Shown here: in pieces, positions 1-64,000 of the stretch | Numbering within the stretch: the stretch's first letter is position 1 | Layout of the letters: every line of letters starts with the position of its first letter | Source of the DNA: a virus | Strand: one strand, 5' to 3' | IMG/VR virus record: IMGVR_UViG_3300027977_000007 | DNA: 64,000 bases | The notes under the pieces: model-generated | What the model was told of the DNA's origin: nothing | What the model saw: only the letters and a program-made list of their open reading frames with translations | Databases searched by the model: none | Translations under genes and position numbers: made by a program

Positions 1-1
1 A

Positions 2-397
2 AGCGAAGGCGCTAGTATTGATGATGTTAACTCAGCTATTGAGGGTAAGTATAATGTAAATATTCTATACCGTGATAATGTAGATACACCACCAAGCAAG
101 CGTTATATTCAAGTTTATAACTTAAGTAAAACAAAAGCTGGTAATGATGCGATAAGAGCTTATCAAATTTTTGGTGGTTCTAAGACAACACCAAAAACTG
201 GTGCGTGGAAGATTTTTAGACTTGACAGAATCGAAGGTTGGTACCCAACAAATATGAAGTGGCAAAAACCAGTATCGGATTTAGATTCTAGTATACCTAA
301 GTATAATCAAAACGGTGATAGAACTATGTCAACGGTTATAAATAAAGTAAACGTAGCTCAAAAACCAGAATTACAACAACAACAACAAGCATTTTAA
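2..397 (+). CDS. WYL-domain protein (5'-truncated by window edge)
   Basis: Open frame from nt 2 to TAA at 395-397, not in the ORF track; reads ...KRYIQVYNL...IRAYQ...WKIFRLDRIEGW, the WYL 'FRLDRI' signature. Confidence 0.75.
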   Translation, partial: SEGASIDDVNSAIEGKYNVNILYRDNVDTPPSKRYIQVYNLSKTKAGNDAIRAYQIFGGSKTTPKTGAWKIFRLDRIEGWYPTNMKWQKPVSDLDSSIPKYNQNGDRTMSTVINKVNVAQKPELQQQQQAF

Positions 398-398
398 T

Positions 399-992
399 AT
401 GGAACAAACACCACCACCAGTAGATATAAACAAATTAAGGGGTATATTAGGTAAGGCTAAACAAGTCATGCATAAAGTAGAAGACACGAAGCCAATAAAA
501 TCTTCTCCAAACGGCAATAGTTATGTTACTGAAAACTATGAACAAACAAGCCCTATTTATAGTCCTAATGATGAGCGTGAACCAGTTTATGCAACACCTA
601 CGCTAGCAGATTACAGACCAACAAATACACAACCAGCTAGCTACTCCAAAGAACAAATAATGGCTTCTAACTTACCTCAAGCTATTAAGGAAGCGATGAT
701 TAATAAACCAATACCACAACTAAGTGGACCTAATCATACATTCTCATTACACGATATTGGCTCATTAGACCCAGAACCAGTACGACAAAAACCAAGAGTG
801 AATGAGGGTATTGGTCAGAAGCCTAGTAATATGATTACAATTTCTGAAGGTAGATTGAATGAAATGATAGAAGAAAAAGTTAATGAAGTTCTACAGAGAA
901 TATTACTTAAAAATATAACAGAACAAACAATTAAGAAGACGGTTACTACGCTCATGAGGGAAGGTAAATTAGTAACCAAAAAGAAAATATAA
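399..992 (+). CDS. hypothetical phage protein
   Basis: 197-aa ORF abutting the upstream gene and followed by a terminator. Confidence 0.7.
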   Translation: MEQTPPPVDINKLRGILGKAKQVMHKVEDTKPIKSSPNGNSYVTENYEQTSPIYSPNDEREPVYATPTLADYRPTNTQPASYSKEQIMASNLPQAIKEAMINKPIPQLSGPNHTFSLHDIGSLDPEPVRQKPRVNEGIGQKPSNMITISEGRLNEMIEEKVNEVLQRILLKNITEQTIKKTVTTLMREGKLVTKKKI

Positions 993-994
993 TT

Positions 995-1020
995 AAAAAG
1001 GCCAAATTTGGCCTTTTTTT
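995..1020 (+). terminator. rho-independent terminator
   Basis: AAAAAGGCCA-AATT-TGGCC followed by T7. Confidence 0.8.
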
Positions 1021-1068
1021 ATTTACTAATGTTTTGGATTAATTATATTAGGGTATTAAACTAATATA

Positions 1069-2334
1069 ATGAAAAAATTAAGAGTCTTAGTAGTCCCTAG
1101 TGACAGAACTGGCGTTAGCCATTTTCGCAGTACAAACCCACATTTAGCGTTGGAAAATAACTATCCAGATGAGTTTCATGTGGATATTGATTATGAACCA
1201 GAATTAGATAATGATGCTTGGTTAAAACAATATGATATAATTCATTATCATAGAACACTAGGACCATATCAAAATATGAAGGCCCTATTGGCTAGGCTAA
1301 AGGCTTTAAATATAGTTACGATAATGGATATTGATGATTATTGGGAGCCTGGAAAACATCACCCAGCATATGAACTAATTAAATCAAGTGGACTAGACGC
1401 TATGATTAAAGCTAATATAGTATTAGCTGAGAACGTAACAACTACCACACCAATATTTGCTGATGAAATAAAGCCACTGAATAAGAATGTTTTTGTTCTA
1501 CCAAATGCAATTAATCCAAAGGAAGAACAATTTACACCTAAGTTGGAACCTTCAGATAAAATACGTATTGGATGGTTAGGTGGTTCCAGTCATAGATATG
1601 ATTTAGAAATTCTAAACGGCTTGGTATCTAAATTACAAACAGCTGGTCTACTCGATAAGATACAATTTGTATTATGTGGCTTCGATACTAGAGGTTCACA
1701 TACAACCATCGACCCAGTTACGAAACAACAAACCGTTAGACCCATAACACCAAAAGAAAGTGTTTGGTATACATATGAGCGTATCTTCACTGATGACTAT
1801 AGAATAGTTAGTCCAGAGTATAAGGAATATCTAATGAAGTTTACTCAAGAGGAATATCCAAATGTTCATAATGAACCATATCGTAGAGTTTGGACCAAAC
1901 ACATATCAACATATGCGACTAATTATAATCTATTTGATATATCACTAGCACCAATCGAAGAACATATTTTTAATAAATGTAAGAGTCAATTAAAGGTAAT
2001 TGAAGCTGGTTTTCATAATAAAGCAATCATTGCCCAAAACTATGGCCCATATCAAATTGATTTAACCAATGCTATCGAATATGGTGGTGTTTTTAATGAT
2101 GAGGCTACTGGTATCTTGATTGATACGAGCAAGAATCATAGTGATTGGTTTAATGCCATTAAGAAGCTTGTTAAGAACCCAGAAATGATTGGAATTCTAC
2201 AAAATAACCTTTCTACTAAGATTAAGGATATTTATTCAATAGATAACGTTACTAAACAGAGAAAAGAACTGTATCAAAGCTTGGTTAGTGAGATGCAAAG
2301 TAAAAAAGAATTAGAGTATGCAAAAGAAAACTAA
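1069..2334 (+). CDS. glycosyltransferase, GT-B/GT4-like
   Basis: DIDDYW, IGWLGGSSH, DISLAP...FNKCKSQLKVIEAG motifs. Confidence 0.8.
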   Translation: MKKLRVLVVPSDRTGVSHFRSTNPHLALENNYPDEFHVDIDYEPELDNDAWLKQYDIIHYHRTLGPYQNMKALLARLKALNIVTIMDIDDYWEPGKHHPAYELIKSSGLDAMIKANIVLAENVTTTTPIFADEIKPLNKNVFVLPNAINPKEEQFTPKLEPSDKIRIGWLGGSSHRYDLEILNGLVSKLQTAGLLDKIQFVLCGFDTRGSHTTIDPVTKQQTVRPITPKESVWYTYERIFTDDYRIVSPEYKEYLMKFTQEEYPNVHNEPYRRVWTKHISTYATNYNLFDISLAPIEEHIFNKCKSQLKVIEAGFHNKAIIAQNYGPYQIDLTNAIEYGGVFNDEATGILIDTSKNHSDWFNAIKKLVKNPEMIGILQNNLSTKIKDIYSIDNVTKQRKELYQSLVSEMQSKKELEYAKEN

Positions 2335-2995
2335 AAATAATAATTTTTGGGTAAAGCTATATGTATTTTATCTAAGTATTAAAAGTAGATTTTTTATTGA
2401 ACCTTATCTTAGGTACAAAGAAAATACATCTAAAGCCAAAAAACAAAAGGAATATATACGTGGTTTTAATTCTCTTACTGGTGTAGATTACACTAGAGTA
2501 TTATCTATAATGGATAAAGATAAAAATAGACCAGATAATTATTATGAACATATAAATGAAGAATTAACAAAGCATCGTAAATTGATGCAATCTCAAAAAT
2601 TTAGCTATACACCAAAATTTTATGAGCCAGAGATTATTGACATACATAATGAAAACTTAAATCCAAATGCGCCAAGTCTTTTGGAATTGATATACAAGGA
2701 AGAACTAAATGGTTTAAAACAATTGTATAAACAGGAACGGGACCTTGGGTATCATCCACGAAGTTGTTATGCACCTTCATCTAAAACTGAAGACGTAGCA
2801 ATAAAAGCTGCTAAGGTTGAAAGCTTCAATGATTTAGAAACCAAAATAAATAACATTCTTAAATTGGAACATGAATTATCATATATGTCTAAATTTATAC
2901 CTATAATTGGGGTTGCTGGTACCAAAAATGAGATTAAACCAATTAAAAAAAGTTGGTATAAACCTATGGGTAATTTATTTAAAAATAAATCTTAA
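2318..2995 (+). CDS. hypothetical protein
   Basis: 225-aa ORF overlapping the upstream stop; no recognisable motif. Confidence 0.55.
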   Translation: MQKKTKNNNFWVKLYVFYLSIKSRFFIEPYLRYKENTSKAKKQKEYIRGFNSLTGVDYTRVLSIMDKDKNRPDNYYEHINEELTKHRKLMQSQKFSYTPKFYEPEIIDIHNENLNPNAPSLLELIYKEELNGLKQLYKQERDLGYHPRSCYAPSSKTEDVAIKAAKVESFNDLETKINNILKLEHELSYMSKFIPIIGVAGTKNEIKPIKKSWYKPMGNLFKNKS

Positions 2996-3002
2996 ATCTG
3001 AC

Positions 3003-3033
3003 TTGTTAGTTTGAAAAATTTGTAGTAGCTTTG
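3003..3033 (+). promoter_or_regulatory. Bacteroidota-type housekeeping promoter (-33 TTG / -7 TAGCTTTG)
   Basis: TTG at 3003-3005, 20-nt spacer, TAGCTTTG at 3026-3033. Confidence 0.7.
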
Positions 3034-3067
3034 TAACTATATAACGAGTTATAATAAAAAAATACAA

Positions 3068-3631
3068 ATGGCATTAGACCAAACTAAGATTGTCGCTAAC
3101 ACAAAGAAATATTTTGATACAGCGATAAAGAACGGGTTCATGAACGATGAACTAATGACCTTCCTAGGTGAAGATTTTATAAAGGCACCAGCCTCATCAA
3201 TGACAGAATATCATAATGCTTTTGAAGGTGGTCTAGTTGACCACCTTTTAAGGGTTGCATCGTATGCTGTTAAAATAAACAATGCCTTACCAGAAGAAGA
3301 TAGAGTTGACCAAACATCTTTATTAAAGGTATGTTTATTACACGGCATTGGTAAAGCAAAGCTATATGTACCATGCAAATCTGAATGGCATCGTAAAAAC
3401 TTAGGTAAGATGTATGAGTTTAATGAGGATATCACATCTATGCGTGTTAGTGAACGTAGTGCTTATTATGTATTATCACATGGTATTACACTAACCGATG
3501 AAGAATATGCCGCTATTTTATTCTTCGATAAGACTGACGACAAGATGTCAGAATACCATAACTCAATGGTTGGCGAATTACTTAAGATGGGTAATGTATT
3601 AGCAATCAAAAACGCTCAAAAAAATAATTAA
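3068..3631 (+). CDS. HD-domain phosphohydrolase (YhaM-like)
   Basis: APAS..YHNAFEGGLVDH...LLHGIGK (HD position reads HG). Confidence 0.75.
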   Translation: MALDQTKIVANTKKYFDTAIKNGFMNDELMTFLGEDFIKAPASSMTEYHNAFEGGLVDHLLRVASYAVKINNALPEEDRVDQTSLLKVCLLHGIGKAKLYVPCKSEWHRKNLGKMYEFNEDITSMRVSERSAYYVLSHGITLTDEEYAAILFFDKTDDKMSEYHNSMVGELLKMGNVLAIKNAQKNN

Positions 3632-4206
3632 TGGATACCATCGAAAAAATGAGGTTAAGAATCCAAGAGATTGCTGACCCAAATAATCCATATTCTCAAG
3701 AAGATTTTGACGTTGAGTTTTCAAGCAAAAATTTTACACATGATACCTCTACTTACAAGATAAGTGTTGGTTTTAAGAATGAATCAGATAACCAAGACCC
3801 AGAATACGCAACCTCTGGGTCTTCTGGTTTTGATTTAAGGGCCAATACCCAAACACCAATCATCCTCAAGGCTGGTAATCGAGCCATTATACCAACAGGT
3901 TTGTATTTTGAACTACCAGATAACTTTGAGTTACAAATACGACCACGCAGCGGTCTAGCCGCTAAGAATGGTGTAACAGTGTTAAACACACCAGGTACCG
4001 TTGACGCTGATTATCGTGGTGAAGTTAAGGTGATTTTAATTAATCTATCCACTGAAGATTTCGTTATAAATCATGGCGATAGAATCGCACAAGGTGTACT
4101 AGCAACCGTAACTAGTAAGAATGTTATTAATTTACTAAAACGAGATAATATCTCATCAAACACTGAACGTGGTTCAGGTGGCTTTGGTTCAACAGGTATA
4201 TCATAA
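3631..4206 (+). CDS. dut: trimeric dUTPase
   Basis: SGFDLRA, RPRSGLA, GTVDADYRGE, RIAQ, RGSGGFGSTG: all five motifs. Confidence 0.97.
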   Translation: MDTIEKMRLRIQEIADPNNPYSQEDFDVEFSSKNFTHDTSTYKISVGFKNESDNQDPEYATSGSSGFDLRANTQTPIILKAGNRAIIPTGLYFELPDNFELQIRPRSGLAAKNGVTVLNTPGTVDADYRGEVKVILINLSTEDFVINHGDRIAQGVLATVTSKNVINLLKRDNISSNTERGSGGFGSTGIS

Positions 4207-4222
4207 TAAAAACAAATAATAT

Positions 4223-5218
4223 ATGGAAAAATTAGATTTTGATGACTTATTAATTGAGCCAGCTAGTGCAACATCTATAGAGAGTCGTAAAGCTTGTTGG
4301 TTATACCAAGACGCTGGGTATTTACCCTTGATTACAGCACCAATGGATACTGTAATTGATAATGAAAATATGGGGGTATTTGATGATTTGGATATAATCA
4401 CTTGCTTACCTAGAGGTCTTAAAAACCCAAATGGTTTTGAGTCTTATTCATTAAAGGAATTTAATGATGAATTTCTTAATTCTAATCTTAGAACGAATGG
4501 TAAATACCTAATCGATATAGCTAATGGACATATGACCAGTCTATGTGAAACCATCCAAGTGATTAAAAAACATCACCCTACGATGACTATAATGGCTGGA
4601 AATATTGCTAATCCATCAACGTATATTGCATTATCAAATGCTGGTGCTGATTATGTTAGATGTGGTATTGGAAATGGTGCTGGTTGTTCGACCACATTAC
4701 AAACTGGTGTTGGTTACCCAATGGCCTCGCTTATATCTGAATGTTATGAAGCATCATTGAGCTTAGATAAACCAGCATTAATAGTAGCTGACGGTGGTAT
4801 GCAAAAATACGCTGATATTATTAAAGCCTTAGCGTTAGGTGCTGATTATGTTATGGTTGGTAGTCTTTTTAATAAGGCTATTGAATCTTGTGGTGATAAC
4901 TACTTATGGGGTAAGATTAAGGTGTCACAACATATAGCTGAGTTAGCTTACGCTTCAAAGATACCCGTATATAAAAAATTCCGTGGTATGTCAACCAAAG
5001 AAGTCCAAAAAAAATGGGGCAAGGAAACCTTGACAACTTCAGAAGGTGTTATTAGATTTAGAAAGGTTGAATATACCTTAGCTGGATGGACAAGAAACTT
5101 CAAAGATTATCTAAGTTCTGCTATGAGCTATACCAACTCAGATAATTTATCTTACTTTATTGGTCAAGTAAAATTAAATAGAATAACAAATAACGCATAT
5201 AATAGATTTAAGAAATAA
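4223..5218 (+). CDS. IMP dehydrogenase/GMP reductase family
   Basis: APMDTV, IDIANGH, GIGNGAGCST catalytic loop, ADGG, FRGMST, SAMSY; no CBS domains. Confidence 0.9.
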   Translation: MEKLDFDDLLIEPASATSIESRKACWLYQDAGYLPLITAPMDTVIDNENMGVFDDLDIITCLPRGLKNPNGFESYSLKEFNDEFLNSNLRTNGKYLIDIANGHMTSLCETIQVIKKHHPTMTIMAGNIANPSTYIALSNAGADYVRCGIGNGAGCSTTLQTGVGYPMASLISECYEASLSLDKPALIVADGGMQKYADIIKALALGADYVMVGSLFNKAIESCGDNYLWGKIKVSQHIAELAYASKIPVYKKFRGMSTKEVQKKWGKETLTTSEGVIRFRKVEYTLAGWTRNFKDYLSSAMSYTNSDNLSYFIGQVKLNRITNNAYNRFKK

Positions 5219-6861
5219 TGATATCAATAATATACTGCACAAGAGAAACCAATCCAGAACACAAGGCTCATTTAGCTAAGACATGTGGTCTAGATAAACA
5301 TCTTGAAATCATTGAGATAGTTAATAATGGTGAGAGCCTAACAAGTGCGTATAATCGTGGCTTAAAACAAGCCAAGAATGATATCGTTGTTTTTTGTCAC
5401 GATGATTTAAGTATTGAAACTAAGCAATGGGGTACCAAGCTTATTAAGCTATTTAAAAACAATCCAGAATACGGTATAATTGGGGTTGCTGGAACCAAGC
5501 AAGTACCATCAAGTGGAATTTGGTGGGAAAACCCTAGAAAGATGTACGGGCGTGTTTCACACACACATGAGGGTAAGACTTGGTTATCATCTTATTCTGA
5601 TGACTTGGGTCATGAAATTGAAGAAACGGTAATCGTTGATGGTGTATTTTTTGCTATTGATAAATCCAGAATCAAAAAAACCTTTAACGAGGACGTACAA
5701 GGCTTCCATTTTTATGACCTTACCTTTTGTTATGAAAACCATTTGGAGGGCGTTAAGGTGGGTGTTACGACCTTAATACGGATAAATCACAGGTCTATTG
5801 GTGCGACAAATGAAGAATGGGAAAAAAATAGAGCACAATTTAGTGAATCTTTTAAAGAAACCCTACCAAAAGAAATTAAGAGAGTATTACGTAAGGGTGA
5901 AAAATTAAGGGTATTAATTGGTTGTTTAAATTTTACCAATCTAACTGGTTCTGAACTATATGTTTACGAATTGGCTAAGCAATTGGTTAAAGAGGGTTGT
6001 GAGGTAACTATATGTTCAAACATAGGTAAGCCGATGTTAGATATGGTAAAGCCACTTGGTATAAAGCTATATTCACTACAAGAACCACCTAACTATAAGC
6101 TAGGTGATGGTAAATGGTTATTAAAGACACAAAATGGTGATGTTGTATCGCAAGAGAATACATTATATCGTATTGGTAATACCACGTTTGATGTAATGCA
6201 TTTAAATCATAAACCAATAACCGAGCATCTATTAAGGTTATTTCCAGAGGTTCCAGCTATTTGTACAATACATTCTGAGGTTATCGCTTTGGAGGAACCC
6301 GTAGTATCCCCACAAATAAAGAAATACCTAGCAATTAGACCTGAGATTAAGGACCATATAGTTAAGCGATATGGTATAACTGAGGATATTGTTAGCGTTA
6401 TTTACAATCCAATAGATAACACTAAGTTTAAATCAGTACCATCGGTAAAAAAACGAGATAAAAAACGTGTATTATTTGTTGGTACGATTGACTATTTGCG
6501 TAAGAATTCAATCAATAATTTGATACAAAAAACTGCTGATAATAATCAAGAACTCTGGTTGGTTGGTCAATATAACGGTGTTACGGAATCTGAATTAAAT
6601 ATGGGGCCACACGTAAGTTATTTTCCACCAACATCTAGTATTGAAAAATATATACAAGAATGTGATGAAACTGCTGGTATACTATTAGGTAGAACAACCA
6701 TTGAAGGTTGGATGTGTGGTAAGAAAGGGTGGATATATGATGTTGACTCATCTGGTACAATACTTAGCAGTTCATTACATGATGTTCCGACAGATATAGA
6801 TAAATTTTATGCCAATAATGTAGTCAAAGAAATAATAGAAGAATATAAATCAATATTGTAA
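5218..6861 (+). CDS. fused GT2-like + GT4-like glycosyltransferase
   Basis: N-terminal YNRG...FCHDD...FHFYD; C-terminal GSELYVYELA, IYNPID, GRTTIEG. Confidence 0.8.
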   Translation: MISIIYCTRETNPEHKAHLAKTCGLDKHLEIIEIVNNGESLTSAYNRGLKQAKNDIVVFCHDDLSIETKQWGTKLIKLFKNNPEYGIIGVAGTKQVPSSGIWWENPRKMYGRVSHTHEGKTWLSSYSDDLGHEIEETVIVDGVFFAIDKSRIKKTFNEDVQGFHFYDLTFCYENHLEGVKVGVTTLIRINHRSIGATNEEWEKNRAQFSESFKETLPKEIKRVLRKGEKLRVLIGCLNFTNLTGSELYVYELAKQLVKEGCEVTICSNIGKPMLDMVKPLGIKLYSLQEPPNYKLGDGKWLLKTQNGDVVSQENTLYRIGNTTFDVMHLNHKPITEHLLRLFPEVPAICTIHSEVIALEEPVVSPQIKKYLAIRPEIKDHIVKRYGITEDIVSVIYNPIDNTKFKSVPSVKKRDKKRVLFVGTIDYLRKNSINNLIQKTADNNQELWLVGQYNGVTESELNMGPHVSYFPPTSSIEKYIQECDETAGILLGRTTIEGWMCGKKGWIYDVDSSGTILSSSLHDVPTDIDKFYANNVVKEIIEEYKSIL

Positions 6862-7847
6862 TGAGTAGCATTAAGGAATGGTTACGGAGTAAAGTGGCTT
6901 CAGTATTTATATCATTATCTAACGTAGAGAAGAATACTATAACGCAAGGTTCTGACCAAGTAAGTAATGATACACACTACACTAGAAGGAATACGCAGGG
7001 TACCTTAGCTGATTCGTTAATCAATGGTGAGGTTACCCAAGAAGTACAAAACTTGCGTTGGAGAACCTATAATATATTGAATCAAGTTTCTGGGTATAAG
7101 TCCAAAGTAGTTGGTTATGATGAAGATGGCCTACCAGTAACTGAAATGGTTAAATTAGATGTGAGCAAAGAACTAGATAATATTAAATTAGATACTGCTG
7201 ATTCTTATGTATTAGAGATGGTTGTCGATAATTCTGAAATTACCAACAATACTAATGATATAATGTTTGGTAAACATTTATTGGTATATGATACCCCTAA
7301 GATTATGTTTGGTGAGCTTAACACTAGTGACGATAAAATACCAGAGGCTGTTGAAAAATTTGCGTCACATGGTACAATTAATGACACCGAATACCATGCA
7401 ATTAATAAAACAGAAAAACCATTATTTGTTGGTCGTGACTTTTTTCCTAAGTTTAATATTGAAGATTACACAACCAAATTAAATATTAGAAGAATTGATG
7501 AAGAACATAGACTACTAGAATTTTATGTTAGTAAGTACCCAGATACCCATAGGAAGAACTCTGGGTTATTCATTAAAGAAGTAACAAAGGCAATAGCTAA
7601 TCCAACCCACATTAACTTTTTAGAGATAAAAAATGTATCATTTGTTACTGATAATACGATTGGTGCTAGTAACTACTTAAGATTTACTTATGATATACTT
7701 AAGTTTGACAAGATAGTTGAATTTAATGGCTCTTACGTTATTAAATTTATCGGCAAGGTAAGCATTAATGGGGTAAATATCTTTGAAGAATTTAGGGTTA
7801 CTGAGCTGGATGATAAATATAAAAATAAAGAAACCAAGAATCGATGA
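6861..7847 (+). CDS. hypothetical protein
   Basis: 328-aa ORF, translationally coupled on both sides. Confidence 0.65.
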   Translation: MSSIKEWLRSKVASVFISLSNVEKNTITQGSDQVSNDTHYTRRNTQGTLADSLINGEVTQEVQNLRWRTYNILNQVSGYKSKVVGYDEDGLPVTEMVKLDVSKELDNIKLDTADSYVLEMVVDNSEITNNTNDIMFGKHLLVYDTPKIMFGELNTSDDKIPEAVEKFASHGTINDTEYHAINKTEKPLFVGRDFFPKFNIEDYTTKLNIRRIDEEHRLLEFYVSKYPDTHRKNSGLFIKEVTKAIANPTHINFLEIKNVSFVTDNTIGASNYLRFTYDILKFDKIVEFNGSYVIKFIGKVSINGVNIFEEFRVTELDDKYKNKETKNR

Positions 7848-8503
7848 AACTACTAATAAAATTTCCAACTAGAAATAGACCACATAAATTCTTAAAGACT
7901 TTGCACACTTACATGCGTCATCTTTATGATAAAGATACTGAAATAATTGTAAGCTGTGACCTAGATGATACATCAATGTCTGAGTCTTATATAATAGATT
8001 TCGTCAGTCAATACCCAAATGTTAAGTTACATTATAGTAACAATAAATCAAAGATTGAAGCGGTAAATGCTGATTTAACAGATGTTGATTTTGATATTTT
8101 ATTATTGGCTTCTGATGATATGATTCCAATAATACAAGATTTTGATGTAATAATTAAAAATAAAATGATTGAACACTACCCAGATACCGATGGTGTTTTA
8201 TGGTTTAACGATGGTTACCAAGGCAATCGACTAAATACACTCTGTATCTTAGGTAAAAAATACTATGATAGATTTAATTATATTTATAACCCAGAATATA
8301 TTAGTGTATGGTCTGATAATGAATTTATGGATGTTGCCAATATATTAGGTAAACAAACTTACTTTGATGATGTAATTATACAACACCAACATCCAGATTG
8401 GGGTCATGGTACGCACGATGTCATACATACATTAAATAATAAGTATGGAGTACACGATAAAAAAATTTATGAAAATAGGCGAAATAATAATTTTTATTTA
8501 TGA
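7844..8503 (+). CDS. GT2-like glycosyltransferase
   Basis: IKFPTRNRP, LLASDDM, WSDNEF, HQHP. Confidence 0.75.
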   Translation: MKLLIKFPTRNRPHKFLKTLHTYMRHLYDKDTEIIVSCDLDDTSMSESYIIDFVSQYPNVKLHYSNNKSKIEAVNADLTDVDFDILLLASDDMIPIIQDFDVIIKNKMIEHYPDTDGVLWFNDGYQGNRLNTLCILGKKYYDRFNYIYNPEYISVWSDNEFMDVANILGKQTYFDDVIIQHQHPDWGHGTHDVIHTLNNKYGVHDKKIYENRRNNNFYL

Positions 8504-9330
8504 AGACGGCATTCAATACAATGTTAAAAAATGAAGCTAATATACTACCTGTTATATTAGAAATATGGAAAAAATATCCAATAGATTTATTTATATTTTA
8601 TGACGATAATTCAACTGATGAATCGGTTAAATTAATACGTGAAATTTTAGGTGAGGGTAGATATATAGTAATAAATGATAAATTAACCTTTTTTAACGAA
8701 TCACATAATCGACAACGAATGATTGATATCTCTAGAGACAATAACGTTGATATTGTTTTTTCTATTGATTGTGACGAATTGTTGTCAACAACAATTGTGG
8801 ATAACTTTACTAATTTTTTAAAAATCTACAATACACATGATATGTTTTTATTTTGGTATAATAGTGTTAACAATACAATAACTGAATATCGAACAGACCC
8901 ACAATATATAAATAATTATCGAAGTTTTATATTACCGCTGAATAAAACGGGTAACTTAGACACTAGTCAATTTAAATACCACACACCAAGAACACCAAAT
9001 GTTAATTTGCCCAAGATGTACAACAATGATTTTGGTATAATACATTTACAAGCACTTAACACTAAATATTACGCTATAAAACAGTTATGGTATAAACATC
9101 ATGAATTTGTCAATTATGGACATAGTGTTGAATTTATTAATTCAAGATATGATTCGGTTGTTAATAACTTGAATTTTAATGCAAAAAAAATTGACAATAG
9201 ATTAATAGAGGGTATTAATATTGACGTAAATATTTTTGAAGGATTGGAAAATGAAAAAGGTTACCTAAAATTTATTCAGGATAACTACAATGAAAAATTA
9301 ATAACATTTGGTAAAGAATTTTTAATATGA
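8500..9330 (+). CDS. GT2-like glycosyltransferase
   Basis: LKNEA, YDDNSTDES, IDCDE (DxD). Confidence 0.75.
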   Translation: MKTAFNTMLKNEANILPVILEIWKKYPIDLFIFYDDNSTDESVKLIREILGEGRYIVINDKLTFFNESHNRQRMIDISRDNNVDIVFSIDCDELLSTTIVDNFTNFLKIYNTHDMFLFWYNSVNNTITEYRTDPQYINNYRSFILPLNKTGNLDTSQFKYHTPRTPNVNLPKMYNNDFGIIHLQALNTKYYAIKQLWYKHHEFVNYGHSVEFINSRYDSVVNNLNFNAKKIDNRLIEGINIDVNIFEGLENEKGYLKFIQDNYNEKLITFGKEFLI

Positions 9331-10070
9331 ATGATTACACGATTGCTATAACTACGTTTTCTAAAAGATATGATTATGTTGTTAAACTTATAAAACAAAT
9401 TAGGTCTCACACTAATAAAACTATTGTCTTATCAATTAATGGTGAGAAAGATGGTATATTTAATGATGATTATCGTAAAAAAATACTTGAGTTATGCTCT
9501 AGTTATGAGAATGTATATCCATCATTTTTTATTGAGACTAGGGGGTTGTCAAAAATGTGGAATTCGTTATTGATTATGTCATATTATGATAATATACTAA
9601 TGTTAAATGATGATATTGAAATATTAGAATCAAACATATTTCAAACCGTTGAAAATCATATTAATTCAGACGCTTATCTTGGATTAACCAAAATTAATAA
9701 TTCATTTTCTCATTTTATCGTTAATAAAACTTTAATGGACCGAATTGGCTATTTTGATGAGCGATTATTAGGGTTTGGTGAGGAAGATGGTGATATAACG
9801 TATCGACTATTAAAAATTGGAATACCTATCATTAATATATCAGTAACTGGGGTTATTAATATTGTGACAAATATTAGACACGACCATATTACGGCTGGTA
9901 TTGGTAAATACTCAAAATTTAATAGGGATTTTATTTATAACTTTAAATATAGTCCAAATATGTCAAGTAATTATCGTGGTATGTTTGACACACCAATGGA
10001 CCAAAAGTTGCCAGATTTACATCAATACCCAACCGAACAATTTTTTCTAGAGAATAAATCTAAACTATAG
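9327..10070 (+). CDS. GT2-like glycosyltransferase
   Basis: IAITTF, LNDD, IGYFDERLLGFGEEDGD. Confidence 0.8.
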   Translation: MNDYTIAITTFSKRYDYVVKLIKQIRSHTNKTIVLSINGEKDGIFNDDYRKKILELCSSYENVYPSFFIETRGLSKMWNSLLIMSYYDNILMLNDDIEILESNIFQTVENHINSDAYLGLTKINNSFSHFIVNKTLMDRIGYFDERLLGFGEEDGDITYRLLKIGIPIINISVTGVINIVTNIRHDHITAGIGKYSKFNRDFIYNFKYSPNMSSNYRGMFDTPMDQKLPDLHQYPTEQFFLENKSKL

Positions 10071-11284
10071 TGAAAATAATAAATCTAGTTGATATCGATA
10101 TTTATATTAAATTATTAGAACCTGATAATAATAATAGAGATATTAACATATACAAATTATCAAAGGTAATCCCAACTGGGGAATCACTTATATACCCGAA
10201 CCCTTTATTCTATTCAAAACATACCAATAATATATATAACCCTATTAATGAAAATATAATGTCATTAAAAGGTGTTGGTAAATCTAACACATTTAATATT
10301 AATAATTTAGAGTATAAAAAAATAATTGATATACCAGTATTTTTTTTTATTTATAATACTGATAACTATTTTCATTTTATTTATGACACATTACCGTATT
10401 TAATATCATATTTTAAACTTAAAGAAACAATACCAAACTTAAAGTTATTGGTTAATTATCCAAATTCCTCCATGCGACAATTCTATCGATTTGTGAGTGA
10501 CACATTAAATATTTTAGGTATTAGTGAAACGGATTTTATTTTTGTTAATAATAATATTTTATATGATACTGTTTATATTTCTTCATCATACACTCACGGA
10601 ATCGATTCAAATCTTCCACCTAGAAAAGAAATATATGATTTATATAATTTAATGGTTTCTAAAGTTAATTTAGATTATAACACACCAAAAAAAATATACG
10701 TTTCTAGACGAAGCTGGATACATGGCGATACATCTAACATGGGTACTAATTACACTAACAGACGTAAGCTTGATATAGAAAATGAATTAGTCGACCTATT
10801 AGTTAAAAATGATTATACTGAAGTATTTCCAGAGTCACTAACAATGTTAGAAAAAATACATCTATTCTCAAATGCTGAGAAAATAATAGGCCCAATTGGT
10901 GGTGGTCTATGTAATGTTTTATTTTCAAAGAAACAATGTGAATTAATCGCTATAATTTCACCAGAATTTTTTAATGTAAATGAACGATTTACATTTTCAT
11001 TAAATAATGTAAATTTATTTTTATTTGACGATGTTAAACATACTGAGACGACTGACTTCAAATCATTTATGCGAGTTAAATACGGTTCAATAATTGGGGA
11101 AATAATTAATGTTTATGATGATTCAGTTAAATTAGCTTATAATAATGTTTCGATTGCTGGATGGAATAGTGAAACTGAGTATCAAACTATTATAGTCAAA
11201 ACAAAAGATTGTATTAAGTTAGATAATGGGTTAAATTCCCCATGGACATTTGATATAGGTAAATTTAAAGAAAAATTTTTATGA
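10070..11284 (+). CDS. GT61/DUF563-like glycosyltransferase
   Basis: NYFHFIYDTLP, KIYVSRR, IIGPIGGGLCN; GTG start overlapping the previous TAG. Confidence 0.75.
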   Translation: MKIINLVDIDIYIKLLEPDNNNRDINIYKLSKVIPTGESLIYPNPLFYSKHTNNIYNPINENIMSLKGVGKSNTFNINNLEYKKIIDIPVFFFIYNTDNYFHFIYDTLPYLISYFKLKETIPNLKLLVNYPNSSMRQFYRFVSDTLNILGISETDFIFVNNNILYDTVYISSSYTHGIDSNLPPRKEIYDLYNLMVSKVNLDYNTPKKIYVSRRSWIHGDTSNMGTNYTNRRKLDIENELVDLLVKNDYTEVFPESLTMLEKIHLFSNAEKIIGPIGGGLCNVLFSKKQCELIAIISPEFFNVNERFTFSLNNVNLFLFDDVKHTETTDFKSFMRVKYGSIIGEIINVYDDSVKLAYNNVSIAGWNSETEYQTIIVKTKDCIKLDNGLNSPWTFDIGKFKEKFL

Positions 11285-12093
11285 CAAATATTAATTATAT
11301 AGTTTATAGTCACACATCTTATTTGGATATTTTAAATATTCAAACCGATTATTTAAGTGGTCATGGTAATTTGACCCTTTTTATTAATTCTAATAATTTA
11401 TCATTAGATAATTTATATAATAAATATAATAGGGTTATTTTCTATGACGATAGTTTTCAATACGCTAAACGATTATTAGATTGTTTAACCCAAATAGATG
11501 ACGAATATTTTTTATTAATTCACGATATTGATATTGTATTAAATGTGGATGGTGAAATATTAAAAAGTTTTTATGAATTTATGAAATCAAAAAACGTTGA
11601 TAGAGTCGATTTAAAGCAATCGCACAATCTAAACGTATCAAACGTCATAGAAGTGTCTAAAGATGTCTCACCAGCCTTATGGTGCGTTATTAACACTAAT
11701 GAAATTGGTGAGGGTATTTACCTTGTTAAACAAGAAGACCCAAAAGACTTTATATATAACGTCAATCCATCAATCTGGAAGCGTAAATCATTACTACAAT
11801 TATTAAACACATATTCAGAAAAAACGTATAGAACAATTGAGGGTATAGATGTACAAAATTATTGTAAATGTTTTGATGTTTATAAATTATATTCTAAAAA
11901 CGCAATAGAGTGCGGTTATTTTATTTGTTTGGATATTTTTAAATTTTTACATATAAGTCATAGTGGTAAGTTACTAAGACTAACTAACACATTTACAACG
12001 GAGTATAACCAGTCATACGTACCTATTAGTGAAGATTACATTAACATCGTAAATAATTATAATTTAAAAGATTCAAATAAATGGATACATTAG
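11281..12093 (+). CDS. putative glycosyltransferase (GT-A-like)
   Basis: LIHDID, NVNPSIWKRKSL; cluster context. Confidence 0.55.
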   Translation: MTNINYIVYSHTSYLDILNIQTDYLSGHGNLTLFINSNNLSLDNLYNKYNRVIFYDDSFQYAKRLLDCLTQIDDEYFLLIHDIDIVLNVDGEILKSFYEFMKSKNVDRVDLKQSHNLNVSNVIEVSKDVSPALWCVINTNEIGEGIYLVKQEDPKDFIYNVNPSIWKRKSLLQLLNTYSEKTYRTIEGIDVQNYCKCFDVYKLYSKNAIECGYFICLDIFKFLHISHSGKLLRLTNTFTTEYNQSYVPISEDYINIVNNYNLKDSNKWIH

Positions 12094-12839
12094 AGAATTA
12101 TAGGGTTTCATTTATAATAGCGCACAAATATTTTAGGGGTTATGAATCACATTTAAAATATTATATAGAACAAATTTTTAATTTGTATAATAACGCCTTT
12201 ATTGTTGTTGTTGACAACAATTCAACGTTTAAAAGTGAGATATTTGATACCTTACCAAATAATAACAACATCGTATTATTAGATAATAATATTGATTGTA
12301 AGTTTGAATTAGGTGCGTATCAGGTAGGTATAAAATATATGATTGATAATAATTTAATACATTTATTCGATTATTATGTATTCACACAAGATAATTTTAT
12401 ATTAAAAAATAAATACAATTTTAATAATTTATTTGACCATAACATAAATGCATGTCAAATAAATAGTTGGAAAAATGATTGGGCCAAAATGGACGTTTGT
12501 GAACCAATTTTAAAAAATATTGGATTGTTTAATAAATTAGACGAGAGTAAACTTTGTTGGTGTAATAGTTTCATCACAAGTAAAAAAGTTGTTAATAAAT
12601 TATATGAATATTTAACCAAAATAGTAATAACTACCAGACATCAAAGTGAGGGTTCTGAACGTTATCTAGGCAGAATTTTATTAGAATTAAATGATGGTCA
12701 CCCAACAATTGATATTGATGGTGATATCGGTGAATTAATTAAAAAATACGATTGTTGGAATGTCACACCAAGGAATGAAATTAATTCATACTTTATTAAA
12801 GTTGTACAACAAAAAAATGAACGAACTATAGATAAATGA
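12081..12839 (+). CDS. putative glycosyltransferase (GT2/rhamnan-synthesis-like)
   Basis: VVVDNNS, FELGAY, FTQD, SERYLG. Confidence 0.55.
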   Translation: MDTLENYRVSFIIAHKYFRGYESHLKYYIEQIFNLYNNAFIVVVDNNSTFKSEIFDTLPNNNNIVLLDNNIDCKFELGAYQVGIKYMIDNNLIHLFDYYVFTQDNFILKNKYNFNNLFDHNINACQINSWKNDWAKMDVCEPILKNIGLFNKLDESKLCWCNSFITSKKVVNKLYEYLTKIVITTRHQSEGSERYLGRILLELNDGHPTIDIDGDIGELIKKYDCWNVTPRNEINSYFIKVVQQKNERTIDK

Positions 12840-13732
12840 TTATTGAAAATATAAATATAGGTAAAATAGGTTATAATATTAATCATGATATACATATAAA
12901 CGAGTATTATATGTATATTGTTAATCTATTTAAGGGATGGTTACACTCACAAGATAAAGCTTTAAATTTAGTAATAGGTAATTATAACTTTAATTTTGGA
13001 AATAATAATAAAATAATAAAAATAGATGTTCAATGTGAACATACATTAGTTAAAGATGGTGGTCGCTCTATAGGTGAACGAATATACGGTCAGGTAAAAC
13101 ATAAAGACGGTAATTATTTAGTTAGAATTGATAAATATGATTATTTAAATTCGTTAGATATTGTAATAGAATATAGTTTACCTAATATGTTTAATATTTT
13201 ATCTAATAAAAAATTTAATGATTACTACACCAAAAATATTTATATTGCCCCTATACTTTATGATATTAATTTTTCTAACTTAAATAAAACTGATATTGTA
13301 ACACTTTTTTCTAAAAACGGTAGTCAACGTAGAGGTAATATTTTAGCTGATATGGTTAAATTAAATATTCCAAATAAAACAATCGAGTCTTGCTTTAGTA
13401 GTCAATGTATATTGGATTTATATGATAGTTGTAGAATTCTGGTAAATGTCCACCAAACAGACCATCATCATACCTTTGAAGAACTTAGGGTATTACCAGC
13501 ATTATTAAATGGTGTTATCATTATTAGTGAAGACGTACCATTAAAAGAAACTATCAAATACAGTGATTATATCATTTGGGTTAATTATGATGAAATTGCC
13601 AATAAAACACTAGAAGTTATGAATAATTATGATTATTATTATAATAAAATTTTTGGTGATGGTGTTTTAAGTTTAATTTTAACTAATTTAAAAGATAATA
13701 ATATAAAAACAATTAATAATATAAAAATATGA
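12836..13732 (+). CDS. putative GT-B glycosyltransferase (CgeB-like C-terminus)
   Basis: ILVNVHQ...FEELRVLPALLNGVIIISE. Confidence 0.6.
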   Translation: MIIENINIGKIGYNINHDIHINEYYMYIVNLFKGWLHSQDKALNLVIGNYNFNFGNNNKIIKIDVQCEHTLVKDGGRSIGERIYGQVKHKDGNYLVRIDKYDYLNSLDIVIEYSLPNMFNILSNKKFNDYYTKNIYIAPILYDINFSNLNKTDIVTLFSKNGSQRRGNILADMVKLNIPNKTIESCFSSQCILDLYDSCRILVNVHQTDHHHTFEELRVLPALLNGVIIISEDVPLKETIKYSDYIIWVNYDEIANKTLEVMNNYDYYYNKIFGDGVLSLILTNLKDNNIKTINNIKI

Positions 13733-15186
13733 AAGTTGCATTACTTATAGCTGGATATTTAAGAAGTTATAGTGAGAATATAAACTTCATTAAAAAAGAA
13801 ATTATTGACAAATACAAAGATGTCGATGTGTATTTACATATAACAAACAGTGAAAACTCAGAGGATAAATATTTTAATCAAATAGATGATTCAGATATTA
13901 AACGTATTACTTCAGATTTAAATCCTATATCTACAATTATTGAAAAAAATATACACTACACTGATGATAAATTAATGAACAATTTAATAAATCATTGGAG
14001 TAAGTTATATAAATTGAATAGCTTAAAGAAGCTTACTGAAGAGTATAAAGATGAAAAATATGACTTGGTTATTAGATACAGGCCAGACCTTTCAATAAAA
14101 ACTGAAAATATTTTTTATGAGTTTGCTAAAGGTGTTGTTTTTATACCTAAAGATAGTAAGATTGACAAGATACGCTTAACCAAACCAACTGATAAATATC
14201 TTTGCGATGCATTGGCTTTTGGTGATTCAGTTAGTATGGATAACTATTTTAATATATATAAAAATTTAAGTAAATTAATGGCTAACCATGGGGTGGTTTC
14301 TGAGACATTATTATACAAATATCTTAATCTATTTAATATTAACTATAAATTAATCGATATTGAATATAGTTTTTTACTCTCTAAATGTAATGTTTTTGCT
14401 ATTTGTGGTGATTCTGGTTCTGGAAAATCAACACTAAGCAATTTATTAAAAGATACATTTACCGATTCATTCAAATTAGAATGTGATAGATACCATAAAT
14501 GGGAACGAACAAATAGGAATTGGGATACTATAACGCATTTAAACCCAAGAGCTAACTACATAACTAAGATGAATGAGGATATTTTTAACCTTAAAGTTGG
14601 AAATGAAATATTCCAAGTGGATTATAATCATAATAATGGTAAATTTACAGATAAACAATTAATAAACCCAGCTAATAATTTAATTGTTTGTGGCCTACAT
14701 AGTTTATACGGTAAGCATGAATTATTTGATTTGAAAATCTATATGGATACCGATGATAATTTGAAAAAAAAATGGAAAATAATCCGTGATGTTAAAGAAC
14801 GTGGATATACAGTTGAAAAAGTATTAGAAAGTATTGAAAAAAGGTCAGCTGATTTTATCCAATATATAGAGCCACAAAAAGATGCCTCTGATTTAATAAT
14901 AAGATTTTTTACGGTGGAAGAAGTTAACTTTAATGACCTCGATGCTAATCCAAAAATAAGTTTAGAAATCTCAATTAGTAATGTTTTTAATACTGAGAAA
15001 ATACAAGAAATTCTTAAAACTAAAAGTATCTTATTTACTACTAGTTTTAATGACAAATTTACTAAATTTATTTTTTTAGATTATGAAAATATTAATTTTT
15101 TTAGTAGTGTAGAAATACCTATCACTGGTACCTTTTATGATTATATATTATTTTTTATTTTTCAATTAGGGTTTACTAATCAATAA
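13729..15186 (+). CDS. GT-like domain fused to phosphoribulokinase/uridine-kinase-like P-loop kinase
   Basis: N-terminal KVALLIAGYLRS...YDLVIRYRPDL; C-terminal GDSGSGKST, CDRYHKWER, GLH, RDVKERG, YIEPQK. Confidence 0.75.
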   Translation: MKVALLIAGYLRSYSENINFIKKEIIDKYKDVDVYLHITNSENSEDKYFNQIDDSDIKRITSDLNPISTIIEKNIHYTDDKLMNNLINHWSKLYKLNSLKKLTEEYKDEKYDLVIRYRPDLSIKTENIFYEFAKGVVFIPKDSKIDKIRLTKPTDKYLCDALAFGDSVSMDNYFNIYKNLSKLMANHGVVSETLLYKYLNLFNINYKLIDIEYSFLLSKCNVFAICGDSGSGKSTLSNLLKDTFTDSFKLECDRYHKWERTNRNWDTITHLNPRANYITKMNEDIFNLKVGNEIFQVDYNHNNGKFTDKQLINPANNLIVCGLHSLYGKHELFDLKIYMDTDDNLKKKWKIIRDVKERGYTVEKVLESIEKRSADFIQYIEPQKDASDLIIRFFTVEEVNFNDLDANPKISLEISISNVFNTEKIQEILKTKSILFTTSFNDKFTKFIFLDYENINFFSSVEIPITGTFYDYILFFIFQLGFTNQ

Positions 15187-15213
15187 AAAAATATTATTTT
15201 TTTAATAAAAATT

Positions 15214-15939
15214 ATGGATAAACTTAAACAAATAAGCAACGAAAATAAATTAAACGAAATTAGTCAAAATACTTATGACAAGTTTAATAACTTTATTTTT
15301 TCGGAGGATATAAAATTAACTGGTAAACTTTTACATAGATTTGAATACTTTTTAAAAATAAAAGATTTACCAGGTGATATAGTAGAAATTGGTGTATTTA
15401 AGGGTTCTGGGGTGGCTAGTTTTATGAAATTTATTGAGATTTACTGCCCAAATTCGAATAAAAAGGTTGTTGGTTTTGATATTTTCGATACGTTTGAGGC
15501 TAAGGAAATTCTTAATAAAGATGGTGATTTAGATAAAGACAATATGACTATTGTTTATGATAGAGTTGACTCAAAAGACTTAACGCTAGAAGCTGTTACT
15601 AACCAAATAATTAAAACCAAAATTACTACCGATAAATTTAAATTAATTAAAGGAGATGTTCAAGATACGATACCTAAATTTTTAGAGGAAAACTTAGGCT
15701 TTAGAATATCTTTATTATATATTGACGTTGATTTAGATAGGCCCACATATTATTCATTAAAATACCTTTGGGATAGAATACTTCCTGGTGGTTATATACT
15801 TTTTGATGAGTATGAATACCATAAATTTAGCGAAAGTGCTGGTGTTGAGCGTTTCTTAAAAGAAATGGGTATTGAATACAACCTTAAATCAACTAACTGG
15901 GTCGCCCCAACAGCCTTTATGCTTAAGAAAGGATTCTAA
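15214..15939 (+). CDS. TylF/MycF-family O-methyltransferase
   Basis: PGDIVEIGVFKG, GFDIF, LLYIDVD, GGYILFDEY. Confidence 0.85.
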   Translation: MDKLKQISNENKLNEISQNTYDKFNNFIFSEDIKLTGKLLHRFEYFLKIKDLPGDIVEIGVFKGSGVASFMKFIEIYCPNSNKKVVGFDIFDTFEAKEILNKDGDLDKDNMTIVYDRVDSKDLTLEAVTNQIIKTKITTDKFKLIKGDVQDTIPKFLEENLGFRISLLYIDVDLDRPTYYSLKYLWDRILPGGYILFDEYEYHKFSESAGVERFLKEMGIEYNLKSTNWVAPTAFMLKKGF

Positions 15940-16598
15940 TGGAGCAATTATTAATTTTAGCCAAACAAGTGTCAAAATACTGTGTTGGTATGGAAGGCAA
16001 TATTTCAATGAAAACTGAAGATGGTTTAATAATTAAAGCCAGTGGTTCTAAGTTAGCTAATTTAAGTTTAAACGACTTAGTTCATTATAATTTAAATGGT
16101 GTTCAAATCTCCAACTTAAGAAAGAAAGGTAGTATGGAGTTAAATTTTCACAAATATTTATTGAGTTTTAATGATATTAATTTTGTATCACATACACACC
16201 CAACAAACACTGTTAAAATTTTATCAACTGAGGTTTGTAACCTTTTCTCGTCAAATAGATTATTCCCAGACCAAGTAATTTTCAATGGTGCCAAATCATG
16301 TTTAGTACCGTATGCAAATCCAGGAAAAAACTTAACTAATTTGATTATGAAAGAAGTTGATTTATACATTAATACTGAAAATTGTTTCCCCAAACTCATT
16401 TTACTTAAAAACCATGGTATTATTACTTGTGGTAAAACAATAGATGAATGTGTAATGTCAACCGATATTTGCGATAAAGCCGCTGAGATATTTATTGGAG
16501 CTAAGACACTAGGGGAGGTTAACTATTTAAGTAGTGATGCGATTAAAGAATTATTAGAAGATAATAATGAAAAATATAGACAAGATTTATTAAAATGA
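15939..16598 (+). CDS. class II aldolase/adducin family (AraD/FucA/MtnB-like)
   Basis: EGNIS, IKASG, SME..FH, HTHP, LLKNHG. Confidence 0.85.
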   Translation: MEQLLILAKQVSKYCVGMEGNISMKTEDGLIIKASGSKLANLSLNDLVHYNLNGVQISNLRKKGSMELNFHKYLLSFNDINFVSHTHPTNTVKILSTEVCNLFSSNRLFPDQVIFNGAKSCLVPYANPGKNLTNLIMKEVDLYINTENCFPKLILLKNHGIITCGKTIDECVMSTDICDKAAEIFIGAKTLGEVNYLSSDAIKELLEDNNEKYRQDLLK

Positions 16599-16888
16599 GG
16601 ATAATATACGTTGATATAGATGAAACAATCTGTGAAACACCAGAACCAAGAAATTATAATAATGCAAAACCAATACAAGTTAATATTGATAAAATAAATA
16701 AATTATATGATGAAGGTCATACTATTGTTTATTGGACTGCTCGTGGTAGCCGAACACAAATTAACTGGTATGATTTAACTAAGAAACAATTAAATGAATG
16801 GGGTGCTAAGCATCATGAATTAAATGTTACTAAACCTTATTATGATTTATTTATTGATGATAAAACACTTAGAATAGAAGAAATATGA
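16595..16888 (+). CDS. small HAD-family phosphatase (capsule-biosynthesis type)
   Basis: VDIDETI, WTARG, KPYYDLFIDDK. Confidence 0.8.
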   Translation: MRIIYVDIDETICETPEPRNYNNAKPIQVNIDKINKLYDEGHTIVYWTARGSRTQINWYDLTKKQLNEWGAKHHELNVTKPYYDLFIDDKTLRIEEI

Positions 16889-17346
16889 AATTAATATCAC
16901 ATAGAGGTAATATTATCGGCCCTAATCCGATTAGAGAAAATTCACCGTCATATATTGATACTGCAATATCTGCTGGATATGAGGTTGAAGTGGATATAAA
17001 TTTTACAAACGGTAAATTTTATCTAGGTCATGACACACCAGATTATGAAATTAGTGAAAGGTGGATTGCATCTCGTAAAGATAAATTATGGTTTCATTGT
17101 AAAAATCTAGAAGCAGCCACTAAAATTAGTGTCTTAGGGGATGGCTATAAATTCTTTTGTCATACTTCAGACCCATTTGTTTTAACTAGTAATAAATATG
17201 TTTGGGTCCATGATTTAAATATGAATTTATGTGATAGGTGTATAATACCTCTTCTTAATGCCAACGATATTAAAAACTATAATGGTAAAATAATTTATGC
17301 TGTATGTACTGATTACATAACACTATTAAAATACAAATTAAAATAA
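16885..17346 (+). CDS. GDPD-like phosphodiesterase-fold protein
   Basis: ISHRGN...ENSP...EVDI...LGHD...HCKN...VCTDY. Confidence 0.75.
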   Translation: MKLISHRGNIIGPNPIRENSPSYIDTAISAGYEVEVDINFTNGKFYLGHDTPDYEISERWIASRKDKLWFHCKNLEAATKISVLGDGYKFFCHTSDPFVLTSNKYVWVHDLNMNLCDRCIIPLLNANDIKNYNGKIIYAVCTDYITLLKYKLK

Positions 17347-17355
17347 AAAATAAAT

Positions 17356-18000
17356 ATGTTTAATAATACAAACCCAGAAACAAATGGAGAAAGAAGATTC
17401 TTCAACTCAATTAAACAAAATTGTACATTGATATTCGATGTTGGTGCTAGTGATGATTCAATATTTCTTAATGATAAAATAGAGATTCATTATTTTGAAC
17501 CTTTAAAACGTAATTTAGATAATTTAAAATTAAAAGAAAATAAAAATATAAACCCAAAATTTAATTATTTTGGGTTAAGTGATATAGAAGAAACTCTTAA
17601 ATATTATGATAATCATGGTTCATTAATAAATAGGAGTGAAAAGTTTAGTAGAACACCTAGTTATTATTCTGGTATTGATGTCTTAGTGAAAAGAGCTGAT
17701 GAATATGTGAATAATAATAACATTACTAAAATAAGTTTTCTTAAATTAGATGTTGAAGGATATGAATTAAAAGTATTAAAAGGTTTTGGTGATAAATTAA
17801 AAATAGTAGACTATATTCAATTTGAATATGGTTCTGGAACAGCTGATGCTGATTGTACAATGCTTGAGTTAATTAATTATTTAAAAGGGTTTGGTTTTAC
17901 TGATTTTTCGTATTTAAGTGACGATGGGTTAGTACCGATAAATGATTTTTCAGACCATTGGTCTTTTTGTAATATAATGTGTGTTAATTCAAAAAAATAA
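17356..18000 (+). CDS. FkbM-family methyltransferase
   Basis: FDVGA, FEP, LKLDVEGYELKVLKG, IQFEY. Confidence 0.85.
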   Translation: MFNNTNPETNGERRFFNSIKQNCTLIFDVGASDDSIFLNDKIEIHYFEPLKRNLDNLKLKENKNINPKFNYFGLSDIEETLKYYDNHGSLINRSEKFSRTPSYYSGIDVLVKRADEYVNNNNITKISFLKLDVEGYELKVLKGFGDKLKIVDYIQFEYGSGTADADCTMLELINYLKGFGFTDFSYLSDDGLVPINDFSDHWSFCNIMCVNSKK

Positions 18001-19085
18001 TGATAATAGATAATATTATATTTAAAAGTCGATTAGATAAATATTTTAATGGTGAATTTAATTTACACTCAGAACCAATGTTGACATTGGTTCCAAATAT
18101 AACAATATATGATGACTATAAATCTAAAAGTGAGGTTAAGTCATTTAATGATGTTAAATTTAGAATTGAACCAGAAGGACCACAATCTTTTACAGTTCAT
18201 CAAATAGGTGTTTGTGGTAATCAAATAATAAATATAACACATAAAATGTTGTCTTATTTCACATTAGTAAATAATAATTGGACATATGGGCATAATGAAA
18301 TAAATAAAATTTACAATAATATACAAAATTCATCTATATTTGAGATGGTTGATGAAGAAGTTTTTCAGTTTTTTGATTGTTTTCCATACGCACCAGTACA
18401 TAATCTAGACGATACATACAACTTATTATATTCTTATGTAAAAAGTGGGTTGACATGTAAATTATTAGTCTTGAAAACAGATAATTATTATTATAATCAA
18501 ACTATTAATTCACTTAAAGAATATTTTAATCTTGAATATTTTTATTTAGAACCACATAAAAATTATAAATTTAAAAAATTTAACTGCGTTAGACAATATC
18601 ATTGGATTCAAAATGACGCATTAAGTTTTATACATGATAATTACATAAAAAAAATATGTAATAAAATAATAGATAAACCAACATATGATAATATATGTTT
18701 AATAAAAACTGTTCACCCAACTAACACATCAACTGTTGATACCTTTAATATCACAAATAATTTTTCTAATATTTTAAAAGAAAAAAATATTTTTAATTTA
18801 GATAATATTAGAGATGATTTAGAATATAAAATATATCTTGTAAATAATGCTAAAAATATTATAATATCGTATTTATCCCCATTCAATGTTAATATTCATA
18901 AACATTGTGTTAAAACAGATGATAAGAATTTTATAATATTAAACGGTGGTTACGGTGGTTCAATAATACCACATTTTACTAAATTATTAGATAACAAATA
19001 TAATTTTTACGGTAGAGAAATTAACGGTGTTTTAATAGATAACAAAATATCCTTGGATGATTTGAATTCCTTTATAAATTTTTAA
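18000..19085 (+). CDS. putative glycosyltransferase (distant GT61-like)
   Basis: 361-aa ORF in the glycan cluster with weak resemblance to 10070..11284. Confidence 0.4.
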   Translation: MIIDNIIFKSRLDKYFNGEFNLHSEPMLTLVPNITIYDDYKSKSEVKSFNDVKFRIEPEGPQSFTVHQIGVCGNQIINITHKMLSYFTLVNNNWTYGHNEINKIYNNIQNSSIFEMVDEEVFQFFDCFPYAPVHNLDDTYNLLYSYVKSGLTCKLLVLKTDNYYYNQTINSLKEYFNLEYFYLEPHKNYKFKKFNCVRQYHWIQNDALSFIHDNYIKKICNKIIDKPTYDNICLIKTVHPTNTSTVDTFNITNNFSNILKEKNIFNLDNIRDDLEYKIYLVNNAKNIIISYLSPFNVNIHKHCVKTDDKNFIILNGGYGGSIIPHFTKLLDNKYNFYGREINGVLIDNKISLDDLNSFINF

Positions 19086-19087
19086 TA

Positions 19088-20653
19088 ATGAAAAAACCAC
19101 AATTAATAATTCCAATGTCTGGAATTGGTAAACGTTTTATAGATGCTGGGTACGATGTACCAAAGCCCTTAATTGAAGTTGATGGTATACCAATAATAGA
19201 GCACGTTGTTAATCTATTCGATAGACCAGACGATGTAATTTTCATATGTAACGAAGTACACTTAATAGATACCAACATGATTGAGATACTTAAACGTATT
19301 TCACCTAATTGTAAAATATATCCAGTCCCAAATGCAAATAGACGTGGGCCAGTGGATGCTGTTACCCAGATTTTTGATAAAATAGATGATGATAAAGAAA
19401 TTATTTTTAGCTATTGTGATTATGGTACCGAATGGGATTATAAAAAATTCCTAAAGGAAACTAGAGAAAATAATTCAGATGGCGCAATACCATGTTACAC
19501 TGGATTTCATCCGCATATGTTAGGTAATGATAATTATGCTTTTGTTAAGTGTGATGGTAATCGAGCGTTGGATATTCAAGAAAAGAAACCATTTACAAAC
19601 GATAAAATGAGTGAACGTGCGTCAAATGGTACTTACTACTTTAAAAATGGTAAAATTGTTAAAAAATACTTTAAAGAATTAATTGATAAAAATATTAATA
19701 TTAATGGAGAATATTATATTAGTTTAGTTTATAAATTATTAATAAACGATAATAAACTAGTTACAACATTTTTAATAGATAAGATGTTACAATGGGGTAC
19801 ACCATATGATTTGGAAAACTATAATACATGGTTAGATTATTTCATAAGTGTTAAAAATGAACAACCAAAAATAGAAAATCCAGCAAATACAACACTTATA
19901 CTACCAATGGCTGGTAAGGGTAGTAGGTTTAATGAAGATGGTTACGAACTACCTAAACCAATGTTAGATGTCATGGGTAAACCAATGATTATTCAAGCGG
20001 TTAATTGTTTGCCGAAGTCAGAAAAAAGTATTTTTATTTGTTTAGATGAACACATAAAAAAATTTAGTATTGATACCATACTAATCGATACCTACAAAAA
20101 CACTAATATTGTCTCAATAAAAGAGACAACTGAAGGTCAAGCTTGTACATGTGATATAGGTATAAAAACACATAATGTTAACCTAGAAAATCCAATAATG
20201 ATTTCAGCCTGTGATAATGGTGTATATTATGATACTAAAGAATATTTAAAACTAATTGAAGATGACAGCATTGATGTAATTGTTTGGTCATTTAGAAATA
20301 ATCAAGCTAGTAAAGTAAATCCAAATGCGTATGCTTGGTTAGATGTTGATGACGAAGGAATTATAAAACATGTATCGTGTAAGAATTTTATATATGATAA
20401 CCCATTAACTACCCACGCAATAATTGGTACTATGTTTTTTAGAAAGGGTAAATATTTTATTGATGGTTTTAACGCTAATCTAATGGAAAATGTTAGAACA
20501 AACGGTGAATTTTATGTTGATGATGTTTTAAACCAAAATATAAAAGCTGGTTTAAAAGTTAAAGTTTTTGAGGTAAAACACTACATTTGTTGGGGTACAC
20601 CTAATGACTATAAAACGTATAACTATTGGAATGAGCACTTTAATTTATTTTAA
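19088..20653 (+). CDS. tandem two-domain sugar nucleotidyltransferase
   Basis: Two copies of PM(S/A)G.G.RF...Y..PKP, each ending WGTP.D. Confidence 0.85.
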   Translation: MKKPQLIIPMSGIGKRFIDAGYDVPKPLIEVDGIPIIEHVVNLFDRPDDVIFICNEVHLIDTNMIEILKRISPNCKIYPVPNANRRGPVDAVTQIFDKIDDDKEIIFSYCDYGTEWDYKKFLKETRENNSDGAIPCYTGFHPHMLGNDNYAFVKCDGNRALDIQEKKPFTNDKMSERASNGTYYFKNGKIVKKYFKELIDKNININGEYYISLVYKLLINDNKLVTTFLIDKMLQWGTPYDLENYNTWLDYFISVKNEQPKIENPANTTLILPMAGKGSRFNEDGYELPKPMLDVMGKPMIIQAVNCLPKSEKSIFICLDEHIKKFSIDTILIDTYKNTNIVSIKETTEGQACTCDIGIKTHNVNLENPIMISACDNGVYYDTKEYLKLIEDDSIDVIVWSFRNNQASKVNPNAYAWLDVDDEGIIKHVSCKNFIYDNPLTTHAIIGTMFFRKGKYFIDGFNANLMENVRTNGEFYVDDVLNQNIKAGLKVKVFEVKHYICWGTPNDYKTYNYWNEHFNLF

Positions 20654-20704
20654 AATTAAAAAACTATTAACAAACTAGACTCATGACTATTATAAAATAA
20701 TGCG

Positions 20705-20712
20705 ATATTTAT
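20705..20712 (+). promoter_or_regulatory. putative phage late promoter ATATTTAT
   Basis: Recurring intergenic octamer, 13 nt before the phoH ATG. Confidence 0.55.
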
Positions 20713-20725
20713 TATTAAACAATTT

Positions 20726-21571
20726 ATGCAAAAAAAACCAGTCGCTAGGCGTACTACATCAACCACTGAAACACCTAAAAGAACTAGGACCAAAGTAAGT
20801 ACTGATAAAAATGTGGATATTATATCATTGATAAAGTTAGATATCAAGCATAAAAACGAAACACAAAAAAAGCTCTCCTTATCGATTAAAGAAAATGATG
20901 TTACCGTATGTACAGGTTCCGCTGGTACTGGTAAGACATACATCAGCGTTTTTGAAGCATTATTATTATTAAAAAACAACTCAGACACGTATCGTGAAAT
21001 AAAGTTGGTCAAATCAATAACACAATTAAAGAATGAAGACATCGGTACACTACCAGGTGATGCGGTAGAAAAAATGAAATTCCATATGATGTCTTACCTT
21101 GATGCATTTTATAAGCTAATAGGTGAAGAATTAACCACCAAGCTTATCGATGCTGGGTACATTAAATTTGAGGTATTTGGGGCCATTAGAGGTAGGTCAT
21201 TTAGCAATGCGATAATTCTAGTAGATGAGTTCCAAAACATAAGCCATGATAACGCTAAGACGTTCCTAACTAGGTTTGGTGATAATACCAAGATTATCAT
21301 ATTAGGTGATAGCGGTCAAATAGATATTCGAAATAAGAACGAAAGCTCATTAGAGCGATTATCTAAAAGGGTTCAACTTAAACCCATTGATGGTGTTGGT
21401 GTTGTAGAATTTAGCGATGCCGATATAGTTAGACATAGATTAACTAGTTATTTTATTGATATATTTGATGAGTCGGATAACGTTAAACCAATCAACAAGC
21501 CAAAGGTAGAAAATACCCCAAAATCAAATAAAGATTCTTTTTTTGTTCGTGGCTTAGATTTTTTTAGATAA
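20726..21571 (+). CDS. phoH: PhoH-family ATPase
   Basis: GSAGTGKT, GTLPGD, RGRSF, DEFQN, LTRFG, GDSGQID, DIVRH. Confidence 0.93.
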   Translation: MQKKPVARRTTSTTETPKRTRTKVSTDKNVDIISLIKLDIKHKNETQKKLSLSIKENDVTVCTGSAGTGKTYISVFEALLLLKNNSDTYREIKLVKSITQLKNEDIGTLPGDAVEKMKFHMMSYLDAFYKLIGEELTTKLIDAGYIKFEVFGAIRGRSFSNAIILVDEFQNISHDNAKTFLTRFGDNTKIIILGDSGQIDIRNKNESSLERLSKRVQLKPIDGVGVVEFSDADIVRHRLTSYFIDIFDESDNVKPINKPKVENTPKSNKDSFFVRGLDFFR

Positions 21572-21608
21572 AATACAATCTTTTACTTTACTTATCATAT
21601 TCCTTTAT

Positions 21609-21616
21609 TAAGTTTG
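21609..21616 (+). promoter_or_regulatory. Bacteroidota-type -7 element TAAGTTTG
   Basis: Matches TAnnTTTG 4 nt before the ATG at 21621; no clear -33 element. Confidence 0.45.
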
Positions 21617-21620
21617 GAAT

Positions 21621-22229
21621 ATGAAAATAAATATATCACTAAATGAGGTATTAAGGGACTTTATCAGTCAATTTATTTATACCTATGATAAGTATATAAG
21701 TCAAATTGATATTAAAGCAAACGATGTAACTAGTTTTGACTTATTAGATACTTTTAAATTTGAGTCTATTGATAGACTAAATAGCTTCCTATATCTAGAG
21801 GCACCATTAGAAATTTTTGGTCATGCTGACCAAACATATAATGGATTAATGAATGAGTTCAATCAATTTTTAATGGATATAGAAGACGATGGTGACCATC
21901 AAATATCATTGGTCAGTCGTGAAGTTAATAAAGCCATTCCAGCAACATTATTTTTCTTGTCTAAGACTGGTTGCCGTGCATCAAATATTTCATTTGTTAA
22001 AAAACATGAAGATGAATGGAATTATACTGATGTATTAATTACGGCCAACCCAAAAAGCCTAGCAGCTAAGCCAGATGGTAAGATAAGTGTTAAGGTTAAA
22101 ACACCGTATAACACTGATGCTAATGCTGACTACGAGATAGAATCAATCTTAGATTTTATCAATGATGAAGAACTTAGGGATAAAATCCTAACAAAAATAA
22201 TAACAACAACTTACGAAGAAATTAACTAA
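21621..22229 (+). CDS. HAD-fold 5'(3')-deoxyribonucleotidase-like protein, catalytic Asp residues degenerate
   Basis: INISLNEVLRDF...PYN pattern resembles NT5C (DxDGVL.DF). Confidence 0.5.
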   Translation: MKINISLNEVLRDFISQFIYTYDKYISQIDIKANDVTSFDLLDTFKFESIDRLNSFLYLEAPLEIFGHADQTYNGLMNEFNQFLMDIEDDGDHQISLVSREVNKAIPATLFFLSKTGCRASNISFVKKHEDEWNYTDVLITANPKSLAAKPDGKISVKVKTPYNTDANADYEIESILDFINDEELRDKILTKIITTTYEEIN

Positions 22230-22230
22230 T

Positions 22231-22590
22231 ATGATAGATTTCGGTGGAATTATCTACTATCTTGATTTAGATGAATTATCTAAATTTACAACGATTAACC
22301 CAAACGGTGAAGAATACCGTGTTACAACTAAGACCAAAACAAAACACTATAATGGTGGTGATGTTCATTATTATGATGTAATTGAAACCAAAACCCCAAA
22401 GGTTACAGAAGTAGATATAACAAAATATGAGTTTATACGGATGATGATTGAGACCTTATTAGATGGGATTTATGAAGAAGAAGAAACTGACCTAGGTGCA
22501 GATAGGGCTTTATCAAAAAAACCACTAGCTTATCAATTAGCATTTAATACCCTATACCATTATAATATTTTAAAAGAAAAAGAACTTTAA
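22231..22590 (+). CDS. hypothetical protein
   Basis: 119-aa ORF in operon. Confidence 0.65.
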   Translation: MIDFGGIIYYLDLDELSKFTTINPNGEEYRVTTKTKTKHYNGGDVHYYDVIETKTPKVTEVDITKYEFIRMMIETLLDGIYEEEETDLGADRALSKKPLAYQLAFNTLYHYNILKEKEL

Positions 22591-22594
22591 TACA

Positions 22595-23758
22595 ATGCAA
22601 TCAAACAAAAAACAATTTGAAGACCAATTACAACAAGGTAAAAATGTAATTGAAAAACTAGGTAATAAGGATTTTACAATCTATTACTTTACCTTAGATA
22701 CAAAGGGTAATCCAACAGCTGGTATTGCTAATATTTATGAACATGTAAAAATGTTAAACGAATTAGGTTATAAGGCTGTGATTTTGCATGAGAAAAATGA
22801 CTACAAGTTAGTCGGTGACGAAAATAGTTATGGTATTAAAGAATGGTTGGGTGAGGAATACGCTATGCTACCTCACGCATCAATCGAAAAACAAGAACTT
22901 AATATTGGCCCAGCTGATATTATTGTTATACCAGAAATCTTTGCTAATATCATGGACCAGATTAAAGCCTTCCCATGTAAGAAAGTGGTTTTATCACAAA
23001 GCTACAATTATTTGTTGGAATTATTACCACTGGGTAAAAGATGGAATGTGGACTACGGTTTCTATGACGTTATTACAACAAGTGTAAAGCAAGCTAGATA
23101 CCTAACTACACTATTCCCATCAATTAGGACACATATCGTACCTGTGTCGATTGCAGACTACTTTAAACCTAATGTCAAGCCTAAGCAACCTATCGTATCA
23201 ATTCTATCTAGAAACCAAAATGATGCGGCTAAGATTGTTAAGGCATTTTACTTAGAATATCCAATTTACAAATGGGTTACATTTAAAGAACTTAGAGGCT
23301 TACCTAAAAAACAATTTGCTGAGCAATTAAGCAAATCTTGTCTAGCGGTATGGGTTGATGACGAAGCTGGCTTCGGCACATTCCCATTGGAAGCAATGGA
23401 ATCAAATACACCAGTAATCGGTAAGATACCTAATATGGTTCCAGAATGGATGGAAGGAACTGACGGTGATGGTCAACCAGTTATCAAAAATAATGGCGTT
23501 TGGACCAACACAACAATTAATCTTCCAGAATTAATTGCAACTTATATGAAGCTATGGTTTGAGGATTCAATTCCTAGTGACCTACTTAATAGTATAGAAA
23601 GCTCTAAGGGTCAATACACTACTGAGATGCAAAAAGAAAAGCTTGCGTTGGTTTACCAAACACTAGTTGATAATAGAGTATCAGAAATGACTCAAATTGT
23701 GGATAGCTTAGCATCACAATTGGTAGAAATTGCTGAAGAAACAACAAAAAATGCATAA
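22595..23758 (+). CDS. GT-B glycosyltransferase-like protein
   Basis: AGIANIYEH, IVIPE, GFGTFPLEAMES..PVIG. Confidence 0.7.
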   Translation: MQSNKKQFEDQLQQGKNVIEKLGNKDFTIYYFTLDTKGNPTAGIANIYEHVKMLNELGYKAVILHEKNDYKLVGDENSYGIKEWLGEEYAMLPHASIEKQELNIGPADIIVIPEIFANIMDQIKAFPCKKVVLSQSYNYLLELLPLGKRWNVDYGFYDVITTSVKQARYLTTLFPSIRTHIVPVSIADYFKPNVKPKQPIVSILSRNQNDAAKIVKAFYLEYPIYKWVTFKELRGLPKKQFAEQLSKSCLAVWVDDEAGFGTFPLEAMESNTPVIGKIPNMVPEWMEGTDGDGQPVIKNNGVWTNTTINLPELIATYMKLWFEDSIPSDLLNSIESSKGQYTTEMQKEKLALVYQTLVDNRVSEMTQIVDSLASQLVEIAEETTKNA

Positions 23759-23782
23759 AAATAATACAATAAAATATACAAA

Positions 23783-24574
23783 ATGTCTAATATATCAATA
23801 ATAATTCCAGTTCACGAATTGGATGAAACAACAAAGGTAACATTAACAAATGCAATTACTAGCGTTAAAGAGCAAGTAGTAAGACCATCAGAACTAATTA
23901 TTGTAGTTCCGAAGGGAAGTGATGCAGCATCATATATTAAAGATTATGACTTTGGCGATTTAGCTACATCAGTAGTAATTGCTGAAAATGAAGGTGCTAC
24001 AGATTTTGCAACACAATTTAATTATGGTGTTAAGGTAGCTAAATCAGAATGGGTTAGTCTATTGGAATATGATGATGAATTAGCTAAGATATGGCTTAAG
24101 AATGTTGTGGAATATCGTACAGCATATCCAGATGTTGCCATCTTTATGCCAATCGTTGTAGACGTGGACCAAAACAATCAATTTAACGGCTTTACAAACG
24201 AAGCTGTATGGGCGCAAAACTTTTCAGATGAGTTAGGTATCTTAGATAATAACGCTTTGTTAATGTACCAAAACTTTAACGTTGATGGATTTGTAATGAA
24301 AAAATCAACATATGAAGAATTTGGCGGTTTCAAAAGCAATATACCGCTAACATTCATTTATGAATTCTTGCTTCGTATGACGTTCTTATCTCTTAAGACA
24401 ATGGTTATACCTAAATTTGGTTACAAACATGTTAACTTAAGACCTAATTCATTATTTTCTAATTATAAAAATACTCTATCTCCATTAGATGCAAAATGGT
24501 GGTTGGCTCAAGCTAAAAAAGAATATTTCTTTGTTAAAGATAGAGTGATAACAAAAGTACAAGAAACTGTATAA
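23783..24574 (+). CDS. GT2 glycosyltransferase
   Basis: ISIIIPVH, NYGVKVAKSEWVSLLEYDD. Confidence 0.75.
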   Translation: MSNISIIIPVHELDETTKVTLTNAITSVKEQVVRPSELIIVVPKGSDAASYIKDYDFGDLATSVVIAENEGATDFATQFNYGVKVAKSEWVSLLEYDDELAKIWLKNVVEYRTAYPDVAIFMPIVVDVDQNNQFNGFTNEAVWAQNFSDELGILDNNALLMYQNFNVDGFVMKKSTYEEFGGFKSNIPLTFIYEFLLRMTFLSLKTMVIPKFGYKHVNLRPNSLFSNYKNTLSPLDAKWWLAQAKKEYFFVKDRVITKVQETV

Positions 24575-25299
24575 TGATTAAAAGAGGACGCAAAAGAAAA
24601 AATGACATGTATTTTGGTCCAGAAGAAGAAGAAGCAGTTATTAGATTTTTAGAATCAACAAACGAAACAGAAAGGAATCAGATTTTTAATAAATGGCTTA
24701 AAGGGCCATTTGATAAAATGGTCGAATCAATAATTAGAAAGTACAAGTTATATAGAAAGGATATTAGTTTTGAGGAATTACATAGTGATACCGTTTCTTT
24801 TCTAGCAACAAAGGTACATAAGTTCGAAAGTGGTCGGGGTAAAAAAGCTTATTCGTATTTTGGTACAATTTGTAAGCGTTATATTATAGGTTTATTAATC
24901 AAGGATGATAAATACCTAAAACATACCGCATCGTATGATGATATTTCAGAAGATTTAGCAGAACGTAGTGAACTAACCTATGTTATTGATACTGACCATT
25001 TTTTAATGGATGAATTCATTAAAAAAGTTGTCGTTGGCATTCAAGAAGAACTTGAGAATGAAAATTTACCAGCTAAGAAAAGACTTAATGAAAATGAACG
25101 TAAGGTTGGTCATGCATTAATTGAAATATTAGAACATTGGGAAATAATATTTGATGGTGAAGATAGCGGTTCTAAATATAATAAGAACTCAGTATTGGAA
25201 ACGATGCGTAACTATACCAACCTATCAACAAAGGATATTAGGATAGCTATGAAGCGATATAAACAACTCTATGACCTGTTAAAGAATCATATTTTATAG
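24574..25299 (+). CDS. gp55: phage sigma factor for late transcription (T4 gp55-like)
   Basis: Sigma region-2-like segment KVHKFESGRGKKAYSYFGTICKRY; no region 4 evident; precedes virion genes. Confidence 0.65.
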   Translation: MIKRGRKRKNDMYFGPEEEEAVIRFLESTNETERNQIFNKWLKGPFDKMVESIIRKYKLYRKDISFEELHSDTVSFLATKVHKFESGRGKKAYSYFGTICKRYIIGLLIKDDKYLKHTASYDDISEDLAERSELTYVIDTDHFLMDEFIKKVVVGIQEELENENLPAKKRLNENERKVGHALIEILEHWEIIFDGEDSGSKYNKNSVLETMRNYTNLSTKDIRIAMKRYKQLYDLLKNHIL

Positions 25300-25324
25300 A
25301 TTCCAAATAAAACGTAGGTTTAAG

Positions 25325-25332
25325 ATATTTAT
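25325..25332 (+). promoter_or_regulatory. putative late promoter ATATTTAT
   Basis: 15 nt upstream of the ATG at 25348. Confidence 0.6.
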
Positions 25333-25347
25333 AATAAAGACAAATCG

Positions 25348-25740
25348 ATGCCACGTAAACAAAAACAAGATATAAAAATCAATAGTGATGATTCACTATC
25401 TGGTTTAATGCAAGAAACATACAATGATGCTTGCTTGCAAATAAACGATGCTCAACGCACGATAAATGAATTAACGGTAAGCGCAATAGCTACAGATATT
25501 GATGACCTGACAAAGGTTGCCAAAGAAAAGGCTGGCCTATTAAAGGTTAAGGATTCTGCGATACGAATAAAATTAGAAATCGCAAAATTACAAAGCGATA
25601 TAATTAAAAATCGTGGTGATGTGGATTCAGTTATATCTGAACGAAATCAAGGTGCACCTTCACTTTCTGACTTTAATTCCTTAAGGGAAATGTTAAAGAA
25701 GGGTAAAGAAAATAATGACGATTCTTTTGATATGGATTAA
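25348..25740 (+). CDS. helical hypothetical protein (possibly terminase small subunit-like)
   Basis: 130-aa coiled-coil-like ORF; function guessed from size and context only. Confidence 0.4.
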   Translation: MPRKQKQDIKINSDDSLSGLMQETYNDACLQINDAQRTINELTVSAIATDIDDLTKVAKEKAGLLKVKDSAIRIKLEIAKLQSDIIKNRGDVDSVISERNQGAPSLSDFNSLREMLKKGKENNDDSFDMD

Positions 25741-25742
25741 TA

Positions 25743-27179
25743 ATGAGCATAGTTGAGAAAAAGAAAAAAGTATTTGGTAATATCGCTGCGATAAAAACGC
25801 TAACCCAAGGTATGCCAAAGCTTAATTTAAGCTCATCGTTTTCATCCATTAATAATAGTGGTGATGCCATTACATTCTTAACGGATTTAATCAAATCGTT
25901 GATTGGTTTTGAAGCCTTGGTAGAGGCTGTTGTTGATATTATAACCCATTCTTTACCAAAGGTTGAGCGTGAGGTTAAAAAAGCACTAAAGTTAGAACTT
26001 AAGACCATTGTTAGTTGTGGTGTTGACCCAAGCTTACCATCATGGGTCAAATCAACAGCTATGTCATCAACTACAAATAACCTAGTTATTGAATTAAAAA
26101 AGGTAGACTTTGCAAATATATTACGTACTGACCCAAATTCGGTAGCTGGTAAGTTGATATATAATGACATTACAACACCATTAACCGCTAGCACCGATTT
26201 TAATACATTCTTATACGGTGTCATTCAAGATGAGGGTCGTGTATATACTTGGAAAGATATCCTAAGCATACGATTTGATGCGGTTGGAACCATTAATAGA
26301 CCTAATAATTCCCTAACTATTAGTGCAGCACTACCATATGATACTAAGACTCTAACGGACCTTAACAATGACTTTATAGATAGCCTAGTATTATTTAATA
26401 GTGAAAATATTATAAATAAGATAATGGATATCATATACGGTTCAGTATCTAGCTTTATTGGTAAATCATTGAAACAACTTGAGAATGAAGTTAAGATAAA
26501 CGATATCGTTGATAAGATGGTTAATAACGTTAATGTTGGTTCTTTACCAGATTCAGCATTTTCATTTACCAAAGAGGAAACATATAAGCAACAAAATACA
26601 GCGGCAGACCTTAAAAAGGGTGTGACGGAACTAAAGAACTCAACAACAATCCCATCTAGTGTACCAATTGGTGACCTAACTAATTTTACACAAAATATTC
26701 TTGCGGTTCAAACAACGATAGAAAAGAAGGATGTCATTAAAACTGGCCTTAATAATATGGCTACGTCTAGTGTAGGTAATGTTTCAGATGAAACTGACAA
26801 GAATTCTGGTAAATTAAATTTTATTCAAAGAATAATAGAAACCCTAATCAAATCAGTTGTGAATATTGTTCTATCACCAAAGGTAATTATGGTATTTATA
26901 CTTAACTATAAGATAGTATATGGGCCAAGTGCAACGTTTACAGATGGTGTTGATTTTATCAAGAAAAATAAAAATTTAATGACCCGAATTATGAAGGTTA
27001 TTGGTGGGGAAATAATCAAGGTATTATTGGCAATTGCTCTAAAAGAAATTAGCGTATTAGTGGCTAAAGCAATGGCTAGAAAACAAAAAGAAAAAGCTGT
27101 ACTTAAATTGGCTCAATTACAGAGTCTTGTTGGTATACCAGCAGATACAATAAAAAACTTAATTGATAACTTATTATAA
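25743..27179 (+). CDS. hypothetical virion/baseplate-region protein
   Basis: 478-aa ORF in late operon. Confidence 0.55.
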   Translation: MSIVEKKKKVFGNIAAIKTLTQGMPKLNLSSSFSSINNSGDAITFLTDLIKSLIGFEALVEAVVDIITHSLPKVEREVKKALKLELKTIVSCGVDPSLPSWVKSTAMSSTTNNLVIELKKVDFANILRTDPNSVAGKLIYNDITTPLTASTDFNTFLYGVIQDEGRVYTWKDILSIRFDAVGTINRPNNSLTISAALPYDTKTLTDLNNDFIDSLVLFNSENIINKIMDIIYGSVSSFIGKSLKQLENEVKINDIVDKMVNNVNVGSLPDSAFSFTKEETYKQQNTAADLKKGVTELKNSTTIPSSVPIGDLTNFTQNILAVQTTIEKKDVIKTGLNNMATSSVGNVSDETDKNSGKLNFIQRIIETLIKSVVNIVLSPKVIMVFILNYKIVYGPSATFTDGVDFIKKNKNLMTRIMKVIGGEIIKVLLAIALKEISVLVAKAMARKQKEKAVLKLAQLQSLVGIPADTIKNLIDNLL

Positions 27180-27610
27180 TGGCAGAAGAAAAACCAATAC
27201 CAAGTTCAGGATTTAACATTTCATCGGTTAACGGATTGCTAAATGTAATATTAAGTGCGTTTAAGATACCAGACACACCAGTAGAACCACTACCACCACC
27301 ATTAGTCATGGTAGGTGCTAAATTGAGAACTGGACTCTCACCACAGACAATAGCGGCCAATATAATTAGCAAGCAATCTAATTCTGGTAGAGTTGTTGGT
27401 GATGTGTTTGCAGATGGGCCAAATGTAGAAGAAGCTATGGAGTTAATCAGGGTACAAGAAATTATCAACGCAATACTTAACGATGCTAAGGTAGATGTAG
27501 TTATACCGCCTGGGATTGCTGTAACTACCGTTGGTGCTAGTCCATTAGGACCAGTAGTATCACAAGGCGTAACAATAACAATGGGTATCGGTGACGGTAT
27601 TATACGTTAA
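27179..27610 (+). CDS. hypothetical virion protein (baseplate/spike-associated?)
   Basis: 143 aa, Pro/Gly-rich with a beta-type C-terminus. Confidence 0.5.
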   Translation: MAEEKPIPSSGFNISSVNGLLNVILSAFKIPDTPVEPLPPPLVMVGAKLRTGLSPQTIAANIISKQSNSGRVVGDVFADGPNVEEAMELIRVQEIINAILNDAKVDVVIPPGIAVTTVGASPLGPVVSQGVTITMGIGDGIIR

Positions 27611-27621
27611 ATTTATAAACA

Positions 27622-27804
27622 ATGAATGATTTAGAATCAAAATCAAATAATGACATTTTATTAGAAATAAAACAAATCGAGGCTGACCATGAGGCATTAA
27701 AGCTAACTATGTTGAAAGACTTAGATAGGCTTTTTGAATTGGAAGCTAGATTCGAACGTGCAAATCAAATAATATTAAATAGATTAAAAGGTACTAATGC
27801 TTAA
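27622..27804 (+). CDS. small coiled-coil hypothetical protein
   Basis: 60-aa ORF overlapping the next start. Confidence 0.55.
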   Translation: MNDLESKSNNDILLEIKQIEADHEALKLTMLKDLDRLFELEARFERANQIILNRLKGTNA

Positions 27805-28798
27805 TAGTTCATCAAAATCATATAGAGAAAATGGTAACCTATACGCTAATACAAGTATAACACAAAATATAAAGTATGGTGTTGTAAAAGCATTAGAAAA
27901 TGAAGGTGGCCCATTGGTTAACAAAGGCTTAGGACGCATCAAGGTGTTCCTAAAGGGTTCTATCGTTACTGGTGGTGATGATGGTACCGCAGAAGCGGAT
28001 TTGCCATGGTGTTTTCCATTGTTACCCAAGCACCTATCGGTTCAACCTAAGATTGGTGAGGTTGTGCTTGTTATGGTATTTAACAATAATCGTCAACATG
28101 CTGATAGATTGTATATAGGTCCAATCATTTCACAACTACCATTATTAAATAAAGACCCGTATGAGTTCTCAGCACTGGCTGGATTTACCTTTGGTCCAGC
28201 TGAACCTAACGTAAACCCAAGTCAAATAACTGAGTTAAATGGTGTATTCCCAAATCCTTCAGATGTATCGATACAAGGCAGATACAATACCGATATTACA
28301 CAAAAGGATAACGAAATTATTATAAGAGCTGGTAAATTTGAAACAGTAACGCCAACGCCTAATAATCCTTATCAAATTAGATTTAATAGCGCAACTCAAG
28401 GATATATTCAAATAAAAAATGATGTTATAACCGTACAGAGTTCTGATAAAACACAACAAAAGAAAGGTACAATAACAAATATTGTATCAAATAAGATTAA
28501 CTTATTGACTCATGTTGATGGTAGTCCACGGTTTAATTTAACTAATCAAGATAATTTAATTAGTGATGAAGAACAAGACCTAATCAATCAAACGGCCCAT
28601 CAACTACCATTTGGTGATGTTCTATTAGAATATTTATTATTGTTAAAAGATGCTTTGTTTCTACACGTACATAATGGTAATGGTAATCCAGCAACGGATT
28701 TAACCGTATCAGGTAATAAACAAGCGCTAGCTGTATTCAAATCTAAAGCAAACCAATTAGAACAATCGATGCTATCAAAAAATATTAGAATAAACTAA
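27797..28798 (+). CDS. baseplate hub/central spike protein (gp5/VgrG OB-fold-like)
   Basis: GRIKV...LPWCFPLLP...PKIGEVVLV; C-terminal HVH motif typical of spike tips. Confidence 0.7.
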   Translation: MLNSSSKSYRENGNLYANTSITQNIKYGVVKALENEGGPLVNKGLGRIKVFLKGSIVTGGDDGTAEADLPWCFPLLPKHLSVQPKIGEVVLVMVFNNNRQHADRLYIGPIISQLPLLNKDPYEFSALAGFTFGPAEPNVNPSQITELNGVFPNPSDVSIQGRYNTDITQKDNEIIIRAGKFETVTPTPNNPYQIRFNSATQGYIQIKNDVITVQSSDKTQQKKGTITNIVSNKINLLTHVDGSPRFNLTNQDNLISDEEQDLINQTAHQLPFGDVLLEYLLLLKDALFLHVHNGNGNPATDLTVSGNKQALAVFKSKANQLEQSMLSKNIRIN

Positions 28799-28806
28799 TT
28801 TTTTTG

Positions 28807-28814
28807 ATATTTAT
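28807..28814 (+). promoter_or_regulatory. putative late promoter ATATTTAT
   Basis: 14 nt upstream of the ATG at 28829. Confidence 0.6.
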
Positions 28815-28828
28815 ATATAAAAGAAATT

Positions 28829-30235
28829 ATGGTTATTAGAACCTTTTTTGATAAGAATAATACTATCGTTAGTAATAGAAATGTTAATACTGGTCTAAAC
28901 CCAGTAACTGAATTATTTTATGGTGGTTCTATAGGTGAACAAACATATAGCCGATTTTTGTTTCATTTTGATGAAACAAGATTAAAAGCATTATATACTG
29001 GTGGCACTTATACTGACTTAACTAAGCTAAGACATACGCTTAGAATGACCAATACTGGTTCGTTTGATACTGAATTGCTTAATACATCAGTTGCTGGTAA
29101 ACGTAGAACATCATCATTTGACCTTATCTTATTTAAGATACAACAACCTTGGGATAATGGTGTTGGTTATGATTATGAAATACCATTATTAGTAAATGGT
29201 GAATCAGCATACTATAACGGCCCATCAAATTGGGTAGAAGCACAAACAGGTATTTCTTGGTCTGGTGGTACTGGCGTATATTCTGGTAGTCCTTCTGGCA
29301 TAACCGTAACAACCCAACACTTCGATAAGGGTAATGAAAATATTGAAATGGACGTTACCGACTATGTAAATGGCCTATTAACAGGTAATACCAATAATGG
29401 TCTAGGTATTGCTTTCGATAGAGGTTACGAAGAATTAAATACTATAACCCCACAATATGTTGGTTTCTTTACCAATAACACTCAAACGTTCTATGAACCA
29501 TTTATTGAAACAATATATGATAACTATATAACTGATGATAGAAATAATTTCTTTTTAGATAAGCCAAATAAACTTTACCTATATGTAAATATAGCTGGTA
29601 ACCCAACTAACCTAGATGCTAAACCAAGCGTAAATATCTATAATTATAATAATGTATTGGTTAGCGCTTTTACCTCTTCAAATGTAAATCATGTAACGCT
29701 TGGTGTATATTCTATAGATTTAACCATACCAACTAATTCAAGCAACGTAGAGACGATGTATTCAGACGTGTGGACTGGTATTACCATTAATGGTGTGAAC
29801 AGGGCTAATATTAGCTTAAACTTCGTTGTAAAGGATTCTATGGGTTATTATAGTATAGGTGATAACTTCATGCTGCCACAAAAGGTAGCCGTTAACATTT
29901 CTGGTATACAAAATAAAGAACGCATTAAGCGTGGTGATGTACGTAAGGTTATCGTATCAGCTAGAATACCCTATACCGTAGAACAAACACAAAATATTTC
30001 AGGTCTTAAGTATCGCTTATATGTTACCGAAGGTACCAGTCAATTAACCGTAATTGATTGGGAATCAATTGAAATGGCAAATAATTATTATTATTTCTTA
30101 TTGGATACTGAAAGTCTAATCCCTAATACTTATTATATTGATGTTCAATCAACAACTGGACAAGAAGTTACAACACTTAAAAATGTACTTCAATTTGATA
30201 TCATTAGTCAAGTAGAATTAAGAGGACGTTTATAA
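28829..30235 (+). CDS. putative virion structural protein (beta-rich)
   Basis: YSRFLFHFD...WDNGVGYD...IEMDVTDYV pattern; T/N/G-rich. Confidence 0.55.
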   Translation: MVIRTFFDKNNTIVSNRNVNTGLNPVTELFYGGSIGEQTYSRFLFHFDETRLKALYTGGTYTDLTKLRHTLRMTNTGSFDTELLNTSVAGKRRTSSFDLILFKIQQPWDNGVGYDYEIPLLVNGESAYYNGPSNWVEAQTGISWSGGTGVYSGSPSGITVTTQHFDKGNENIEMDVTDYVNGLLTGNTNNGLGIAFDRGYEELNTITPQYVGFFTNNTQTFYEPFIETIYDNYITDDRNNFFLDKPNKLYLYVNIAGNPTNLDAKPSVNIYNYNNVLVSAFTSSNVNHVTLGVYSIDLTIPTNSSNVETMYSDVWTGITINGVNRANISLNFVVKDSMGYYSIGDNFMLPQKVAVNISGIQNKERIKRGDVRKVIVSARIPYTVEQTQNISGLKYRLYVTEGTSQLTVIDWESIEMANNYYYFLLDTESLIPNTYYIDVQSTTGQEVTTLKNVLQFDIISQVELRGRL

Positions 30236-30236
30236 T

Positions 30237-30542
30237 ATGAAAGAGCAAATAAAAAACCTATTAAGAGAAGGATTACTTCAAAATAAAGGATTAGAAACAG
30301 CTTGCAATACAATGAGCGTGGCATCATATAAAGAAGGTATTGCTTTAATTATTAGTGCTATTGGTACACCAGAGCAAAATCCATCAATGTGGAAGCGTAT
30401 CGAGCGACCAATTAAAAACTGGCGAGATGCGGATAAATTAATTAGTCATGAAATTAAAACCAAGCGTATGTCTGGTGATTCAATGGTTGATGAGTCTAAT
30501 ACTTGGTGGTCTGCTGTTCAATCAACTATTTGTCCTAAATAA
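30237..30542 (+). CDS. small protein with IKNLLREGL N-terminal tag
   Basis: MKEQIKNLLREGLL, shared with other ORFs in the window. Confidence 0.65.
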   Translation: MKEQIKNLLREGLLQNKGLETACNTMSVASYKEGIALIISAIGTPEQNPSMWKRIERPIKNWRDADKLISHEIKTKRMSGDSMVDESNTWWSAVQSTICPK

Positions 30543-30556
30543 TTTTTTTGATTTAC

Positions 30557-30588
30557 TTGACAATTATTAATTTTATTAGTATATTTAT
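30557..30588 (+). promoter_or_regulatory. composite promoter (TTGACA-N17-TATATT; TTG-N20-TATATTTA; overlapping ATATTTAT)
   Basis: TTGACA at 30557-62, TATATTTA at 30580-87, ATATTTAT at 30581-88. Confidence 0.65.
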
Positions 30589-30591
30589 CAT

Positions 30592-31546
30592 TACATTAGC
30601 TCAAGTATCAGTCCCGACCAATAAAATGGTTTAGAGTTGTTAACGCAACAAAGGTATTGGTACAATAACAATAAATTAAAAAGTTAATAAACATGACACA
30701 AAAAATGATGGCACCTAATGTGCCAACGGCAAATATTGCTGTAAACAAATCTCGTATTAAATTATACGACAAGAATGTAGAAGTACCAACTTACTACTTG
30801 AAAAAAGGCCAAGAATTTCAAATTGAATTGGCAAACATGACTACCGATGTAGTCTTAGCAAAAATAATACTTAATGGTAAATCTTTATCTCAAGGTGGTC
30901 TGGTATTAAACCCAGGTCAGAGAGTCTTCTTGGACAGATACTTAGACGTAGCCAAAAAGTTCTTATTTGATACGTATGATGTGTCAAATACACAAGAAGT
31001 TAAAGATGCTATTAGAGATAATGGTGATATTAAGGTAGAATTCTATCGAGAAAATATCAACACCTATCAATCACCAATCGTTATTAGACCACTTGATTAC
31101 ACTTATCATCCTGATATTATAAGATATAATACTTATACATCAAATACTTATTGTGCCTCACAACCAGTGTTTGGTCGACCAAACACTAATGATAACACCA
31201 CACTAACAAGTACCTTAGGGGGTTATTCGTCTGGTCAGATTTTAACTTCGGCTTTATCAGCTAATAACTCACCACTTAGAGGGGTGTCAAAATCACTTGA
31301 AACTGGACGAGTTGAAAAGGGTTCTGACTCCAATCAAGAATTAACATCGGTTAATAAATCATTCTATTATCTACCATTCCATACGGTAACGTATAAACTA
31401 TTACCAATATCGCAAAAGATTAATACCCTTGAGGATATTAATGTAAAAAGATATTGCACATCTTGCGGTGCTAAGGTCGGTAAAACTGATAGGTTTTGCA
31501 GTCAGTGTGGGGCCAAAGCGTAAATAAAATAACTTGAGTTAATGTA
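30592..31546 (+). repeat. 15-bp inverted repeat flanking the zinc-ribbon gene
   Basis: TACATTAGCTCAAGT (30592-30606) vs ACTTGAGTTAATGTA (31532-31546): 14 Watson-Crick pairs plus one G-U. Confidence 0.85.
30693..31523 (+). CDS. hypothetical protein with C-terminal zinc ribbon
   Basis: C-terminal YCTSCG...FCSQCG; beta-rich N-terminal domain. Confidence 0.75.
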   Translation: MTQKMMAPNVPTANIAVNKSRIKLYDKNVEVPTYYLKKGQEFQIELANMTTDVVLAKIILNGKSLSQGGLVLNPGQRVFLDRYLDVAKKFLFDTYDVSNTQEVKDAIRDNGDIKVEFYRENINTYQSPIVIRPLDYTYHPDIIRYNTYTSNTYCASQPVFGRPNTNDNTTLTSTLGGYSSGQILTSALSANNSPLRGVSKSLETGRVEKGSDSNQELTSVNKSFYYLPFHTVTYKLLPISQKINTLEDINVKRYCTSCGAKVGKTDRFCSQCGAKA

Positions 31547-31547
31547 T

Positions 31548-31576
31548 AAAAAAAAGGAGCATAATGCTCCTTTTTT
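31548..31576. terminator. bidirectional rho-independent terminator
   Basis: A8-GGAGCA-TAA-TGCTCC-T6 between convergent genes. Confidence 0.85.
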
Positions 31577-32060
31577 ATTTGCTTATAATTTGTTGTATGT
31601 CATCAAAACTAACTGAATCATTTATATACCAGAATCTATCAGCATCTCTAAAAGTATCTTCACCATCAAAACCATTTCCTAAGATATAATTAGATGACCT
31701 AAATAAATACAAATCTTGACTATTATTATCCTTATGGTGCCATGCTATGTCAGTAATCTCATCTAGGGCTTTATTAAATGTTTCTTCATTATTAAAACCG
31801 TAACCACTTAAACCCCACTCTGGGTCAGAATTCCACATTCCACTAACAGGGTCTTCTTTTGGTTCACTTTCTAAATACACACCTTTAGATTTTCTTTCTT
31901 CATAATCAGCCATTGCTTCCTCATAGGTATCGTACCAAGCTTGCATATGTCCACTAAAATTACGTTCTATATCATTTTCTGGTGAATCAGTCCAACGTAA
32001 AAATAGCATCGTATCCTTATTTAAACCCTCTCTTAATAGCTTTCTTATAAGAACTTTCAT
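31575..32060 (-). CDS. acidic hypothetical protein with IRKLLREGL tag
   Basis: MKVLIRKLLREGLN. Confidence 0.7.
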   Translation of the reverse strand: MKVLIRKLLREGLNKDTMLFLRWTDSPENDIERNFSGHMQAWYDTYEEAMADYEERKSKGVYLESEPKEDPVSGMWNSDPEWGLSGYGFNNEETFNKALDEITDIAWHHKDNNSQDLYLFRSSNYILGNGFDGEDTFRDADRFWYINDSVSFDDIQQIISK

Positions 32061-32234
32061 TTTTTATACTTAATAATATTATCTTTATTTGAATTTTTAT
32101 CAAATTCATCTTTATCTATAAATTCCCACATATTATTTTCAGCCTTTCTTTTATAGTATAAATTAGAACCATCAATATCTCTAATTTGATATTCAAATTT
32201 GGATTCAACTAATAAACCCTCTCTTAATAGCTTT
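32022..32234. repeat. 22-bp exact direct repeat encoding the tag in two adjacent genes
   Basis: TAAACCCTCTCTTAATAGCTTT at 32022-32043 and 32213-32234. Confidence 0.85.
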
Positions 32235-32251
32235 TTTATATGTTCTTTCAT
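32057..32251 (-). CDS. small protein with IKKLLREGL tag
   Basis: MKEHIKKLLREGLL; ATATTTAT (32263-32256) lies 4 nt before the ATG. Confidence 0.65.
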   Translation of the reverse strand: MKEHIKKLLREGLLVESKFEYQIRDIDGSNLYYKRKAENNMWEFIDKDEFDKNSNKDNIIKYKK

Positions 32252-32309
32252 ACTAATAAATATGTTGAACCTTTAGATAAATTATCTTCAGCCCATAATT
32301 ATTAAACGC

Positions 32310-33902
32310 TTACATTATCAATTCGTACTTAAATAAACCACAATCCCATATTCTATCATAACCTAATTCGCTAGTCAATTCTTTCTCCGTTTTATTAAAA
32401 TCCATATTAGGGTATTTTTTCCTTATAGCGTTTTTACCAAAACCAAATTTGTGAAATCGTTTATGTTTATCTACTTTTGAATTATAATAGCAATAATTGG
32501 GTTTAACCAAACCAACTAGTTTAAACCCAATATTTGTGTAAAGGTTGTTATTTACATCAAGCGTCCAACGCCTATCAGCAAAACTAATTATATTTTTAGG
32601 TGAATAATCGTTTATAAATTGTTTTATGAATTTAGATGCCAACCCACTAATAATATAATTTTGCTTTGTTGCATATCTAGTTAATTCATATTCACCATCG
32701 TTAGTTTTTGTCATGTTACGCTTATTTGAAAAAGTCATTACACCTACTAATTCATTATTATAATAAGCCCCATAATTTATTGTTGAGTTATCATTACCTT
32801 GGATATGGTTTTCTTTTAAAAATAACCCTTTTTCTTTCCCGTTAATTATCTTGACCTTAACGTTTCTACCACCTATTTTAATACCATCATTTATTTTTAA
32901 TATGTGCTTTAATTTATTTTTAACTAATTCCTTATTAAGAACCCATTCATCCTCAAAAATATGTATTAATTTAATACCTATTTTCTCACAAGCCATTGTT
33001 TTATCTAAATGATAAGTAGAGTTTTTACCCATTTTTTCGGTGTGATAATATAATCCATTATATTCTATACCTAATTTAATTTTAGGTATTATTAAATCTA
33101 TCTCTTTACCGTTCAATAGTTTTCTATTTTTGCTCTTCTCAACACTAAAACCTAATTCTTCAATAAACTTTTTTATTTCAATTTCACCCTTTGATGTCCA
33201 GCTTGGTTTCATATTAATATTAGTTATTTTTATATTGTTTCTAAAAATAACAGACGATGATTCAGATATTAATTTATTATTAGGAAATAATAATTTATAG
33301 TCATTACTACTAATATTGTGTTTAGTTTTTAAATGTGTATTTGATATAAGTTTCATTTTTTTTCCACATAAATTACAAACAACATAATTTTTTTCGTCAA
33401 GGAATAACTCTTCTCTTTCTTTATTTTTTATTGTGGTTTTAAATATGTGTTCTATATTTATTTCTTTATCCTTTTCAACAATATCAAAATATACCTCAAA
33501 CCATTTTTTATTATTAACTAATTCATATTTTTTTCGTTGATAAGTGTTAGACGGAATTTTAATATCACCATAGGTATTTAAAATATGTCTAGTTAATGTC
33601 CCAGATAAATTATTTGGGTCATCAAACTCTATTTTTGTTTTTTTACAAATGGCAACTAATTTTTTATTGGAATTATTTATTGAATACAGTTTAGTGTTAG
33701 ATTTTTCAATATCATGACTATTACCAATTTTAACTTGCCCACCCTTTTTATTAATCGCTATAGAATGCTCAGTTAAAATTAATCTAATCCTATCATTACC
33801 AACTTTAAATAATTCACCAAGTTTATGTATACTAACTTTATCTTCTTCATATAATAAAATAATTTTTTTTATATCTTCTTCTGTTAGATTTGTTTTTGCC
33901 AT
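32310..33902 (-). CDS. Hef-like free-standing homing endonuclease (HTH + Zn finger + Vsr/DUF559-like nuclease + GNAT-like C-domain)
   Basis: CNLC...HLKTKH; EIDLIIP...GIEYNGLYYH...LIHIFEDEW; ELVGVMTF...YELTRY...SFADRR...RIWDCG. Start moved to MAKTN (33902) because a promoter overlaps the track start. Confidence 0.7.
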   Translation of the reverse strand: MAKTNLTEEDIKKIILLYEEDKVSIHKLGELFKVGNDRIRLILTEHSIAINKKGGQVKIGNSHDIEKSNTKLYSINNSNKKLVAICKKTKIEFDDPNNLSGTLTRHILNTYGDIKIPSNTYQRKKYELVNNKKWFEVYFDIVEKDKEINIEHIFKTTIKNKEREELFLDEKNYVVCNLCGKKMKLISNTHLKTKHNISSNDYKLLFPNNKLISESSSVIFRNNIKITNINMKPSWTSKGEIEIKKFIEELGFSVEKSKNRKLLNGKEIDLIIPKIKLGIEYNGLYYHTEKMGKNSTYHLDKTMACEKIGIKLIHIFEDEWVLNKELVKNKLKHILKINDGIKIGGRNVKVKIINGKEKGLFLKENHIQGNDNSTINYGAYYNNELVGVMTFSNKRNMTKTNDGEYELTRYATKQNYIISGLASKFIKQFINDYSPKNIISFADRRWTLDVNNNLYTNIGFKLVGLVKPNYCYYNSKVDKHKRFHKFGFGKNAIRKKYPNMDFNKTEKELTSELGYDRIWDCGLFKYELIM

Positions 33903-33917
33903 ATTTTTTATTTTATA

Positions 33918-33948
33918 CAAAGATACCAAATTAAAACCATAACGTCAA
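33918..33948 (-). promoter_or_regulatory. Bacteroidota-type promoter TTG-N20-TATCTTTG
   Basis: + strand CAAAGATA at 33918-25 and CAA at 33946-48. Confidence 0.75.
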
Positions 33949-34001
33949 GTTTCAATCCGTTTAATTTTAATCCAAATATATTTTAAATATGCTTAAAAAC
34001 A

Positions 34002-34030
34002 AAAAAGCCATACAAAAATGTATGGCTTTT
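34002..34030 (-). terminator. terminator downstream of the major capsid gene
   Basis: AAAAGCCATACA-N4-TGTATGGCTTTT hairpin with U-tract on the minus strand. Confidence 0.85.
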
Positions 34031-34051
34031 AAGTTATTGATTTACAATAAA

Positions 34052-35944
34052 TTATCTCAATTCAGCAACGTTAAACGTTGGTACACCATCTACACGGATA
34101 GCTCCGTAAAAGCGGTTATTTACCATTTTTTTAGCGTAACGTGTCATGATACCCTTAACTGGGGCAAAGTTAAACGGATTGTACATAGTTGGTGTAAGTT
34201 GCAAAGGCACGTATGGTGCGTAGATGTAACCTGTATCCAACAATGATTTACCTTTGTGACCGATGATGATTGAGTATGCTGGTGCATAAGGGTCACGGTA
34301 CACTTGGTAACGTCCGCTTAATGTACCGATTCTCTCAATACCCATGTTGTATTGGTCTTGCTCAGGGTTAGCATCACTTACGTGGAAGTATTCCAAATCA
34401 TCAAATATCGCTGAAATTTCAGAAGATACTACGATAATGTTAGCACCACCACGAAGAGTTGACTTGTGGATTTGAGCACTAGTTTGGTTTACTCTTGTGA
34501 TAAGAGTTTGATTCCAGTCTTTTTGTGTGTAAGGACTTGCAGCAGAAGAAGCTCTTCTCCAACCGTTATAATCCCAACGTAATTGCCATGCAGAACCTGT
34601 ACGCAAATCTCTAAGGATTTCACGGTCAATTTCAGCAGCAACTTGTTCTGACAACATAGCTGTCAATTCAGCTTCAGCATCAATGTTGTGGAATGCACTA
34701 ACGTCTTGAGCCAATTCTGGTGACCATGTTGCACGTAATTTACGTTCTTCAACACTTACTACTACTTCGTCAAGTCTAAATGAAACTTCACCAAGTTCTG
34801 TTTCCAATTCAAGAGAAGCGTATTCAGCCCATCCAAAAACAAGACCAGCAGTAGTTGTAATCGCTGATACAGTTGTTGCAGAAGCACCAACATAACCATC
34901 ATAAGTTTCAGTACCAGCTACGGCAACACCGCTTGCAGTGGTACCAACTGGGTGACGTAAGTCAACCTCAACATACATTACATTACTAGAATTCGCTGCA
35001 CCAGTTTTTGTACCTTGAACGATAGCCTTACCGTATTGTTGTGTAACTACACGGAATGGCACCTTACTACCACCAACAACAATTTTATTACCATCACTAT
35101 CTAAGATAGCATTAGTAGTAACACATTGTAATGAAGCCAAGAATGACTCAGTATCCATGTTGTTACCGTCTGGGCCAGTCAATACTCCACGGCCATTAGT
35201 ACCAGCACCACCACTGAAACCAGACATTGTTAAAAGAACAGTTCTAACTGAACCATCAGTTGCTCTTGGGAAAGAAGCTGATGGGGTCAATACTGTAAAA
35301 GTACCGTCAGAATTTAAAATGTTAGCGTTTGCATTAGTAATCGCATAGGTTTTCATTGTAAGAGTACCTTTAGAGTTATCGAACAAACCATCATCATAGA
35401 ATGCATCATACAAGTTTTTAGCTTGCATTTGAGTCAACTTAACACCGTTAGTAGAAACGATAGCTGGAACAGCAGCAGAAGTTGCAGAACCATCATGCTC
35501 ACCGTTAAGACCAGTGTGTGCTGAGTATTGTGTTCCATAAGTGGCATCAGTTGATGATACACCATTGTAGTTGCTACCAGCAACAGCTGGGTTAGCACCG
35601 TTAACACGGCTAGATGTTTGTGGAACGAAGTAGAACAATTTACCAATTGGCATGTTCATAGCTTGAACCGATACGATATCATTCGCTAATAATTTAGAGA
35701 AAACTCTACGTACAATTGGGAATACAACTGTTTCGAAAGAACCAGATGATGTCGCTGTTGTGCTTTCGCTCAACAATTGAGAAGCTTGGTTCTCATACAA
35801 TTGTGCAACGTTTTCTTTAACGTGGCCTTTTAGACCTTCTAGGAAGCCTAAGCTTTCCCATTTTGCTTGGGTTTCTTGACGGATAGCCTTCATGTGGTTC
35901 AATCCGATGTTACCAACTTGTCCAGATGTTAATAAATGTGACAT
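34052..35944 (-). CDS. gp23: major capsid protein (T4 gp23-like)
   Basis: PIVRRV...IVSVQAM..P.G, RKLRATWSPELAQD...H.IDAEAEL, YAPYVPL, P.KGIMTRY. Confidence 0.95.
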   Translation of the reverse strand: MSHLLTSGQVGNIGLNHMKAIRQETQAKWESLGFLEGLKGHVKENVAQLYENQASQLLSESTTATSSGSFETVVFPIVRRVFSKLLANDIVSVQAMNMPIGKLFYFVPQTSSRVNGANPAVAGSNYNGVSSTDATYGTQYSAHTGLNGEHDGSATSAAVPAIVSTNGVKLTQMQAKNLYDAFYDDGLFDNSKGTLTMKTYAITNANANILNSDGTFTVLTPSASFPRATDGSVRTVLLTMSGFSGGAGTNGRGVLTGPDGNNMDTESFLASLQCVTTNAILDSDGNKIVVGGSKVPFRVVTQQYGKAIVQGTKTGAANSSNVMYVEVDLRHPVGTTASGVAVAGTETYDGYVGASATTVSAITTTAGLVFGWAEYASLELETELGEVSFRLDEVVVSVEERKLRATWSPELAQDVSAFHNIDAEAELTAMLSEQVAAEIDREILRDLRTGSAWQLRWDYNGWRRASSAASPYTQKDWNQTLITRVNQTSAQIHKSTLRGGANIIVVSSEISAIFDDLEYFHVSDANPEQDQYNMGIERIGTLSGRYQVYRDPYAPAYSIIIGHKGKSLLDTGYIYAPYVPLQLTPTMYNPFNFAPVKGIMTRYAKKMVNNRFYGAIRVDGVPTFNVAELR

Positions 35945-35972
35945 ATTTGTTTAGTTTTATTTTTTGGTTATT

Positions 35973-37202
35973 TTATTTTTGTTCAACTCTACTAATTAAA
36001 TCAAGGATTCTTTTAGTAGAAGGGTCAACATAAGCAGTCGATTCGTTTAGTTGTTTTGAATTACTTGTGCTGGCCTCTTTGATTATTTTATTTTCTACTA
36101 CTTCACGAACGGTTTCTCTTTTTTCCAATTCACTAGCAATAGTTCTGTACAATCTTTTTGACTCTTTAAGGTTAGTAACACCAGTATCAAATCTCTTGAT
36201 AATGTTTTGTTTCTCAGCCTTGGTAGTCGAATGCTCCATAAACAATCTTGTTACATATGTAAGATTGCTATTGAAGATAACTGTTTCTACAAGCTTGGTT
36301 CTAAATTCTTTTAAGCCATCTCTGAACATTTCGTTCTCAACCTTTAATTTTTTAGCTTCACTTAATAGGGTATTATATTTGTTTGCTGTTTCGGTAAGTA
36401 ATTTCTTTGTAGCGATACTTTCGTCAATTTTTGACTTAGGGTTTTCAGGAGCACCGATTGATTTAGGTCCTTGGCCACGGTGAGTACCTACACTCATACC
36501 TACACCAACACCAATTTTTTCGTCAAGCGTTTCTTCTTCTTCCTCTTCATCACCCATTTCTTCATCACCCATTTCTTCATCACCCATTTCTTCATCATCA
36601 CCTTCGATATCATCAACAGGTACGAAGTCACTTGATTCTTCTTCATCATCAAGTTCAATCTCGTATTCCATATCGTCATCGTCAGATGCTGGTAGACCAG
36701 ATGCTGGCAAACCAATGTCAGATGTCTTAACAATATATTCACCTGGTTCTGAAATGTTTAAACGTATTTCATCACCAACGATATTGATTTCATCTTCACC
36801 GCTTAATTTTTTGTAAATTGCAATAACTTCATCGTCTGATGCAGCTGTCATGTCCAATTCATCTGATGATTCAAAATCATCCATTCCGTTTTCGTATGAG
36901 TCTTCATCATCAGATGATGCCATAGACATATCGCCTAATTCATCACCCAAGTCATCACCCATATCATCGATTGACATGTCATCTTTAGTTATTTCTTCAG
37001 AAGTCATTGTGTCATCATCTTCGATGTCAACATCAACGCCTTCTTCTTCATAAGCCTCTCTAGCTAATGATTCTTTCACAACCCCATCAATTTCTTCTTT
37101 AGCAATGCTACGAAGTATTTCTTTCGTGTTGGCATCAAGAGCATTTTGAATACTTTTAATATCCAATAATGCTTCCTCAAGTATATTTTTTTTCTCTGCC
37201 AT
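35973..37202 (-). CDS. prohead core/scaffold protein (gp22-like position)
   Basis: Very acidic middle, coiled-coil C-terminus, lies between protease and capsid genes. Confidence 0.7.
   Translation of the reverse strand: MAEKKNILEEALLDIKSIQNALDANTKEILRSIAKEEIDGVVKESLAREAYEEEGVDVDIEDDDTMTSEEITKDDMSIDDMGDDLGDELGDMSMASSDDEDSYENGMDDFESSDELDMTAASDDEVIAIYKKLSGEDEINIVGDEIRLNISEPGEYIVKTSDIGLPASGLPASDDDDMEYEIELDDEEESSDFVPVDDIEGDDEEMGDEEMGDEEMGDEEEEEETLDEKIGVGVGMSVGTHRGQGPKSIGAPENPKSKIDESIATKKLLTETANKYNTLLSEAKKLKVENEMFRDGLKEFRTKLVETVIFNSNLTYVTRLFMEHSTTKAEKQNIIKRFDTGVTNLKESKRLYRTIASELEKRETVREVVENKIIKEASTSNSKQLNESTAYVDPSTKRILDLISRVEQK
36546..36597. repeat. 15-bp tandem repeat, about 3.5 copies (EEMGD)
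   Basis: TTCATCACCCATTTC repeated in frame within the scaffold gene. Confidence 0.9.
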
Positions 37203-37223
37203 TGTGTTTTATTTGTTTAGTAG

Positions 37224-37265
37224 ATAAATATGATTTAGTTATTCATCTTATTTGATAATAAATAT
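37224..37265 (-). promoter_or_regulatory. two tandem putative late promoters ATATTTAT for the scaffold-capsid operon
   Basis: + strand ATAAATAT at 37224-31 and 37258-65. Confidence 0.6.
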
Positions 37266-37319
37266 ATCTAGTTTTCAAAAAAGACATTTATATAAAAAAA
37301 AAAATGATAAAAATTTGCA

Positions 37320-38039
37320 TTATAATAAAAATTTATTTAAATCATCGATTAAATTTTCTTTTATAACATTTTTAGTGGTGGTAACGCTCTCAACGTAAGG
37401 CTTAGCTTCTTCAACATTTTTAAATATCCATGCATCTGGTGTTGATGGTGCGGTAACTATATCCCAACAAATTATCTCGAAATCTTCTTGGACTATTTGT
37501 TCACCGTTCTTACCTTCTTTTAGCGAACCTACACCTCTAGATGAAACACCTATCTTAATTCTATTTCTTAATAGGTTAGCAACTTCATCACCCTTGGTTG
37601 AAACGATACCATAATTAATAAAGCCTGGAGTCATTAGGATTTCCATCTTACCCATTAGTGTATGACCTTCCCACCATGTTTCAATAATATTGTGAGATAT
37701 TCTATCGATAGAAATAACTGAACTTTCTGGGTGGTCACATTCACCTACAGCACCTCTAGATTTAATTAATTCTTGATATAGTTCATTTTGTTTTCTTAGA
37801 ATGTGTTCTGGGTAAACCCTACCATTTCGGTTTAAGATACCGTATTTTTGTAGTATAACATATACAACTAGAGGTTCACCGATAATTACCTTACCAGTTT
37901 CTAGTTTTTTCATTTCGTTAATGAATGGTAAATTTCTAGGCTCATCAGGACTAATGTAACCAGCGTCTTGTTCGATGAGGAATCCAAAACCACTTTGACC
38001 ACGCTTGATAACCTTAATATCGTTATAATTTATTTCCAT
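37320..38039 (-). CDS. gp21: prohead protease (T4 gp21-like)
   Basis: NRNGRVYP, GECDHP, SHNI, GVSSRGVGSL, WDIVTAPSTPDA; ATATTTAT at 38064-38057. Confidence 0.93.
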   Translation of the reverse strand: MEINYNDIKVIKRGQSGFGFLIEQDAGYISPDEPRNLPFINEMKKLETGKVIIGEPLVVYVILQKYGILNRNGRVYPEHILRKQNELYQELIKSRGAVGECDHPESSVISIDRISHNIIETWWEGHTLMGKMEILMTPGFINYGIVSTKGDEVANLLRNRIKIGVSSRGVGSLKEGKNGEQIVQEDFEIICWDIVTAPSTPDAWIFKNVEEAKPYVESVTTTKNVIKENLIDDLNKFLL

Positions 38040-38074
38040 AACATTAGCTTATAGATATAAATATAGTGGATAAT

Positions 38075-38103
38075 AAAAAAGGCCCTATTTTTGGTAGGGC
38101 CTT
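38075..38103 (-). terminator. rho-independent terminator
   Basis: AAGGCCCTA-loop-TAGGGCCTT with A6 on the + strand (U6 on minus). Confidence 0.8.
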
Positions 38104-38109
38104 ATTAAT

Positions 38110-38550
38110 TTACTTTTTTCTTTTATGATAAGAAAATGCGTCATCGCATTCAAATACCTTATCAATGATGTGTTGAGTTATATCTTCTAATTGATTTTTT
38201 ACTGAATCTAAGGTTTCACCAATCTCTTCATAAACAAATATGGTTATCTCACAATTCATAAAGCTACGCTTACCAAACTTGATTCCAGATTCTCTAATAT
38301 CAAAATCAACAATCGTTCTATCCTTGATAAATATTTCATTTTTACTAACAAAACGATTATATATAACTTGCTTAATTTTCTTATGATTATTTCTAATGAT
38401 TCTTTGGTAGTTTTCTTCAGAATTATTCCTTGGGTCCACCCATGCTGAAATATTAATGAAAACAGCTTTTGGATGTTTATTATTTATACTACCAAATATA
38501 ACATTATATTCGTTAAATTTATTTATCTTAAGTTCTTTTCCTGTTTTCAT
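38110..38550 (-). CDS. hypothetical protein
   Basis: 146-aa ORF with its own host-type promoter (TATACTTG at 38574-38567, TTG 20 nt upstream) and terminator. Confidence 0.7.
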   Translation of the reverse strand: MKTGKELKINKFNEYNVIFGSINNKHPKAVFINISAWVDPRNNSEENYQRIIRNNHKKIKQVIYNRFVSKNEIFIKDRTIVDFDIRESGIKFGKRSFMNCEITIFVYEEIGETLDSVKNQLEDITQHIIDKVFECDDAFSYHKRKK

Positions 38551-38602
38551 TTTTAAATATTTTATACAAGTATAACAAAAAAAAATGAAAGCGTCAAGTT
38601 AT

Positions 38603-39382
38603 TTAATCTAAATTAGACTTTAATTCTACTAATTTTGAAATATTTTTTGAAAAATTTTCATCAATTGCTTGAACTGTATTTAACAATTTATCCTTAACTT
38701 GTAATAGCTTATCTTTAGCGTTTAAATCAGCGGTACTAAGCTTCTCATTTATCAAATCAATGCATTCTCTAACCAGCTGAGAGTAAATCTCTTTTTTCTC
38801 CAATTCATTTGAAGATATAAGAACCTTAAGAATCTTCTTTTCCGATTCAGATAATGATTCATATTTTTCATTGTATTTAGTAATCATTAGATTGGAAATT
38901 ACACTATTTGGTAGACCGATTTGTTCAATAATAACCCTTGGTTTATTATTTAAGATATACTTAATAACTTTATCCGTTGATTCAACAATAGTATTAATAT
39001 TATTTGAAGCTTTTTTGGTAAAGATAAGCTTTGAAATATTTTCATATAAGTCATTTGTTTCATCAACAATATCCCAAGTAATTAGATTAGCCAACTTGGT
39101 ATTTGCCTCTAATATATCCTTTATTTTATACTTAGCCATTAAGTCAATATTTTCTTTTACAAATAATAAAGCCTTACCAGCATCAGTTTCACAGGTATTT
39201 TCAAGGTTATTATAAACCATAAATTGAGTGCGAAGAATTTCGTTTTCTTTTATGGTTTTTAAATAAGTTTTAAATACATTATTTTTACCATTATCTTTAA
39301 TAATGATATTTTCAGCTAAGATATTATTAAAGTTATCTTTAATCTTACCAAAATTTTTTACTATGCTTGCTATATTTGACAT
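38603..39382 (-). CDS. hypothetical head-assembly-region protein
   Basis: 259 aa, helical, between portal and protease; ATATTTAT at 39406-39399. Confidence 0.65.
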   Translation of the reverse strand: MSNIASIVKNFGKIKDNFNNILAENIIIKDNGKNNVFKTYLKTIKENEILRTQFMVYNNLENTCETDAGKALLFVKENIDLMAKYKIKDILEANTKLANLITWDIVDETNDLYENISKLIFTKKASNNINTIVESTDKVIKYILNNKPRVIIEQIGLPNSVISNLMITKYNEKYESLSESEKKILKVLISSNELEKKEIYSQLVRECIDLINEKLSTADLNAKDKLLQVKDKLLNTVQAIDENFSKNISKLVELKSNLD

Positions 39383-39427
39383 TTTGTGTGTTTAATTAAT
39401 AAATATCTTATACATGATAAAGAATTA

Positions 39428-41494
39428 CTATTCACCTAACATTTTATCAATACCATTAATCATAGTATCAATTTCTTCGTTAACCTTAACATTCTTATCG
39501 TAGACCTTAACCTTTTCATCGATATGTGTAGTCTTTGGCTTAATTGACTCAATCAAGGTGTTAACAAATCGACCACGGTACTTTTCAGTCCTTTTGTTTA
39601 ATTTATTAGCCAATATAACCTTCTGTTCACCCAATACACGCTTTATTCTTTTTACAGATTCGGCAACTTGTTCTGGTGTTTCTTCATCACCAAAAGTTAA
39701 ATCTTCACCACCTTCTGTATTTGTGTCAGTACCTTCTGGTGTTTCACCTTCTGGCGTATCACCTTCTGGTGTATCACCAAAATCTAGGTCTTCACCACCA
39801 GTACCGCCACCACCAAATGAACCACCTAGGCCACCGCCACCGCCACCGCCACCACTAGCAGCTGCGTCACCGCCTTCACCTCCACCATTACCACCACCTT
39901 GTAGTGCTAAGTCCATATCACCATAGACTCTATCAACTACATCAAAGGTACCAGTATGCTTGATAACATTTGCCGAATTAGCTAATTCAGCAGAGGCAGC
40001 TTTTTCTATTCGTTGTTCAAGTAAATCTGATTTTATTTCATCATCTGACCAACCCATAATTTCTCTATGTGCACGAGTCCATGACATCGTAGCAAATCCA
40101 TTACCAGTATCTGATACTGCATCTTTAAGTAACGTAACTTTTTGTTGCATATGTTCAACTCTAAGCATATCAGCTTGTGTTGATGGATTATTTAGGGTTA
40201 ATGTAAAATTATCAAAATCTTCTTCAAAGCCTAATAAGTATAAGTGAATAATAGCTATCTTATTTAATTCTTGAATCATTGATTGTTGAATCCTATTGAT
40301 TGTTCTAGAAAATCTAATATCTTGTAGTGCAAGGTTTTTACCATCACCAGTAGTCTCATCGAACCCTAAGAATGGCTTAGGCACACGTAATGCAGTAAAT
40401 AAGTTATTCCTTAAGTATTCAATATCTGCAATCTGGTCAAGATTAGTTGCACCTGGAAGCGTATCAATTGGGCTTGGTGCATCTTCACTTCTAACTGGTA
40501 TAAAATAATCTTGGTCATTAGCCATTTGATTATATCTTAGGTCCATTTGACCAGTTTGTGAATCCATTACTTGTGCACGTTTGAATCTATCAGCGATACT
40601 ATTAACATATGCTGGTACATCAGCATCATCAATATTACCTACGTATATTTTGTATATTCTTCTTTCTGGTGCTCTAGTAACACGATACACCAACATAGCA
40701 TCCTCAGACATGATAAGTTGTTTCCAAATACGTCTAGCTTTTTCTAAAAAGCTTGTACCATATGGTAAACGTTTATCCTCACCCAATAATCTAAAGTGGG
40801 CCATTTGCCATGAGTTGAACTCAACATTACGACCCCTCCATATAAATTTTGTTTTATCTGTTTTGTTAGATGATAAATCTACCTCTACAGTACTTCCGTT
40901 AATAACACTAAATAAATCATTCTCCCTACGGTCCATTTCATAGTTTGGCATTTGCTTAGCGCCAATAATACCGTTTGCATCATCGATATTTAAATAAACG
41001 AAATTATCACCGTATTTACATGTGTTTCTAGTCCACATAGGTAATGATGTATGAATATCAAGCCTATTATAAAATAAGTCCTCTAATATACCCTTAACAC
41101 GCTTACTATCAGAATAAATATTCATTATTTTACCCTTATCGTTAACGGTTGTGGATTCTTCCATCATTACGTCTAATGCGGCAGCGATGGCTGGATAAAA
41201 CTCCATATTCTCAAAATCACTATATGATGCAATTCTTGTTGTTTCATAGTTGATAGATTGTTGAAATAATCCGCTATCAACTCTAGACCATTGATTTGCT
41301 AGAAATCTATTCTGTTGTTGTTGTAGCTTAATCCTATCAAAATCAGCTTTATTATCCGTTTTTAATAGAACATCACTACCAATATTATATCGTTGAGTAT
41401 TTGTTTTGGCTTGTGCTTGTTTTGGTCTAGTGTTCTCAGGATTAATAACTTGTCCAAGACGTTGAAATATAGTTAAATTATTTTGCTGTGCCAT
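39428..41494 (-). CDS. gp20: portal protein (T4 gp20-like)
   Basis: PYGTSFLEKARRIWKQL..EDAMLVYRVTRAPERRIY.I.VGN, IDTLPG, LFTALRVP; Gly/acidic low-complexity tail. Confidence 0.93.
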   Translation of the reverse strand: MAQQNNLTIFQRLGQVINPENTRPKQAQAKTNTQRYNIGSDVLLKTDNKADFDRIKLQQQQNRFLANQWSRVDSGLFQQSINYETTRIASYSDFENMEFYPAIAAALDVMMEESTTVNDKGKIMNIYSDSKRVKGILEDLFYNRLDIHTSLPMWTRNTCKYGDNFVYLNIDDANGIIGAKQMPNYEMDRRENDLFSVINGSTVEVDLSSNKTDKTKFIWRGRNVEFNSWQMAHFRLLGEDKRLPYGTSFLEKARRIWKQLIMSEDAMLVYRVTRAPERRIYKIYVGNIDDADVPAYVNSIADRFKRAQVMDSQTGQMDLRYNQMANDQDYFIPVRSEDAPSPIDTLPGATNLDQIADIEYLRNNLFTALRVPKPFLGFDETTGDGKNLALQDIRFSRTINRIQQSMIQELNKIAIIHLYLLGFEEDFDNFTLTLNNPSTQADMLRVEHMQQKVTLLKDAVSDTGNGFATMSWTRAHREIMGWSDDEIKSDLLEQRIEKAASAELANSANVIKHTGTFDVVDRVYGDMDLALQGGGNGGGEGGDAAASGGGGGGGGLGGSFGGGGTGGEDLDFGDTPEGDTPEGETPEGTDTNTEGGEDLTFGDEETPEQVAESVKRIKRVLGEQKVILANKLNKRTEKYRGRFVNTLIESIKPKTTHIDEKVKVYDKNVKVNEEIDTMINGIDKMLGE

Positions 41495-41536
41495 TGTTTT
41501 ATTTCTATTTTAATTATTATTTGTTAAAAGTCAAGA

Positions 41537-43321
41537 TTATTTAATACCACGAAATAACCAAGCATATTGACCTGTTGGGTCTTGCATATTCTTAGATACA
41601 ATCGGGCTGAAATTAGGTCTAGAATGATTAACGCTATTACCACCTTGTTTGCTAGAGAAACCAGTTCCACGTTCTTTCTCTATTTCAATTGGTTGGCTAC
41701 TACCAAGTATCCAACTACTTAACATAGCTTTATTTTGTTTTTCTAAACGCTCTAGATTCTTAAAAGAGTGTTCTAGGACCCAAAGGGCCATAGCCAATGC
41801 CATTATTAGGTCATCATGGAAACCATCTTGATGGTCTGGTTTACCGTTCTTATAGATGAATGTCTTTAGCTCTGTCGCTAATCTAATTGAGCGAATCTTA
41901 ATTTCATTTGTTCTAATTTTATATTCTAAATTAGAAATCATCGGTAAACGAACAGATGTTGCTTGAAAACCAGGTATTTTATTTTCTTTATTATGCGATG
42001 ATAACTCACGTTGTCTAGCAGATAAAATCTTACCATTTTGTGTATCATAATGTAGCCTCTTATAATCAAATTCTAAGAGTTTTAATACCGTAGAAACACC
42101 CATACCACCAGTAATATCAACTACGGTATAAGCCTTATATAGATTACCATATTCTTCGACTATCTGGGCCATTAAGTCTGGTTGTATCTTACCTTGATAT
42201 TCCATAACTTGTTCCATAGTTGTAAAATCAACAATAACCATCGTGGATGAATCTTGACCGTCACCCCTAGCTATATCGACACCGACTATGTACTGATGAC
42301 CTTCTTTAGGTTCAGCCCATATCCAGAACTCATTATCAGCACCACTAGTATATAAGGGGTCAATAACATTATGTTTAACTTGATACTCAATATATTCTTC
42401 CTCAATCACGTTACCACCAGACCCAATAAATGATACATCTAGTTCTTGAGCAATCATCTTACGGTCATTATTCATACCCAAACACATCTCTTCATACCAA
42501 GATGAAGTTGGTTTCCAACCATCATTTAATCTTCTATTGTATGAATCAAATGTGAACTCTACTTCTTCTTCAATCTCATCACCTCGTAACCATCTAAGGT
42601 CTTTGTTATAGCGCAAATCTTCATACCATTTCATTTCAATGATATTAAAATTATTATCTTTTGTTTTAGCCTTAGCATATGTTCGATAGTATAGAGAATC
42701 CATACCATGTGGCGTTGAAATTAAGGTAGCCTTACCACCACTACCTAAAGCGGTTAACGCAGCACCAAATACTTCAGCACCGTTATCAATAAAGGCTGCT
42801 TCATCCATTATAAGGTATGTTGGTGCGAAACCACGTAGAGCATCCTTAGATGTAGCAACCGCTTTAACACGGCTACCATTTGGAAGTCTAATTTCTTTTT
42901 TTGAATCAACGATAAATATTGACTTAGCTTCGTTTTTAGGGTTACCATAATATTCGGTACCCCAAATCCATCTTGGTAATTGGTCAAGAAAGTCTTTTAT
43001 CTTACCCAAGAATTCAAATGCTAATTCTTGTTTGTTTGCGATGATTAGTACCGCTTCTGGGTTATTCTCGTCAGCAAAACCAACCTTTATAGACATGTAA
43101 GCGGCTGTGGTTGTTGACACACCAGCTTGTCTAGGCTTGGTGACCAAATTAAACCTATGCTGTTCGTAGGCTAAGATAATTTCTTTTTGTCTTGGGAATA
43201 ATTTGAATGGGACAAAACCTTCTTGTGTCTTATCAAATGTAACTAAATATGTTTCAATTGCGTATGTTGGACTAGCTAAACATTTAGCGTATTCTGTATA
43301 TATTTCTAATGTCGTTAGCAT
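41537..43321 (-). CDS. gp17: terminase large subunit (T4 gp17-like)
   Basis: KPRQAGVST, LIMDEAAF, ISTPHG, GVDIARGDGQDSS, HDDLIMALA; ATATTTAT at 43340-43333. Confidence 0.95.
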   Translation of the reverse strand: MLTTLEIYTEYAKCLASPTYAIETYLVTFDKTQEGFVPFKLFPRQKEIILAYEQHRFNLVTKPRQAGVSTTTAAYMSIKVGFADENNPEAVLIIANKQELAFEFLGKIKDFLDQLPRWIWGTEYYGNPKNEAKSIFIVDSKKEIRLPNGSRVKAVATSKDALRGFAPTYLIMDEAAFIDNGAEVFGAALTALGSGGKATLISTPHGMDSLYYRTYAKAKTKDNNFNIIEMKWYEDLRYNKDLRWLRGDEIEEEVEFTFDSYNRRLNDGWKPTSSWYEEMCLGMNNDRKMIAQELDVSFIGSGGNVIEEEYIEYQVKHNVIDPLYTSGADNEFWIWAEPKEGHQYIVGVDIARGDGQDSSTMVIVDFTTMEQVMEYQGKIQPDLMAQIVEEYGNLYKAYTVVDITGGMGVSTVLKLLEFDYKRLHYDTQNGKILSARQRELSSHNKENKIPGFQATSVRLPMISNLEYKIRTNEIKIRSIRLATELKTFIYKNGKPDHQDGFHDDLIMALAMALWVLEHSFKNLERLEKQNKAMLSSWILGSSQPIEIEKERGTGFSSKQGGNSVNHSRPNFSPIVSKNMQDPTGQYAWLFRGIK

Positions 43322-43352
43322 AATATTTTATTATAAATATGCTAATAACGAA

Positions 43353-43376
43353 TAAAGGCCCATATGGGCCTTTATT
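43353..43376. terminator. hairpin terminator
   Basis: TAAAGGCCC-ATAT-GGGCCTTTA. Confidence 0.7.
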
Positions 43377-44686
43377 TACATTAATTCATCTAAGTCAAAT
43401 CCTTCTGGTTCTTGACTATCATCGTCACCAAATAATTCCTTAAAACCAAACCCATCCGAATCTTGTTCACCAAAAAGTTCTTTAAATTCAAAGCCTTCAG
43501 AATCGTTTTTTTCTTTATGTATTTTATTAGAATCAATCTCATCCATAGCTTCATTGAAGTCATCTTCTTGTAAACTAGCTTTAACTTCATCGACTACCGC
43601 TTTAATTATTTTTTTACCTTCTTTGGTATTAGCCATAATTTCTCGCATCTTTACGTTAAACTCTCTAACTGGCAATGCAGCCAATTCAGAATATATGTGA
43701 TGCTTTAAATGGAAATCATCTGGTTCGATTAAGTTAGTAAATCTACTCCATAATGCTGGACCTATACGCATATCCCAAGGTTCAGCAGCCAAAAAATCTG
43801 CCTTATTAATAACATATTCACCGATTCGTTTATTCTTAGGTAAGCCATGTGCAGATAATAACTCCATAACACCCTTAACCAATTCGTGAATTAATACTGG
43901 GAATACTAAGGCTTGTGCATATATTACGGCTTTTGGATTAGACTCAGTTGGGAATTGTACTCTAACTACGCCACCATTTTTTGAATCCTCAAGATTTGGT
44001 AAGATATAATAAGTGTAATCAGCGCTAGCCATCATCTTAGAATACTTATTTGGCAATCTAGGGTCCATATCAGTTAATTCCTCATCAACCAAATGAAACA
44101 TATGATTACATTTTTTTGCTGAACCCTGTGTCATAGCATTTAGGAATCTACGCTTATAAACTTCTTCATTAGCATTAACTAATTCGTCATGGTTCTTAAA
44201 GCTAGACTCAGTTGACATTGGCTTGGCATTTTTAATCGTTCCAACCATATTAATTTCGTTAGTTAATTCACAATTAATTTCAACAATGTCATCAGCCATA
44301 TCAAATTCTTCACGAATCATCCTTTCGGCTAGCTTTTCAAGCTTTTTTTTGTGCTTTGCCTCTAAGCCTTGGGTTTCATAAACCAAGGGCATTAATTCAC
44401 TTAAAACAACTTTATTATCAATAGAATCAACATCATAAGCTCTCTTATAACGCTTTGCAACTTCACTAAAACGTTCACCCATAATCTTTTCTTCAAAGGT
44501 TGATTCATCATCATCTGGAAATATTGGATGCTTACCTAATGAGTGTTGTCGATTCATTAAATCTGATTCTAATTTAGGTGCCATTCGTTCAGATAATCCT
44601 TCTGGATAAACAACGCTTTCATTTAAGCCTTTGCTTTTATTTGCTCTGTTTAAAGCAGATTGGAGAATTTTTTTATAATCACTCAT
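43376..44686 (-). CDS. hypothetical head-associated protein
   Basis: 436 aa; PVLIHELVKG; C-terminal repeats EGFEFKELFG/DGFGFKELFG/EGFDLDELM. Confidence 0.65.
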   Translation of the reverse strand: MSDYKKILQSALNRANKSKGLNESVVYPEGLSERMAPKLESDLMNRQHSLGKHPIFPDDDESTFEEKIMGERFSEVAKRYKRAYDVDSIDNKVVLSELMPLVYETQGLEAKHKKKLEKLAERMIREEFDMADDIVEINCELTNEINMVGTIKNAKPMSTESSFKNHDELVNANEEVYKRRFLNAMTQGSAKKCNHMFHLVDEELTDMDPRLPNKYSKMMASADYTYYILPNLEDSKNGGVVRVQFPTESNPKAVIYAQALVFPVLIHELVKGVMELLSAHGLPKNKRIGEYVINKADFLAAEPWDMRIGPALWSRFTNLIEPDDFHLKHHIYSELAALPVREFNVKMREIMANTKEGKKIIKAVVDEVKASLQEDDFNEAMDEIDSNKIHKEKNDSEGFEFKELFGEQDSDGFGFKELFGDDDSQEPEGFDLDELM

Positions 44687-44687
44687 A

Positions 44688-45725
44688 TTATTTGCTTATT
44701 TTTTTTATTAGGTTTTCTTCTAATTGTGCTTTACTAATAATACGTCTTTCGGTAGTTACTTGTGCTTGTGGTTCAGTATCACCAGTTGCGATATCTTTAT
44801 AACTACTAATAATGGTACTTAGTTTCCCAAGCGGTACACCAATTTCTTTAGCCATAGCGGTTAGGAATTGAGCTTGTTCTATTGGTTTATCTAACTTAGC
44901 TAAGTAAATACTAAATTTATTTTTTATAAGATTAGCTAACTTGGTAACATCAGCCTGTAACTTAGGTACATCAGTACCATCGGTACTAACAGCTTCAACC
45001 TCATTCATTGCAGATTTAAAATAATTACCAAATCTAAAACGTTTCAAGCCCTTAACATCCATATAATCTTCATCTGGCCCTAAACCTTGTCCAGATTTAA
45101 TCATATCTCTATTTGTTTTAAATTTTGCAACAACCTCACCAGTATTTATGTTAACAAAAAAATGTTTAAATGATGGGTCGATATCACTTAAATTGATATA
45201 AGCCATAAGTGAACCCTTATCTTCATCTTGTTTAATTTCCTTAACATGTGGAACCACTTGTATATCTTGCCCAACCATACCCATAGCTTCTTTCATTGGC
45301 TTGGCGATGTTTTGGTCAAAGTATTCCATCGTATGAATAATATTCTCATTATTTTCATTAAGGTCATCAAAACAATATACACCCATAACAACAGCATTAG
45401 CTGAGTTAATCCCCCTAACCAATTGATATTGCTTATCACCAATATTAAACGGCTTTGAAACATCACCAGTATTAGAATCCTTAACGTTTGATAAATACCT
45501 TAGTGTTTCAGCGTCCTTTGGTTCTATGATAGCATCTTGTTCCATCATCGATGACATAGACGCACCCATATCTTTAGCATTGCTTTTACCACCCAATTCA
45601 AACTCAATATCCTTGTTAGTTTTTTGAATTTGAGACATGCTCTTTGTAATAGCTGGATTTTTAAGGTCGTCTTTGCTTACATGTATCTTAAATTTGTCAT
45701 CTTCAGAAATATTGTGTTTTTTCAT
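44688..45725 (-). CDS. hypothetical protein
   Basis: 345-aa ORF in late operon. Confidence 0.65.
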   Translation of the reverse strand: MKKHNISEDDKFKIHVSKDDLKNPAITKSMSQIQKTNKDIEFELGGKSNAKDMGASMSSMMEQDAIIEPKDAETLRYLSNVKDSNTGDVSKPFNIGDKQYQLVRGINSANAVVMGVYCFDDLNENNENIIHTMEYFDQNIAKPMKEAMGMVGQDIQVVPHVKEIKQDEDKGSLMAYINLSDIDPSFKHFFVNINTGEVVAKFKTNRDMIKSGQGLGPDEDYMDVKGLKRFRFGNYFKSAMNEVEAVSTDGTDVPKLQADVTKLANLIKNKFSIYLAKLDKPIEQAQFLTAMAKEIGVPLGKLSTIISSYKDIATGDTEPQAQVTTERRIISKAQLEENLIKKISK

Positions 45726-45728
45726 AAT

Positions 45729-46121
45729 CTATTTTGTGTATTTAAGTATTAGGTCTTTTTCATAAAGTTTATCTTGTGTCTCAGAAATGGTTTCACCAAA
45801 CCTGAAACTAAGTCGTTTATCTGGATATGTTTCATACGCATTCACATTCTCCCAAGCCAATGCGATAACATCATCCACAGCGTCCCAAACAGCAAATGTA
45901 TCACTGTTTTGAATTACGTCCAAGTTTAACTCAGACTCTAACCTACCAACCTTTTTAATGTAAAATTCGTCTGGTGGTTGTGGTCTACCAGATGCTGGAT
46001 AGGTATCCCAATCGACACCATCAACATCATCAGTTGTGTCAGAGAATATAAACTCATAAAAATAGTTACCCTCATAATTTTTACCGACATAATTTATATA
46101 AATTAAAAAAAATTCATCCAT
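45729..46121 (-). CDS. acidic hypothetical protein
   Basis: 130-aa ORF in late operon. Confidence 0.65.
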   Translation of the reverse strand: MDEFFLIYINYVGKNYEGNYFYEFIFSDTTDDVDGVDWDTYPASGRPQPPDEFYIKKVGRLESELNLDVIQNSDTFAVWDAVDDVIALAWENVNAYETYPDKRLSFRFGETISETQDKLYEKDLILKYTK

Positions 46122-46153
46122 TAATCATTCAATAATTCAAAGCATTGTTATTT

Positions 46154-48946
46154 TCATTTAGTACCATTAGCTTTAGGTCTTGGTTGTACATTTGGCATTG
46201 GTAAAAATGGTTTATTTTTTCTACTAGGTGATGGTTTTGTGTTAGGCTCCACCATTGGTTGAACTTTAGGGTCAATAGTTGGCGCAGTCATTGGTTCAGC
46301 ATCTTGACCAAATGTTTCTTGTAGCTTCATACGTATATAGTTTTCATTAAAGGTAGTGTTTTTTGTTGAATTTTCCAAATCTTCACCAACAATTTTAGAT
46401 ACAGGTGTTGAAGACCACATCTTACATGACCAATACTTAGGTGTTGTTCTATCTTTAGCGTCACTGCATTTATGTCTGGCCCTAAATGATTTTCGTCTTT
46501 TTGGGTCGTCTCTTTTTATTTCCATATTAGGGTCACCAAAATTAACTTTAACTACATTACCCTTCTCATTTTTAACATAAACCTTAAATTTCTTAACGTC
46601 ACCTTTCATTGGTTTTCCTAGTGGTTTATCATCATATTTACCTTCATAGAGGTTAGCATCCTCAACTGTACCGTACTCATCTTCATACCCAGCTTCAGAA
46701 TCACCATCATAAGCATCTAATGTGTTTGTTAAGAAATGATAAACTTCTTCCATATCGTCATTAGATGTTGCTATGTGGTCTAAAGCCCACCCATGACCAT
46801 CATTTAATAATGCATCTACACTATTATAATCCATCTCTAATAATTCTTTAGATGCGTGTTGAATAGTTTTAAGACTTGACCAAAACATATAATTGTTTGA
46901 TTCGTGTTCACCTTCATTAACTACTATACCTTCGATAGCAGCTTCAATAAAATGATATACTTCTTCAACATCATCTTTTGATGTAATAACATGCTCGACA
47001 GCCCATTGATGACCATCAGCAATCAATGCATCAACTTCTTGTTCGTTCATACCCAATATTTCAGTTGCATTATCATAAATTCCTTTTAGATTTTGCCAGA
47101 ACATATAGTTGTTAGATTCTTCTTCTTGATTTTGTTGATAAATACTTAATTTGTTTTCATTGGCGGCTTTTTTACCCCATGAATCACCCTTACCTTTTGT
47201 CTTACAAGCACTAGGTGTTGGTCTGCAAGATGGATATTTACTTCTTTCTTCACCATCCTTTCTACCACATGGCTTACATTTTCCGTCTCTACATGTGTTG
47301 CAATCTACCCAACCACTACTACCTTCACCACCTCTTCTAGAAAACCAACCATGTAGACCGCTTTCTTTTTCTTTTGAAAAATCAGTTTTTTTAGCGGCCT
47401 CATCAATTTGTTCGTCCGTCATGTTTTTATAATCACCTAACTTATCTAGGTCTTCTTCTTTAATTCCTTTCCAAATCTTACCTTTTCTACATCTAACAAC
47501 AGCACCCGAATTTCCAGTTATTGTGATAATACCACGACCTTCAGTTTCTTGCATCATAACCCAAGTACCATTTTCTGTTTCTGGACACCAAACATCTGAA
47601 ATATTTTCTTTAACTAATTTAAAATTAGATGTGTTTTTAAGGGGTTTATTGCTACTATAATGACATGAATAAATGTCTTTATCTTTAGCTTTTTTCCAAG
47701 TTACTAGACCAGAGTTTAAAAAGGCTGATAACAAAAATGCGTCTCTATGCTCAATATCTTTTTGTTTAAAACCAAAAGATTGTTTACCATGTGGACCAGT
47801 ATATAACCAATTTAATTTATCAATTTTATTTATATTTTCAGTTAGTCTTTCTACTTTTTGTTGATTACCATCATAAACGATAGCACTAAATAACCATGCT
47901 TGTCTTTGTTCACTAGTTATATCTAAAATATATTTTACCCAATTAGTTCCATATTTAAATATTTCATCTAACTTAACATTATTACCACCATTATATGGTG
48001 CTGAAACAACCAAACTTTTATTATTCTTATTTGCTAATAAATCACTAGTCTCAATTAAAGCTTTATCATTTATTCTATCATATTTTTGCAATCTATTTCC
48101 TTTAATATCTGGTAATTTAACAACCCACTTATGATTATCAGTTGCTTCAAATATAAAACCATTATTGCCGCTTCTAACTACATTAGTTTTAACATCTTTA
48201 TATCTATGCAAATTTAATATTGGTTTAAATTCCAACTCATCTCTTTCAATATTATATGTCATTATTTCGTCACCTAGATTAAGTTGATTAACATCCTTCC
48301 AACCATCTCTAGTTAAAGCTTTAGATGTGTTTTCTGGAACACAAGCATAGGCCGATGGCCATACATCATACTTACGTTTTGCAATTCTAGTACATCTATC
48401 AGATTCATCTAATATATCATTAGAACCTTCTTGGAACATATTGTTTTTTTTAGGTTTATCTAAAAATAAATTTTCATAAACTGTAAGTTCGTCTAATTCT
48501 TCTAATTCAGCGTCAACCTTAACATCTAAATCTTCTGGATTCGTTGTATCTGTAGATGGCTCTGTATCTGTGCTACCAGCCTTTTTAACTTTATTTATGA
48601 TATCTTTTTGGTCTTCAGCATCCATCTCTGAAGTGTGTGATGCCGCTATTACAGAATTAATAGCAAATTTTTCTAATGCGAAATCTGGTTGACCTTGAGC
48701 TTCAGTATATTTTCTAAGCGACTGTCCAAGTTTCCCAGTTAGTTGCTCGATATATTTCTTAGGGTCTGTCTCTTCATCGGCCTCAACACCAGCATCAAAT
48801 GGCTTATCATCAAATGGCTTATCATTTGCTGGTGCTGGTGCTGCTAATGGCGCTGCTGCTTGCGATGGTGCTGGTGCTGGTGCTGGTGCTGGTGCTGGCT
48901 CAGATGAACCAGCAACCTTTAACTTATATTTTGTTTCTTCAGTTAA
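46154..48946 (-). CDS. modular multi-domain protein containing an intein; frame open back to the A11 slip site, probably made as a -1 frameshift fusion with 48943..49638
   Basis: Frame has no stop upstream of the track's Met (48625) back to 48946, reading LTEETKYKLKVAGSSEPAPAPAP...HTSEMDAED, with no ATG in between. Confidence 0.75.
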   Translation of the reverse strand, partial: LTEETKYKLKVAGSSEPAPAPAPAPAPSQAAAPLAAPAPANDKPFDDKPFDAGVEADEETDPKKYIEQLTGKLGQSLRKYTEAQGQPDFALEKFAINSVIAASHTSEMDAEDQKDIINKVKKAGSTDTEPSTDTTNPEDLDVKVDAELEELDELTVYENLFLDKPKKNNMFQEGSNDILDESDRCTRIAKRKYDVWPSAYACVPENTSKALTRDGWKDVNQLNLGDEIMTYNIERDELEFKPILNLHRYKDVKTNVVRSGNNGFIFEATDNHKWVVKLPDIKGNRLQKYDRINDKALIETSDLLANKNNKSLVVSAPYNGGNNVKLDEIFKYGTNWVKYILDITSEQRQAWLFSAIVYDGNQQKVERLTENINKIDKLNWLYTGPHGKQSFGFKQKDIEHRDAFLLSAFLNSGLVTWKKAKDKDIYSCHYSSNKPLKNTSNFKLVKENISDVWCPETENGTWVMMQETEGRGIITITGNSGAVVRCRKGKIWKGIKEEDLDKLGDYKNMTDEQIDEAAKKTDFSKEKESGLHGWFSRRGGEGSSGWVDCNTCRDGKCKPCGRKDGEERSKYPSCRPTPSACKTKGKGDSWGKKAANENKLSIYQQNQEEESNNYMFWQNLKGIYDNATEILGMNEQEVDALIADGHQWAVEHVITSKDDVEEVYHFIEAAIEGIVVNEGEHESNNYMFWSSLKTIQHASKELLEMDYNSVDALLNDGHGWALDHIATSNDDMEEVYHFLTNTLDAYDGDSEAGYEDEYGTVEDANLYEGKYDDKPLGKPMKGDVKKFKVYVKNEKGNVVKVNFGDPNMEIKRDDPKRRKSFRARHKCSDAKDRTTPKYWSCKMWSSTPVSKIVGEDLENSTKNTTFNENYIRMKLQETFGQDAEPMTAPTIDPKVQPMVEPNTKPSPSRKNKPFLPMPNVQPRPKANGTK
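47510..48343 (-). mobile_element. intein, 278 aa, with possibly degenerate LAGLIDADG endonuclease
   Basis: Begins CVPENTSKALTRDGWK, block B TDNHKW, block F VWCPETENGTWV, ends ITGN followed by Ser; removal restores WPSAYA|SGAVVRCRK; AWLFSAIVYDGN resembles a LAGLIDADG block. Confidence 0.9.
48793..48898. repeat. coding repeats: 15-bp duplication (DKPFD) and (TGGTGC)x5 Pro-Ala linker
   Basis: CATCAAATGGCTTAT twice at 48793-48822; TGGTGC five times at 48866-48895. Confidence 0.85.
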
Positions 48947-49638
48947 TTTTTTTTTTTATTATTAAGAAGATTGTCAATATTTTTTAAAGTGTTTGAAAAA
49001 GTAATTTTAGACTCATTAACATCATCTTTTTGACCATCTCTTAATTTTTCAAAATCATCAGAATCTAATTTACCGTTTTTGTTAACATCAAGCTTTTTTT
49101 GACCACCCTTAAGTTCTTCTCTAGCTATAATTTCATCTACAGCCTTTTCAGCTTCGGTCAATTCATCATCCTCGTCCTCTTCATCCTCATCTTCTGGCTT
49201 AACACCATACTCAACTTCTCTAGATGCTTTTTCATAATCTTCGTCATCTTCCTCAGATATTAGATTATCATTTTCAAATATATTGATGTCACTACTAACA
49301 TTATAAGCTTCAGCAAGGCTTTTAAACTTTAAATTTAATTGCTTAATGGCTTTAGCGTAAGAAGGGTAAGCTTCTGATTTTTTATTCATAAGACCACCAA
49401 TGTATTGAAAGTCTTCAGCGAGGATACTTGAAGTCTTAGAAGTAACCTTAATATACCACTCGTGATTCTCACGTATAATAGCATATGACTTACCATCTGG
49501 ACCCATCTTAGTTAACTCTACAACAATATTGCTTGTGTTTTCTTTAATAACAGATTTAACACCCATTAATTGTTTCATACGCTCATTGATAGCATCACCC
49601 TTAAGACCTACTGGACTAATATTTATGTTTTTCTTCAT
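48943..49638 (-). CDS. acidic hypothetical protein with EF-hand-like motif (upstream part of the frameshift fusion)
   Basis: 231 aa; DVNKNGKLDSDDF; ends NNKKKN* at the A11 run. Confidence 0.75.
   Translation of the reverse strand: MKKNINISPVGLKGDAINERMKQLMGVKSVIKENTSNIVVELTKMGPDGKSYAIIRENHEWYIKVTSKTSSILAEDFQYIGGLMNKKSEAYPSYAKAIKQLNLKFKSLAEAYNVSSDINIFENDNLISEEDDEDYEKASREVEYGVKPEDEDEEDEDDELTEAEKAVDEIIAREELKGGQKKLDVNKNGKLDSDDFEKLRDGQKDDVNESKITFSNTLKNIDNLLNNKKKN
48947..48957 (-). other. A11 slippery site (-1 frameshift or transcriptional slippage)
   Basis: Minus strand AAT AAA AAA AAA AAT TAA; the -1 frame continues TTA ACT GAA GAA. Confidence 0.7.
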
Positions 49639-49671
49639 TTTAATTTATTGTTTTAAATCTTTTTATTTTAA

Positions 49672-49926
49672 TTAATATATACCACCAATACCAGTGCTAC
49701 CGTTAAATACGTTGTTATTATCACCTAATAGGTAACAACCTGTACCACCACTAATTGTATTAACCACAATCTTAATACTACTACCCGCACCAATACTAGC
49801 AATCGTTCCATTAATCCTAAGATTACAACCAGCAGAACCACCGTATATTTCAGTATACGTATGTGCTGAGAAAATTGGCGCATCCGCAGATACTATAATG
49901 CTATGTGTATCGTTTATATTTGGCAT
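49672..49926 (-). CDS. small Gly-rich putative virion protein
   Basis: 84 aa; ATATTTAT at 49951-49944. Confidence 0.6.
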   Translation of the reverse strand: MPNINDTHSIIVSADAPIFSAHTYTEIYGGSAGCNLRINGTIASIGAGSSIKIVVNTISGGTGCYLLGDNNNVFNGSTGIGGIY

Positions 49927-49961
49927 ATTATTATCGTTTTCTTATAAATATCTACAAAAAT

Positions 49962-49984
49962 AAAAAAACACCCTAGAGTGTTTT
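49962..49984 (-). terminator. rho-independent terminator
   Basis: Minus strand AAAACACU-CUAG-GGUG followed by U7. Confidence 0.6.
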
Positions 49985-50387
49985 ATTTATTGGTTATTAT
50001 CTTTAATTCTTTAACTGGATGAATTTCAGCGAGTCCATGCCATTTATCATAAACGTATGGCCCAACCACTTCAATGCTATCGCCAATGCTAGGTATTGGT
50101 ATAAGATTTGTATGGTCCTTGCATATCCTAAAGATAGATTTTTTAGCACAAATTATCTCAACTACCAAACAACCACCTTCTTTTTTTATGTTATTGGCGA
50201 ATAATAGTGACGTATCTTGTATCCGTAAATTAATATGGTAATCACCATCAGCTGCACCTGTTACACCCATGACGATACCAGAAATTCGCTTGCTTGGTTC
50301 GATAATTGTTAATCTTTTTGGGTGGTGAACTAATTTATCTTGGTCGCTTACGATAAATAATAATAGAAATGTTATAACTTTAATCAT
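49983..50387 (-). CDS. exported OB-fold-like protein
   Basis: Hydrophobic N-terminus; DGDYHI.L, GDSIEVVG.YVYD..HG..EIHPV. Confidence 0.6.
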   Translation of the reverse strand: MIKVITFLLLFIVSDQDKLVHHPKRLTIIEPSKRISGIVMGVTGAADGDYHINLRIQDTSLLFANNIKKEGGCLVVEIICAKKSIFRICKDHTNLIPIPSIGDSIEVVGPYVYDKWHGLAEIHPVKELKIITNK

Positions 50388-50388
50388 A

Positions 50389-51522
50389 TTAGTTTGATAA
50401 TGGGAATTTTATTATTGGGTGTGATTTATAATTATCAAAGGTAAAATCGGCAATTGACATATTTTCATTAAGCACGTTGATATCGGAATGTAGTGGTCCA
50501 ATTCCGCATTCAAAAGTCTCGGTTGGCCAGAATTCCGTATTAATGTTTAGGGTTGGTAATTCATATGGTTCTCTAGTAATTTGTTCTTTACAACCTTCTA
50601 TTTGATTTAGATAAATATGACAATCACCTAAGTTACCAATTAATTCATCTGGTACCATATTAGCAATCTTGCCAAATAAAGATAATAAAATACCATAAGA
50701 TGCGATATTATACGGAATTCCCAGAGGAACATCACATGAACGTTGATTCCACATTAAAGAGATAGCCCTAGTTGGTATATTAAACCATTTTAAATCCTCT
50801 TCGTATGTGGTATTCAACTCCCATTGAGCGTCCCAATCTTCTAGACTTCTACCATTATGTCTTTTAGCCCATTCATCAAAGCGTTCTTGCATGGTTAGCT
50901 CTCTAGTATATAATTGAAAACCGTAATGGCAAGGAGGTAATATGGCCTTATCAACCTCAGATGGGTTCCAAGCGGTAACCATCATTCTTCTAGAATCTGG
51001 GTTGGTTAATAAATCATTTATTAAGTTTTGTATTTGGTCAATATCAGAGTTCCAGTTACGCCAACAGTGTCCATATATCTTACCTAATTCGCCCCATTTA
51101 TTTGCAAATTCATTATCCGTTTTGATTTTGTTAATAAATTCATCAATAGTAAATTGGTCACCTACACTATATGACCCAATACCGTTTTTCGAACTTAATA
51201 ATTCAGCTTTTCTATCATTTGGGTTGTACGAAAAATCAACATGTTTTTGATAATACTTATAAGCATCTCCGTTCCAGATATTACAATCATTATCTACCAA
51301 ATATTTTATGTTGGTTTGACCCTTAAGGAACCATAATAGCTCAGTAATAATACCTTTGGTATACATTTTTTTTGTGGTAAGTAGTGGAAACCCATCTGAC
51401 ATTTTATGTCGTATTTGTCTGCCAAAAAGAGATATAGTACCACCGTTTCTTGTTTCTTTTTTGGTACCATTTTCTAGAATGTCTTTTAACAATTCTTGGT
51501 ATTGCTTATCTAATTTATTCAT
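50389..51522 (-). CDS. thyA: thymidylate synthase
   Basis: FPLLTTKK, ELLWFLKG, PDSRR, LPPCH, NQRSCDVPLGIPYN, GDCHIY. Confidence 0.97.
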   Translation of the reverse strand: MNKLDKQYQELLKDILENGTKKETRNGGTISLFGRQIRHKMSDGFPLLTTKKMYTKGIITELLWFLKGQTNIKYLVDNDCNIWNGDAYKYYQKHVDFSYNPNDRKAELLSSKNGIGSYSVGDQFTIDEFINKIKTDNEFANKWGELGKIYGHCWRNWNSDIDQIQNLINDLLTNPDSRRMMVTAWNPSEVDKAILPPCHYGFQLYTRELTMQERFDEWAKRHNGRSLEDWDAQWELNTTYEEDLKWFNIPTRAISLMWNQRSCDVPLGIPYNIASYGILLSLFGKIANMVPDELIGNLGDCHIYLNQIEGCKEQITREPYELPTLNINTEFWPTETFECGIGPLHSDINVLNENMSIADFTFDNYKSHPIIKFPLSN

Positions 51523-51656
51523 ATTTAATCGTTAAATTTTCAATATCCTTATTGCTTAAATTACCAATGGGAATTATTAGTCTTTCCTTAAATTTATTTT
51601 CTAATAGCTTCCAATTAATAATATTGCTATAGCATTGTCTTTAGTAACCTTCATAA

Positions 51657-52118
51657 TTAGTCTTTTGTTGTTGTATCAGTATATTCACCAAGCTTAACCT
51701 TAAGCCTATCTAAGGTAACCTTATTAAAGTCGCCAGTGGTCAAATACTCACCAATAAGTTGGTTCATGGTGAGAACAAGGGCCTTACCTCTACCATCAGT
51801 GCTAGCTTTATCTTCAGCAGTCTTAAGATTCTCGATTTGCGTCAATAATTGTTTTAATTTATCAGCTGGTAGATTATCTAGTTTTTCGTAGTTGGTGTAT
51901 TTCTTTTTGATATACGTATTAAATACGGAACCACTACTATCGCTAGTTTCCAAGCGAGTATAATCACTTAGCTCAATATTAGGGTACTTATAACGACCAC
52001 CTGTATTAAATATAACCGTTAGGTCTCTAGTCTTGGGGTCAAAGGTTGACCCACAGATGGTTGATGATGAATACATAGCTTTGATTTCACCATTAGTCTC
52101 AATTCTTGTTAATAGCAT
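51657..52118 (-). CDS. KTSC-domain protein
   Basis: SSTI....FD...DLTVIFNTGGRYKY...SSGSVFNTYIK. Confidence 0.8.
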   Translation of the reverse strand: MLLTRIETNGEIKAMYSSSTICGSTFDPKTRDLTVIFNTGGRYKYPNIELSDYTRLETSDSSGSVFNTYIKKKYTNYEKLDNLPADKLKQLLTQIENLKTAEDKASTDGRGKALVLTMNQLIGEYLTTGDFNKVTLDRLKVKLGEYTDTTTKD

Positions 52119-52131
52119 TTTTGTTAATTTT

Positions 52132-52332
52132 TTATGTTGTTATGTTATATCGTTCAATATCGTTTAGTTGAATTACTCTAACTTTAACAGTATCTGTACC
52201 GTCAGTTAACGTAATAAACATATGATTAGCGTTTATCTGAACATGACCATTTTCGTAAGTATTTGAATTATAACCAAACCTTGACGAAGTATTCGTCCAG
52301 ACAGTCAATGACTTAAAGTTTTCTTTATTCAT
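52132..52332 (-). CDS. small hypothetical protein
   Basis: Likely start MNKENF at 52332, downstream of promoter TATCTTTG (52354-52347). Confidence 0.6.
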   Translation of the reverse strand: MNKENFKSLTVWTNTSSRFGYNSNTYENGHVQINANHMFITLTDGTDTVKVRVIQLNDIERYNITT

Positions 52333-52346
52333 AATTTCTGTTTGCA

Positions 52347-52411
52347 CAAAGATACAAATATTTATTTAAAGAGGCAACACTTGATTGTTTAATTTTTAAT
52401 GATTATATTTT
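52347..52411. promoter_or_regulatory. divergent host-type promoters
   Basis: Minus: TTG(52377-75)-N20-TATCTTTG; plus: TTG(52381-83)-N20-TATATTTT before clpC. Confidence 0.65.
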
Positions 52412-52424
52412 TTAAACACACGAC

Positions 52425-54920
52425 ATGAATAGAGAAATTTACCCAAAAGTAAAAGTGATAATTTCAGCAGCCTCAAATGAGGCCAAGATATTTGATGATG
52501 TTAAGGTTAGACCAGAGCACATAGTATTATCAATCTTAAATGATAACGATAATGAAGGTGCCAATGTAATAAAACAATTAAATATCAGCACAACGGAATT
52601 TTATGACAGATTAAGTGATTATATACGTAAAAAGGACTTAACACCTAGGGTTGGTAGTACTAGAAAAACACTACCCTTATCTGATGAATCTAAGGTAATA
52701 ATGAAAGCCTTAGATAAAGAATGTGAAAAACTAAATGATAACGTTATTGATACAACACATATCATGCTAGCAATCTTATTTACAAGCTCACCAGTAACGG
52801 AGGTATTATTTCAAGTATATGGTGTGGATTATAAAAAATTTAAAGATATTATTAAAGGTATGAGAGAAGAACAAACAAAAAATCAATTTGAAGGTGAGGA
52901 CCATGATGATGTTGACCCAATCAGACGTAAACCAAAAACAACGGATTCTAAAAAAACTCCAGTATTAGATAACTTTTGTCGTGATATATCCAAAGCGGTA
53001 GAAAAGGGTGAGATTGACCCAGTTGTTGGGCGTAATGTTGAAATTAAACGCCTATCACAAATCCTGTCTAGAAGAAAAAAAAATAATCCAGTTCTTATCG
53101 GTGAGCCAGGTGTTGGAAAAACCTCAGTGGTTGAAGGCTTGGCACTATTAATACATAGCGGAAATGCACCAAGACCATTAATTGGAAAACGTATCTATAC
53201 CTTAGATTTAGCTAGCCTTGTTGCTGGTACCAAGTATCGTGGTCAATTTGAAGAGCGTATGAAAGCCGTTCTAGAAGAATGTAAGGCTAATCCAGATATT
53301 ATATTATTCATTGATGAGCTACATACAATTGTTGGTGCTGGTAATGCGTCTGGGTCATTAGATGCAAGCAATATCTTTAAGCCAGCCCTAGCTCGTGGTG
53401 ATATTCAAATCATTGGTGCAACAACACTTGATGAATACCGTGAAAATATTGAAAAAGATGGAGCTTTAACTAGACGCTTTCAACAAATTTTAATTGAAGA
53501 ACCAACACTAGAAGAAACAAAGATTATCTTAATGAAAATCAAGGAAACATATGAAAAGCATCATAAGGTAACATATACCGAAGAAGCTATTGATGAATGT
53601 GTTAAATTATCGGCAAGGTATATTATGGACAGGGCAATGCCAGATAAGGCTATTGATGTAATGGATGAAGCTGGTGCAACAACCAACGTAAATATTGAAA
53701 AACCTAAGAATATTAAAGACCTTGAGGCTAAAAAAACAGCGTTATTTGAAAAGAAAAAAGGTGTTGTATTAAAACAAAACTACGAAGAAGCCGCTAAGAT
53801 AAGAGATGAAGAAAAAAAGGTTGATGTAGCTTTTCAAGCAGCTATGGACGAATGGAATACTAAATTGGAAAAAAGAACCACGATTGTTGGTGTTGAAATG
53901 ATTTCTGAAGTAGTATCGATGATGACAGGTATACCTCTATCAAAAATATCCGTACAAGAGAGCAAAAAATTATTAAATCTAGATAAAGAATTAATGGGTA
54001 AGGTTATAGGTCAAGATGATGCCGTAACCAAGGTCGTAAAGGCAATTAAACGAAATCGTATCGGTATCAAGGATAAAAATAAACCAGTTGGAAGCTTTAT
54101 CTTCCTTGGGAAGACTGGGGTGGGTAAAACAATGCTTGCCAAGCTTTTAGCTGAACACGTATATGGTGATGTTGATGCTTTGATACGTATGGATATGTCA
54201 GAATATATGGAAAAACATTCTGTATCTAGGTTGGTTGGTGCGCCTCCTGGGTATGTCGGATATGAACAAGGTGGTCAATTAACCGAAAAGGTTAGAAGGA
54301 AGCCCCATTGTGTTATATTATTTGATGAAATTGAAAAAGCCCACGAAGATGTCTTTAATATATTATTGCAATTATTGGATGAAGGACAATTAACTGATGG
54401 TCTTGGTAGAAAAGTTAACTTTAAAAATGCATTAATTATACTAACATCAAACATTGGTGTTAAAGAAGTCAATGCCTTTGGTAAGTCTATTGGGTTTGAA
54501 ACTTCATCATCTGTTAGTGATGCAATTAGAGCGCATAATATAATTGAAAAAGAGTTAAAAAAGAAATTTAAGCCAGAGTTTTTAAATAGAATTGATGAAG
54601 CCATCGTATTTAGAGCCTTAACACAAGAAGATATACATAAGATAATCTACTTGGAATTAGCTAATCTAGAAAAACGTATTAAAGAAATGAACTTTAACCT
54701 AAAGATAACCGAAGAAGCTGTTAAATTTCTTGGCGTACAGGGTTACGATGAAACATACGGGGCCAGACCTCTAGGCAGGGCCATTCAACACTATGTTGAG
54801 GATGTCATAGCTGATGATATACTTGGCGGTCTAATCAATGAAGGAGATACAATTAACGTTGATTTTGATACAGAAAAAGGTGAAATAGTCATCAAAGGAA
54901 TCAAAACAAAAACAAAATAA
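52425..54920 (+). CDS. clpC: ATP-dependent Clp protease ATP-binding subunit (ClpC-type)
   Basis: Clp N-repeats, GEPGVGKT, FIDELH, UVR-like NYEEAAKIRDEE, GKTGVGKT, GAPPGYVGY, KPEFLNRID, YGARPL. Confidence 0.92.
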   Translation: MNREIYPKVKVIISAASNEAKIFDDVKVRPEHIVLSILNDNDNEGANVIKQLNISTTEFYDRLSDYIRKKDLTPRVGSTRKTLPLSDESKVIMKALDKECEKLNDNVIDTTHIMLAILFTSSPVTEVLFQVYGVDYKKFKDIIKGMREEQTKNQFEGEDHDDVDPIRRKPKTTDSKKTPVLDNFCRDISKAVEKGEIDPVVGRNVEIKRLSQILSRRKKNNPVLIGEPGVGKTSVVEGLALLIHSGNAPRPLIGKRIYTLDLASLVAGTKYRGQFEERMKAVLEECKANPDIILFIDELHTIVGAGNASGSLDASNIFKPALARGDIQIIGATTLDEYRENIEKDGALTRRFQQILIEEPTLEETKIILMKIKETYEKHHKVTYTEEAIDECVKLSARYIMDRAMPDKAIDVMDEAGATTNVNIEKPKNIKDLEAKKTALFEKKKGVVLKQNYEEAAKIRDEEKKVDVAFQAAMDEWNTKLEKRTTIVGVEMISEVVSMMTGIPLSKISVQESKKLLNLDKELMGKVIGQDDAVTKVVKAIKRNRIGIKDKNKPVGSFIFLGKTGVGKTMLAKLLAEHVYGDVDALIRMDMSEYMEKHSVSRLVGAPPGYVGYEQGGQLTEKVRRKPHCVILFDEIEKAHEDVFNILLQLLDEGQLTDGLGRKVNFKNALIILTSNIGVKEVNAFGKSIGFETSSSVSDAIRAHNIIEKELKKKFKPEFLNRIDEAIVFRALTQEDIHKIIYLELANLEKRIKEMNFNLKITEEAVKFLGVQGYDETYGARPLGRAIQHYVEDVIADDILGGLINEGDTINVDFDTEKGEIVIKGIKTKTK

Positions 54921-54923
54921 ACT

Positions 54924-54949
54924 AAAGCCCTAATCTTAGGGCTTTTTTT
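54924..54949 (+). terminator. rho-independent terminator
   Basis: AAAGCCCTAA-TC-TTAGGGC followed by T7. Confidence 0.85.
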
Positions 54950-54963
54950 ATATATTTATTATC

Positions 54964-55497
54964 ATGAAATCGATAATTAAAAAACTTCTTAGGGAAGGCT
55001 TAGATAAAACAATAAAATGCAGTCAGTGTAATTGGTCTTGGAAAGAATCTGAGACCGATAAAAAAGACATGTATGTTTGTCACAAGTGTGGGCATGATAA
55101 TTCACCAAAAAAAGAATCGTTAAATGAAACCATCTTAACCAAAGACGAAAAAGATATTAAGGCTATTGCTGATTTTATTAACTTTGCTAAAGATTATCTA
55201 AAGATTACTGATGATGTCCAAATAAAACTAGCGTTTAAAAGAATACCATCACTAACCACAACAGCCTACTATGATACAAGAGGTGAAATAATGGTCTACG
55301 TTAAAGATAGGGCCATAATCGATGTATGTAGGAGCTTAGCGCACGAACTTGTACATCACAAGCAAAATCTAGATGGTCGCTTAACTAATGTAGCTGAAGA
55401 TGGTGCTGATGGTAGTGAAATAGAGAACGAAGCAAATGCTGTTGCTGGAAAATTAATTAGGATTTACGGTAAATTAAACCCAGAACTATATGTCTAA
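54964..55497 (+). CDS. tagged protein with Zn ribbon and HExxH metallopeptidase-like domain
   Basis: MKSIIKKLLREGLD; CSQC...CHKC; LAHELVHHKQ...ENEANA; ATATTTAT at 54952-59, 4 nt before the ATG. Confidence 0.7.
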   Translation: MKSIIKKLLREGLDKTIKCSQCNWSWKESETDKKDMYVCHKCGHDNSPKKESLNETILTKDEKDIKAIADFINFAKDYLKITDDVQIKLAFKRIPSLTTTAYYDTRGEIMVYVKDRAIIDVCRSLAHELVHHKQNLDGRLTNVAEDGADGSEIENEANAVAGKLIRIYGKLNPELYV

Positions 55498-56365
55498 TGT
55501 TAAAATATTATTAAAAGAACATTTATATGTTGTTGATAAAGAAAGTTTATTAACTGAAGAATCATTGTTGTTAATTAAAGACTATGAATATGTTAATAAT
55601 ATATTAGGTATTAAATATAATATAAATGAGTCTATTGATACTAATATTAAAATTAAAATAATACAAGAACAGCTTATTGTTGAATCAATATTATCGTCAA
55701 TTAATGATTATATTGGACAAGCTTATACCAAAGGTAAAGAAAAAACGTTAGAGGTAATCGATAGTATCAAAGGATTAAAAGATATCGCAAAATTGTTCAA
55801 AGATATTCTTTTAGATTCAAGTCTTATGAATGTCGCTATTAATAAGATAACGCAAGTCTTGACTGATACCATGCAAAGAATCAAACAAACAGCCAATAAA
55901 ATATTAACATCAATAAATATTAATATATCTAATTTTAATGAAAAATTCGAAGCATTAATTAATCACATTGAAAGGGTGACGAAAAACTTGGTTTCAGATA
56001 CTGGTTGGAAAGGTTTTATCTCTTGTCTTGGTTTTACAACTTTATTGGTCTATGTTGAAGAAAAATTTTTAAATAATATGCTTCAAAATACCCTAAAGTT
56101 TATTGGTGATAATATTAATATATTAGTAAATATAGCTGATATTTTTAATGGTTTTAAATCGTTAAAATCATTGGTTGGAAACACTCTTGAAATACAACCT
56201 ATATTATCTTGGTTTTCGGAAATAGGTAAAGGTGCTACATTAGGTGTTGGGTTGGTTGCCATTGATGTTATTGGTATCGTCAACAAAGTTTTAACACCAA
56301 TAATTAAATCCGTTGAGTGGGCCAACAAACTTAAAAAACCTACCCAACAAATTAAAACAATATAA
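55490..56365 (+). CDS. helical hypothetical protein with hydrophobic segments
   Basis: 291 aa; GFISCLGFTTLLVYV and GATLGVGLVAIDVIGIV. Confidence 0.6.
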   Translation: MSNVKILLKEHLYVVDKESLLTEESLLLIKDYEYVNNILGIKYNINESIDTNIKIKIIQEQLIVESILSSINDYIGQAYTKGKEKTLEVIDSIKGLKDIAKLFKDILLDSSLMNVAINKITQVLTDTMQRIKQTANKILTSININISNFNEKFEALINHIERVTKNLVSDTGWKGFISCLGFTTLLVYVEEKFLNNMLQNTLKFIGDNINILVNIADIFNGFKSLKSLVGNTLEIQPILSWFSEIGKGATLGVGLVAIDVIGIVNKVLTPIIKSVEWANKLKKPTQQIKTI

Positions 56366-56370
56366 ACATT

Positions 56371-56796
56371 ATGCCATATACACATAGAAAAGTCGGTGAT
56401 AAAGAATGCGTCTTTAAGAAAGACGGTGGTGCTAAAGTAGGTTGCACCAAAGGCGATATCAACAAATACTTAGCAGCATTATATGCTAACGTAGATGAAG
56501 CTAATACAATTAAAGGTGGTAAAGCCGATAAATTAACCATCAAGCAAATAGCCGATAAATTTGGTAAGTCCGTAGATGATATCAAAGCACAAATAAAAAA
56601 AGGTATCACTGTCGAAATGGAACATACTTCAGATAAGGAAAAAGCAACTGAAATAGTTATGGACCACCTGTCTGAATTTCCAGATTATTATGATAGACTT
56701 AAGAAAATGGAAGATAAAGCCAAAGAAACATTTAAAACAAATGAAGGTTTATCTTATTCAATAAAACGTTTATTAAGAGAAGGTTTAAATTATTAA
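56371..56796 (+). CDS. DUF5661-like protein with C-terminal IKRLLREGL tag
   Basis: KGITVEMEHT...IVMDHLSEFPDYYDRL. Confidence 0.7.
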   Translation: MPYTHRKVGDKECVFKKDGGAKVGCTKGDINKYLAALYANVDEANTIKGGKADKLTIKQIADKFGKSVDDIKAQIKKGITVEMEHTSDKEKATEIVMDHLSEFPDYYDRLKKMEDKAKETFKTNEGLSYSIKRLLREGLNY

Positions 56797-57260
56797 ACCA
56801 ATATATTCGAAGCTACCACATAATCTTTTATTATCAGCATAGTGGTTATTATATAGGTTTTCATGCTTCACATCCTTTCGTAGCTTTTTGTGCTTACTTG
56901 TCGGTTTCCATAGTGGAGACTTTTCCCTGTACATAATCATTTTTGGATGTGCCGTCCTAGAGAAAAATCTATGACCCTGCTCTAAGTGTATCTGGGCAAT
57001 AGCATCCGAAAATCTTACACCAATACCCATACCTTGGAAATCAGGTAATATAACGGTTCTATGCCCTCGCCAACCATTCTTAAAGGCACCATTTGGTTGA
57101 GCTAAGGTGGCCGAAAAACCTACTACTTGGTCGTCCCAAATCGCAATATAACATCTAGCGGCTTTATTGATGTTGGTATCTAAATAATGATGGTCCTTAA
57201 ACATTCTCCAACTATCATAGCTTGTGCGATATACTTGGATATTGATTTCTGGTCGGACAA
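56785..57260 (-). CDS. GNAT-like acetyltransferase domain, reached by -1 frameshift from the ABC ATPase
   Basis: HHYL, RTVILPDFQGMGIG acetyl-CoA motif; frame open upstream of the track Met as FVRPEINIQVYRTSYDSWRMFKDHHY. Confidence 0.75.
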
Positions 57261-57869
57261 AAAAAAACCATTAAGTAATTCACCTGTATCGGTATTTATT
57301 ACCCAATCTGGTTCTAACCAATCTAATATGTCACTATGACATGTTGATATAACAACGCTATCTAGATTATTCGTTTCTATATACCTAGATAAAGCCACGC
57401 TAGCAGCCTTAGCTACCGTTCTATCCACAACACTAGTGTATTCATCAATTACAGCACCAGACCTAAGCTTCCTAGCTAAGTCAGCCCTGAACTTTTCACC
57501 ATTGGATAATACGTTATAAGACTTATACCACGATGGTATCGTATTAAAGCCCACAGAGCTTAATTTATTGATACCATCGGCTGGACTATCAAAATGTGAA
57601 ATAATAGCCTTAGCTTCGTCCCAAATAGGTTCCTCTTCGATTCCAAAGTGTTTAAGTAGTGTCGACTTTCCACTTCCGCTACTACCTACGATAACACCAA
57701 GCTTAAATTTCTTGGGTATCTTACTTGGTAACTTCCATGGGTAAAACTTAGAAGTGCCATCAAAAATGCAATCAAAGGCTGTTTCACTAGCAGTTACGTA
57801 TTCATCTTTAATGACAGATGATGTTAATGGAATGGTTTCTCGTTCTAATTTTTCTATTAATTTATCCAT
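57180..57869 (-). CDS. ABC-type ATPase (COG2401-like N-terminal half)
   Basis: GSSGSGKST, LSNGEKFRA, IDEYTS.VDR, STCH; likely start MDKLIE at 57869. Confidence 0.85.
   Translation of the reverse strand: MDKLIEKLERETIPLTSSVIKDEYVTASETAFDCIFDGTSKFYPWKLPSKIPKKFKLGVIVGSSGSGKSTLLKHFGIEEEPIWDEAKAIISHFDSPADGINKLSSVGFNTIPSWYKSYNVLSNGEKFRADLARKLRSGAVIDEYTSVVDRTVAKAASVALSRYIETNNLDSVVISTCHSDILDWLEPDWVINTDTGELLNGFFLSDQKSISKYIAQAMIVGECLRTIII
57259..57267 (-). other. U9 slippery site (-1 frameshift)
   Basis: Minus strand GGT TTT TTT TTG TCC; -1 frame reads TTT GTC CGA CCA GAA. Confidence 0.7.
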
Positions 57870-57910
57870 GTATAAATAATAGATTAAAACTATCCTAAGT
57901 AAAGTATAAT

Positions 57911-57949
57911 AAATAAAATGGCCAGATAACAATGAAGGTTATCTAGCCA
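57911..57949 (-). terminator. rho-independent terminator
   Basis: Minus strand UGGCUAGAUAAC-N7-GUUAUCUGGCCA-UUUUAUUU. Confidence 0.7.
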
Positions 57950-57978
57950 GTATTATTATAACTAATAATTAGTTACTA

Positions 57979-58173
57979 TTATTTGGTTGCAGTAAGTGCC
58001 TTAAATTGAGCCTCAAGCTTTGCAATTTTACCTTCCAAGATGGTATCTTTTTTGGTAGTTTGTTCTTGCAACCAAATCTTTTTTTGTGAAGCGACTTCTT
58101 TGTTTACGATGTTCTCAATCAACTCAACAAGAGCACTTTCTTTTACTTTAACTGTCTTTTTTGTGTTTGACAT
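57979..58173 (-). CDS. small coiled-coil protein with VKVKESAL tag-like motif
   Basis: Likely start MSNTKK at 58173; ATATTTAT at 58216-58209. Confidence 0.6.
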   Translation of the reverse strand: MSNTKKTVKVKESALVELIENIVNKEVASQKKIWLQEQTTKKDTILEGKIAKLEAQFKALTATK

Positions 58174-58256
58174 ATTTCGAGGTTTTAAATCATTCTTATA
58201 ACTAAACAATAAATATATGGAATTTATTAAAAGTTATAATAATGATAAAAAAAATA

Positions 58257-58769
58257 TTAACACTTATAATCTGCGCCATAGCTTGAGGCGAACGCATCGG
58301 GTTTTACCTTGAAGCTATAGCCCATACCTATGATATAACCAATAGATTGTTGTAATGCCTTATTGGATTCATATAACGGATTTTGATTTATGTCGGCATG
58401 TACTTCTAATGGAATTTCATATTGGTCCAGTATTGGAGCTATCTCATATGCGACTTCAATTGATTTACTTACTTCAAAAACCATACGCTCAGTTACAGCC
58501 TCTTTATTCTTAGCCTTAAAGCTTTTATTATATGTACTAGTAACTAACATAGCCCCTTCACCATTACCAGTCTTACGATTATCTTGGCTCTTAAATTTAC
58601 GTATAATAATTACCGTAGCGAAGCTATAAGCACCCCGTCCTAGTGTTTGTGAATCGGTACCAACATAAACGTTCAAAAAATAGCCATTTTCCATTTCGGT
58701 TTTAAAAACATCCTCTAAATATTCTATGATTGATACATCAATTTTTTTATTTCCCCTTGTCCATTCCAT
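58257..58769 (-). CDS. RNase H-like YkuK family protein
   Basis: VYVGTDSQ, EVSKSIEVA, EVHADIN, KPDAFASSYGAD. Confidence 0.85.
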   Translation of the reverse strand: MEWTRGNKKIDVSIIEYLEDVFKTEMENGYFLNVYVGTDSQTLGRGAYSFATVIIIRKFKSQDNRKTGNGEGAMLVTSTYNKSFKAKNKEAVTERMVFEVSKSIEVAYEIAPILDQYEIPLEVHADINQNPLYESNKALQQSIGYIIGMGYSFKVKPDAFASSYGADYKC

Positions 58770-58786
58770 TTTATTTAATTTTAAAT

Positions 58787-64000: not shown

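What the first reader, a model, noticed from the sequence alone, without database searches (positions are those of the whole stretch)
30592..31546. Monocistronic zinc-ribbon gene whose mRNA 5' and 3' ends can pair over 15 bp
Seen: UACAUUAGCUCAAGU (30592-30606) starts right after the promoter (30557-30588). ACUUGAGUUAAUGUA (31532-31546) lies between the stop codon and the terminator. They pair fully, and the single DNA mismatch is a G-U wobble on the transcribed strand, which favours selection at the RNA level. The whole 831-nt CDS would be looped out. Inference: a closing stem for mRNA stabilisation, RNase III-type processing or circularisation, or translational control. It recalls retron a1/a2 arms or type I toxin mRNA end-pairing, but no RT is nearby.
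Basis: partly seen in the sequence, partly recalled or inferred. Interest (0 to 1): 0.75.

Follow-up and report, generated by a model that had tools for sequence, protein, structure and literature searches.

The report
Phage mRNA with co-evolving paired ends
The two ends of one huge-phage messenger RNA carry matching sequences that have changed together in dozens of related phages. The message is therefore really closed by an end-to-end helix, which sits beside a previously undescribed folded leader and probably controls how the RNA is degraded or processed.

Summary
Arms 30592-30606 and 31532-31546 pair over 15 bp (14 Watson-Crick pairs plus one G-U, -18.7 kcal/mol). They lie just after a TTGACA-17-TATATT promoter and just before a terminator.

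On this window alone the case is only suggestive: 9 of 5000 shuffles reach 15 bp, and it is the best of 82 ORFs. Comparison with relatives settles it.
- The gene is a syntenic core gene of Lak-related huge phages, next to the major capsid gene.
- In two separately fetched sets of homologous loci, 51 of 66 and 34 of 64 unique loci have at least 10 Watson-Crick bp at the same two places.
- There are 61 distinct arm pairs, some sharing no sequence with each other.
- Mismatched 5'/3' combinations pair far less often (about 5-13%).
- Non-Watson-Crick positions inside the stems are G-U 8 times and A-C once.

The helix (P0) ends about 2 nt before a conserved three-way-junction leader. That leader shows heavy covariation and invariant G-U pairs, and has no Rfam match.

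Best reading: an RNA-level end clamp that governs ribonuclease access, by stabilisation or RNase III-type processing. It works like the B. subtilis hbs 5'/3'-UTR interaction. The retron, type I toxin and DNA-inversion readings fail.

The scan's other first readers had noted this same stretch. No note on other DNA was found.

The parts
30557..30585 (+). Promoter TTGACA-17-TATATT. The predicted transcription start is about 30592.
   Evidence: It is the best sigma-70-like match in 26-36 kb. A -35-like hexamer plus 16-18 nt plus at least 5/6 of TATATT is present in 59 of 66 unique homologous loci. The start site is predicted, not mapped.
30592..30606 (+). P0 5' arm (UACAUUAGCUCAAGU)
   Evidence: The homologous position in relatives starts a median 5 nt after the -10 hexamer and ends a median 2 nt before P1.
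30605..30663 (+). Three-way-junction leader. P1 is 30605-30615 with 30653-30663. P2 is 30616-30620 with 30627-30631. P3 is 30636-30641 with 30644-30649.
   Evidence: RNAalifold consensus. 98.3% of cells are paired, 17 of 21 pairs have compensatory changes and 0 of 500 shuffles reach the observed values. An independent set gives 93.4% paired and 19 of 21 pairs. There is no Rfam match. The covariance model hits once in the 97.6-kb record.
30664..30692 (+). A-rich translation initiation region without a Shine-Dalgarno sequence. It contains the box AGUUAAU (30682-30688), which is complementary to the 5' arm.
   Evidence: The complementarity to the arm is only weakly above controls.
30693..31523 (+). 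CDS of 276 aa. It has an Ig-like beta-sandwich (residues 12-120 plus 201-238), a disordered insert (about 125-200) and a C-terminal zinc ribbon (254-275).
   Evidence: Pfam. AlphaFold2 mean pLDDT 80. Only generic beta-sandwich matches were found. The Atlas returns only viral hypothetical proteins. More than 470 relatives exist in IMG/VR.
31532..31546 (+). P0 3' arm (ACUUGAGUUAAUGUA), starting 9 nt after the stop codon
   Evidence: In relatives the 3' arm starts a median 11 nt after the stop.
31550..31576 (.). Intrinsic terminator with a 12-bp stem. The flanking A and T runs make it usable from both strands. It is shared with the convergent ORF that ends at 31575.
   Evidence: A hairpin plus T-run is present after the stop in 56 of 66 loci of this clade.

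Best explanation
The two arms form a long-range RNA helix (P0) that closes the whole cistron.

Shown:
- P0 is conserved by covariation across many huge-phage lineages.
- It begins at or within a few nucleotides of the predicted 5' end, and its 3' strand lies about 11 nt after the stop codon.
- It ends about 2 nt before helix P1 of a conserved three-way-junction leader. P0 and P1 could therefore stack into a helix of about 25-30 bp (inference).

Inferred function: P0 controls what ribonucleases can do to the ends of this mRNA.
- The most likely mechanism is that it buries the 5' terminus and the segment upstream of the terminator. This would stabilise the full-length message, as shown experimentally for the 14-bp 5'/3'-UTR interaction of B. 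subtilis hbs mRNA.
- In clades where P0 reaches about 20 bp and no terminator follows, it may instead, or also, be an RNase III-type processing stem. Such a stem would excise or define the cistron.

The encoded beta-sandwich/Zn-ribbon protein has no assigned function. It is a core gene of the structural module, next to the major capsid gene.
For: Covariation of P0, set 1:
- 51 of 66 unique loci have at least 10 WC bp at the same two places, with 24 distinct 12-nt arm cores.
- In 12 pair columns anchored by MAFFT and not fitted, 78.3% of cells are paired. Shuffles give 64.2 +/- 1.1 (maximum 67.9 in 1000).
- The covariation score is 0.366 against 0.158 +/- 0.013. Partners slid by 1-3 columns give 27-37% paired.

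Covariation of P0, set 2 (fetched separately and more distant):
- 34 of 64 unique loci have at least 10 WC bp at the same places, with unrelated GC-richer arms. Examples are AGGTGCCTTT/AAAGGCACCT, GAAACCTTGTT/AACAAGGTTTC and GAGCCTCGCTCT/AGAGCGAGGCTC.
- True pairs reach 10 bp in 53% of loci. Mismatched 5'/3' combinations do so in 5.5%.

Energy: the own-pair duplex dG has a median of -16.9 kcal/mol, against -6.8 for mismatched pairs.

RNA level rather than DNA level:
- Stem-interior non-WC positions are G-U 8 and A-C 1 in 61 distinct arm pairs (p = 0.04).
- P0 abuts an RNA structure that has invariant G-U pairs.
- Both arms lie inside the transcription unit.

A helix at this place seems to be what matters. 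One clade without P0 carries a local 6-9 bp hairpin 2 nt before P1, in three compensating sequence versions.

Precedent: the hbs interaction is 14 nt, -19 kcal/mol, and its 3' element lies just upstream of the terminator. It protects the mRNA from RNase Y, and compensatory mutants were tested (PMC5737220; review PMC7821165).
Against: - No transcript ends were mapped. The transcription start is only predicted.
- P0 is missing in about a quarter to a half of loci. These include Lak-A/B/C and L001, which keep the leader. It is also missing in the L106 clade, which has neither P0 nor a local hairpin. P0 is therefore dispensable in some lineages.
- Some loci without P0 keep the 5' arm sequence (L025, L036, L041, L054). 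This hints at a second role for that sequence.
- Anchored column counts that include the stem ends give no clear G-U excess.
- Nothing here separates stabilisation from RNase III processing.
- In set 2 only 14 of 34 P0-bearing loci have a recognisable terminator. The picture of a terminator-proximal 3' element is therefore not general.
Confidence: 0.6

Rival explanations
1. Translation-licensing switch. Before the 3' UTR is made, or after it is lost, the 5' arm pairs with the translation initiation region (box AGUUAAU at 30682-30688, or the start codon itself in other clades). The stronger 3' arm then displaces it, so that only full-length, intact mRNA is translated.
For: - The 5' arm has a 6-8 nt WC/GU match to the 31 nt ending at the ATG in 97% of 59 loci, against 29.5% for shuffled regions.
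- Clades with different arms match at a different place. For example, CGUGAUUA pairs with UAAUUAUG over the start codon in L078, L081 and L072.
- Loci without P0 still keep the 5' arm core.
- S. aureus RNAIII and icaR are precedents for 5'/3' pairing that affects translation (PMC7821165).
Against: - Against the real initiation regions of 72 other genes in the window, the match is only mildly enriched. The median p is 0.17, and 7 of 22 arm classes have p <= 0.1.
- In partition-function folds of the leader alone, arm-to-initiation-region pairing reaches at least 3 expected bp in only 12 of 51 loci. Adding the 3' arm barely changes the accessibility of the region (0.57 to 0.62).
- The clade in which a local hairpin replaces P0 does not need a 3' partner.
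Confidence: 0.1
2. Protein-binding platform. P0 stacked on P1, together with the three-way junction and its invariant G-U pairs, is the binding site of a protein. Candidates are the Zn-ribbon product itself (autoregulation), a ribosomal protein, or a dsRNA-binding protein. P0 would complete the site.
For: - The leader and the gene always occur together. There is one hit in the 97.6-kb record and hits in front of homologs down to about 35% protein identity.
- Three G-U pairs are invariant in 43 sequences, two of them in a symmetric U-N-N-G / U-N-N-G arrangement in P1.
- Autoregulatory leaders with this kind of strict gene linkage are established for ribosomal proteins and for phage T4 gp32 and gp43 (general knowledge).
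Against: - There is no evidence that the protein binds RNA. The fold is a generic Ig-like sandwich plus a zinc ribbon.
- This reading does not exclude the main explanation.
Confidence: 0.12
3. A DNA-level inverted repeat. It could be the recombination sites of an invertible segment, the ends of a mobile cassette, or a pair of operator sites.
For: - Inverted repeats flank a complete gene.
- Many arms contain the palindrome GTTAAC.
- Anchored column counts give no clear G-U over A-C excess.
Against: - The orientation is fixed. The 468-aa gene lies upstream on the same strand in all 66 loci with a match. The capsid gene lies downstream on the opposite strand in all 26 loci that reach it.
- The synteny is constant, so this is not a mobile cassette.
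- The arm sequences vary freely between clades. A recombinase or repressor site would be expected to be conserved.
- Stem-interior G-U to A-C is 8:1.
- The repeat is contiguous with an RNA helix that has invariant G-U pairs.
Confidence: 0.04
4. A chance complementarity with no function.
For: On the single window the p-value is only about 0.002 per gene, with 82 ORFs examined. Comparable inverted repeats occur nearby.
Against: Covariation in two separately fetched sets, with 61 distinct arm pairs.
Confidence: 0.01

Closest known systems
B. subtilis hbs mRNA 5'/3'-UTR long-range interaction (Braun, Durand & Condon 2017, PMC5737220)
   Same: It is a helix of about 14-15 bp, mostly A/U, of about -19 kcal/mol. 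It joins the 5' UTR to a sequence just upstream of the terminator of the same monocistronic mRNA. The 5' UTR is highly structured, and the interaction limits endonuclease attack.
   Different: - In hbs the 5' element lies downstream of the leader hairpins, not at the extreme 5' end.
- According to a review, the hbs 3' UTR is not conserved among close relatives (PMC7821165). Here the helix co-varies across dozens of divergent phages.
- Here the helix abuts a three-way junction.
- The nuclease and the host are unknown here.
S. aureus icaR 5'/3'-UTR pairing, and the 5'/3' interaction of RNAIII (reviewed in PMC7821165)
   Same: The 3' UTR pairs with the 5' UTR of the same mRNA. In icaR the duplex is an RNase III substrate.
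   Different: The icaR 3' motif pairs with the ribosome-binding site itself and represses translation. Here the main partner is the extreme 5' end, about 75 nt upstream of the initiation region. Pairing of the arm with that region is only a weak secondary possibility.
RNase III processing stalks that flank 16S and 23S rRNA (general knowledge)
   Same: Complementary sequences on both sides of a long RNA pair and loop out the whole functional unit. In some clades P0 reaches about 20 bp (L121 has 20 bp; L150 has 12+8 bp), and there no terminator follows.
   Different: The enclosed RNA is an mRNA. In the window's clade P0 is only 12-15 bp. No cleavage was shown, and no phage RNase III gene was found.
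Fold-back (fbi/tac) pairing of hok-type type I toxin mRNAs (general knowledge)
   Same: The extreme 5' and 3' ends of one mRNA pair to form a compact molecule.
   Different: hok mRNAs are about 400 nt, encode a toxin of about 50 aa and have an antisense partner. Here the mRNA is about 1 kb and encodes a conserved 276-aa structural-module protein. No antisense gene was identified.
Retron a1/a2 inverted repeats (general knowledge)
   Same: Inverted repeats bracket the transcribed unit.
   Different: There is no reverse transcriptase. The arms enclose a protein-coding gene, not an msr-msd unit.

Membership tests
Bacterial mRNA 5'/3'-UTR long-range interaction (hbs type); a mechanistic kind, not a sequence family | At least about 10-14 nt of complementarity between the 5' UTR and the 3' UTR of the same mRNA | tested here: met
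   15 bp in the window. At least 10 WC bp in 51 of 66 and 34 of 64 homologous loci.
Bacterial mRNA 5'/3'-UTR long-range interaction (hbs type); a mechanistic kind, not a sequence family | The 3' element lies just upstream of an intrinsic terminator | tested here: met
   Met in the window, with a 3-nt gap. A terminator follows the stop in 56 of 66 loci of this clade, but in only 14 of 34 P0-bearing loci of set 2.
Bacterial mRNA 5'/3'-UTR long-range interaction (hbs type); a mechanistic kind, not a sequence family | The pairing changes ribonuclease cleavage or mRNA half-life | not testable with these tools
   This needs mutant and compensatory-mutant mRNA decay assays.
RNase III long-range processing stalk | About two helical turns (at least about 20 bp) of dsRNA formed by sequences flanking the unit | tested here: inconclusive
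   12-15 bp in the window's clade, or about 26 bp only if P0 stacks on P1 (inference). Some set-2 loci have 20 bp or 12+8 bp.
RNase III long-range processing stalk | Staggered double-strand cleavage in the stalk | not testable with these tools
   This needs an in vitro RNase III assay or end mapping.
Retron (msr-msd with a1/a2 repeats) | An adjacent reverse transcriptase gene | tested here: not met
   No RVT_1 match in the 97.6-kb record. The record is only 29% complete, but none of the ORFs next to the arms is a reverse transcriptase.
Retron (msr-msd with a1/a2 repeats) | The repeats enclose a short non-coding msr-msd unit | tested here: not met
   They enclose a conserved 831-nt CDS.
hok-type type I toxin-antitoxin mRNA | A small (under about 60 aa) hydrophobic toxin ORF | tested here: not met
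   The product is 276 aa and predicted to be a beta-sandwich plus zinc ribbon.
hok-type type I toxin-antitoxin mRNA | A cis-encoded antisense RNA against the leader | not tested
   No conserved antisense promoter was looked for systematically.
Site-specific invertible DNA segment | Both orientations of the segment occur among genomes or reads | tested here: not met
   The gene has the same orientation relative to both flanking genes in every locus.
Site-specific invertible DNA segment | A recombinase gene nearby | tested here: inconclusive
   No Resolvase match in the record. The record is a 29% fragment, and tyrosine recombinases were not searched.
Any Rfam 15 family (for the leader or the arms) | A match at or near a family's gathering score | tested here: not met
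   Only terminator-type chance hits around 31500-31630, all far below the gathering scores. Nothing matched the leader on the + strand.

The most novel reading that the evidence does not exclude
The three-way-junction leader and P0 together form a new class of phage riboregulator in which the 3' UTR completes the fold of the 5' leader. The mRNA would then 'know' that it is full-length. Only then would it become translatable or nuclease-resistant, with the 5' arm switching from the initiation region to the 3' arm. Alternatively, it would be cut out of longer transcripts, or even circularised, at the P0/P1 helix. The element might also be read by the gene's own Zn-ribbon product.
Probability: 0.15. 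Interest if true: 0.85.

Novelty: new variant of a known kind. Interest (0 to 1): 0.7.

Why it matters
[quoted passage not shown] A review notes that the hbs 3' UTR is not conserved even among close relatives.

Here the same kind of interaction is supported by evolution itself. Dozens of independent arm sequences stay complementary at fixed positions, across huge-phage lineages whose proteins are only 35-58% identical.

The helix is also physically joined to a three-way-junction leader that has no Rfam match. That leader is among the better-supported new cis-RNA motifs one could ask for, with 17-19 of 21 pairs showing compensatory changes.

This gives RNA biologists a natural series of mutants for asking what an mRNA end clamp does. 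It also flags an uncharacterised, very widespread capsid-neighbour gene of uncultured huge phages as being under unusual post-transcriptional control.

Tried and rejected
- Rfam at E <= 10 over 30400-31700 gave only terminator-like chance hits.
- Other readers proposed an alternative leader fold, ACCAAUA/UAUUGGU. Its helix is only 50% paired across 43 sequences, so it is rejected.
- Searching the window for the arm motif found no further copies beyond chance.
- blastn against GenBank phages found no DNA-level relatives.
- PHROGs gave nothing for the protein. Foldseek against the PDB found nothing at E <= 0.001. The VIA wide search gave only generic Ig-like sandwiches with Z <= 6.7. The Atlas structure and feature searches returned only viral hypothetical proteins.
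- Family searches of the window's own 97.6-kb record found no RNase III, RNA ligase, RtcB, reverse transcriptase or resolvase. The record is only 29% complete, so this says little.
- The arm-to-initiation-region switch was tested thermodynamically and against real initiation-region controls. Support was weak.
- The 'own partner is the best partner' rank statistic is poor, because many loci share arms or A/T runs. I replaced it with threshold and column statistics.
- G-U versus A-C counts over anchored columns that include the stem ends were inconclusive.
- A single-protein search with L007 returned only 3 loci. I replaced it with an alignment query.
- Literature searches found no description of this element. 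One search call failed on syntax, as did one findings look-up.
- Complex prediction was not used, because no protein-protein claim is made.

Full report
**1. The observation**

They are complementary at 14 of 15 positions. The exception is G30599 opposite T31539, which is a G-U pair on the + strand RNA.

TTGACA-17-TATATT (30557-30585) is the best sigma-70-like promoter match in 26-36 kb. A 12-bp terminator hairpin with a T-run follows at 31550-31576. The predicted transcription start falls at about the first arm base, and the 3' arm starts 9 nt after the stop codon.

The arm duplex is -18.7 kcal/mol. In a partition-function fold of the whole 989-nt transcript, 13 of the 15 pairs have probability of at least 0.98 and the two terminal pairs 0.83 and 0.66.

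On this sequence alone the case is only suggestive. Nine of 5000 dinucleotide shuffles of the two UTRs reach a 15-bp WC/GU run. It is the top value among 82 ORFs in the window, where the next best is 13. Inverted repeats of similar quality occur nearby.

**2. What the locus is**

The window comes from a 97.6-kb IMG/VR virus record that is 29% complete. The 276-aa product has only a C-terminal zinc-ribbon domain in Pfam. It matches Lak-A/B/C megaphages and other 'uncultured huge phage' genomes at 34-37% identity.

IMG/VR holds more than 470 relatives. The gene is syntenic:
- A 468-aa gene lies upstream on the same strand in all 66 loci that match it.
- The major capsid gene (PHROG major head protein) lies downstream on the opposite strand in all 26 loci that reach it.
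- Variable small ORFs and homing endonucleases are inserted between these genes.

AlphaFold2 (mean pLDDT 80) predicts an Ig-like beta-sandwich built from residues 12-120 plus 201-238. It also predicts a disordered insert and the zinc ribbon. Structure searches give only generic sandwiches or viral hypothetical proteins. The protein's function is unknown.

**3. Comparative test, set 1 (38-58% protein identity)**

I extracted the 150 nt upstream of each start codon and the 90 nt downstream of each stop codon. The results are as follows.
- Of 66 unique loci (the window plus IMG/VR), 51 have at least 10 Watson-Crick bp joining about -100 relative to the ATG to about +11 after the stop.
- The arm sequences differ, with 24 distinct 12-nt cores. 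Examples are tgcGTTAACta/taGTTAACgca, tgtGTTAACtc/gaGTTAACaca, ATCGTGATTGA/TCAATCACGAT and CGTAATTAAT/ATTAATTACG.
- With columns anchored only by MAFFT, the 12 stem columns are 78.3% paired. Shuffles give 64.2 +/- 1.1% (maximum 67.9 in 1000).
- The covariation score is 0.366 against 0.158 +/- 0.013. Slid partners give 27-37% paired.
- The arms start a median 5 nt after the -10 hexamer and end a median 2 nt before leader helix P1. The 3' arm starts a median 11 nt after the stop.
- The promoter is recognisable in 59 of 66 loci and a terminator in 56 of 66.

**4. Comparative test, set 2 (fetched separately)**

I re-queried with an alignment headed by a distant homolog. This fetched 80 further loci at 35-43% identity to that homolog, one of them (L147) the same contig region as set-1 locus L031. 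Of these, 64 are unique and have full flanks.
- 34 of the 64 have at least 10 WC bp at the same two places.
- Their arms share nothing with set 1. Examples are AGGTGCCTTT/AAAGGCACCT, GAAACCTTGTT/AACAAGGTTTC, GAGCCTCGCTCT/AGAGCGAGGCTC, AAAGCCTCGTGT/ACACGAGGCTTT, GGAACCTCAC/GTGAGGTTCC and AAGTGGTGCCTAAC/GTTAGGCACCACTT.
- True pairs reach 10 bp in 53% of loci. Mismatched 5'/3' combinations do so in 5.5%.

Over both sets there are 61 distinct arm pairs and 49 distinct arm 10-mers. The own-pair duplex energy has a median of -16.9 kcal/mol, against -6.8 for mismatched pairs. The helix, here called P0, is under selection.

**5. A conserved leader next to P0**

The roughly 100-nt 5' UTR folds into a three-way junction of P1, P2 and P3 (RNAalifold).
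- On 43 sequences, 98.3% of cells pair and 17 of 21 pairs show compensatory double changes. No shuffle out of 500 reaches the observed values, and slid controls give 36-48%.
- Three G-U pairs are invariant.
- A covariance model built from this alignment hits once in the phage record.
- It hits in front of distant homologs (L001, L007, L004, L009, L077, L087) and in 59 of the 80 set-2 loci. There 93.4% of cells pair and 19 of 21 pairs are compensatory.
- Rfam 15 has no match.
- The alternative fold proposed by other first readers is not conserved. Its helix is only 50% paired.

In the window the last two arm bases are also the first two bases of P1. P0 and P1 are therefore contiguous and could stack. 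That stacking is an inference.

**6. RNA or DNA level?**

Evidence for the RNA level:
- Non-WC positions inside the stems are G-U 8 times and A-C once (p = 0.04, with events not fully independent).
- P0 is contiguous with a structure that contains invariant G-U pairs.
- Both arms lie inside the transcription unit.

Evidence against DNA inversion or mobility:
- Orientation and synteny never vary.
- The arm sequences drift freely, which a recombinase or repressor site would not do.

A caveat is that anchored column counts which include the stem ends give no clear G-U excess.

**7. Exceptions that inform the reading**

(a) Lak-A/B/C and L001 lack P0. By eye they keep a P1-like pairing in the leader. 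The covariance model confirms the leader for L001 but not for the Lak genomes.

(b) Some set-1 loci (L025, L036, L041, L054, L055, L075) keep the leader, and mostly the 5' arm sequence, but have a different 3' UTR.

(c) One clade without P0 (L099, L101, L131, L105, L134) has a local 6-9 bp hairpin 2 nt before P1. It occurs in three mutually compensating versions. This suggests that a helix at this position is what matters. Another clade (L106 and relatives) has neither P0 nor a hairpin.

(d) In L057 and L069 a GIY-YIG homing endonuclease is inserted into the 5' part of the gene. The arms are still found at the outer ends, 915 and 1119 nt upstream of the ATG.

(e) In set 2 only 14 of 34 P0-bearing loci have a recognisable terminator after the 3' arm. 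In some of those clades P0 is 20 bp or 12+8 bp.

**8. Mechanism**

Shown: a conserved long-range RNA helix closes the cistron next to a conserved junction.

Inferred: it governs ribonuclease access to the ends. The closest experimentally characterised case is B. subtilis hbs mRNA. There a 14-nt, -19 kcal/mol, A/U-rich helix joins the 5' UTR to a sequence just upstream of the terminator. It limits RNase Y cleavage, and compensatory mutants were tested (PMC5737220).

The local-hairpin substitute favours 5'-end protection or a structural role. The long P0 helices without a following terminator keep an RNase III-type processing role open.

A translation-licensing switch is a weaker possibility. 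The 5' arm is complementary to the box AGUUAAU at 30682-30688, or to the start codon in other clades. However, the signal is marginal against real initiation-region controls and in thermodynamic models.

**9. Known relatives and novelty**

5'/3'-UTR interactions are a known kind (hbs, icaR, RNAIII; review PMC7821165). The review notes that the hbs 3' UTR is not conserved among close relatives.

I found no description of this phage element or of the leader motif. I file it as a new variant of a known kind, joined to an undescribed leader motif. Retron, type I toxin and invertible-segment memberships fail on tested defining features.

**10. Limits**

- All transcript ends are predicted.
- Hosts are uncultured.
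- The covariation statistics are not tree-corrected, although two separately fetched sets and many unrelated arm sequences make common descent an unlikely explanation.
- Start codons and stops in relatives were set automatically from tblastn.

Noticed in passing
window 30605-30663: A three-way-junction 5' leader (P1/P2/P3) with very strong covariation and three invariant G-U pairs. It has no Rfam match and always sits in front of this gene family, even at about 35% protein identity.
   Followed up: yes
window 30682-30688 (AGTTAAT) against 30596-30602: The 5' arm is also complementary (7 bp, including the same G-U) to a conserved box 11 nt upstream of the ATG. In clades with other arms the match moves onto the start codon. 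The enrichment over controls is weak.
   Followed up: partly
L057:663-1361; L069:294-1124; L059 (two leader copies): GIY-YIG homing endonuclease genes are inserted into the 5' part of the homologous gene. They carry a duplicated N-terminal gene fragment. In L057 and L059 there is also a second, divergent leader copy. The P0 arms remain at the outer ends (shown for L057 and L069).
   Followed up: partly
window 32310-33929 (-): A 539-aa homing endonuclease (PHROG 3339, E 1e-91), with Mom/GNAT-like C-terminal similarity, lies between this gene and the capsid gene. Among the fetched loci a homolog was found only in L059.
   Followed up: no
window 30237-30542 (+), 31575-32060 (-), 32057-32251 (-): Three small ORFs begin with nearly the same N-terminus (MKExIKxLLREGL...). 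The 101-aa ORF is variably present in relatives between the 468-aa gene and the promoter.
   Followed up: no
L002, L003, L005, L006, L008 (Lak-A/B/C homologs): The homologous genes contain in-frame TAG codons near the 5' end. This fits TAG recoding in Lak phages. The window's ORFs read through under the standard bacterial code.
   Followed up: no
L009:2465-3487 and Atlas clusters: In some lineages the C-terminal zinc ribbon is replaced by a SHOCT domain on the same beta-sandwich body.
   Followed up: no
window 30709-30725: A 6-bp GC-rich hairpin (TGGCAC...GTGCCA) lies at codons 6-11 of the CDS. Read on the minus strand it scores as a terminator-like site.
   Followed up: no
L099, L101, L131, L105, L134 (about 60-80 nt upstream of the ATG): A clade without the long-range helix has a local 6-9 bp hairpin at the same position, 2 nt before P1, in three compensating sequence versions.
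   Followed up: yes

Follow-up and report, generated by a model that had tools for sequence, protein, structure and literature searches.

In phages, the lambda G/GT and T7 10A/10B pairs arise from -1 ribosomal frameshifts on 7-nt heptamers (e.g., G_GGA_AAG), and a ribosomal slippery heptamer needs only those 7 nt. A second route to two products from one gene is slippage of the polymerase itself. In Thermus thermophilus dnaX, an A9 run on which transcription slips is reported to give rise to the tau and gamma products (Larsen et al., 2000, reviewed in Atkins et al., 2016; PMC5009743). A/T runs are also the sites of transcriptional frameshifting in Citrobacter rodentium tssM and Shigella spa13/mxiE (PMC4256274; PMC5009743), and polymerase stuttering underlies the paramyxovirus P/V and Ebola GP editing sites (PMC5009743).

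The locus described here comes from an uncultured T4-like phage, on a contig from a metagenome assembly, and was studied within a window (the whole 64,000-nt stretch of DNA analysed) in which a short ORF and a much longer one meet at an A homopolymer (Table 1). The mechanism is of a known kind, and the gene family is new. As in Thermus dnaX, an A run of at least 9 within a gene would give a short and a long product with a common N-terminus, with no need for an elaborate stimulator. However, dnaX encodes a replicase subunit, whereas here a phage protein without assigned function is involved and slippage is predicted; moreover, most lineages would make the short form without slippage and a few the long form, and the run persists in either case. 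The resemblance to tssM and spa13/mxiE lies in the two length variants from a gene interrupted at a homopolymer, but those are bacterial secretion genes of few species, and this is a phage gene represented by hundreds of protein clusters. As in P/V and Ebola GP, the slip site persists no matter which isoform the template encodes (here, 85 contexts at -1 and 7 in frame), although the viral editing sites combine an RNA-dependent polymerase with short A/G runs and defined cis signals, and the present site belongs to a DNA phage, probably served by a bacterial-type polymerase, with runs of A9-A11. Finally, lambda G/GT and T7 10A/10B are likewise phage late-region genes with a short and a C-terminally extended form, but their heptamers contrast with a run of at least 9, and while G/GT lies before the tape-measure gene, the gene studied here lies upstream of terminase and portal and has an extension four times its short form.

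Table 1. Features of the slip-site locus and of the gp21-like protease gene, in window coordinates.
Feature	Position	Strand	Description
ORF1, short product	48943-49638	minus	231 aa; C-terminus LLNNKKKN, then stop
A11 homopolymer, slip site	48947-48957	minus	0-frame AAA AAA AAA AAT TAA; T11 on plus strand
-1 frame, long product	46154-48955	minus	933 codons + stop; open 48955 to 46157
Most conserved block of whole protein	48566-48955	minus	KKK-L-T-E-ETKYKLK, Pro/Ala linker, DKPFD repeats, three-helix domain
L-T-E motif, [LIV]-x-E type	48938-48946	minus	directly after junction; candidate T4-type prohead-protease site
RNA hairpin	~48893-48914	minus	GCUGGUUC-AUCU-GAGCCAGC at 48913-48894; UGCUGGUUC-AUCU-GAGCCAGCA at 48893-48914; directly after KYKLKV codons
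Intein-like insert	47510-48343	minus	278 aa; Cys first, Gly-Asn last, then Ser; lies between ...DVWPSAYA and SGAVV...
Small basic/Cys module	46415-46627	minus	KKFKVYV..VNFGDPNMEIKRD..RHKC..DRTTPKYWSC; phrog_7595, E 1.9e-11, residues 777-847 of 933-aa frame
gp21-like protease	37320-38039		phrog_207, E 1.8e-40

ORF1 comprises a conserved N-terminal domain (~aa 1-125; alignment A4) followed by an acidic low-complexity tail that ends in NNKKKN, and it had no match in Pfam or PHROG. Its 3' end reads AAT AAT AAA AAA AAA AAT TAA. The 0-frame stop lies 1 nt past A11 and the -1 frame opens 2 nt into the run, so the frame change must occur within the run itself. Immediately 5' of the run the -1 frame reads TAA TAA TAA, and the +1 frame at the junction is closed after 1 codon. 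The -1 frame begins KKK LTEETKYKLKVAGSSEPAPAPA..DKPFDDKPFD.., and its first ATG, GTG or TTG is the ATG at 48625, which leaves 3 Lys and 107 further codons (110) without a start. This confirms what the initial annotation had reported—a 231-aa ORF ending AAT AAA AAA AAA AAT TAA, a -1 frame open from the run, and 107 codons without ATG leading into an 823-aa ORF. At the contig GC of 31.9%, stops make up ~7.6% of random codons, and by our own arithmetic 107 open codons would occur by chance with p ~2e-4. The 97.6-kb contig holds seven A/T runs of at least 9 where ~8 are expected, and A11 alone is not rare; because such runs are common here, the significance of the site lies in its conservation and not in the run itself.

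To gauge that conservation we used a set of 177 related loci, which represent 92 distinct junction contexts. The two halves are offset by -1 at the same junction in 85 of the 92 (A10 in 74, A9 in 8, A11 in 3), are in frame with the run kept in seven contexts from other lineages (A10 in 6, A11 in 1), and are never offset by +1 (0/92). The run measures A9-A11 in 92/92 contexts, never fewer than 9, and is kept while its flanks diverge freely; the A_AAA_AAA heptamer stands in the 0 frame within the run in every context, and a 0-frame stop follows 1-21 nt past the run throughout the relatives. Although 75.7% of Lys codons are AAA, KKK in other parts of these genes is written entirely with AAA in only 2/27 cases. 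At the in-frame loci (L093, L094-096, L097, L178-L181), A10 forms the KKK junction and both alternative frames stop in 0-8 codons. Retention of the run at these loci suggests a generator of two isoforms rather than a mere bridge between frames. Single-ORF homologues with the same domain order exist both with KKK at the junction (P0014, P0039, P0125, P0144, P0146, P0131, P0120) and, among deep-branching forms, without KKK or the run (P0143, P0151, P0088). The in-frame and run-less forms fall outside the main -1 clade in a quick tree of the N-domain in which many forks are poorly supported and a few -1 labels were not individually verified.

These comparisons indicate that the conserved run is a device by which one gene yields both a short and a long protein, not a sequencing error, and we infer that both forms are made and used. 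The initial annotation had proposed just such a programmed recoding site, with two products sharing an N-terminus, and had set the homologue comparison beforehand as a test that could refute it; among the homologues both run and offset are preserved, and an independent start is absent. Its placement of the site outside the tail-chaperone context also stands: the neighbours are thymidylate synthase upstream and, downstream, three unknown ORFs followed by terminase and portal, and the extension runs to 930 codons. Inspected by eye, the neighbouring ORFs (45729-46121, 44688-45725, 43376-44686) offered no obvious shared modules. A tblastn search of ORF1 and the post-run block against 50,697 GenBank phage records gave no match and thus no cultured relative, the large terminase is only ~30% identical to those of the nearest isolates, and a full-text literature search of a limited collection turned up no account of this phage family or of the site.

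Beyond the junction, the long frame is modular. The invariant columns of alignment A1 cluster in the block at its start, which matches 513 protein clusters and is helical in an AF2 model of the fused homologue P0014; in the N-terminal domain of that model, residues ~24-100 have pLDDT >90 and form three strands and one helix. Against ~48,000 PDB chains the model gave no match above Z 6 and the matches were generic helical ones, while Pfam and PHROGs searches of both halves yielded only phrog_7595 (function unannotated) and sub-threshold noise, and viral clusters without names were all that an Atlas search returned. The basic/Cys module also coincides with a match, at the DNA level, to hypothetical genes of Pelagibacter phages. 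The intein-like insert is bordered by C205 and GN482, followed by S, in the 933-aa frame. It thus has an N-terminal Cys and a C-terminal Asn followed by Ser, and it is cleanly absent from L003, L004, L011, L016, L017 and L024 (alignment A1), six homologues in which the exteins are contiguous as WPSAYASGA. Its penultimate residue is Gly, where inteins usually have His, and its Hint matches are weak (PT-HINT E 0.032, 14.9 bits vs. a cut-off of 27.7; hedgehog Hint structure 6tyy, E 0.67).

We consider it probable that the two ORFs form a single gene carrying a programmed slip site, and that the main route to its long form is RNA polymerase slippage adding one A. Normal decoding of the DNA-encoded mRNA would stop just past A11 and give the short form of 231 aa. 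In some transcripts, the polymerase would slip on the run and add one A, which would bring the 930 downstream codons into frame. Such transcripts would yield a fusion of ~1161 aa (227 + KKKK + 930), or ~883 aa once the intein-like insert is removed, with NNKKKKLTEETK (or a cleaved form of it) as the predicted junction peptide. The short:long ratio would be set by the slip rate at the run, and some ribosomal -1 shifting on A_AAA_AAA may contribute. The features expected of transcriptional slippage are present: an A/T run of at least about 9 at the junction, conservation of both run and frame relation, and a downstream frame without its own start. Against polymerase slippage, Koscielniak et al. 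(2018; PMC6260861) report that T runs provoke slippage of E. coli RNA polymerase more readily than A runs.

The initial annotation had named both ribosomal -1 frameshifting and polymerase slippage, and the evidence leans to the latter. As the chief source of the long form, programmed -1 ribosomal frameshifting or sliding on A_AAA_AAA in a homogeneous mRNA seems to us unlikely, though it has real points in its favor: an in-frame AAA AAA AAA preceded by A is found in all contexts, the offset in out-of-frame contexts is always -1 and never +1, and the A11 of the window is the length at which sliding was robust in E. coli. The total absence of +1 contexts would be expected equally of a -1 ribosomal shift and of polymerase slippage biased towards insertion. 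Polymerase slippage is favored because no run falls below 9 although a ribosomal heptamer could do with 7, because the run is kept where no frame change is needed, and because no classical stimulator is found. Specifically, structure from +4 to +33 nt past the run averages only -1.5 kcal/mol, and an SD-like tetramer lies upstream of the run in only 8/60 contexts with no conserved element. Upstream of the run, where a Penno-type stimulatory hairpin would sit, structure is weak (mean -4.3 kcal/mol, mean z -0.8) but stems end beside the run in 24/60 contexts, a result that counts neither for nor against such an element. Run length weighs in the same direction: in E. coli, ribosomes slid little on A9/A10 and robustly only from A11 (Koutmou et al., 2015; PMC4363877), and since most of the family carries A10, where sliding is weak, this counts for polymerase slippage.

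The one conserved hairpin does not alter this picture. A strong hairpin ~30 nt downstream of the run had been noted from the start, and it is present, beginning 33 nt past A11 in an 81-nt stretch of -20.6 kcal/mol (z -4.4 vs. dinucleotide shuffles). A hairpin occurs at this position in 58 loci, where comparison with synonymous recodings gives a mean z of -2.08, against -0.3 to -0.5 for control windows; it is a genuine structure, selected at the level of RNA. No consensus came out of RNAalifold run on the MAFFT-aligned hairpin region, since the registers of the stems differ, and the synonymous-recoding test was used instead. However, the hairpin does not resemble a frameshift stimulator, as it travels with the KYKLK codons rather than with the run. 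In relatives it stays beside KYKLK even where KYKLK is 98-623 nt from the run, and this sole conserved hairpin is at least 30 nt away (the run-to-KLK codon distance in relatives is 28-623 nt), which speaks against a ribosomal shift.

The remaining explanations fare worse. A DNA-level contingency locus, in which run length varies within the phage population so that some genomes encode the fusion and others the short form only, is very improbable. Runs of 10-11 A are replication-slippage hot spots, and in-frame and out-of-frame configurations both occur in the family. Yet all 85 of 85 distinct contexts of the large IMG/VR clade are in the same "off" (-1) state, and the in-frame loci, which stand in other lineages, are set apart by their upstream register while sharing the run length (also A10). 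Still less likely is an assembly or sequencing error hiding a true A12 and a plain single ORF. The contig is a metagenome assembly and homopolymers are error-prone, but the same offset recurs across many samples, over 85 distinct contexts and three run lengths, a 0-frame stop follows the run throughout, assemblies do give in-frame A10 in other lineages, and three other A9/T9 runs of the contig, at 14764, 53075 and 10340, serve as an internal control and lie within intact ORFs. Least credible of all are two separate genes, with the long ORF starting by itself at ATG 48625 or at a non-canonical codon: gene callers do start most homologues just past the junction, but this annotated ATG falls, as M111 of alignment A1, within the most conserved block, the 110 conserved codons upstream lack ATG, GTG and TTG, fused homologues exist, promoter-like matches are no commoner than in shuffles, and no terminator-like site lies between the two parts. 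Taken together, the conserved offset, the run-bearing in-frame relatives and the best-conserved block upstream of the ATG make assembly error and independent initiation very unlikely.

Gene position and [LIV]xE motifs make it plausible that the product is a head protein with an abundant short and a rarer long form. An [LIV]xE lies 1-3 residues before YKLK in 58/58 loci, [LI]xE was counted 442 times vs. 298 expected, and [LI]-x-E at module borders coincides with a gp21-like protease in the genome; cleavage at the [LIV]xE after the junction is possible. As with the T4 internal proteins, these motifs resemble gp21 protease sites and a gp21-like protease is encoded. The conserved N-terminal part may be a carrier and the variable C-terminal modules cargo, released at [LIV]xE by the T4-type head protease. 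The analogy, by inference only, is with retroviral Gag/Gag-Pol and T4 IPI-III/Alt (i.e., an excess N-terminal carrier and a minor fusion that brings cargo into the capsid). We tentatively extend it to a Gag/Gag-Pol-like cargo loading in T4-like phages, a possible but rather doubtful scenario in which a capsid-targeted N-domain carrier would be made in excess, polymerase slippage on the A run would set the fraction that drags variable cargo modules into the prohead, the head protease would free them at conserved [LIV]xE, and the hairpin would add another layer of control over the long form, at the RNA level. Under that scenario, the cargo string of this window would include the intein-bearing module.

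In essentially every assembly, gene callers cut this gene in two, so a family of >500 clusters (50% identity) is annotated as two unrelated hypotheticals, one with a wrong start. Recognizing the slip site would recover the true product across a large clade of T4-like and jumbo phages that are uncultured, and would give the few programmed poly-A slippage sites on record a widespread, natural phage counterpart. Because the run is kept both in and out of frame, the family is suited to measuring slip rate against isoform ratio. A second site within the window, a conserved U9 at 57259-57267, has the same -1 relation, which suggests that these phages use homopolymer slippage repeatedly.

Comparison of related sequences identifies the A-run junction of ORF1 (the short upstream product) as a genuine recoding site, conserved and of a known type, in a phage gene family that is new and very widespread. 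Re-reading of the window sequence bore out the account of the A11 run, the end of ORF1 and the open -1 frame without a start given by the initial annotation. Specifically, the 0-frame stop lies 1 nt past the run; the -1 frame, which has three stops directly 5' of the run and 48625 as its earliest ATG/GTG/TTG, becomes open 2 nt inside the run; and the +1 frame is closed after one codon. The frame change must therefore occur inside the A11 run. The -1 frame product begins KKK-LTEETKYKLKVAGSSEPAPAPA...DKPFDDKPFD, and an mRNA with one extra A would encode a ~1161-aa protein.

Features of the window, including the A11 and U9 junctions and neighbouring genes
Feature	Coordinates	Strand	Details
ORF1	49638-48943	minus	231 aa; 3' end AAT AAT AAA AAA AAA AAT TAA
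A11 run	48957-48947	minus	homopolymer at frame junction
-1 frame	48955-46157	minus	open over 933 codons
RNA hairpin	48913-48894	minus	8 bp, 4-nt loop
Intein-like insert	48343-47510	minus	278 aa; Cys at start, Gly-Asn at end, then Ser
Thymidylate synthase	50389-51522	minus	377 aa
Major head protein	34052-35944	minus	630 aa; PHROG match confined to residues 313-607
Homing/HNH endonuclease-like protein	32310-33929	minus	539 aa
A11 run between head-module genes	37294-37304	plus	T run on coding strand
A9 run between head-module genes	38577-38585	plus	T run on coding strand
Second conserved junction	56785-57932	minus	U9 run at 57259-57267
ABC-ATPase part	57180-57932	minus	upstream partner of U9 junction
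GNAT part	56785-57204	minus	-1 frame relative to ABC-ATPase part

Homologues keep both the A run and the frame offset. Among 177 related loci (92 distinct junction contexts, from three viral-contig scans and individual protein look-ups), ORF2, the part downstream of the run, lies in the -1 frame in 85 contexts (A10 in 74, A9 in 8, A11 in 3), in frame in seven (A10 in 6, A11 in 1) and in the +1 frame in none. The 0-frame stop of the -1 contexts falls 1-21 nt past the run and their downstream frame continues for 269-930 codons without a stop; across contexts the run alone is fixed, its flanks being widely divergent. When 19 downstream frames were aligned, invariant columns clustered within the first 130 residues past the run, and the annotated Met (column M111) lies within this conserved block. 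An exhaustive search with the block returned 513 clusters (at 50% identity); most of the called proteins have it right at their N-terminus, the pattern that gene callers would produce by restarting past the shift. The block is internal in ~17 of the best 150 matches, where the ORF1 N-domain, a linker and the same block form one ORF; the single-ORF homologues P0143, P0151 and P0088 lack KKK and sit on long, deep branches of the tree.

The run is also kept where no shift is needed. In seven fused homologues drawn from four sources (Logan, NCBI, ENA, JGI) the DNA still has A10 at the KKK junction (e.g., TCT AAA AAA AAA AGT CTA AGC), and at in-frame loci both alternative frames hit a stop within 0-8 codons. 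Elsewhere in these genes AAA accounts for 75.7% of Lys codons, yet just 2 of 27 KKK stretches are written entirely with AAA; taken with the A10 kept in the in-frame loci, this shows that the homopolymer itself is under selection. From these patterns, the run appears to act as a two-isoform generator whichever isoform the DNA encodes, resembling paramyxovirus P/V sites (PMC5009743). One relative, L180 (601-2862), has in-frame A11 and A10 runs either side of a ~160-aa module inserted between the N-part and the block with KYKLK (conserved residues soon after the run), an arrangement suggesting that slip sites are where modules become inserted. The long ORFs of two further in-frame relatives, L179 (601-2412) and L181 (601-2052), end ...VFKH(I/L)(H/S)LKK(K/N).. 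with a further A9/A10 run a few nt before the stop codon, which may be another slip site into the next frame.

Polymerase slippage at the run is, on balance, the route we favor, because all 92 contexts have a run of at least 9 nt (vs. the 7 that suffice for a ribosomal heptamer), no structure occurs 4-33 nt downstream (mean folding energy -1.5 kcal/mol), only 8 of 60 contexts have an SD-like element upstream, in-frame lineages retain the run, and ribosomes slide little on A9 or A10 (Koutmou et al.; PMC4363877). Thermus dnaX, IS elements, Shigella spa13/mxiE and Citrobacter tssM are well-known cases of programmed slippage at A/T runs (PMC5009743, PMC4256274); a literature search turned up no publication about the present phage family. 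A mainly ribosomal shift seems unlikely, although A_AAA_AAA is present in every context, the +1 offset never occurs in the 92, and E. coli polymerase reportedly slips better on T than on A runs (PMC6260861). An assembly error at the A11 run is highly improbable, given the same -1 offset in 85 contexts at three run lengths and three further A9/T9 runs of the contig inside intact ORFs, so that the assembly does not systematically miscall such runs.

The hairpin annotated downstream of the run exists, but it is not a fixed-spacer stimulator of the frameshift: it moves with KYKLK rather than with the run, and the run-to-KLK distance varies (28-52 nt in most loci, 98-623 nt with a module inserted between). 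The 81 nt around it have a folding z of -4.4. In 58 loci a hairpin lies 3' of the KYKLK codons with differing stems (GCUGGUUC/GAACCAGC, GCAGGUUC/GAACCUGC, GGGGCU/AGCCCC, GGCGG/CCGCC, AAGCUGG../..CCAGCUU). Relative to protein-preserving recodings its mean z is -2.08 (27 of 58 below -2), vs. -0.3 to -0.5 in three control windows further downstream (1-4 of 58 below -2), so selection acts on the hairpin as RNA.

Family, fold and Atlas searches gave no informative match to the function of the slip-site protein, and the initial label of "head protein" is putative. For P0014, a fused homologue, the AF2 model has two folded parts—a small, confident N-domain of three strands and one helix and, past the run, a three-helix domain—separated by disordered acidic and Pro/Ala linkers; in the alignment, the rest of the long ORF consists of small modules strung together in varying combinations. 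As [LIV]xE stands 1-3 residues ahead of YKLK in 58 of 58 loci, [LI]xE is in excess (442 vs. 298 expected) and the phage encodes a gp21-like protease, the product could possibly be a carrier plus cargo, cleaved just past the slip site. The intein-like insert falls within one of the long ORF's small Cys/basic modules and splits ...DVWPSAYA|SGAVV..., a motif uninterrupted in six homologues; its Hint-domain similarity is weak, and part of its middle may be a homing endonuclease.

The window belongs to a 97.6-kb IMG/VR viral contig (31.9% GC; 29% complete by CheckV estimate). On the same strand, 3' of the slip-site gene, come three unknown ORFs and then the head-module genes (T4-type large terminase and portal, gp21-like head protease, major head protein), the terminase having only ~30% identity to any isolate. 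The upstream neighbour is thymidylate synthase, in which a 266-position Pfam profile spans residues 6-375, so that ~110 extra residues lie somewhere within it. The major head protein has a long N-terminal extension and is followed by the endonuclease-like gene; the plus-strand A11 and A9 runs fall in short gaps separating head-module genes. At the second junction, the ABC-ATPase and GNAT parts, joined at U9, together span one PHROG profile (phrog_11143). Both U9 and the -1 offset recur in seven close relatives, with 155-161 codons open, and in four relatives at ~40% identity the U9 run is absent and one ORF of 403 codons covers the gene.
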